Source of the DNA: Eledone cirrhosa
Taxonomy: Eukaryota
Assembly: GCA_964016885.1 (NCBI GenBank)
Contig: OZ024741.1
Coordinates: forward strand, 80,724,001 to 80,788,000
DNA: 64,000 nucleotides
Direction of reading: 5' to 3'
The translations under genes and the position numbers were made by a program. Every line of letters begins with the position of its first letter. Positions within the stretch are counted from its first letter, which is position 1. The notes below the pieces were generated by a model, which ran no database searches, had not been told where the DNA came from, and saw only the letters and a program-made list of their open reading frames with translations. Positions 1 through 64,000 of the stretch are shown here, in pieces.

Positions 1-118
1 TTCCATTAAGTCCAACAATAAATTTCAGATGAGTTCCATTAAACTTAATAGACAAATATTTGGTGAAAATATATAAGATTTCATGTATTCATGCATATTA
101 TTATGATTACTGTAAGAA

Positions 119-290
119 TTGGCAGTATCGGCAGAGGGTCGGACATGCTTTCTAGCATAGTTATGTCCCTTTATGATCTGATTTCAAATCCCGCCGAGGT
201 TAACTTTGCCTTTCATCCATATGGGGTCGATAAAATAAAGTACCAGTAATGTACTGGGTAATTGCTGGCCTTGTGCCAAAAGTAGAAATA
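119..290 (+). mobile_element. tRNA-derived SINE, young copy with 19-bp TSD
   Basis: A-box-like TGGCAGTATCGG, B-box-like GATTTCAAATCC, core GCCTTTCATCC..GGGGTCGATAAAATAAAGTACCAG. ATTATGATTACTGTAAGAA is duplicated at 100-118 and 291-309. Near-identical copies at 7527, 8570, 31959, 34020. Confidence 0.85.
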
Positions 291-1533
291 ATTATGATTA
301 CTGTAAGAAATATTCAACTTTCGCTATTATTTATGGAAAACAGAACTCAATATGGATGCAATGAGTCTGATTACTATAGAAACTTATGATTTAAAATTTT
401 TTTTCCTTCCTTCTTCCTATAAATTTGTATTGTGTTTTGGGATGATTTAATCTAGAGCTGAGTGAATTACTGGAGTTATGGCTAAGTATACTATTCATTC
501 AAAAGAAAAAATAAGAAAAAAATACAGCTTAATCAATAGATTTAATCAAGAGAGCTGTAGTGAAGTGCTATCATGCTATGTTTGTCATTAGGAATGAAAA
601 CAGCTTGGAATAAAAGTTACTAAGGCAACACAATGTTTTAGAATTATATAATTGGTGAATGGTGAGGTTAATCACCTAATACAGGAATGTCTTCTGGGAA
701 AAATAAATATTTATTGGCAGTTTTCCTATTTTTGTTCCCTAACAATGAGTTAGCTCCAGTGGTTCTAAGCATGCTTTATTTTACCATCTGCTAATTAATG
801 TTACATAGAAATATATCATATTTATATAAATAAGTGTTTTAATACCAGCTGACATAAAATAATTGTTATATCCCCTCATGTTAATGTTAGCTTTCATCTA
901 AAAGCTAATATTACAGGGTAAATCATGATATTGCTTCTTGTTAGTCGAAATTAAAAGCACTTATTTAAATAGACTTTTTTACATGATAGCTTGTTGGTGT
1001 TGTTTTACAAGGTGTTAGAGTTTGTGTCAGACAGACAGAGAGAGAGAGAGAGAGAGCTAGATCAAGGGAAGTGAGGACATAACGTGCTAAGACTACTTAA
1101 TTGATGTTTTCCAACATTTCCCCTGTGCCTTATCACTACCTGTTAATTAGCTGATCATGTTTATCCTGAGTAGTTTTTAATTTCAATTAATTTTCCTTAA
1201 AAGCAATAACAATAAGAAACAGCTAGATGAGAATTTAAATTATAATAATTGTACAGGCTTTTTGTCCGTCTGCCACACAAGTGTTGCAATCTGTCAAAAA
1301 CCTAAAATTATTTACAATTCATGAAACACAAATATTAAGACAAAAAAGCTGGGTGTATGCAAAATGTTCTGAATGTCCTAAAAATACTTTCATTCATACC
1401 AGAAATCAATGTTCTCTGTCAAAGGTGTTGTCTGTCTGTCTCTCCTCCCCCTCTCTCCATATCTTTATATTATAGATATAGATACGCACACAAGCATATA
1501 TCTATTACCTCTCTCTCTCTCTGTATATATATA

Positions 1534-2809
1534 CAGGGTGCGGACGATATTTGTTCGCAAGATTACTGTCTAGGAAAAAATAACACAGTAGTTTTATTTT
1601 TTAAGATATATTTATCAAACTTGGGTCAGTTTGTCTTCATGACTTGTTCTTTCAATCTCACTTGATAAACCCGCCATTGGCTTTGATGACGGCCTCAAGG
1701 CGGCCTCGGAACCGGCTACAGGCCTTCGTCACTGTCCTCCGACTTAGGCCCCTAAAGGCACTTGTGATCCTGGCCTTCAGATCATCTTTCGTATTGCAGC
1801 TAGATCTGTTGGTGTCTCGTTCCACTGCGCCCCACACAAAGAAGTCGAGGAGGTTGCAGTCAGGTGAGCTGGGAGGCCAGATGTCAGGTGAAGTGTGGTC
1901 GACGAAGTTCTCTGACAGCCAGGCTTGGGTCTTTCGGCTGGTATGGCAGGGCGCTGAGTCTTGCTGCCACACGTACGACCTACCTGCAGTTACCTGGTCA
2001 ATCCAGGGCTTTACTACCTCGCTCAGAACGCAGATGTAGCCATCGGTGTTCAGCTTGAGGCCTTCAGGGACGAAGTGAGGTGACATGACGTCACCTTGAC
2101 TGCTGACGACACCTAAGACCAATGTTGTTGCTGGAAACTTTGTCTGCATGACTCTGGGCACGTCTTTGGATGAGACAGCGAGCCACCTGTTGTTCTGGGA
2201 GTTGATCTTCTGGTCTTGGCAGAAGTTTTTCTAGTCGGAGAAAAACCACAGCATGTCTGGCTCCAGTGGGTGTTTCAACTTGTTGATCAGCTTCTTTGCG
2301 TGTGCTTCAGTCGCTTTTCTTGCATTGCCTATGACAGAAATTGTCCTTTCCTCATCTTGTATGAAACGTAGCGAATGTCTTCATGTACCACCAGCCTAAT
2401 GAGCTTTTCATCCACGCCTTTCTCCCTTGCAATAGCATGCATCGACTTGCTAGGTTCATTGTTGATGATATCCTGAACTTCAGCGACGAACTCGGGGGTT
2501 CTGAAGGCGTCAGATTGTCGATCATCTGTTTTCGTCTCTGATGTTGCTTCGTAGTCGAATCCTGAATCTTCCAATTCCTTTCTGACCTTTTCCACCATTC
2601 TCCTGCTGACGCTGAGAAAGTCTGAAATTCCAAGAACTCTGTCTCTTCCACAAATTTGGAGGTTCAAAATTTTTCATAATCAATTATTCTGAAAATAAAT
2701 AATGGAAATATAGTCACTGTTTTTATGAAGACAAGAGTGACAACGGAAGTAAAACAATTTGCATAAAATTAGCAGTTGAAAATTGCGAACAAATATCGTC
2801 CACACCCTG
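1534..2809 (-). mobile_element. Tc1/mariner superfamily DNA transposon, DD37D (maT) type, full length but defective
   Basis: 27-bp TIRs CAGGGTGCGGACGATATTTGTTCGCAA at 1534-1560 and 2783-2809 (1 mismatch), TA on both sides. Transposase pieces are ORFs 2329-2667 and 1658-2161, with 37 residues between the D of WQQD and the D of NLLD. Confidence 0.95.
1658..2667 (-). pseudogene. DD37D transposase pseudogene
   Basis: Motifs WFFSD, WQQDSAPCH, WPPSSPDCNLLD. TAG stops at 2329-2331 and 2231-2233 (FSD*KNF) and a frameshift near 2300. Confidence 0.92.
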
Positions 2810-2815
2810 TATGTG

Positions 2816-5800
2816 TCATCATCATCATCGTTTAACGTCCATCTTCCACGCTTGCATGGGTTTGGACGAGAGTTTTCCCACTTGAGGCAAGATTGGTTGT
2901 CATGCTCGTATAGGACTGTCTGGCGGGTTTTCTATGGCTGGATGCCTTTCCTAACACCAACCACATTTACAGTGTGGACTGGGAGGTTTTTACCGTGTTA
3001 CCTACACGGCCACATTACAGCGTGGACTGTGTGTTTTTTTTGTCGTGACACCTACACATCTGGCGGGTTTTCTATGGCTGGGTGCCCTTCCCAACACCAA
3101 CCACGTTTACAGTGTTTACTGGGAGGTTTTTACCGTGTTACCTACATGGCCACATTACAGCGTGGACTGTGTGTTTTTTGTTGTGACACCTACACAACCT
3201 CATTTATTTAGGACTGGATGTTGTGGTACCAACATAGCTTCACATTTAAGGGGATGGTGTGGATGGGGTGGGGGTAGTGGGACGGGGGTGTATTTTGTTA
3301 GAGGTGCCTACGGACTAGGTTTCGCTTTGTACTTAGGCAAGGCAGGTCTTCTGTATAACTGTCTAGCGCCAAAGCTCTCGGTCCAGTGACATTGTCTTGG
3401 AGAGGTGTAAGTGTGTGAGGTTGGAATTTATCAAGTCGTCCCAGGTTTTTCTGGGTCTGCCTACTCCGTGGCTACCGTCTATTTTTATCGCCCTGCACTT
3501 TTTTATACAGCTATCGCCTTTCATGCGCATCACGTGACCGTACCAATGTAGTCTTCTCTCGAGTAAACAACATCTGATCCCTCTTATTCTTAATTTCTCC
3601 CTTAGTTCGTTTATGCTTTGCCGTTCACGTATATTACTGTTACACATCCAGTGGAGCATGCAAGCTTCGTTTCTCTCCAGTCTGCGTATATCCTCTGTAC
3701 ACAATGCCCAGGTCTCATTGCCATGTAACATTGCTGTTCGTATGCAGGCATCATACAGCCTGCCTTTCATTTTTAGAGAGAACCCTTTAGCGGCCAATAG
3801 TGGTATAAGCTCTCTGAACTTTTTCCATCTCGTTCTGACTCTAGCTACTGTACTTTCAGAGCACCCTACCCCACTGCTGATTTTGTCACCCAGGTAACTG
3901 AAGGTGTCCACTATTTCTATAGAACCATCTGTGCAATGGAATGATCTAGTATTCTGTGGGCACTTGCTGCTACTTATTGCACCAGAGCACTGGCCACATA
4001 TAAAATCTATATTCTTAGTTAGCTTATCTGTGATCCCACTACATCTTTTATGCACCCATACTTTGCATTTGGGACATAAAATAGAGTTTCTGCCTACTCC
4101 TTTCCTACACACTGAGCATGGCCATTTCCCAGATGGGACCGGTGCCCTATTTTCCTTCCTACAAACTAGAATTTTAGTCTTAGACAAGTTAACTTTAAGG
4201 CCTTTTGATTCTAGGCCATGCTTCCATGTTTGGAATTTCTTCTCTAGTTCAGCCATTGATTCAGCTATGAGCATTAGATCATCTGCATATAGGAGTTCCC
4301 ATGGGCAGCCGGTCTTGAACTCCTCTGTTATAGTCTGAAGGGCAATAGTAGGGGGGTCTAAGGACGGAGCCCTGATGAACACCAACTTTTACGCTAAACT
4401 CTTCACTATATTCGTTGTTAATTCTAACCTTGCTGACTGTTTCATTATACATGGCTTGTATAGCTCTCACAAGCCATTCATCAACACCTAGTTTTCTAAG
4501 AGCCCACCAGATAATGGAGTGGGGGACTCTGTCAAAGGCTTTCTCCAAGTCAACAAAAGCTAAGTATAGGGGTTTACTTTTAGCTAGGTACTTCTCCTGT
4601 AGTTGTCGTACAATGAAAAGAGCGTCTGTTGTACTTTTACCTGACACAAACCCGAACTGCATTTCGTCTAGATCAATTCGCTCTCTGACTAGTTGCGCTA
4701 TTCCTTTTTCTGTGACCTTCATGACCTGGTCAATTAATTTAATGCCTCTATAGTTTCCCCTATCTAAGGCATCACCTTTACCCTTGTAGCAGTTAATGAT
4801 TATGCTGCTGTGCCAGTCCTTCGGAACGACCCCATTCTGTATGACATGGTTTACTATCCGGGTGACCATAGTGTGTCCCATCGTTCCAGATGCTTTCAGC
4901 ATTTCAGCAACTATTTCCGAAGGCCCGGCCGCCTTGCCCATCTTCATGTCTTTGATCGCCTTACTTATTATACTACCTTCAACTTGCACTGCTGGTCCCT
5001 CTATTGGGTCGATGTGGGGGAGACTGTCTTTCTCCCAATTATTCTCTATAATAATAGTGTTTACAACAGACACTCTGTCACGTCTCCTGGTAAGGATATA
5101 ATCTACCTGGCTTGTGTGTTCCCCCGATCTATAGGTGATCAAGTGATTGTCTCGTTTTTTGAAGTTAGTGTTACAGATAGTTAGGTTATTTGCGTCAGAG
5201 AATTCCAGGATTCTGGAGCCTTCCTCATTTCTAGTACCAAACCCATAGCCTCCGTGGATTCCGTCATAGCCGTCACAATGTTGTCCAACGTGACCATTTA
5301 GGTCGCCAGCGTTAACTATGTAGTCACTGTCGGTTATTTGGGAGGTCTTTTATAACGCCAGGCAGTCCGGATTGTGGTGCATATGCAGATATTATTGTCA
5401 TAGTAGTTCTATTGAGGACAAGTCTTATTTTAATTATTCTGTCGTTCACTCTATTTATGTCTATTATCTTATCTGCCCACTTTTCTGCTACCATGATTCC
5501 TACTCCACCCCGCCCATTGTCATTTCCCACCCAGAAAAGCTTATAGCATCGTTCTTTACCCACAATGAATCTAGCAGACCCACCCCTCCACCTGGTCTCT
5601 TGAATACAACAAACATCGACCTCCTTACGTTCAAGCATTTCTACAACCTCGTTAGAGCGACCCTTTAAGGTGCCTACATTCATGGTACCAACTCTGAAGT
5701 TTTGGATTGCGTTTGGAAGGTGGGGCGCAGGGGGGGGGGGAGTATGTTAGTCATCCGCGGCCGAAACAAAGAGGAGTCCTTGCATTCTCGTCCGGCTGCA

Positions 5801-5922
5801 TGAGGTGAATTTGTCTTTATCTTTGGCATTGTCACTGAGTGTCCAGATTTTTTCTTTTCAAACTCTCCAGAATTCCGTAGTTCATCCATCATATCGAAAG
5901 GCAACCAGGTAAGTGATAGCAT
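2816..5922 (-). mobile_element. RTE-clade LINE (APE endonuclease + RT), internally deleted and frameshifted
   Basis: APE motifs (MNVGTLKG, CCIQETRW, ISAYAPQ, GDLNGHVG, VDYIL) and RT motifs (NYRGIKL, AFVDLEKAFDRV, GVHQGS, LLYADD, RRLHWYGHV, GRPRKTW). 3' end GGACGTTAAACGATGATGATGA at 2816-2840. The 5' boundary is uncertain and may reach ~6257. Confidence 0.95.
2919..3196. repeat. 140-bp tandem duplication in the RTE 3' UTR
   Basis: TCTGGCGGGTTTTCTATGGCTG...GTGACACCTACACA starts at 2919 and again at 3059. Confidence 0.9.
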
Positions 5923-6257
5923 AGGCCGCTGACTTATGATTGGCCCACGTAATAATGGTGGTGTGTGGGGGCAGGTGGGAGGGATATTGGGTAGTTAGCG
6001 AGAAGGTTAAGGTTTAAATAAGATCCCCGTATTTTGGGCATAATTTAACAAACATAAAAAATACAAGATTTGTTTTGAAAAATACGCTAGAATTATCGAA
6101 TAGAAAAGCAAAGATTGGATTCTGGGAGAAATGATACAGATTGATGAATGGACTAGGGAATTAAAATGGTGAGAAGAGTGAAGAAATATTTGTACGTTAC
6201 ATTACACCGTGATAGCAGCCTAGTCTGAATAGGGTTGGCGATTTTTGAGGTGTATAT

Positions 6258-6609
6258 ATGTAAAGAGCTGTAACTAAATACCAGAAGGCATTGGGTTTGA
6301 TACTCCATTGATTCTGTCAATTTAGAATCGATAACGTGAAATGCAGGCACCTGGCCCATTTAAGAGGTCAGTAGCACCAATCAAATACTGACTTAGTCTA
6401 TATATATATATTAGTGTATATATATATATGTGCTTTCCCTGCTTGAAAGGGTTGGATGGGTCATCATAGATTAAGTCAGTATTTGATTGGTGCTACTGAC
6501 CTCTTAAATGGGCCAGGTGCTTGCATTTCACGTTATAGATTCTAAATTGACAGAATCAATGGAGTATCAAACAAAATGCCTTTTGGTATTTTGTTACAGC
6601 TCTTTACAT
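6258..6609. repeat. Inverted duplication, 144-bp arms with 64-nt spacer
   Basis: 6258-6401 is the reverse complement of 6466-6609 with a few mismatches. This explains the twin ORFs MGQV.AFHVIDSKLTESMEYQT on opposite strands. Confidence 0.92.
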
Positions 6610-6744
6610 TCCGAGTTCTGGACTCTACAGAGTGTACTGGGTGCATTTTATCGTGACACCAGCAACAAGAAGGTTGTCATGTCTTTGACACAACTGAAGA
6701 TTCATTCTCTCAACCCTTTGTTTGGCATGCTTTCTTAACAAAAA

Positions 6745-6935
6745 ATAACTATTGGTCCCTAATTGAGGCACAAGGTCAGCAACTTTGGGGAGTGGGAGGT
6801 GGAAGCCGATTATATCAACCCCAGTACTTGACTGGTACTTTATTTTATCAGCCCTGGAAACAGGAAAGGTAAAGTTGACCGGAATGGGATTTGAACTCAG
6901 TATGTAAAGAGCTGTAACTAAATACCAGAAGGAAT
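6745..6935 (-). mobile_element. tRNA-derived SINE, older copy
   Basis: Reverse complement contains CTGAGTTCAAATCCC and ACTTTACCTTTC..ATAAAATAAAGTACCAGTCAAGTACTGGGG. Confidence 0.75.
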
Positions 6936-6984
6936 TTAGAATCTATAACTAAGAATAAGCCTTCATTAGTAGACACTGAACATA

Positions 6985-7410
6985 GAAGACATGTAGCTCT
7001 GCTCTCCATGTAGCACCCCCAGCTTTACACCGTACTTCCATGTAGCCCTGCTCCCAACACACTGTATTCCCATGTAGCACCTCCATACATTGCATTTCCA
7101 TGTAGCCCTGCCCCTCACACACTATTCCTATGTAGTACCCCATACACATTGTATAACCAGGTGGCTCCCTTACACTCTACCCCCATGTAGCTCTGCTCAC
7201 ACACCGTATCTACATGTAGCCCTCTTCACATGCCGTATCTCCATGTAGCCTTGTTCCTATGCACACACTGTATCCCTAACACACTATCTTCTGTATCCCC
7301 TACACACTATCTTCATGTAACTCTCTTCACACTCATATTGTATCCTCATGTAGTCTTGCCTCCAACCCTACACACACACTGTATCCCTCATGCAGCACCC
7401 ACCACACATA
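6985..7410. repeat. Degenerate minisatellite (CATGTAGC/ACAC/GTATCC units)
   Basis: Recurring CCATGTAGCC and ACACACTGTAT motifs at roughly 20-35 nt spacing. Confidence 0.75.
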
Positions 7411-7526
7411 CACCCCATTTCCATCACTGGATATATCCGAAAAGTGATTGCAACACACAGGAAACTAATGCAACTTAACAAAATTAGAAAGCAACAGGGA
7501 AAGAAGTATGTGATTGCATTATTGCA

Positions 7527-7710
7527 GTGGATTGGCAGTATCGGTAGAGGGTCGGACGCCATGCTTTCCAGCATAGTTACGTCCCTTTTACGATCTGAGT
7601 TCAAATCCCGCCGAGGTTGACTTTGCCTTTCATCCTTACGGGGTCGATAAAATAAAGTACCAGTAATGCACTGGGTAATTGCTGGCCTTGTGCCAAAAGT
7701 AGAAACAATT
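7527..7710 (+). mobile_element. tRNA-derived SINE, young copy
   Basis: Same family as 119-290; GAGTTCAAATCC B-box; ATTGCATTA on both flanks. Confidence 0.85.
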
Positions 7711-7940
7711 ATTGCATTACACTGTTGACAATATAGAAACCTTGGATTTAAAAAAAATGTTTATAGCTTAGCCAGAGATGGAAGGACAAACATTCATGAT
7801 CTTTTGTAGAGCCTGGTGGTGTGTTAGGGAAGAAGGAATCGTGACTCATAGGTTACTGCAGTATGAAATAGAATATCAGTATATCAAATAACCTACTGAC
7901 CAGGGAACTAGTTTAAATGTTTGAAACAGAGTGATGTCTG

Positions 7941-8183
7941 TTAACTTTTTTGATAGCCTAAACCTGTTCCTAATTATATGTTACTAAACTGTTTGTTTTA
8001 AAGTGTTCATATTTAATAAAGAATGCCTTCCATCATAAAACCTTTGTTATGTTCCAAACACCCGTTTACTAATGAGAAAGTTAGTTATATAATTAAATCC
8101 TTCCAAATTTTGGATTATTTTCAAAATTATTTGAAAATAATAAGCAGTGTCTTTCATTAGAAATATGGTTACAAAAGGGTTAA
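7941..8183. mobile_element. TTAA-flanked piggyBac-type MITE (degenerate)
   Basis: Ends TTAACTTTTTTGATA ... TTACAAAAGGGTTAA. Related pieces at ~14140-14280, 23518-23750 and 32252-32468. Confidence 0.55.
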
Positions 8184-8569
8184 ATACATTGAAGGGTATA
8201 TATAGTAGTGGTATTAAAATGGGAAATATATTAACTTCAGTATAGCTTGGAACATTGGAAATTGAAGATATGGGTATTCAAATTATTTAGTATGATATAT
8301 ATATAAAAGCATCCAGTACATGCTGTAAAATGATAGGAAGCGCATCCAGTCATAGACAGCTTACCAAACAAGGGGTTGGGAGGACCCTTCAGTTTGTGTC
8401 AGAAGACACAGCAACTTCTCCTGTGTACTAGATAGAATGTATGACATTACATAAGCAAGATACAGACCCCTGGGTTTGCCTGGGAATTCAGTAGCTCTGC
8501 TTCAATACTGACTTAGCTTATGTAGACCCATCCAACCCTTGCTAACTGGGAAAGCAGACATTAAATGAT

Positions 8570-8746
8570 AATTGTTTCTACTTTAGGCACAAGGCCAGCA
8601 ATTACCCAGTGCATTACTGGTACTTTATTTTATCGACCCCGTAAGGATGAAAGGCAAAGTCAACTTCAGCGGGATTTGAACTCAGATCGTAAAGGGACGT
8701 AATTATGCTGGAAATCATGGCGTCCGACCCTCTACCGATACTGCCA
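8570..8746 (-). mobile_element. tRNA-derived SINE inserted into the TGA tail of an RTE-type 3' end
   Basis: Reverse complement of the 7527 copy; AAATGAT on both sides. Confidence 0.85.
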
Positions 8747-8806
8747 AATGATGATGATATATATTTCAATTTTATTTTTACAAGCATTGAATGAATTATG
8801 AATTTA

Positions 8807-9005
8807 AAATGTATGTTAGCTTAAAGTTAACTGCTTCAACACAGGTTTTTTTTTTTCACTATTAAAAATAATTGAACAGGTTGGATATATAAGCCACTAG
8901 AGATGAAAAAAGTGAATTGCATTGCCTGTGGGACATCATCATTGTATTTTTCATAGTAAAATGAAACCCTGCATTGAAGCAGTTAACTTTAAGCTAACAT
9001 ACATT
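8807..9005. repeat. Inverted-repeat (foldback/MITE-like) element
   Basis: AATGTATGTTAGCTTAAAGTTAACTGCTTCAA and its exact complement ending at 9005. The same arm sequence recurs at ~38253-38310. Confidence 0.8.
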
Positions 9006-10339
9006 CATAATTGCTATATATTCATTATCCTGGCCTCCCGAGTAGCTCTGGTATTGTGGTAGAAGGCGCTGAAACACCTATGGAATTACTTCAACCACCT
9101 GATGAGACATTAACTCCTGCATTCAGAGACAGAATATAGCAGCACAAAAGTGTGTTTACCCCAAATATATATTGTTACACTAGTCACATAATAACTAGAT
9201 ACAAGGGGTACCTCACAATTAACATCCTTGAATCTTTGACTCACAGCTGAGTTATTTTACTGAGTTATATTACTAACACATCATCATCACTATTGTTTTT
9301 ACATAAATAAGGTATTGGGTTTCATATGTGGAACCACTGAGCAGTGGGACTCTTGTTTGTGTGTGGAACATAAACAAATGTCAAATCAGAAATGAAGATT
9401 AAAGCATGGCAACAAACACACATTTAGATATATATACATATTACACACACACACACACACATATCCAGTTGATGCATGCCTTACACAAACAAAGATGAGC
9501 ATATTCTGATTCTCATCTTCACTGCGTCTGATGGACAAATCAATCGCAGTGTCACAGCTGATTGTAATCGATTAAGACTCCGAACTGGTCATTTGTAAAA
9601 TATGTTATGTGTGGTTACAAATAAAATATGTTAAACTGACACTTCAATCACTCTTTCTTAATATATGCACATACATATATATATATCATCATCATCATTT
9701 TACGTCCGCTTATATATATATATATGCACACACATACATACACACATATATGTCATAAGAATGCATTGAATATTTGTCCCTGTTCCCTGCATTCTGAGTT
9801 CAAATCATCCTGTAGTCCAACTCGGTCTTCATGAAAACTTTGTATATATTTTTGTGACAGCTATATTAGCTTTCTATTTTAGACAGATACCATGGCTTGA
9901 GGTTCGTTGGCTACTTATTTCCTTTTTTTTTTCCCCCATTTTTCTTTTGTTCTTTCTCTCTTTGCCCTTTTCTTCTCTTCTTTCTTTGTCCTTTGTCTCT
10001 CTCCCCCACTCTTCTCTTCCCTCTTTTCCTACCCGCCGCTTGTCATTTCCGCTCTCGCAGCATCAAGACTTGTTGCCCTTTCTAGCGACGAATTGGTGCC
10101 GAGAGGACGCGTTTTACTTCTCTCTCTTTGATCTGTCTGTCTATCTAATTTGTTTGTTTTTCATGCAAACATCATACCAGTAGAAATATTGATTTTTCTG
10201 TTGCATGAGCCAGCTATAGTGATTTAGCCTTTATAAAATCAATATTAAAACTCTACATCAGTATTGAGTACACTTTTCTCTCAGCTATTAACTACAAATG
10301 GATATATATATATATACACACACACTCACAAAAACAATA

Positions 10340-10500
10340 GGCTTTATACAGTTTCTGTCTACCAAAATTGCTCACAAGGCATTAGTCGGTCTGAGGCTAG
10401 AGTAGAAGACATTTACCTAAACTGCCCTACTGTACGATAGAACATAAGACCACATTATTGCAAAGTGAACTTCTTAACTAAAGAGTTATAACTGCACCTA
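10340..10500 (-). mobile_element. Second SINE family, degenerate copy
   Basis: CAGTTTCTGTCTACCAAA..TCACAAGGCATT..GTC motif, also at ~18760-18900 and ~19735-19880. Confidence 0.65.
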
Positions 10501-11419
10501 ACACAGATGTCTTAAATGTTATTTCATTGTGATGTTTCTGGAAACAGTCATTTTATCAAGCAGACACAGCAGAATATAGAGACAGGCAACTGAAATAATT
10601 AATGTTATTTCATCACAACTACAATAGTGAAGATGTGTGGCCTATTGGTTACAGCGTTGGGTTCATGATTTTAAGGTTGTGGGCATCAAGCATTACAGTG
10701 CATTGGGTTCTTGAGCAAAATACTTCATTTCATATTACTTTTCATAATAGCATTGGGGCTTTGTATCTTTAAAACACGTGAGAAACCTCCTATGAAATGC
10801 AAACACGTAGGAAGCCAGCTAAACCTATGTAGGTGTGAGCTATGTCTTTTTCACAACTAAAATGGTCTTTACTTCTCTCAACATGTTGACTATATTTCTG
10901 TCATATAAACATACCTGAAGTACTTCAATGCCTTCCTACTTCCTACTCAGTTTTATCCTCAGATGCCATATCTTTTCCCAGGAGCACATCATTCTGAATG
11001 TAAATGAACCAAAATACCCTTAACTATCTTTATACCCCAATCCACACAGATTTGACTATACAGCTGATAGTGTTGCTCCTCCTCTAAATATTCTGAAAAC
11101 TATTTACATATATTGTCTATCTTTGATTAATTGTCATTGTCATTACATTAATTAACATTGTCAATGAGTGTAGAAATTATTTCATTGGAAATTATTCAGA
11201 ATAAAGCTAGTGATTGCCAAGGATGGTTTTAATTATAGCATTTTGATGCAAGGTCACCAACCACTAGAATTATGCATAAAAATAGTTGATTGCAATAAAG
11301 CAATAACATTTATTTCTCCAGTTATATCTGTCTGTATTCTATTGTATTTGCTTGATAAAATGCCTGTTTCCATGAGTCCTCAATAGAATGATATAAAGAT
11401 ATTAGTGTTAGGAATACAA

Positions 11420-11785
11420 TTTTTTAAAGCATGCTTTGATGGATGTGCAATATTAATATACATGAAAAATAAGACGTAGATGAAATGAGAGAGACTGGAT
11501 ATAAGAGAAATCTGATGTAGTGTGCAAGATAGAAGATTGCACTGGTGTGTCCAGGTGATGTACATGGATGATGATCACTGGGTGAAGAAATCCCAGTGGA
11601 AGGGTGCTACAGTAAAGGGAGACAAATGAAGACCAGGGCAGAGGTTGTCAGAGCTAATCTCAAAATACTGAATCTCACAGAGGAGATGACGAAGGACTGA
11701 GATGATTGGAGAGATGCTGTGCTGGAAAGAACCCTTCCAATCCATGCAGGCATGGAAAAGCGACCGTAAAATGGTGGTGGTGATG
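11420..11785 (+). mobile_element. RTE LINE 3' fragment (degenerate)
   Basis: Remnant of RRLHWYGHV (GATAGAAGATTGCACTGGTGT) and terminal GCATGGAAAAGCGACCGTAAAATGGTGGTG. A similar fragment lies at ~32770-33050. Confidence 0.7.
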
Positions 11786-11934
11786 TGCTTCTTTTTAGTT
11801 TGAACCCCCTCCCCCCATCACATCCATTACTGCTTTCCCAGTCTGGCTGTGGGTACAAGTGCCCTACTATTGTAAAGTGGTAGTGTTGGTGCCACGGTAA
11901 AATACACCTATCCCACCTTATAAAGTGATAGTGC

Positions 11935-12120
11935 TATTATTACATCTACATTATAAAAACTAACTATTGTAACAGTAAACATTGCTCAAAACTAGTATTA
12001 CATCTTCATTTACAACAGTTTATTACATCTACATTATTAACAGTAAATATTGCAATAGTAAACTTTGCTAAAACTAGTAGTATTACATCTACATTATTTA
12101 TAGTAAACATTGCTAAAGCT
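11935..12120. repeat. Degenerate tandem repeat
   Basis: TATTACATCTACATTAT and AGTAAACATTGC repeated 3-4 times. Confidence 0.75.
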
Positions 12121-12513
12121 AAAATGTTACCAGCAAAGCTTCATATCTTTCAAAGCTACAAACTTGCTGATTGTATATTTTTCTGTATTTAGTCCTCATT
12201 TTATTATTAACACTGTCTAATGAAAAGTTGCATTGTGTGTGTGTGCATGTGTCTGTGTGTGTATGTATGTGAGTGAGATTAAACCTTTATTTCTTCTAAT
12301 ATTACAAGTTTAAGGATTGGAATCAGACTGCTTTGTGACTAAGAATCTATCATAAAAGGATCTACGCATGTATGTTTATAACAATATAGGTTTAGCACAG
12401 TTGATTACGATAGAAATAAAATGTTTGTTTTTTTTGTATTTTTGTTTCCATTTTCCTAAATATTATGTGCGTCTGTACAAAAGGATCTGTGCATGTATGT
12501 ATATATATGTATA

Positions 12514-12833
12514 TACAAAGTCAGAAAACAGCACCGCTCCCATGACTTTCGGAAACATTTTTTTACACTTAGAGTTGCTGAAGCATGGAACAAACTGCCT
12601 GCGTCAGTTGTTAGCTGCCGAGACACTGCATCCTTTAAAACCCTCATGCTTCCTGAAAATCGCCAAAACTACACCTGATGTCCCCCTTCCATACACATGC
12701 ACACATGTGTATATCATGACTCATGCACTGTTCATTTTTCTGACGTTTGTACATTACCCTATGTGCTATACATACACTTTTGATGAGTTGTAGTGCACCT
12801 GAGCACTGTACACAATATTTTCATTATTATTAT
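12514..12833 (+). mobile_element. CR1-clade LINE 3' end
   Basis: Peptide RKHFFTLRVAEAWNKLPASVVSCRDTASFK resembles CR1 ORF2 C-termini; ends in (ATT)n. Confidence 0.75.
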
Positions 12834-12835
12834 CA

Positions 12836-13205
12836 TATTCTTGTGTATAAGTCACACCTTTGTGACTGAGAATCTATCATTAATATATAATATATACCTG
12901 AGTATAAGTCAAACCTTTGTGACTGAGAATCTATCGTTAATATACTATATATACCGGTGTATAAGTCTCACCTTTGTGATTAAAAATTTATCATTAGAAT
13001 ACTCTATATACTTGTGTATAAGTCACATCTTTGTGACTGAAAAATATATCATTAATATACCATGTATACTTGTATATAAGTCTCACCTTTGTGACTGAAA
13101 AGCTATAATTAATATACTGTGTATACTTGTGTATAAGTCTCACCTTTGTGACTGGAAAGCTATAATTAATATATCATATATACTTGTGTATGTCTCACCT
13201 TCTTT
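12836..13205. repeat. 59-bp minisatellite, about 6 copies
   Basis: Unit ATACTTGTGTATAAGTCTCACCTTTGTGACTGAGAATCTATCATTAATAT repeated head to tail. Confidence 0.92.
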
Positions 13206-14855
13206 TAGAAAATATACATGATGACAAAGCCATAGTTCAAAATATATGGTACATTGTAAATACAGCAACACATTAAGTGTTTTAAGGCAATTTTTCAAGG
13301 GTTAACCTTATGGTAGGCTTCATACTCATCTTGGGGTTCATTTTGTGGCAATGTTTTACAGTTGGCTGCTTATTCTGATGCCAACCCTTTTAGTTGGCTT
13401 TTACGACATGCAGGGATAAGGTGTACCTATTTTAAACCAGGCACACACACAGAATATGGTACATTGTAAATGTTCTATGTAAAATAGAGATGCAACTTAT
13501 GCACAAGTATATTGTGGAATATCAATGTTTTTTGTTAGAAAGAAAGAAAGACAAACATTTCTATAAAAACTGGAATTAATCATCATTTTCAGATTTCATG
13601 TTAAATGTCTTAGCAAACATGTTATTCACCATGTTGAATGTTGTTTTAATATACAACAATATAAAATATGTGAGAGAGTAGAGGTTACGTATGTGTATGT
13701 GTCTATTCATATTTATTTTATTAAAGATTGGTGGGTGTAATATCTTATGAATTAAAAGAAATATTTCTGGAGATTTCAATGTATATAGCATATTTTAGAA
13801 TATTTTCTTCTTTCATCTTATAAAATCTCTTCTAAACTTCAGAAAATATATTACCTTATCATATCAAAAGTCTGTAATATATAGCAGTTTATATTTCAGT
13901 TTATCTAATTAATATTTTATAGGTAGCAAATTAGTAGGCGTTAAAGCATCTGATAGAATACTTGGTAGCATTTGTCCTAACTCTGTGTTCTGAGTTCAAA
14001 TCTATCTGAGGTCAACTTTGCCTTTCATCCTTTTAGGGTTGATAAATAAAGTTGATACTTTATTTATCAACCCTAACTGGGATCAGTTCTCTCTTTCTTT
14101 CTCACTTTCTCTCAAAAATTTATGTAAGAACCTTCTATTATGTTATGTTGTTTCAAACACCAGCTCCATTGTGGAGAAATTAATTTTATTGCTAAATCCC
14201 TCCAAATTCTTGACTATTCTAAAAATCTATTGAAACAGAGGTAATGTCTTTCATTAAAAACGTGGTAAAAAAAGGGTTAAAAGAATTAAGATTATATCTG
14301 TCAGGAAAACATGAAGAAGAAAGAGAATTACATAAGATTACTTGCTGACTTCTAATAAAATAAATAAATCAAAACAAAATAGACTTACTATATATTGGAG
14401 CAGAAATATTATATAATAGAATGTCATAAATGTGGTGATAGCAATTTGAAAATTGGCAAAGATCTTGGCATGTATGAATTGACTTTCTGAATTTTAACAA
14501 AGCACACTGCTCAAATAAAAAGAAAAATGGGAAATGTATTCAGCTTTTTGTCGTTTATAAACAATTGCAAGAAATGAAACATCTTTTTACTGTATGGATT
14601 GGGGATTCTGATTAAAAATGTATTACTCTTTACAAAGCTATAGTATCATCATCATCATTATTATTATTATCACCATCATCATTTAACCTTTGTTTTTTCC
14701 TGTTAGCAAGGTTTGGATGTGTTATCATGCATCAAGTCAGTACTTCGTTGTTGCTACTAACCTCTGAGTTAGGCCAGGAAATGCATCTTGGTGCATTATT
14801 TATAAAGATATTAGCAGTAGCACTAACACAGCACAGTTCATGATAAGGGCGTATA

Positions 14856-15129
14856 AATAATAATAATGAAATTATTATGTACAGTGCTCAGGTGCACTAC
14901 AACTCGTCAAAGGTGCATGTATAGTACATAGAATAATATACAAATGTCAGGGAAGTGAATAGTGTATGAGTCATAATATACATGTGTGTGTGTATGGAGG
15001 GGGAGATTAGGTGTAGTGTTGGCGAATCTTAGGAAGCACGGAGGTTTTAAAGGATGCAGTGTCTCGGCAGCTAATAACTGATGCAAGTAGTCTGTTCCAT
15101 GCTTCAGCAACTCTGAGCGTGAAAAAATG
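14856..15129 (-). mobile_element. CR1-clade LINE 3' end, inverted relative to 12514-12833
   Basis: Reverse complement matches the 12514 copy (AGAGTTGCTGAAGCATGGAAC...GTAGTGCACCTGAGCACTGTAC). Confidence 0.8.
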
Positions 15130-15589
15130 AGAACATATTCAATTTTTCTTTATGTATAAGAATCTTGCTTGAAGAATTTAGTTGATTATGTCATCCCTAG
15201 TATTTATTTTTCAAGTTTGTTACTTATTTTACCAATTGCTTTTGTCAAACTGCTAAGTTGTAGGACATGAGCCAACAGTAAACATAAGCACAGACACATA
15301 CACACATGCATGCAGTAGACTCCCACAGAAGTAAACTACCAGTCTAGTACTGGTGTCACTTTTTCTTCTCCTCCTCCTTGTGGCTCTGGGCAGACCTGGA
15401 GAGGGCCGAGTTTTCCAAGATTTAAGAGCCCAAGGAAATATATCATCATCACTGCTTAACATCCAATTTCTATGTTTAGCATGGGTTAGATGTGCTGTCA
15501 CATGATAATGCCAGACAGGTTAGGTAACTATGTCTTGTTCAGGTGCTCTATTTTTGGCTTGTTTTTCTATGGATGAGTGCTTTTTGTCA

Positions 15590-15890
15590 GGGTAGACTGG
15601 ATGCTTTTTATCATGGCATCAGCTCTACTAAATACAGTGGGTTGGGTGTTTTGTGTCATGTCACCAGCACTATCACCATACAGAGGGAACTGGGTGATTT
15701 TTGCCATGATAAACAGTATGACCACCCTACTAGGTAGACTGGGTGCTTTCTATTTTGGCACTAGTATAATCACCTTACAGGGTGGATTGAGTGCTTTTTA
15801 CATGGAACCTGTATGACCATCGTACTGGGTGGACTCTGTCATGGCGCTAGCACTACTACCTTACAGCGTGGACTAAGTGTTTTATCATGT
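15590..15890. repeat. RTE-3'UTR-derived ~40-45-bp tandem repeat
   Basis: CCTTACAGGGTGGACTGGGTGCTTTT..CATGGCAC units; the same type occurs at 23170-23430. Confidence 0.7.
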
Positions 15891-16609
15891 CCTTGATACT
15901 CATTATAACAATTGGGTGCTCATTGTGTCAGTAGCCCATCTGGGGAGGCAATAGTGAGAGTAAGATGAGAGAGCAAGCATCAGGCTACATTTTGTTGGTT
16001 AAGAGGTGGGGTTCATCATTCAACAGTGGGATAGCAATCAACATGTTATGGAGGAGGCCTTGAAGACAATGAGTTGTGCTTGGCAGTGTATTATGGAACG
16101 TGTCTGGCGTGCCATGTATGCATGGATTAGAGTGGTGCAGGCTATATGCCGATTGCTGGTGACACATCTGACCATGGGACAAGGAAGTGCTGGGTTATAG
16201 GGGTACCCTGAAGCAAGTGGGTGGTGTCTGATATATTGTTGAATGTACCTGGCTTTCCGTGTTGGACAGTAAGGATGAATCAGGGATGTGAGTGTGAAGG
16301 GGAGACATGGGTTGGGGAGGGAAGGTGAATCAAGGAAGGTCTGTCCTATCTTTCCACATTAGCATGGGTTGGTCAAGAATAAGTGGGAGAGAACATGGGT
16401 ATGTATGAGCAGGGACTATTGGAGGCTTTTAGATGAGGAAAATTGGGAGTATACTAGCAGGTGGGGATCTAAATGTTCAACTTATCTACTTCTTTGGGTT
16501 TAAGGTGGGGGAAGGTGGATGGGAGGGAAGTTGAGACCATACTGGTAGGAGGTGTCCATCTATGCTTCGTGCACTGTTTTTCTCTCAGCTCATTTCTTTT
16601 CAATCTTCA

Positions 16610-16755
16610 TAAGACCTCTACATACAAAACCCAAGTCTTACTTCCATGCAGCATTGCTATTCACACACAAGCATCATACAATCTGCCTTTCACTCTGAGG
16701 GAGAAGCCTTTTGTAGCCAACAGTTGTAATAGCTTCCTGTACTTTTCCCAGCGAT
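16610..16755 (-). mobile_element. RTE LINE RT C-terminal fragment
   Basis: Minus-strand translation LATKGFSLRVKGRLYDACV*IAMLHGSKTW, homologous to ORF 3363-4385. Confidence 0.75.
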
Positions 16756-17282
16756 TCTTCATATATATAATATAAATAAATGATATAATAAATAAGTATT
16801 CAATTAACAGAGTTATTAGAGCAGTGGATTAAGTGCCTTGTGGTATTTGTTCTGGCATTCTGCACTCACAGTTTGAATCTTGCCAATTTCAATTTTGTGT
16901 TTCATCGTTTCATTGTCAATAAATAAAGTAACACAGCGTCAGATGTGATTCCTTGCAGCATTCCTTAGTGAGTTGGAAAATTTAGATTAACTAAAATTAC
17001 CCATTCAATATTAGTAGATAAAAATTCCCTTTTGACTGTGTTTAAAATTTATAAATAAGAAACAAGGGAGATAATTCTGAGAAACTCGATTGAAATTTTG
17101 GAAATTGTAGAAGATGCAATATTTCAAGTTTTCTTAATCGGTTCACAAATTTTCCATATAAATTTTAGAAAAGCATACTTTTTAGTAATTTTAAATATTT
17201 TTGGAAGAATAATAAAGACCAATAAACTGGTGCTTATTTTGATTATATTTTCATTTGCTTTTTTGTCTTTTTCATTGACCAG

Positions 17283-17493
17283 GATATGAAACCCATTCAA
17301 CATTCTGAGAACACTTGGCACAATGAAGATGTAGTTTTTCCATCAGACGTATCTACAGCCATGGATGATAATGCCAAAATGAAGTATGAGCCTCAAACAA
17401 TGTCACAAGAAAATGCTGTATTACATCATGCAAATGAAAACAGTATCACAAATAATGATGAAACACATTTAAGAGATGAAGAAAACCGCCCTG
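17283..17493 (+). CDS. BCH gene, first visible coding exon (ATG 17286; MKPIQHSEN...EENRP)
   Basis: Polypyrimidine tract + CAG acceptor (17280-17282), donor G|GTAAGA in phase 1, in frame with the next exon. Sequence poorly conserved; the frame could also continue from an upstream exon. Confidence 0.75.
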
Positions 17494-20400
17494 GTAAGAA
17501 TTCACTTATATTTACAGTGCAATATGCACACTCTATAAAGTGATGGGTGTTAGAAAGGACAGCCAACTGTAGAAACCAAGTCAAAATTGGAATATGTGAA
17601 TGAGGGAATCACTAGCTCTCATACAACAAGCACACTCTATAAAGTAGTAGGTATTAGAAAGGACATCCAGGTGTAGAAACCATGCCAAAATTGGAATGTA
17701 TGAATGAGGAGGTCAGTAGCTCTGAATAAGAACAGACACAGATCATTATGACTCCTCTAATAAAGTGGACATAAAATGAAGATAATGATATAATTGGCAT
17801 GTAAACAATAACGCAGTGTATTGGCAGTATTGTTAGAGTGCTTAGCAGTATTTGTACTCTATACTCTGAGTTCAAATATAACCAAGGTCAACTTTGTCTT
17901 TCATCCTATTGGGGTTAATAAATTAAGTACCAGGGATTTGTGGAATTTCTAGAGAATTGGACAAGATTCCTTGAAGTATCTGTGTCAGCTCTTTGCATTC
18001 TGAGTTCCAATTCTGCCTAGATGCTGATGACCAAGGTTAATCATAACACATCAATCTCTTCCCCCCCCCCCCCATTCTCTCTTCCTTGTCTACATGAAGC
18101 TGTCCCCCATTAGTTTCCATTCTGTACATAGCCTTGTTCATTCGTTACCATATGTTCATACCACGTACTACACCCACTTCTATTTTCTCTTCATATATTT
18201 TACAATGTCTTGTACATTTGTTTGTTCTCTTACTCATTGACAAGCTCCTCTACCATTTTCAGTGATTCCAGTTTGATATATTATATTTGTACTTTTAGTT
18301 GTATATAACGACAGGGTTCTGCTTTCAATGTAATTTTCAGTGCGACCGTCCACTCTGCAAACAATTCGTCCCAAGAAGAAAATTAAGCCCAATGTTGAGT
18401 TATTTGATGATGAGGACTTTGATGGTGACAGCTGCACTCCTCCAGTTGACTGTATTTTGGGGGATATAGATGGTCTCCACACTCCAGACGATCTTGACAC
18501 TCCTGAAGAAATTGACCCAGAAGGGTTGGAAGTTGATTGGGAAAGTATGTTATATTATTTTGCATTATATTCTTTAACTGGTTTCAGTTGTTAGACTGTT
18601 GCCATGCTGCGACAGCATTGCATTTAAGAGATTTAGTTGATTATATCAACCTCAGTACTTATTTTATCAATCTTTGTTTATCGAACAGCTAGGTTATAGA
18701 ACATATAAACAAACAGTAAAGGTAAACATAGCTAAGGACACATACACACATATATGATGGGTTTCCACACAGTTTCTGTCTACCAAATTTTAATCACAAA
18801 GCATTGGTCAGCTTTCCAAGGGGCTCTGCAGTGTTGACTGAACATGAAACCATGTGGTTCTGAAACAAATTCCTTAACCACACAACTGTGACTACACCCA
18901 TATACATACATATATGTATATAGAAATCTGTCAGAGAATCATTCTGTCATTTCCATAACAGAAATCCGATGAGCTTTCGATTCCAGAGTCGAGTCCGATT
19001 GATACAGATCGAACTTTGAGCTGATCAATCGCGAAATGCCTCAATAAACGTAATGAAGATTTAACACCTTGTCCTTTTTATTACACACACACATACATAT
19101 ATTCCTTATGTATAATTATTTTTATTTTTCTGTGTGTATCAGATTTAGAATAGGTACACTATCTTTCTGTGCCATAAGCAGCAACTAAAAGGGTTGGTGC
19201 CAGGAAGGGCATCCAGCTGTAAAACATTGCCTCTTTGAAAATGACCCTGTGATGAGTATGAAGCCTTATTGTAATATTTTCTTTGCAATTCTTTCAGGTG
19301 AAACTCCTCTTGAATCACCCAATACCATTCCTGAATACACTGCTGAACAAGAGAAAGCTGATTCTAAACACTGGAAATCTATTGTTATTGGTGAAAAGCA
19401 TTTCCGTATTGACATGAAAGTAGTGGAACCTTACAAAAAGATATTATCCCATGGAGGTAAGGGTTATGTTGTTTTGCCATTTCTACCTACATATAATCAT
19501 TATTGTCTGGTCTGCAAGAGAGAAGATTGTATCAGTATGAATATGTGAATGAGGTGGTTGGGTTATGTGTTGAAGAAATATAAAATGACTGGGTGAAAGG
19601 AATAACACTAGTGATGAATATTGTGAAGAGAGATAGAATTAGATGTTTGGGTCATGTGTTGAGGAAGTATGAAAAATGAAAAACATTCAGCGTGATCCTT
19701 TGAATATAAGCAGTCTATCCAACTGACTTCTAAACAGTTTCTGCTTACCCAATTTCACTTACAAGGCTTGGGTCAACCCAAAGCTATAATAAAAGGCACT
19801 TACCTAAGATGCCACACAGTATGACCGAACTTGTAACCTCATGATTGCAAAGCAAACTACTGAATCATTCAACCAAATTGCATCCAAATTCAAGATATAT
19901 CAGATAAAGATAGTAAAACTATCTCTGTCTTATGTATCTAGAGTTTGTATTCAACAATATTCTAGCTATTGAGTCCTTATTGATCACAAAAAGTAGGTTC
20001 TGTACAAATTAGAAGTACTGTGTAATAACTCAAAATAGTTTTTCCTTTGTTGAATGCCATCTGTATTGATTGGAACTGAATTTCTGTGTCCTTTGTTGTA
20101 GCAATAAACCAGTTCTTGTGTTTTTTTTTCTGTTTTCTTTCTATTAGTTCAAGCTTCATTATTATTCCACCATCCTTTCTTTTATATTTCTAGCTTGGCA
20201 TTTTGCTGAATTCCTTTTATACTTTTTGGCAGTAAATGTTAACCCCTTTGGTACCAACTCATCTGACACCTCCTCCTTTGCTTTTTTCAGCATTTGTTAT
20301 CCTCACCATCATTTTTACTTTATAAAGTATAGTGATCAACTCTTATTACAATCATTTTCAGCATTTGGGACGTTCACATTTTCAAATTTGAAACACACCC

Positions 20401-22180
20401 AGTGCTTTCATCATCATCATCATCATCAACGGAACACGGACGTTAAACGTTGATGATGATGATGATGATGAAAGCACTGGGTGTGTTTCAAATTTGAAAA
20501 TGTGAACGTCCCAAATGCTGAAAATGATTGTAATAAGAGTTGATCACTATAGATAATATGTTGAAAGACATACAGAATTCAATTCCTTATAAGCTTTCTG
20601 TCCACTTTTCTGTCACTAAGGGTAATTTGCCCAATTTTCTCAACTATTATCTATAGTGTTCGACTTGTTTGGAGATGCTCACATTTTCAAATTTTCATAT
20701 ATGAATACATATGTATATAATCATCATCATCACTTCATGCCAATGTTCGCATGCCAACACAAGAGCAACAATGAAGTGTTCATTCTACTGACATGGCTAT
20801 AAAATTGAGGCTTGTTTGCATAATTGCGAACGAATCGAATGTTATTATTAATATTCGAAAAACTCAAATTACATTTATTGTATTCAGCCATGTAGAGCGA
20901 AATTTTCTTTTTTATTTGAATTTGGCAAAGCCGGCCATTTATTGCTCGTATATAGGAAACTGACTGGCCAGTCTGCTGATATGCAAATTTGGCTGATCAG
21001 TGGATCTGTTAATATGCAGATCCGACTGATCAGCTAGTCTGCTAATATGCAAATCAGGCCGATCAGTCACTGTGTATTTTTGAAAATAGCATATATTTTC
21101 ACTAGCTCTGACAGTTTGGCAGGTGAACAGTGAGCTGTACTGATGAAGGGTGATACCCAGACACATTAGTGTCTGCAGTTCTGTTCGCATGCCAACATAA
21201 GAGCATGAATGAAGTGTTCATTCTACTGACATGGCTATAACATTGAGGCTTGTTTGCATAATTGCAAACAAATCGAATGTTATTATTGATATTCGAAAAA
21301 CTCAGATTACATTTATATATAGAGAGATTAACCCTTTAGCATTTACATTACTCTGTATTTACTATGGTATTTACATTACTCTGTATTTACTATGGTAAAG
21401 GCTTTATCTCATGTAATTATCTCACATAATATCAAATCTATGAGATTTTTATATTATTTATTTTGAGAACAATACCTTTACATTGGTATGAGTGGCCAGT
21501 TACAGCTGGTTTGAAGAGAAAGAGGTGAGACAATTCTGGCCGGATATGGCCAGTTTAAATGCTAAAGGGTTAAGAAGAATTGAAGTCAGTGTTGCAGCAT
21601 AAGTACAAATTTTATTGGCATATTATAATTGTTTCAATATCGTTTAGCTTGGGTTACATGAGGTTTGTCCCAAAAGGTAGAGTGTTAATTTTCTTATGTC
21701 CGACATGGTAAGGCAACACCTCGTTGTATATAGGCATGTTAGTTATGACCTTGGCTGCATGTACATACATGTTTCAACATGATCGATTGAGTCAGTTGTG
21801 AGTTTTTGCTGTTTATGTACAGACGTGTTTATAACCTCTGTTACATTTGTAATGCAGAAAAATATCAAACAACAGTATGCAATCAAATTTTCTGTGAAAC
21901 TCAACAGCCTACCACCAAAATTTAATTCTTGAACATGGAGATGCCATTCTATCGAAAATCATTTTGGAACTGTGGAAAACATACAAAAAAATTGTAACCA
22001 ATGAGTTAAGGAGACACACAGAAAAGGACTTCTGGTACTGTTAAAATCAATGGAATAAACATTAGAACCACTGTGACTCCCCAGTGGTAGTATTTTGAAG
22101 GAGATAACTTGTAATTTCATGTCTAATTTACATTTAAATATAACATCAGTACCCTTACTTTTGGAACAAACCTTGTGTGA

Positions 22181-22211
<31 letters not shown>

Positions 22212-25200
22212 AAACACACACACACACACATATATATATATACACATACACTTATGGAGGCACATGGCTTAGTGGTTAGAGCATTGGCCTTGCAATCGAA
22301 AGGTTGTGAGTTCAATTCTCAGACTGGGTGATGTGTTGTTTCCTTGAGCAAGACACTTTATTTCACATTGCTCCAATTTACTCAGCTGTAGAAATGAGAT
22401 GATAGGGACTGAGGTCCTTATCATTCCACTGTAAAGTGGTCGTGGAGGTGCCACGGCAAAAAAGCACCCAGCACTCACTGTAAATGAGGTTGGTGTTAGG
22501 AAGGGCATCCAGCTGTAGAAATCAAGCCAGAATCAGTTCCCGTCCCACCCTTGCAAGCAGGGAAAAGCGGACGTAAAATGAAATGATGATGATACATACA
22601 AAGGGAGGAAGAGATTCAGAAAGGGAAGGAGATGAAGACCATACTGTTGATAGAGAATACAAATTCCTAGGATGGATGAAAGTATTTAAATTACTCCCTA
22701 TACCCACATTTTATCTTGCATTTATGTTCCAAGAATTTTAAAATGTTTTGTCTGAGTGTAGTGTTTGTGTGATAGCTGGACAAAAAAGCTATACAGTTAA
22801 TATAATATAGATTATTATTTTCTGCTCCAGGCTATATGGGTGAAGATCTCAATGCGATCATTGTGTTTTCTGGTTGTTTCCTTCCTGATCGAGGACGTAA
22901 AGATTATAACTATGTCATGGATAATCTTTTCTTGTGAGTTCAAATGAAAATTTTTTCTTTTCATTATCATTATTTAATATCTATTTTCTCTGCTTGCATA
23001 GGTTAGATGGATTGTCATATGCTGAGACCTGACCAGTCTTGCTGGGATGCTCTGTTTTAGCTTTTTCTATGGTTGGATGTTTTTTCTAACACCAACCACT
23101 TTACAGCATGTACTGGGAGCATGGTTTTCTATGGTTGGATGGATGCTCTTCCTAACACCAACAATTTCACTGCATGTACTGAGAGCATTTTTCATGACCC
23201 TGGCACAACCACTTTACAGGTTGGACTGGGTGCTTTTCATCATGGTACCAGCGCAACCGCCTTACAGGCTAGACTGGGTGGTTTTCATTATGGCAGAAAC
23301 GCTACCACCTTACAGGAAGGACTGAGTGCTTTTTATTGTGGCACTAGCACTGCCACCTTACAGGTTGTACTGAATGCGTTTCATTGGAACACCATCTCTA
23401 CCACCTTACAGAGTGAGCTGGCTGTGTTTTATCATTATTACATTAACTGATTTATGCCATTCAAATCTAAATGTTTTGCATTTATTTTCTTGATCAAATA
23501 CTTTTTACAAAGTAAAGTTAACCCTTTTGTTACCATATTTCTAATCAATGCCTATGTGTTTCAAATCATTTAGAAAATGGACAATTTAGTGATGCAGCTT
23601 AGCTTTTTTATTATTATGATGATATTTGGAACATAACTTAAAGATTCTTACATAAAATTAAGATAGAAGGTTTTTTGATAAATACAAACACTTTAAAACA
23701 AGCAGTTTTATTGGAGCAGTTTCAGACAGTTTGGTATCAAAATGATTAGAGATGAGGTTATATTGTGTAAAAAGCAAATTAAATCTCAGCAAGTCATTAT
23801 GGAAGCATTGTATGATCCCTGGTAGTGATTTTTGTCAAGTTTGATTTATTAACATTTTTCAGGTTTAATTGATGAATATAATTTTTTTCAATGATTTTTG
23901 TGTTGATGTTCAGGGTTAGGGACCACACACATGACAAGTAGTTTAGTTTCAGAGAGTTAATATCTTACAGATGTTAATATCTGAAACTTGGTTGAATAAA
24001 TACCTCTCAATATTTAACTTTTGTTGATTGTTTTGTTGAATGTTCCTAACTGTCTCATGATTTTCCAGCAACATATATGTAACAAATATCTCAATATGAT
24101 TTTCTGACAACAGATATGTAACAAGTACTCTAGAGCAGCTTGTGGCCGAGGATTATATGATTGTGTTCTTTCATGGTGCCACACCTCGCCGACAGATGCC
24201 TGGCTTCAGCTGGCTGAAGCGTTGCTACCAAATGATTGATCATAGGTAACTGTACATGATAGATTCAATCATGCATGTTTATTCCCAAGTGTGTGTGTGT
24301 GTGTGTGGAAACAAAAATGAAGCCATTAATAAAATTAAAGAATGCATTTAAGCTCACCTAAATGAAGAAATCAATTGGTTTCTGATTGATAACTGATTGA
24401 TCTTAATGATATTCAATTTAACTCAGAATATCCTGTACTACATGAAACTACATTACTAAGTCATTTTTGAAATGTACAAAGCAGCACTATGACTGCATGA
24501 CGGTCTTTACTTTAGTTCACTGAAAAGTTTGACAACAATCTGTCCTTTAGTGAAGACACTATAAACATTTTAATTAACAAACTCTTTATTGGCATAAAAT
24601 AGGTTGAGGAATTGGCTGAACCAGTAGAGCATTGGATTAAATGTTTTACATTATTTAGTTTCATTCCTCTATATCAAACTTTTCCAAACAAGTATCAGCT
24701 TTTATTGAAATGGATTTCCTCGAAGAATGGTGACCCAATCCTTCTCTTTCAGAGTCAGTTGTAATCGAGTATGACTTGGTGTTGATTAATTTTTTTTCTT
24801 TACAAATTATTATACTGTAGTTAAACAATGGAGAACACTTTATCAAACACACTTTACTTTTTCATGAGACTGTAGACCAAAACATTGACACAACCACACC
24901 TTCAGGTATTGCAGAATACAGTTGTCAGTGTGATAGATTTTAAGTATATTTGAAATTTGGCTTCTCTGTGGACCAATTAAACTCATGACTGGTGATGCGT
25001 GATATATTGAATTGTTTATTTATTAATTTCATTAATTTTGTATTGCTAAGAAACTTAATTAATGCGTCATGTCAAAATCTATTTTTAAAAAGTATGTTAC
25101 CAAAGTGAAAAGTTTGGTCAGCTCTGTGTGCTGGATAAATAATGTTTTCTGAAAAAACTTCAAAAGTGCTCACTTGAGTTTTATTTAATTCATTCTAGAT

Positions 25201-28200
25201 TAAAGAAAAATTTGAAAGCTTTGCTCTTGGTCCATCCTACTCTATGGTTAAAAACTATTGTTATGATGACACGACCATTTATAAGGTTGGTATTTAGCAC
25301 TTTAAAAAGTACCATATATATGTATTCTTGTATAAGTTGCTTTGGTAAGTAAATTACTCCTTAATTTTGTATACAACAATGTCAAATGGCCGTTTTTGGT
25401 ATTTACTATCATCATCATTTTGATGCCTGTTTTTCCCTGTTTTGTATATCTAGTAGAGAAGTTTCATGCTGGTTTTCACATCATATTTTCATGGAAAGGT
25501 TGTGATATATACATGACTATAAACGGTATATTATACTGCCTAGATATGCACATTTCTTCAATCCATAATTGAATGATTTATGCAACCTGGAATACTTTCA
25601 TATATAGTAATATAACTAACTTTCTCATGATGAAATTAACTTAACATTGCATCTTACATAAAATTATGACAGACACTTTAAAACAAACAGCTTTGTATTG
25701 TAGAACCAAGTGTGGCTTCATGTAGTATGGTATCAAACTAGAGTCATTTATTCACACGTTACCTAATACATCAACTAATGATTTTCTAGAAGCCTGTCAA
25801 GTAGTGTCCCAAGTATTGATTAAATGACCTAATCTTGTTTATTTTGGTAACATTCCAGAGATGGGATTAATAATGGCATATTTGGTAGTCAAGAATTTAC
25901 TAAATTTACTACATGAAACTGCATTAGCAAGACATTCTTGAAAAGTACAAAACATTAAAAATTTACTACATCACATTAAAAATTTGTCCATTAAGTAAAG
26001 ATAATATAAGCACTTGAATTAACAAACCCATTTTTAGATATTTTCTGTTAAATCATTACAGGATGTTAAGAGTTAAATACCAACCATGATTATATAATTA
26101 GCAAATAAATTGGGAAATTTAGTCTTTCATCCTTTTATCCAAACTTAATCTACAGAGAAGCTTGCTCTTATACACAGGTTCTCTCAAAGATGACAATCGG
26201 CCCAAGCCAGATATAAAATGTTGACACTCAGAGCTGGTATCAGGCCTAGGCTAAATGTAAAATGTTGAGCTGGTAATAGGCTCAAACAAAATGTAAAATA
26301 TAGGCTTCTAAAGCTGGCAATAGGCCCAGACCAAATATGAAATGTAGACCCTATTTCAAATTATTTATTAAGAATTTTAATAATCAGTGTTCAACACATG
26401 ATTTATGTATGGATTACAAGTATATGATGTACTTAGAAATAACAGGACAGAATAAAAGAACTAGGATTTAATACAAGTAAGTTTCTTCAAAATCATAGGC
26501 CCAAGTTAACTGGCCCACTTGCCCCCGTCCCCTAACTTATTTGAGTGAAAATTTCAGTTGGGTATTAGAGAAGTAAGATACAATGTTTTCACCAAAGTCA
26601 ACAAAAAATTAATTTACCCAGGAATCTATGATATTTATTAACATACTTCTATTATAGAACAACGCTAATCATTTTTATATATTTATCCTTTTATTCTGAT
26701 ACTGGTTTCAGTCATTGGACTGAGGCCATGATGGGGCACTGACTTGAGTTTTAGTCAATCATATTGACTCCAATACTTATTTTTTCAACAATCTCTTTTT
26801 GTTGAAGTAACTCTTTATAACTACACAGCCATGGCTATTTATTTATGTATTTATTTATTTTTTGTATTAAATTTCTGTCTTTTATTTCCAGTTCAAAATT
26901 CTACTCAAAACTACATTATGTAAAAACTCTGGAAGAATTATCTAAAGTGGTTCCAATGGAACATATTTATGTGCCTGATCAAGTGAAATTGTAAGCATTG
27001 TCTTTGGTTTAGATTTCAGTTTTCTACTATTAAAGCTATGCTCCTTTAAAAATTATTAATATGATTACTTAAGACCAATTATTACATATTTTCTATCATG
27101 GTATTGCTCCAGTGTTGGCGCCATATTAAATCTCTTTAGCTCACAACACTCTGTCAAATAGGTGATGCTCAAAGGGAGATGACTTACAGTAGAGAGGATT
27201 CTTTAGTCTTGTCAACTATATGTCACTCTCTCTAATGCTGGTGCCATGATAAAATGTACCCAGTATACTCTGTAAAACAGATGATGATTAATGGGAGATC
27301 ATGTAGGTAGAACTCTTTAGTTTTGCTGAGGACATGACAACCTCTCTAGTGGTTGGTGTTAGGTAGGGTATCCAGCTGTTGAAACCATGCCAAAATTGGA
27401 ATGTCTGAACATGATGTATTCCCCTGAACCATCTAGGAGGGTAGCAATTCCAAATAAAAACTGAAATGTTCAACCAGATATTAGATTAAGTCTACCACCC
27501 AAATAGACCATGACAGGATTTTAACTCAATACACAAAGAGCTGGAATAATTACTGAAAGACATTTTGTCTCACACTCTAATAATTCAACCAATACACTAC
27601 TTTAGACTAGTTCTTTCTTTAAAAACAAACCCCCAAAAAACAGTTCGAATTACTGGGTTTTATTTAAAACACACACAAGGGTATCGGGTAATTATCCTAA
27701 ATTTTTTGTTTGTGATTGTAAATTTCTCCATAATTAGAACATATATTAAAAGCATGTAGCATAATGGCTGAAAAAACTGTGTTGTGCATGAAATATAAAT
27801 ACTTTGAAGTTTACTAAAGTTTACATGCTGACATTTACTAATAATTGGAATGTAAAGCTTACTGGAATTACGTTTTTAATTCATTTCACATAATACTGTA
27901 ACTTTTATACCAGTCTTCATGTTTCTTTTATCATGTATCATATTTATAGCAGTTTATAAGAAAACTCTTAGGAACATTAAGAATTAGTAAATTTGTAAAA
28001 TATTTATAGATGTTTAAAGGTTAATATGTCTAAATAGAAAACAATATTATTCATAATAATTGAAACCATGCAGTTGTAAAGTGAACCTTTTCATCACACA
28101 GCTATGCCTGCACCTATATACGGAATTTTCCTCCACAAAAGAAATAGAAATCATTCTTAAATGAGTTCTGGTTTGGCATTGTATTTCAGGTTCATAGGAC

Positions 28201-29550
28201 AAGGAAATAGAGAAGCTGAGATAATGGCATATCACACAACATGCCTAACTAACACTCTATATCCTGATAGTGATTCGATATTGTTTCAATGTCCAAGACA
28301 CTTAGCCCACACCAGCTCAATACACATAGCTCTACTAATCACTCATAACTCAAACAATCCAATGAGGGAGCCTTTATGACAGGAGTTGACAACAATCAGC
28401 TATAGAATGGTTCTCTGAGGGCCTCAATAAATGTTTTCAAATTTTTATATGTAAGATAGGATATAATATACGTGTGGGATGTGGGCAAAACAAAAAAGTC
28501 GAAAGTAGCTCATTACAAAAAGGAGTTGCTGATTGCTGTTTTGTGAGGTCATTTGATCTGCTAAAATTTGCAGTCAAATCTTTCAAACCGCATCTTACCA
28601 TTTTACAAAATGGAGGGCACATTGGATAATATAGTCCTAGATAGGTCTTCTTGATCAGGATCATTAACAACTTCAACTGCTGAATGAAATCTATAAAAAA
28701 AAAAGAAGAAATTTTAATAAAACTTTTCAATTAATTTTATCTGGTAAATGTAAATTTAAATTATATCTACATTTTTTTTTTTCATCAATTTCATCTCCCA
28801 TTCATTTGAAGGTATGATGAACACTACTCCAGCTACCACTCCAATTCCACACCTTCCACCCCTTCCTCACCCACCACATTCTTAGCACCAAGATGATTAA
28901 CAGGTAACATATATATATGTGTCCACCTTGTATGCCCAGTCTATTATTTGTTTGGTTTGCTTGAACTAGCTTCTATAATAGCCCTGTTTAATTGATAGCA
29001 GCTTGCTTAATTAGTATACTGTTTTAACTAACAATTAATTAATAACTAACTGTCTTTGTTGTATAATAAGTATACTTTTTATTTACTTTGTTTTCTATAT
29101 TTCACCTTTGTTGTATCTATACGCCTTTTTAAACCTATTCAACCCCTTTTCTTGTCTGTGTTATTTAGATTAAATTGCAAAATGAATTTACTATGATGTA
29201 GAAGAGTGTTGTAGCTTGCTTGAAGTAATGTGGAATATGTTAAAAACAGCTATAGAAGGCTATAGAAGGCTATAGAAATACAAATAGAATAATTAATATC
29301 AAAAATATAATCTTTGTTATTGTCATTTTCTATATTTAATGTTTGATTTATATTGCTGTAGCCTTCTATAACAAATTGTTTTAGTATAAAATATTATTTT
29401 TTATGGAATTTATGTTGTAAAATGTGATGTCTCATACTTTAGCTATGAAGGTTAGATTTTCTTCTTGGCTTTGTGTGTGTGTGTGTGCATGTCTGTGGAG
29501 ATTAGACTTGATAATCAGAACACCTCAATAAGACTTAGTCAGAGAAAGTG

Positions 29551-29614
<64 letters not shown>

Positions 29615-29665
29615 TATATACCCATGCTAGCGTGGAAGATAGACGTTAAACTATGATGATGAAGA

Positions 29666-29705
<40 letters not shown>

Positions 29706-29955
29706 GATATTAAACAAATGGAAACTATATTTATAAAACCATATTTATTTCATTATACATATTTCAGGGATACCATATTAAAAATATGGCATGCCTTCGT
29801 CAGATAAAATACCATATATAAACAGTTTTATAAATAATTTTGACGTACCATATTATAAGCGACCATTAAATTAGGACTCCAAAAACTTGTCGAGTGCTTT
29901 ATATCAGTTATAAAATATTTACTTGTTGTAACCCAACAATTTTAAATAAAACCTT

Positions 29956-29990
<35 letters not shown>

Positions 29991-30971
29991 AAATTATGCA
30001 GAATTCGGAAAACATTCCTTAAATTGAAAGATTTCATGTAATGTTTCATGTTGAAAATCCTGTTAAATGAAGAGTTGGGAGGACTCTTCAGCTGTATCAA
30101 AGACATGTCAACCTCCGTAGTGCTGGTGCCATGATGAAATGCACTAGTGTAGGAAGGTATGTATTGAGATGTGGTCCTTAGGCCTATCTGAGTGGTCAGT
30201 AGCTCTGATTAAGTATTAACATAGTCTGTGATGACCCGCCCAATCCTTGCTAGCAGGAAAAAAACAGCAACAAAGGGTGATGATGTAGCCTTGCTTAAGG
30301 AGACGGATTGAGAACTTAAGTTATTGTATGATTCCTAGAAAACTCAGAAGTATTGCTTGAAGGTTTTATCTCTGGTTTTCATCAAAAAGCTAAGCTGGCT
30401 TTCTGGTTGGAGATAAGGAGCAGATAACTGCTATATGCCATTGATGATTTTCAGATATAAGGAAAGAGTCTTGTGACATAGCCAACAGATTTTGGTTAGC
30501 TGGCTTTGTAGGGGTAATGACTCACACACACATTCTCTTTCTCTCTCTCTCTAGTAATCACAAAAGCCAACATCCAGAGAGGTCTTGATGCGGTTTCTAT
30601 ATATATATAAGTATATATAAAGCTGTAGAGCAAATATTTATTATTAGCACAGATTAAAAGTAAACAGTTTCTGCCTTCCTCCTAAAGCAGAATCTTCACA
30701 AGATCCCACTTTAGGGTGAAAGCAGAAATTGTTTGCTTAAACTTTTTATCTGTACTAATAATATATAAAGTGGTCATGTAGGTGTTACAACAAAAAGCAC
30801 CCAACTGTAGTTGGCATTAGGAAAGGCATCCAGCTGTGGAAACCAAGCCAAAATCAGTTCTGTATGAACAAGACATGGTTACCTGACCTGGTCTATTTCA
30901 CAATAGGACAATTCGTCTAACCCATGCTAGTGTGGAAAAATGGATGTTAAACAGTGATGATGATGATGATG

Positions 30972-31017
<46 letters not shown>

Positions 31018-34000
31018 TACATGCATACACATCTCCCTGATGTTTATAAATAGTATATAAGCCATACATGCAGCAGTAACATCATCATCATCATCATACG
31101 TCCGCTTTTCCCTGCTTGTGTGCCTGTGTCTATAAACCGTACATGTAAGAGTAAGGATACATAGATAAATATGTGTACCTGGTCTCTATAAATAGTGATC
31201 ACAGCATACACTCTCTAACAATAAACATTCTTGTTTTGTGTCATGTATAGTACATGAGATAGGAATGTACATGTAGTGATTTGGGGATGGGCTTTTTATC
31301 ACTAATGTTTATTATGCTATCTTTTCAAAAAATTTTCTATGGATTTATGATCCCACCTTTACTAAAATGGTTGCATTGTTAACCAATTATATCTTCACAT
31401 GTCTTCAGCAATCAAACTAGTTGTATAGACATGGCAGACTAGTCATTCACTGCTTGTTCAATCAGGTAGTTTGGTGAAGAGACTTGATGACATTATTGGC
31501 TGAAATGTAGCTATAATATGTTTTATAAAATTTAAAACAAAAAATATCTAAAAAAAATTATTAGAATATATCTTGTCTTTTTAAAAAAAAAAAGTTAATG
31601 AATCCTGTGAGGCTATTTTCTTGGAATATCTGTTTATTTTTGTTTTTTGATGTCAAAATATGTTTATTTTCTTGACTTCAGTTTTTGCACATAAATACTA
31701 AATTGACTTTATTTATCCCAACTGTTTAATTAAATTTCAATAAATCTGATATTCTTTAAGATTATAAAATCATTTGTCAAACCATTTCTCAATTTGTTTT
31801 CTCATATAGTGAAGTTTATTAAAGCTTGATTACAGTTAGACCTCGGTTGTCTGAATGAAATGGATGGGGAGCCTTCTGATTTGATGATAAAGAAAAAAAC
31901 CCATCTGAATGTGATTACGTAAAAAAGCTAATCATACAGTGTTATGAATTTTACAATGGTGGATTGGCAGTATCGGTAGAGAGTCGGACACCATGTTTTG
32001 AAGCATAGAGTTACGTCCCTTTAGGATCTGAGTTCAAATTCCGCCAAGGTTAACTTTGCCTTTCATCCGTACGGGGTCGATAAAATAAAGTACCAGTAAT
32101 GTACTGGGTATTTGATGGCCTTGTGCCAAAAGTAGAAACAGTTATGAATTTTACAATGTACTCTTGTGCAATTTTTGATGCCTTTTCTCCATGATCTAAG
32201 TGTTGTTAAGTCTCATTTTTATGTTGAATTGTCAGTAGTGTTTGCTTTCTCTTAACTCTTTTAATATATTTCTTATGAAATACACTCTATCTCAATAAGT
32301 AAATAAAGGAATTGAGGGATTTACTAAAATTATTAATTATTTCATTACTAAGATAGTATTTGTAATATAACTTATATACAATTATTTTAATTTAACTAGA
32401 AACATTTTAAAATAAGTAGTTTTGTTTCATAGAGTCGATTGTGGGTGTGTTGGCATCAAAAGGGTTAACAGAAATGGTAAAAGTAACAAATTCTATTACT
32501 ATTAACAGATATGTACCCAATACAAAATCATAGAATTAAGACACCTGATTTTGCCATGCTTTTAAATGCTTTGGCATGTCAGTCATTTTTATGTTAAAAT
32601 TATTTTATGATACATAACTGCCTGTTGTAAAGTGTTTATTTTAAAACCTTCCATCACAATTTTATGTAACAAGGTTTTATTAAGTAATATTCAAAACATC
32701 AACAAAACATCAAAAAAAAGTTGTTAAGCTATTCTTCAATATTTTCAAAATTAATTGAAACATGGGCTGAGGGAAAACTGGATATAAGAAGAATCAAATA
32801 TAGTGTGCAAGGTAGAAGTTTGCACTGGTATGGACATGTGATGCACATGGATTATGAATGTTAGGTGATGTTCCAGAGTTTCCAGTAGAAGAAAGTTGCA
32901 GTAGAGGATGACCAAAAAAGACCTGGAAATAAATGGTGAGAGTGGATCTCACAGAGATGAATGAAGAATGCAGTCAGTGGTGGATAGCTGTGCTGGAAAA
33001 AACCCCATACAAGTATGAAAATAGAGATGCAAAAGAATGATGATGATAATAACTTGCATATTTCATTAGAAATATGTTAACAATGGGGTTAAAATGACCA
33101 GCTCAGACAAAACTAGAAAATCAGTCAACATATGGTGCTTTTGTTAACTGTAAACAAGACAGGATCATTACACCAGTGTCATTTACAACTCTTTGATGTA
33201 ACATATTTTTATGTTCTTCTGTAATTCAAATTTATTTTGAACAAAATACAAGGAGGTGAATTGACAAAGTCTTTAATGCATTGGTATTTAATCTGGCTCA
33301 CTGTAAAAATCTCATTGACTTCAACTTTGCCTTCCATCTGTTTTGCAGTCAATACATAAAGTACCAGCCTAGTATTAGGGTTGATTCTTTTCTGTCTCTC
33401 TCTGGAAGACAAAAGTTGTGTTATTATCTGGAGAGGGATGGGTTCCATCAGGTTTAAAATGTCCAAGGCATGCTATATATTAGCATGGCACCCTTACAAT
33501 TCCATTAGGTGTTAGGGGCCAAAAAAAGAAGAAATAAAATACGAAATGGTTGAATTGATATTATCGAGTTCAGATTACACATAGTATGACTAATCAAATA
33601 ATTCATGGCATCTTGAGATCTTGTTTAGATAATTTAAAATTTGAATAATTGATGTTCAGATCGCTGAGGTTTCACTGTAGTTTGTGTGCTTTTAGTTTTC
33701 AACTTTAACCAATAAATCTTAGTGAAGTTAAAAGAAACAGAAGCTGCACCGTCAGTTTCTGCATATTTCTTATATTGTTATTATTATTGGTGGACTGGCA
33801 GTATCGGTAAAGTGCCAGTCAACATGCTTCGCTACACAGAGTTACGGCTCTTTACATTCTGAGTTCAAATCCCACTGAGGTTAGCTTTGCCTTTCATCCT
33901 TACGGGGTCAATAAAGTACCAGTAATACACTGGGGTCGATTTAATCGACCTTTCTCCTGTCCCCAAATTGTTAGCCTTGTGCTTAAATCAGAAGCCATTA

Positions 34001-34492
34001 TTATTATTATCATCATTTGCTGCATAGAGTTACAGCCCTTGCCATTCTGAGTTCAAATCGCGCCGAAGTTAACTTTGCCTTTCATCCTTATGGGGTCGAT
34101 AAAATAAAGTACCAGTAATGCACTGGGTAATTGCTGGCCTTGTGCCAAAAAGTAGAAACAATTATTATTGGCAGTCGATTGTTATGTCCCTTTACATTCT
34201 GTTTTGAAATCCTGCTGAAATTAACTTGGCCTTTCATTCTTATGTACCAATAAAATACTTATAATGGACTTTTCCCTCCTCCAAAATTGCTGACTTTGTC
34301 CCTAAATTGGAAATTATTAAATAAAGAAAGAATTATTATTTATGTTATCATCAATTTTTCTGTTTATAATTTCGACTTTGTTACAGAGTGGACAAATTGA
34401 TGAAACTCAACCCTAAAACTGTATGCCAAGAACGCTCACAGAGGAACAGTTTCTTTCCTGATATTCCAGCAAATTCCAGCTCCAATAACTAG
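17283..34492 (+). CDS. BCH (CRAL-TRIO/Sec14-like) domain protein of the BNIP2/caytaxin(ATCAY)/PRUNE2 family; multi-exon gene span
   Basis: Exons 17283-17493, 18341-18544, 19298-19456, 22831-22933, 24114-24245, 25199-25285, 26892-26990, 28812-28903 and 34387+. All have GT-AG ends and matching phases. Motifs [65 protein letters not shown]. Upstream exon(s) not identified. Confidence 0.93.
18341..18544 (+). CDS. BCH gene exon (acidic BNIP2-type region; VRPSTL...LDTPEE...EVDWE)
   Basis: TTTTCAG acceptor, A|GTATGT donor; RP..L, KKKI, LDTP and W-acidic motifs of BNIP2/caytaxin. Confidence 0.9.
19298..19456 (+). CDS. BCH gene exon (ETPLE...IPEYTAEQE...[11 protein letters not shown])
   Basis: CTTTCAG acceptor, G|GTAAGG donor; strong family motif match. 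Confidence 0.95.
20328..20551. repeat. Perfect 104-bp inverted repeat with 16-nt spacer
   Basis: 20328-20431 is the exact reverse complement of 20448-20551, including 6 CAT / 6 ATG triplets. Confidence 0.95.
20744..21316 (+). mobile_element. Non-coding 438-bp-period element with 135-bp direct repeats and an HHR motif (retrozyme-like)
   Basis: Direct repeats at 20744-20878 and 21182-21316; HHR-like motif at 21125-21186; 33-bp triple repeat containing ATGCAAAT. Confidence 0.7.
21125..21186 (+). ncRNA. Type I hammerhead ribozyme motif with damaged GAAA box
   Basis: GCTGTA-CTGATGA-stem II (GGGT gat ACCC)-GACAC atta GT-GTC|TGCAGT. Stem I is extended by GAACAG/CTGTTC. GAAA is reduced to GA(CA). 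Confidence 0.6.
21332..21569. mobile_element. piggyBac-type MITE
   Basis: TTAA TSDs (21328-21331, 21570-21573) and 14-bp TIR CCCTTTAGCATTTA. Confidence 0.85.
21657..22177 (+). mobile_element. Internally deleted mariner remnant
   Basis: Degenerate TIRs (AGGTTTGTCCCAAAAG / CTTTTGGAACAAACCT); N-terminal [11 protein letters not shown] and C-terminal YFEGDN remnants. Confidence 0.7.
22258..22592 (+). mobile_element. tRNA-headed SINE with RTE-derived 3' tail
   Basis: TGGCTTAGTGGTTAGAGC A-box, GAGTTCAATTC B-box; ends CGGACGTAAAATGAAATGATGATGAT like RTE. Confidence 0.75.
22831..22933 (+). CDS. BCH gene exon ([34 protein letters not shown])
   Basis: CTCCAG acceptor, TT|GTGAGT donor, 103 nt; too short for the ORF track. 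Confidence 0.95.
24114..24245 (+). CDS. BCH gene exon ([43 protein letters not shown])
   Basis: CAACAG acceptor, AG|GTAACT donor, 132 nt. Confidence 0.95.
25199..25285 (+). CDS. BCH gene exon ([28 protein letters not shown])
   Basis: TTCTAG acceptor, AG|GTTGGT donor, 87 nt. Confidence 0.95.
26892..26990 (+). CDS. BCH gene exon ([32 protein letters not shown])
   Basis: TTTCCAG acceptor, TT|GTAAGC donor, 99 nt. Confidence 0.95.
28812..28903 (+). CDS. BCH gene stop-containing exon ([27 protein letters not shown])
   Basis: Long pyrimidine tract + AAG acceptor, phase-2 join; TGA at 28894-28896; donor CAG|GTAACA at 28904. Confidence 0.75.
29702..29958. mobile_element. Penelope-type pseudo-LTR fragment in (TA)n, with 5' inversion
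   Basis: Same two modules as 53919-54356 and 57484-57745, here in opposite relative orientation; contains an HHR. Confidence 0.7.
29746..29811 (-). ncRNA. Type I hammerhead ribozyme motif
   Basis: TATTTTAT-CTGACGA-long stem II (AGG..GCCATATT/AATATGGT..CCT)-GAAA-TATGTA-TA|ATGAAATA; 8-bp stem I, AUA cleavage triplet. Confidence 0.75.
30639..30763. repeat. Imperfect foldback, ~60-bp arms with tiny loop
   Basis: TATTATTAGCACAGAT...CTAAAGCAGAATCTT pairs with AAGATCCCACTTTAG...ATCTGTACTAATAATA. Confidence 0.75.
31833..33677. mobile_element. pogo/Tigger-like TIR pair enclosing nested SINE, MITE and RTE pieces
   Basis: TA-CAGTTAGACCTCGGTTGTCTGAA ... TTCAGATCGCTGAGGTTTCACTG-TA, degenerate TIRs. Confidence 0.5.
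31959..32140 (+). mobile_element. tRNA-derived SINE with 18-bp TSD
   Basis: GTTATGAATTTTACAATG at 31941-31958 and 32141-32158. Confidence 0.88.
33789..34320 (+). mobile_element. Three head-to-tail SINE copies
   Basis: Three successive TTCTGAGTTCAAATC..CTTTGCCTTTCAT cores, each ending in an (ATT)n tail. Confidence 0.8.
34387..34492 (+). CDS. BCH gene terminal exon, alternative C-terminus ([34 protein letters not shown])
   Basis: TTTGTTACAG acceptor; open reading in phase 2 from exon 26892-26990; TAG at 34490-34492. Confidence 0.6.
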
Positions 34493-37400
34493 TTCTGCTG
34501 ATACAGCCAACAACAACAACAACAAACATTAATGAATAATTTCCACCTGTTAGCAGCATTGTATTATCTTTACTTGCTGTCATTGTTTAATCCCACCCAA
34601 AAAAAAAAAAAAGCTGCAACAAAAAAAAAAAATGAAAGAACCCTAAATGTACTACAGAAATGTTTCTAGTGCAACTTCACTGCTGCATCAACAGCACACA
34701 GCTGGCCTCAATGAAGTCTCCTCACAGCAACAGTAGCATCAACAGCATCCACCTTAGCTGGTTCCCACCTTTTCAGCAGCTTTGTATGTATAAAGATTAA
34801 AAAAAAAAAATCAGCTAGCTTTTTCTAGTCATCACTGATAAGAGGCTGTATGTTGAAATCCACCAAGCCACCTACCCACTACACATACCACAATAACTAA
34901 TTTTTCTGCTGTTTTCCTTAACACTGTTAAACCATACCAGAACACTTTGGTTTAAGGATTGGTAGTTCTCTTTGGACACAACTGTGCTTTATACTGCAAA
35001 AGTCTACCGATTCTTAGTCTCTGATATTTTAGTCAGTCTTTCTACCAATTAAAATGTCAGGACGAAATATCACAAAAAAAAAAAGAAGAAAAAACAAAAA
35101 AAAAAAAAACTGTCATGCAAATGATTTTATTATTATTATTATTGTTGTTATTGTTATTATTATTGATTTAACTTTAGGTGAGTTTGTCCCGTCATCACTC
35201 TGAAACTATTTTGGCAGATCTCATGTATATGACTACAAATAGTTTTTCTCACTGGATTATTCTTACAACCAATTCGGTAGCAGGAACTATAAAGATTCAC
35301 AGAAGGTATTTGTATGAAAGAAATTATTTTAAAAACTAAGGTGACTTTGTAGACTTTGCTTTCATGTTTTTACTTATTAGAAAGTATTTGATCATAATTT
35401 CTGTATGTGATGAATAAATAAATGATCAAAGTAGTTTCTAGACAAAAACTGAAGAGAAAAAACCCAAACGAATTTGTATATTCAACAGCTTTCTTCAATT
35501 AGATAATTTCAAATTGCTAAAATAGAAGGCAAGTTTATATAATTGTCAGCTAAACAGCTTTTGACAGATAACCTTTAACTGCTATCATATGAATAATAAC
35601 TGTGTTTCAATAAATAGATTATGTACACGCTTTAACAATTTGCATAATTTCTATAACTAGCATCATAATATATGAGATTTGCATTATTTATTATTATTTT
35701 TTTTTTGTAAAGAAATTTAAAAAACTAGCTAATTTCTTTGATAGGTTGTTTTTGCTACAACACAAACAGCCCCCTGTTTACAAATGTAAAATTGTTCTAT
35801 GTGAATTACATTAAATAAAAATGGGACCAAAATATCTAATTTCTATCTAGTGTTTTATAATTCATACTTGATTTATTTATTTAAGGAAATTAAATAAATT
35901 ATATTTATTTTTAATTTTTATTTAGATATCCTATAAGTTTATTCTTATTACATCTGCTTGATAAATAATATTTTCAAAAATACTATTGTCAATTTATTTC
36001 CAAAGACAGTTTTATCCTGAAACAAGCAAATGTGTACTACATTATTATAATTTACATTTTAAATGAAAGTATTATATTGTAGCAATTGTTTTTCTTCTCT
36101 TGTTATTTACTTTAGTTTGATGAAATGCTCCTTTTGAAGCATGGATTATAAATAGTTTTGTTTAAAATTTAAATATATTTAAATTGTTATAATTATTTGT
36201 TTGTTTGTTATTGAAAAAAAAACAAAAAACTTCTGGAATACAAAACCATGAAGTATTATTAAAGCAGTATTTTTTCTATAATTATTATTTCAGTTATCAT
36301 TCGTCAAACATTAATAAAAAAAAAAATAATAATCCCAATAATTTTCCAGAATATTCTGACATCCTTTGTGTTCTGACATTCCTGTATTCTAATATCCCTT
36401 TTCTTGACATGTGTTTAATATTCTAACATCACTTGTATTCTGATATCCATTGTAGTGACATCCTTTATTCTGACATCACCTATATTCTGGCATATCTTGG
36501 ATATTCCAGTATTCTGACACCCTTGTATATTCTGACTTCCCCTAAAAGAATCCAAGATGATAATGACATAAAGGGTAGGGGTGAATGATGTAATGATATG
36601 TATTAAAGGAAGGCAACATAGTTGTCAGCTATTTACGGAACCAATATAGAAAGAAATCAAACTTTATTTGTTGCTATTTCCATTCTTTTATCATTGACAT
36701 AAAAGTTTATTTAAAGAAAAACATTAAAAACCGTCTTATTATTTTGGGTTTAACATTTTATTTTGTCATGTAACAACAGATATTTTATGAATACATATCC
36801 CTCTCTTTTTTCTTTGGCCATCAACACATCTATCATGCCCATCCAAATATATATATTGTGGCCATCCAAATACTTATAACTATCTGAATATTATTATGAT
36901 TATCCGAAATATATATATATATATAGCCATACAAATATCTGTTATAGCTACCCAGATATTATAATGATTATCCAGATATATATTATAGCTATCCAAAAAT
37001 CTATTATGGCCATCCAGATATTATTTAGTTAACACTGTCTTTTACACTGCTAACATTGTTTCAACGATCACATATTAATTCATGCTATAAAATCCATGCT
37101 TTCTCTCTCTCCCATTTATCTACCCAACCACACACAATTCACCACCACAATCAACCACATTTACTATTACTACCACTACCACCACCATTCAAATTATATT
37201 TTATTCTAGCAACCACTTCTTCCATCTCATTAATATTTTAAGGAAAAGCAAGAAGGTGGTCCTTGTTTTCTTTGTTGAGTGAAACATCAATAAACACTTG
37301 ATGATTGTTTGGTATCTTTGGAAGCTGTATTTCTGGAGAAATTGATGAGCAGATGGTAGCTGTTTGGACCTTAGTTATAGAGACAGGGCCTTTCCTTTCA

Positions 37401-37500
37401 AACTGAAATGTGCTGATTTGTTTGTTGGTTATCTTAATTTATTTTTCTGACTATAATCTTGTTACAAGTGTGTAGAATTTAATAAACGTTTATCTTAATG
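34493..37500 (+). other. Probable long 3' UTR of the BCH gene
   Basis: About 3 kb of AU-rich sequence with no recognisable transposons, unlike the introns. Several AATAAA, the last at 37481. The real end is unknown. Confidence 0.5.
36345..37025. repeat. Two short-period (~19-20 bp) degenerate tandem repeats
   Basis: TATTCTGACATC units at 36345-36540 and TATTATAGCTATCCAGATA units at 36830-37025. Confidence 0.75.
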
Positions 37501-53025: not shown

Positions 53026-53426
53026 TATAACAGGTGATTGTAATTTCATTATTTACATCAACGTTTCACTCAAGATTAGCAGATTGAAATTGTGGTATAC
53101 ATCAACAGCTCCGCTTGTATATTTGGGGTCTATATTCTAAGGAGGCTCTTTTATATTAGTTGTAGGAGTTGTAAAAGGGATGGGTTATAGGGAGTTAAGA
53201 GAATTTGAAAGGGCCTAAGAGTTAGGTATTGAAGGTTAAAAATTAGAGAATTTATAAGTTACGCATTAAAAGTAAAAGACTTGGGGATCCCGTAGAAGCA
53301 CCTTAAAAATCCCTCAATAAGTGCCATAAAGCTTATAAGCCCCAATAAACCTAGCAAAGCTTATAAGCCCCAATAAACCTATATATATATATATATATAT
53401 TATATTATATATATATATATATATAT

Positions 53427-53642
53427 ATGTTAGCTATCGCCGTATTTTGACTAAAGCAATTAAAAAAATTATTTAGCCTGATAGTGGGGTTAAGAAACCT
53501 CGGAGAAATGGAAAAAGATGAGTATTGACGTACATGTACGTCAATACTAATCCTTTTCCATTTCTCCGAGGGTTTTTAACTCCACTATCATGCTAAATAA
53601 TTTCCTTAATTGCTTTATTCAAAATACCGCGATAGCTAACAT
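53427..53642. repeat. 216-bp spacerless imperfect palindrome in (TA)n
   Basis: Centre GTACA|TGTAC at 53534/53535; arms colinear without indels, with scattered substitutions. Confidence 0.92.
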
Positions 53643-53682
53643 TCTAATAATTTCAAATCAACTCGCTGTATCTAAATATTCT

Positions 53683-53760
<78 letters not shown>

Positions 53761-53829
53761 TATATATATATTTATTTATATATATATATATATATTATAT
53801 ATATATATAAATATATATATATATTTATT

Positions 53830-53899
<70 letters not shown>

Positions 53900-53918
53900 T
53901 ATATAAATATATATATAT

Positions 53919-54354
53919 GCAAAGTTTTATTTAAATTGTTGGGTTACAACGAGTAAATATTTATAACTGATATAAAAGCACTCAACAAGTATTTGGAGTA
54001 TATTTACGATATTAAATAAATGGAAACTATATTTATAAAACCATATTTATTTCATTATATATATTTCAGGGATATCATATTAAAAATATGTTATGCCTTC
54101 TTCAGACAAAATACAATATAAACAGTCTTATAAATCTTTCTTTTTATAACTGTCCCTAATATTTTTCACTACCAAATCAACTTTTTAAGTGGAAGTTGCA
54201 GTTGAAAGGTATGTCAAATCTATCTATTTATAAGACTGTTTATATTGTATTTTGTCTGAAGAAGGCATAACATATTTTTAATATGATATCCCTGAAATAT
54301 ATATAATGAAATAAATATGGTTTTATAAATATAGTTTCCATTTATTTAATATCG

Positions 54355-54356
<2 letters not shown>
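53919..54356. mobile_element. Penelope-type pLTR with perfect 131-bp inverted copy; HHR on both strands
   Basis: Arms 54005-54135 and 54226-54356 are identical; HHR at 54048-54113 (-) and 54248-54313 (+), core CTGAAGA..GAAA. Confidence 0.8.
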
Positions 54357-54389
<33 letters not shown>

Positions 54390-55190
54390 ATATATATAAA
54401 TATATATATATATTTATATATATATATATATAAATATATATATATTTATATAAATATATATATATATTTATATATATATATATAAATATATATAAATATT
54501 TATATATATATATTTATATATATATATATTTATATATACAATATATATAAATATATATATATATTTATATAAATATATATATATATTTATATATATATAT
54601 ATTTATATATATATATATATATTTATATATACATATATATAAATATATATATATATTTATATAAATAAATATATATATATTTATATAAATATATATATAT
54701 ATAAATATAAATATTTATATAAATATATATATATTTATATAAATATATATATGTATATTTATATAAATCTATATATATTTATATAAATCTATATATATTT
54801 ATATATATATATATAAATATATATATATATTTATATATATATATATATTTATAAAACTATATATATATATTTATATATATATATAAATATATATATATTT
54901 ATATAAATATATCTATATATATTTATATATATATATATTTATATATATATATAAATAATATATATATATATATTTATATATATATATATATAAATATATA
55001 TATATATTTATATAAATATATATATATTTATATATATATATATTTATTTATATAAATATATATATATTTTTATATATATATATATTTATATAAATATATA
55101 TTAATTATATAAATATATATATATATATTAAATATATATATATATTTTCATATATAAATATATTTATATAAATATATATATATATATATT

Positions 55191-55261
<71 letters not shown>

Positions 55262-55490
55262 CATAAATATATATATATATATTTTATATATATATATATT
55301 TATATATATATTTATATAAATATATATATATATTTATATAAATATATATATATATATATTTATATAAATATATATATATATATATATATTTATATAAATA
55401 TATATATATATATATATATTTATATAAATATATATATATATATATTTATATAAATATATATATATATTTATATAAATATATATATATATT

Positions 55491-55562
<72 letters not shown>

Positions 55563-55574
55563 AATATATATATT

Positions 55575-55677
<103 letters not shown>

Positions 55678-56077
55678 TTGATAAACTATATATATGTGTT
55701 TGTGTCTATATTGTATCTGTACCTTTGAGTGTTGGTCAGTGAATGGCAACATTGAGGACCGAATAAATTAGATTACCGATATAAAAGACACAGAAGCGAA
55801 AAGCGAAATCAACCAAACAGTGAGTGTGTTCTGTTATTAATTCTGGCAATATTACACAAATATGACCCTCCCCAAGTATAACAATATTTGTTTCGACACA
55901 CGATTTCATATCAAAAACCTCGCAAAATTAATCATCGCCGTTATATATATATAATTATATATATTTATCTATATATATATATTTATATATATATATATTT
56001 ATATATATATATATTTATATATATATTTATATATATATTTATATATATATATATATGTATATATATTTATATATATT

Positions 56078-56108
<31 letters not shown>

Positions 56109-56655
56109 TTATATATATATATTTATATATATATATATTTATATATTATATTTATATATATTTATATATATATATTTATATATATATATATTTATATATA
56201 TATATATTTATATATATATATATTTATATATATATATTTATATATATATATTTATATATATATATATTTATAAATATATATATTTATATATATATATATT
56301 TATATATATATATATTTATATATATACATATTTATATATATATATTTATATATATATATATATTTATATATATATTTTTATATATATATATATTTATATA
56401 TATATATATTTATATATATATATTTATATATATATATTTATATATATATATTTATATATATATATATATTAATATATATAGATTTATATATATATATATT
56501 TTATATATATATAGATTTATATATAGATTTATATATATATATATATTTATATATATATAGATTTATATATAGATTTATATATATATATAGATTTATATGT
56601 ATATATATAGATTTATATATATATATTTATGTATATATATATATTTATATATATT

Positions 56656-56686
<31 letters not shown>

Positions 56687-56839
56687 ATTTATATATATAT
56701 TTATATATTCAAATATATATATATACATATATCTATACATATATATACATATATTTATTTAAATATATACATATATTTATATATATATATATATACATAT
56801 ATTTATATATATATATTTATATATTTATATATATATATT

Positions 56840-56890
<51 letters not shown>

Positions 56891-56957
56891 ATATTTGTAT
56901 ATGTATATATATTTATATATATATATATATATATAGTTATATTATATATATTATATA

Positions 56958-57046
<89 letters not shown>

Positions 57047-57155
57047 TTATATATATATATTTATATATATATATATATTTATATATATATAATTATATAT
57101 ATATATATTTATATATATATAATTATATATATATATAATTATATATATATATATT

Positions 57156-57237
<82 letters not shown>

Positions 57238-57273
57238 AAATATATATATATATATATATAAATAGATATATAC

Positions 57274-57330
<57 letters not shown>

Positions 57331-57483
57331 AATATATATATATATATATATACAAATATATTTATATATATATATACAAATATATTTATATATATATATA
57401 CAAATATAATATATATATACAAATATATATATATATATACAAATATATATATTTATATATATAATATATATATATATATATAT

Positions 57484-57745
57484 GCAAAAGTTTTATTTAA
57501 AATTGTTGGGTTACAACAAGTAGATATTTCATAACTGATATAAAGCACTCGACAAGTTTTTGGAGTCGATATACGATATTAAACAAATGGAAACTATATT
57601 TATAAAACCATATTTATTTCATTATACATATTTCAGGGATGCCATATTAAAAATATGGCATGCCTTCGTCAGATAAAATACAATATATAACCAGTTTTAT
57701 AAATAATTTTGACGTACAATAAATATAGCGACCATTAATGTAGGA
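57484..57745 (-). mobile_element. Penelope-type pLTR fragment with HHR at 57615-57680
   Basis: Near-identical to the 29702-29958 modules; CTGACGA core, 8-bp stem I. Confidence 0.75.
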
Positions 57746-58219
57746 GGCTGGTTTAGTAGTGAAGTGTTTATAAATATTTAGTGTTAATCACAGTTACAAA
57801 TAAAGACGGAGAAAAAGAAGAAATGTATGTAAAGAAAACCAGAGAGAAATAGAGAGAAACAGGGGAGTGAGAAAGAGGGAGGAGGTAAAAAAAGAGAGGC
57901 AACCGAAGGCAACAGATGAATAATAATAATTCATCATACAAATTGAGAGATTTAAGAGGGAGGGAGTACGGTAATTATTTAGTTATAGTGTAAATCACAG
58001 TTAGAGAAGAGACAGACTGAAAAGAAAGACGGAGAAAAAAAAATATTAATAATTATATAGGGGGAGGTGAAAATCAAGAGAGAAGTAAGAGAGAAACATG
58101 AGAGGCAAAGTCAAAACAACAGATACATAAACTTCATCATATATAAAGAGAGAGGGGAAGAAAGAGCTATATCTAGAGAGAGGGATGATAGAGTTACATC
58201 TTTACGTCATGTCCTATCA

Positions 58220-58419
58220 NNNNNNNNNNNNNNNNNNNNNNNNNNNNNNNNNNNNNNNNNNNNNNNNNNNNNNNNNNNNNNNNNNNNNNNNNNNNNNNNN
58301 NNNNNNNNNNNNNNNNNNNNNNNNNNNNNNNNNNNNNNNNNNNNNNNNNNNNNNNNNNNNNNNNNNNNNNNNNNNNNNNNNNNNNNNNNNNNNNNNNNNN
58401 NNNNNNNNNNNNNNNNNNN
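58220..58419. other. Assembly gap (200 N)
   Basis: Run of N; adjacency across it is not guaranteed. Confidence 1.
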
Positions 58420-58512
58420 TGGAAAGAAGAGAAATTTAAATTTCAATAATAAGAATTTGATTAACCAATGAGGAATTTAAAATGAAAAATAGGCAACTAT
58501 CGTAATAATATT

Positions 58513-60372
58513 GATGTGGATGATTGTGGTAATGGTGGTGTTAGTGGTGATGTTGGTGTTGGTGGTGATGGTGGTGTTGGTGGTGGTGTTAGTGGTGATG
58601 TTAGTGGTGATGTTAGTGGTGATGGTGGTGTTTGTGGTGATGGTGGTGTTGGTGGTGGTGTTAGTGGTGATGGTGGTGTTAGTGGTGATGGTGGTGTTGG
58701 TGGTGGTGTTAGTGGTGGTGTTAGTGGTGATGGTGATGTTGATGGTGGTGTTAGTGGTGGTGTTAGTGGTGATGGTGGTGTTGGTGGTGGTGTTAGTGGT
58801 GGTGTTAGTGGTGATGGTGATGTTGATGGTGGTGTTAGTGGTGATGGTGGTGTTGGTGGTGGTGTTAGTGGTGATGGTGGTGGTAATGGTTGTGTTAGTG
58901 GTGGTGTTAGTGGTGATGGTGGTGTTGGTGGTGGTGTTAGTGGTGATGGTGGTGTTGGTGGTGGTGTTAGTGGTGATGGTGGTGGTAATGGTTGTGTTAG
59001 TGGTGGTGTTAGTGGTGATGGTGGTGCTGGTGGTGCTGTTAGTGGTGATGGTGGTGTTGGTGGTGGTGTTAGTGGTGATGGTGGTGTTGGTGTTAGTGGT
59101 GATGGTGGTGTTAGTGGTGGTGTTAGTGGTGGTGTTAGTGGTGGTGTTAGTGGTGATGGTGATGGTAATGGTGGCGTTAGTGGTGATGGTGGTGTTAATG
59201 GTGGTGTTAGTGGTGATGGTGGTGGTCATGGTGGTGGTAATGATGGTGGTGGTAATGATGGTGGTGGTAATGATGGTTGTGATGATGGTGGTGGTGGTAA
59301 TGATGGTGGTGGTGATGGTGGTGGTGGTAATGATGGTGGGGGTAATGATGGTGGTGGTAATGGTGATGGTGGTAATGATGGTGGTGGTGATGGTGGTGGT
59401 GGTAATGATGGTGGTGGTGATGGTGGTGGTGGTAATGATGGTGGTGGTAATGATGGTGGTGGTGATGGTGGTGTTGATAAGTATGGTGGTGGTGGTAATG
59501 ATGGTGGTGGTAATGATGGTGGTGGCAATGATGGTGGTGGTGGTGATGGTGGTGGTGGTAATGATGGTGGTGGTAATGATGGTGGTGGTGATGGTGGTGG
59601 TGGTAATGATGGTGGTGGTGGTAATGATGGTGGTGGTGGTAATGATGGTGGTGGTAATGATGGTGGTGGTAATGATGGTGGTGGTGGTAATGATGGTGGT
59701 GGTGGTAATGATGGTGGTGGTAATGATGGTGGTGGTAATGATGGTGGTGGTAATGATGGTGGTGGTGGTAATGATGGTGGTGGTAATGGTGGTGGTGGTA
59801 ATGATGGTGGTGGTGATGGTGGTGGTGGTAATGATGGTGGTGGTGATGGTGGTGGTGGTAATGATGGTGGTGGTGGTAATGATGGTGGTGGTGATGGTGG
59901 TGGTGGTAATGATGGTGGTGGTGATGATGGTTGTGATGATGATGGTGGTGGTGGTAATGATGGTGGTGGTGATGGTGGTGGTGGTAATGATGGTGGTGGT
60001 GATGATGGTGGTGGTAATGATGGTGGTGGTAATTATGGTGGTGGTAATGATGGTGGTGGTGATGATGGTGGTGGTGGTAATGATGGTGGTGGTAATGATG
60101 GTGGTGGTAATGATGGTGGTGGTGGTAATGATGGTGGTGGTGGTAATGATGGTGGTGGTAATGATGGTGGTGGTAATGATGGTGGTGGTGGTAATGATGG
60201 TGGTGGTGATGATGGTGGTGGTGATGGTGGTGGTGGTAATGATGGTAGTGGTAATGATGGTGGTGGTGGTAATGATGGTAGTGGTAATGATGGTGGTGGT
60301 GGTGATGATGGTGGTGGTGATGATGGTGGTGGTAATGATGGTGGTGGTGATGATGGTGGTGGTGATGATGGT
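58513..60372. repeat. Compound trinucleotide array (GGT/GAT/AAT/GTT)
   Basis: GGTGGTGTTAGTGGTGAT units grade into GGTAATGATGGTGGT units; followed by a (CA)n-rich tract to ~60790. Confidence 0.95.
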
Positions 60373-60503
60373 GTCAGTTGCGATGGTGAGAAAGGTGCAG
60401 AACGTAAATTTATCAAGTTTACAGACATACATACACACTCAAGCAGACATACACGCACATACAGACACACACACACACACACACAAACACACACACTCAA
60501 GCA

Positions 60504-60572
<69 letters not shown>

Positions 60573-60678
60573 ATGCAAACACACACACTCAAGCAGACAC
60601 ACACACACATACAGACACACACACACACTCGCACAAACACACACACTCAAGCAGACACACAGACACACACGCGCGCGC

Positions 60679-60720
<42 letters not shown>

Positions 60721-60750
60721 ACACTCAAGCAGACACACACACACATACAG

Positions 60751-60792
<42 letters not shown>

Positions 60793-61140
60793 CAATTTTT
60801 CCAATGCATCGTTTATCATCTTTAATTAATTAAAACAAAATGTTACCAACACCTTTCTCTACACAGGTGTAGAGGATACATACTGATGGACACGTGCGCG
60901 CACATACACACACACACGTACACACATAGACACATACACACATATACACACAAAAATATACGCACAAGCAAACATACGTACACACACAGAGACATGCATA
61001 CATATACACATGCGCGCATACAGATACACATAGTCATTCACACAAACCGGTAGTTACAGTTAGTTTACAATTTATCACTACATTACTGCTTGACATCTGA
61101 ATGCCACAATGCATTTATGTATATGTATATATATATATAT

Positions 61141-62200
61141 AGTTATAGGAATAACCAAAGAGTGCTTAGAAATAGATTGTTTTATTAGCTAACAGTGTTT
61201 CATCCATACACCATGGCAGGAATCATCAGAGCCTATAAACATGAGTATATCAGTAGTTGCATGCTCCATCGAGCTGCGTCACCAGAGCAAGGTTAAAGGA
61301 TCAGCAGGGGGGTCCCGAGGCCAGCGCTATATGGAAAAAGACAGAATACATGATGCACATAATGTCATTAAATGTCTTAAAAATTTAAAAATTAAAAATT
61401 AAAAATTACACTAAAAATGTATCACTTAAATGGTGCAATAGAAGATAAAGAGGTTGGGAGAGGGTAGCAAGGGATGAGTGAGGGTATTACTTTTCACTAT
61501 ACCTAGCACAGCTTGACCCTATATATGCACATACCCACACTAACTATGTTAGTATGGTTTATAAACACACCCATTGTGCGCTAACTGATAGCACAGCACA
61601 ATAGTCTGTCGAAAGCCCAGAAAACCCCGCCGCAGATATAAAGCGGCTGAATTGGGTACCCGGGGTCTAGTTAACCTTAACCCTAAAGTGTGTAAGAGAG
61701 CTAACCTAGTATAGTGACCTATGGTAGCAAATCGTGTGGGCTGGGCGCCGCTGAATCGACCTAGCCCCAGGAGGAAGGGGAGATTGATCGCCGAGGGCTT
61801 CGAATCAAACAAAAGACTCGCCCCTAGCATCCCGTTGGATATCTAATGAATCCGCCCTTTATGACGCGAATTGCCTCCCATACCTTTCATACGTACTCTA
61901 CGACTTCCTGTGTTTATATTCAGACTACCGTTATGTGTTACTAGCGAGAGACTAATCTTTGAAGGTTGGAGTTAGTTGAATATGAATTGTGATCCAGCTT
62001 TGATGAATTATAGAACCACACTCAAGGCAAAGTGCAGCACTGGATATTGAACTCCCGCCGACCCAGGAGGGGCCACACCCGACTGTGAATGGATTGCAAC
62101 CTCCGGAGTCAATAATCTAAACGAAAACCACGTGGCGGAAATATAAATAACATGGCTGTCATAGACGGGTTTGGTTGTGAGTTCTCCCTTCTATATATAT
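61141..62200 (-). mobile_element. Possible degenerate Penelope-like 3' portion
   Basis: Ends in HHR + AATAAA + (TA)n. A weak KVWEAI..QRDARG remnant near 61810-61890 resembles GIY-YIG C-termini. Confidence 0.4.
61181..61239 (-). ncRNA. Type I hammerhead motif (U10.1-U11.1, GUU triplet)
   Basis: TTTATAGGCT-CTGATGA-TTCC..TGGAT-GAA-ACA c TGT-T|AGCTAATAAA. Confidence 0.65.
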
Positions 62201-64000
62201 CTGTAGTGACCTACATTCCGCGGGCTCACATACATTCTCTGTGCGTGATTTGGCTCAGTTCAGCCAATCAGCGCCAGTAGAAGAGGATGTATCCCTACGC
62301 GCCCTGAGGAAGAAATTCCCCGCGAAGATTTGAAGAATCTCTCCCTTGTACCGGAAACTTCAAGCCAGCAACACGCATAATGTAACGGTGAGATTTGCAC
62401 CCTAGCCTCGCCGGCTTAACGGCACAATGGCACATTCCGTTTTGTAACCTCTTTTTATCTGTAACTTCAACCATATAAATAAACATACATTTCATCTCTA
62501 ATCGCTGCTGTTGAAATCGTTATTATGTTACTCGTGTCTCAATAACATCTATAATCCATGCTGCTGGAATTGGCGACCTGACGAAAGGAATATTGTAAAT
62601 AGATGGTAAATAGATCGAGGGACCTTCCCTCACGTCTATGTCAACAAGATAATCCAACGAGGATACTATCACTTACCACACTGGCAACTAACGACCTTCA
62701 ATCATCTACCCTGTTAAAGTAACGACCACTGATTCTACCACCCTGCTAAAGTGGCGACTACTCTATAACCAATACCGTTAAAGTGGTGACCGACGTAAGA
62801 ATTTAACGCAGCCCTTCTTTTTCATTCAGTTGAACTTTTATTGCCCCTTTGCCAACCTTTTCGCAACTTGCGAAGATACAAAATATTCCTTTTAAGATTT
62901 TTGAAAAATTAGCAGTATTTCAAAAACTTTTTAGCCACGAAAAAATTTCAAGATGGCTACCGACATCTCCTGGCTACACTTGACAACAACAACAGCAGCA
63001 GCAGCGACAACATTGTTTAGCCACTGACCAAAGCAGGGAATAGTGAGTGGCAGCTTCATAGCCTTACCGACGCAAACCACCACACATCGGAAATTTCAGG
63101 ACGGCTTGTAGTTTTACCGACGCAACCACCATACCTTCTGTCTCGTTACCACAGGGACGCGAGAAATTGAGACAGTAGTTTTCTCACCATTATGGCGTCA
63201 GACGTGGCTGACATATTTGGTGACCGCTACTCTACAGAAGATTCTTTGACATTGCTTTAACAATAAGCAACACAACCGTGTGGCGGGACGGTAAAATGGC
63301 CACGAAAACTCACAAAAACACCATACATCTAACCCCTAACGGCATTAACAAACTTCTTTTTCAGTTTTCAGATAGAACTAGTGTCTGTACACTGGTGATG
63401 TGTGAACTATTTGACTTTGAAAAACTTTGAACTTATTGAGCAATTTCTCTGCTCCCTAGGATTGACTTTGAATTATCAGTTTGTTACATTCACATATTTC
63501 TTTGTAGAATGCATTTACTTGTTTTGTGCTCTTTTGCTATTTGTTTGCTCATGGTTTTTGTTCATTCACATTCTTTGCTGTTTTACATGCCTGCATATGC
63601 ACACATTTTTTTTATCACACACCAACATGTTGTTCTTGGTATATGTTCTTCAAACGTAATATTCTGCGAGTCCCCTTTCACCTGGTTGAGATGCTGTCAC
63701 ATGCTAGCAGCTCACAGAGCTTAATCCACTGGATTCAAACAGGCACCGCAACACGAGAATACTAATTGCAGCTGAACTCAAACAGTTTCGCATCTCGTTG
63801 CACACTGATCGTCCATGACGGCCATCCGTCTTGTTGTTTTTGCCCGACTCGCTGGGAAGGCAACAAATTGAACTGGACTTGTCAGCATTTCGGCCACTTC
63901 TGTGGATTCGCCCGAATTATGGAATTTACACTGCAACCCACCTACAGATTAAACTTGCCTTTTGTTCTTTACAAAGCAACCAGCCATTTTTTCCTGGCTC

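Follow-up and report, generated by a model that had tools for sequence, protein, structure and literature searches.

The 438-nt unit located in an intron of Eledone cirrhosa is a member of a dispersed repeat family, here called family A. We consider it fairly probable that this family is a high-copy, non-coding octopod retrozyme and that the whole chain applies, in which it is transcribed by RNA polymerase II (Pol II) from its own snRNA-type promoter, cleaves itself, circularises and is re-inserted by a Penelope-like reverse transcriptase (RT). An earlier note on this DNA had proposed this interpretation, which is supported, with transcription, cleavage, circles and the mobilising enzyme being predicted. 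The note had also named beforehand four findings that do not go with it: a single-copy unit, a consensus without an intact hammerhead core, a promoter box unlike the native PSEs of snRNA genes, and a unit that is simply the pseudo-LTR (pLTR) of a coding Penelope element. All four were checked, and none refutes it. In what follows, the window is the whole stretch of 64,000 nt that was analysed.

Window element and family A

Monomer positions (q) correspond to window positions minus 20878, q1-438 being 20879-21316 (Table 1). The 135-nt direct repeats described earlier (20744-20878 and 21182-21316, spacing 438) are present and 94% identical, and the 33-bp triple repeat carries ATGCAAAT at 20981, ATGCAGAT at 21014 and ATGCAAAT at 21047, as stated. 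The stem I rod and the further hairpins are also found: the fold of 21100-21210 has z = -4.4 and that of the 438-mer z = -9.8, and no shuffled sequence is as stable. The window copy comprises 1.3 units. Its core reads GACAC where the family reads GAAAC, and the 37-nt tail segment, terminal in other copies, is internal in this one. The note had placed the element within an intron, and it indeed lies in the sense orientation in intron 19457-22830. The two flanking exons are in frame and belong to a gene with a BNIP2 domain, and the one upstream of the intron is 98% identical to the Octopus bimaculoides prune homolog 2. The three sequencing runs that cover the intron are DNA of one sample and therefore hold no information on expression. 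As noted earlier, the unit has no credible open reading frame. The best candidate, a 75-aa antisense ORF across the 33-bp repeats, gave no Pfam match and was treated as a chance frame.

Table 1. Features of the family A copy in the window and of its host intron.
Feature	Window position	Strand	Remarks
Host intron GT..AG, prune-2/BNIP2 gene	19457-22830	+	Context only
Upstream partial unit, second pass, q304-438	20744-20878	+	94% identity to 21182-21316
Full 438-nt family A monomer	20879-21316	+	40/40 scored genome candidates align at 94-100% over nearly the whole length
37-nt Penelope-type tail segment, T-run at its end	20879-20915	+	Ends 42/143 arms, mode q37
33-bp repeat, three copies	20959-21067	+	Octamer-like box and TCAG core in each; triplication specific to family A
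Proximal octamer ATGCAAAT	21047-21054	+	Distance to the PSE 15 nt in A, B, C and D
PSE, matches native U1/U2/U4/U5 promoters	21062-21074	+	11.0 bits; family copy with the same 13 letters
TATA-like box at PSE+29/30	21091-21098	+	Natives at about +24..+34, mostly +26..+29
Predicted transcription start, probably A21121	21118-21121	+	PSE+56..59; native spacing -56..-59 in 16/16
Rod extending hammerhead stem I	21105-21204	+	Lower part upstream of the predicted start; B and C have equivalent rods of other sequence
Type I hammerhead	21134-21179	+	Stem I 21134-21139/21174-21179; core CTGATGA 21140-21146
Hammerhead stem II and GAAA box	21160-21163 (GAAA)		Stem II GGG/CCC closed by A.A; C21162 is a private mutation
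Hammerhead stem III and cut site	21173 (end of GTC)		Stem III self-complementary; predicted cut after C21173
First fixed 3' end TACATTTAT, then TA repeats	21308-21316	+	59/143 arms end at q438

Several other repeats are observed in the window. A 111-bp inverted repeat (20321-20558), 97% complementary with a 16-nt spacer, surrounds a (CAT)n tract; it resembles a local fold-back duplication and is a source of spurious miRNA hits. A very high-copy MITE-like element with 18-bp perfect terminal inverted repeats (21328-21573) is inserted 11 nt past the retrozyme end, and a tRNA-headed SINE-like repeat (22250-22590) shows the deepest coverage in the DNA runs. On the minus strand, the window also carries what we take to be a broken mariner-like transposase reading frame (1658-2673) and a broken RTE-like LINE reading frame (3363-5746).

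The unit is not single-copy. A genome search with the 438-nt sequence returned 3,848 candidates, the 40 scored of which are all near full length, 94-100% identical and spread over many contigs. The exact intact 34-nt hammerhead core occurs in 1,104 genome copies, the exact 3' 33-mer of the family gives 1,557 matches, and two exact cores one unit apart are found at 37 loci; reversed-pattern controls gave 0. Family A copies are dispersed as 0.2-1.8 units, the longest arm being 786 nt, and none of the 30 two-core loci retrieved, out of 37, has a third unit. The note had suggested a check for tandem copies; arrays of 3-6 units are seen in a sister family, family B.

The hammerhead core of the family is intact. 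Across 30 aligned copies it reads CTGATGA, A, GGG-TGATA-CCC, A, GAAAC, ATTAGT, GTC. The damage to the GAAA box recognised in the window copy is private to it, GAAAC being read in 28 of 30 aligned copies; at loci not selected on the core, the mutated base is A in 95/100 segments, and CUGAUGA, GAAA and GUC are kept in more than 90% of about 100 segments. Stem I has 6 bp, including three G.U pairs, and stem II has 3 bp above an A.A mismatch, which is non-standard at the base of this stem. Stem III and its loop are self-complementary, with a predicted duplex of -8.8 kcal/mol; passages of PMC4209133 describe this as the layout of hammerheads that cleave as dimers. Natural monomers, taken from cut to cut at 3 loci, fold as circles at z -4.4 to -6.1. 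Rfam gives no hammerhead match on the window element or on the A, B, C and D loci, where scores stay below its thresholds; the type I hammerhead claimed earlier is therefore based on its motif, its pairing and the sister families. Departures from the column majority amount to 2.2% at core positions and to about 3% at the others, so the A copies are decaying nearly neutrally, a point against the model.

A genome search with RF00163 brought up another hammerhead family (L077-L088), which shows no BLAST similarity to A. Its stem II is canonical, its targets are (TA)n, and it has inverted arms as well as a long upstream part rich in AT; no ORF lies within 1.5 kb, and it is possibly the 3' end of a Penelope element.

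The A.A mismatch, together with an alternative fold, in which the core is paired with loop 3 and which is predicted to be 6.2 kcal/mol more stable than the active fold, raises the question of whether the family A ribozyme is inactive or nearly so. The family would then spread via uncleaved RNA and template jumps of a Penelope RT, with no circles. The absence of arrays in A fits such a scheme, as does an anole Penelope-like element (PLE), which, according to part of PMC11167929, inserts in vitro without needing its hammerhead. However, a mismatch at the same place is found in most B copies and, as sections of PMC7229834 indicate, in the weakly active axolotl ribozyme, and 5' ends are enriched at the cut site, also in the second pass (see below). 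We judge an inactive ribozyme to be improbable.

Promoter and sister families

Sixteen distinct U1/U2/U4/U5 promoters, retained from 36 loci, served to build a PSE matrix. YCAGY at -56..-59, followed by T at +9, is common to all 16 of these native Pol II promoters, and a TATA-like run near -30 is found in most. The PSE-like box of the earlier note is a genuine match to an snRNA PSE, although its position was not right: the true start is 21062 (ATCAGT), 5 nt upstream of 21067, and with this shift the box matches the native U1/U2/U4/U5 PSEs. This is the best site in the element, and its 36-nt score is reached by 3/81,928 window positions. With the 13-nt core matrix, family A scores 11.0 bits, C 9.2, B 3.3-4.5 and D 2.9. 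For seven held-out Pol II loci the scores are 10.7-17.8 bits, two of these loci being near-identical to a training promoter, and the 16 natives score 5.7-19.3 when left out one at a time, B and D falling below all of them. Three pseudogene-like loci have -3.7 to -11.4 bits. The TATA-like box is offset from the PSE by +29/30 in A, +27 in B, +27 in C and +29 in D, and the predicted start at 21118-21121 lies about 53 nt before the cut site.

The octamer and PSE had been read together as an snRNA-type promoter. The PSE part of this claim stands; the octamer, in contrast, lies outside the Pol II snRNA promoters of this species (0/16), and an octamer-like box is present at -76..-78 in 3/3 distinct U6 promoters. 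The native upstream AATTA box (near -89) and the distal TTACCTCCCTT (near -260) are absent from the element, which carries the octamer repeats instead. The best 3' box site in the element has 3.6 bits, compared with 7.7-18.1 in 15/16 natives, and a candidate at q418-430 was rejected for its low score. Such a missing 3' box is a requirement of the proposed read-through transcription.

The octamer-like box could point to a U6-like promoter transcribed by Pol III, in which case the RNA would begin at about 21121 and end at the first T-run, the element being a hammerhead SINE that is reverse transcribed from its oligo(U) end. The TATGCAAATTAG of family B, identical to one U6 promoter over 12 nt, could be explained in this way, and so could the tail, whose end coincides with the first T4/T6 run, 220-230 nt downstream of the predicted start. 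However, the U6 promoters lack the ATCAGT core and score below 4 at best, and ten further U6-like loci do not exceed 4.0 bits. The octamer-to-TATA distance is 42-45 in the elements, whereas U6 has 46-48. The T6/T8 tract and the promoter are crossed by many copies and so are part of their templates; the presence of the T4/T6 runs inside copied templates argues against Pol III, as does the lack of a clear pile-up of 5' ends at +1. Transcription by Pol III is therefore unlikely in our estimate, and Pol II is preferred.

As a by-product, the octopod snRNA PSE and 3' box were defined. The native signals (L031-L076, L387-L396) comprise a PSE, ATCAGT..T, at -57, AATTA near -89, and TATA near -30 even in Pol II genes, with TTACCTCCCTT near -260 in U1/U2/U6 and a 3' box AAAATCAGAC. 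Octopod U6 genes exhibit an octamer-like box at -77 in place of the PSE core.

Three sister families share this promoter layout. Family B was first found beside PLE loci, and a pattern made of octamer, YCAG, core and GAAA, with A excluded, gave 11,668 matches (control 0), most of them B; among the first 100 listed, 98 are B-like, one is C and one is D. YCAG was part of the pattern by which B, C and D were discovered; the TATA offset, the T at +9 and the C|A at +57..59 were outside it. The octamer-PSE-TATA-hammerhead spacing is common to A, B, C and D, with 15 nt from octamer to PSE and TATA at +27..+30; C|A at +57..59 and a rod below stem I are further features of A, B and C. Only one octamer-like box is present in the inspected copies of B, C and D, with no triplication. 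The best alignment between A and B is the promoter (57 nt, 68%, E 8e-4), and the remainder barely aligns.

This conservation bears on whether the promoter is a relic or a weak helper, with the RNA supplied by host read-through, for instance of introns, which is the assumption of the current retrozyme model. The window copy is intronic and sense, B has a low PSE score, the promoter of A copies mutates at the background rate, and a 2020 review (PMC7761336) states in one of its passages that retrozymes do not seem to harbour promoters. Nevertheless, no other segment is as well conserved between A and B, which have diverged elsewhere, and the promoter spacing is kept in C and D; moreover, copies that decay after insertion are not expected to show selection. 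We regard a relic promoter as slightly less likely still than transcription by Pol III, and a working Pol II promoter remains the preferred reading.

The family B unit is about 480-510 nt long with internal (TA)n (e.g. L326:7180-8501 on the plus strand; L336; L337-L376). The family is very young, its copies being near-identical, and is a better experimental subject than A. Within its arrays, private variants are shared, including in the inverted arm. In two arrays (L336; C1:5540692-5543697), variants alternate with a period of two (units 1=3, 2=4), which suggests either a dimeric template or later unequal crossing-over. Stem III is palindromic in B, and most copies have a mismatch under stem II. 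Across 15 sequences, 95.9% of the cells of the B structure are paired, and stem I shows a G.U to U.G swap. The stem covariation that the note had proposed to examine is thin in this family: 2 pairs change on both sides, which is reached by 191/500 shuffles, the other test giving 3/500. In A, B and C, the part of the rod that lies upstream of the predicted start differs in sequence and yet pairs. Such pairs would form only in read-through or circular RNA. One family C copy (L367:1495-1660, minus strand) exhibits a perfect G-C stem II, a PSE of 9.2 bits and an inverted arm; the family D copy (L368:1550-1694, minus strand) is degenerate.

Insertion marks and template traces

The ends of family A copies were surveyed at 87 loci taken from the first 100 listed matches to the 3' pattern, all on contig C1, which gave 143 arms. 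The 3' end is at q438 in 59/143 arms; another 42/143 continue into the tail, mostly to q37, and the others end earlier. The two fixed 3' sites lie 37 nt apart, and the TACATTTAT motif and the tail are also present in family B. Both orientations occur in 61/87 loci, in the form of an inverted, 5'-truncated arm. TA repeats directly follow 103/132 3' ends, and the flanks of the insertions are mostly (TA)n. According to part of PMC8557442, a tail of 30-40 bp, partial tandems, an inverted truncated arm and a bias for microsatellites are marks of PLEs, and in the anole PLE described in sections of PMC11167929 the tail length is the distance between two internal RT start sites. The tail, the partial tandem and the inverted arm of a non-autonomous Penelope-type element are all present in family A. 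At one insertion (L006), the flanks are inverted copies over about 30 nt and not a direct target duplication.

GIY-YIG elements are abundant in this genome, with 10,596 candidates, of which 150 were scored. In one of them, an RT+GIY-YIG frame of 938 aa is open and includes a CGTC linker motif (C1:145868000-145876500, L316, ORF 4309-7122, minus strand), and the encoded protein is a candidate mobiliser. An origin of the unit as a pLTR detached from a coding Penelope element would draw on this abundance and on the tail, inversion and target features, which are as in PLEs. However, the unit wraps onto itself, from q438 to q1. A Penelope-type protein match lies near 15/237 A loci, and these matches belong to different families with no constant orientation or arrangement. 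In addition, the 40 Penelope-type GIY-YIG loci drawn from the 150 scored share no 3' ends with A, nor any sequence except inserted A copies. With no constant coding neighbour and no shared bodies, A is therefore not the pLTR of a coding element; this origin is largely refuted and very improbable. No autonomous partner element was identified among the 40 Penelope-type loci or beside the 237 A loci.

The earlier note gave the start of the insertion as 8 nt after the GUC site. This position is correct, but it is weak evidence alone because a quasi-palindrome begins there and attracts junctions. The raw 5' ends peak at q293-304 (24/143 arms), partly owing to this quasi-palindrome (q304-319), and the pile-up of 7 arms at q304 was set aside as largely an artefact of it. 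After removal of the 16/143 arms with ambiguous junctions, 9/77 at-risk arms end within 2 nt of the predicted cut site, q296, where about 2.4 are expected (median of 3.1% at other positions, p ~0.001). The sole position that outscores the cut site has 19 arms at risk. This excess rests on few arms and could be partly open to microhomology bias. Among second-pass 5' ends, 3/40 fall at q295-296 and 9/40 at q295-304. At the predicted start, 5' ends are not significantly enriched (8 at q230-248 among 98 arms).

Arms of up to 786 nt (1.8 units) cross the promoter twice, and the templates therefore exceed any transcript started inside a 1.3-unit copy. Tandem passes within A loci agree at 247/290 polymorphic calls (independence would give 175), as do inverted arms at 466/552 (319 expected), these pairs not being fully independent. 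A single haplotype per locus fits repeated copying of one monomer, which may be circular or held end to end.

These observations can be arranged in the following cycle. SNAPc and Pol II would start at about 21121 from the upstream promoter of a tandem and, with no strong 3' box, read into the next unit. Slow cleavage, probably involving two ribozymes as a dimer, would strip the 53-nt leader and free a 438-nt monomer that now contains the promoter, and this monomer would be ligated into a circle or held end to end. A GIY-YIG/RT protein would then nick (TA)n, prime internally at q438 or q37 on both strands, and run round the template, which would rebuild promoter-bearing tandems. The window copy, with its 1.3 units and mutated core, would be a dead-end product.

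Comparison with known systems

The Pol III promoter of the schistosome hammerhead satellite is of the tRNA type. As described in part of PMC2220036, this satellite is likewise a self-promoted hammerhead repeat in an invertebrate, but its promoter is a Pol III promoter, whereas the octopod family matches U1/U2/U4/U5 promoters. The likeness to PLEs (Neptune/Poseidon; portions of PMC8557442, PMC11167929 and PMC4209133) lies in two 3' ends 30-40 nt apart, partial tandems, an inverted 5'-truncated arm, microsatellite or AT-rich targets, and a hammerhead with an extra nucleotide after A9. Unlike PLEs, the octopod unit has no ORF, exhibits a full stem I rod in place of a minimal hammerhead, and has no sequence link to the coding elements examined.

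Metazoan non-LTR retrozymes, as far as sections of PMC7229834 describe them, are similar in many respects: a short non-coding unit (438 nt, within 150-450), a type I hammerhead with a weak stem III, thousands of copies, low GC, a stable predicted circle, and PLEs in the same genome. Judged by unit size, copy number and core, family A would be classed as a retrozyme, tandem arrays being found in B and not in A. It differs from the metazoan retrozymes in carrying a host-calibrated match to an snRNA promoter, in being dispersed as partial and near-double units and not as arrays, and in a core predicted to be blocked by self-pairing. The passages concerned in PMC7229834 propose PLEs as mobilisers of retrozymes, without proof; together with the transcribing machinery, the mobilising enzyme is one of two points left open on animal retrozymes in the parts of these papers concerned. 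The present family offers a host-calibrated promoter with a predicted start, as well as Penelope-type priming and cut-site marks, and the young family B and the intact RT-endonuclease ORF in the same genome provide a testable system. Moreover, PSE copies scattered in their thousands could be competitors for SNAPc, or transcription could begin at them within host genes. No cephalopod retrozyme or PSE-bearing invertebrate retrozyme was found described in the article texts searched; the supplements of PMC7229834 and PMC8557442 may list cephalopod repeats, and an excerpt of PMC6962438 lists hammerhead hits in giant squid without analysis.

On a broader and more tentative view, for which the chances seem to us a little short of even, octopods would harbour an old and diversified clade (at least 3 families, more than 12,000 ribozyme copies) of self-promoted circular-RNA retroelements. 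The promoter would lie inside the circle, the hammerhead would remove the capped leader and seal the circle, and a Penelope RT would make rolling copies, which is the design of satellite 2 in a mollusc. If this is true, capture of snRNA promoters may be what generally drives the high expression of retrozymes in animals, a role so far overlooked. The promoter of newt satellite 2 reportedly combines an octamer with a PSE. In satellite 2 of newts and salamanders, the hammerhead repeat contains its own Pol II promoter of the snRNA type, which drives it in the newt (part of PMC2220036, citing Coats et al. 1994), a combination predicted for the octopod families too. Its palindromic stem III, favouring cleavage as a dimer, is matched especially by family B. 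The differences are that the host is a mollusc and not an amphibian, that the PSE is the octopod's own, and that Penelope-type insertion marks are documented here; the likeness is one of description. By this analogy, the octopod family may be regarded as a variant of the metazoan retrozymes that resembles newt satellite 2, in which a precedent for an snRNA-type promoter exists.
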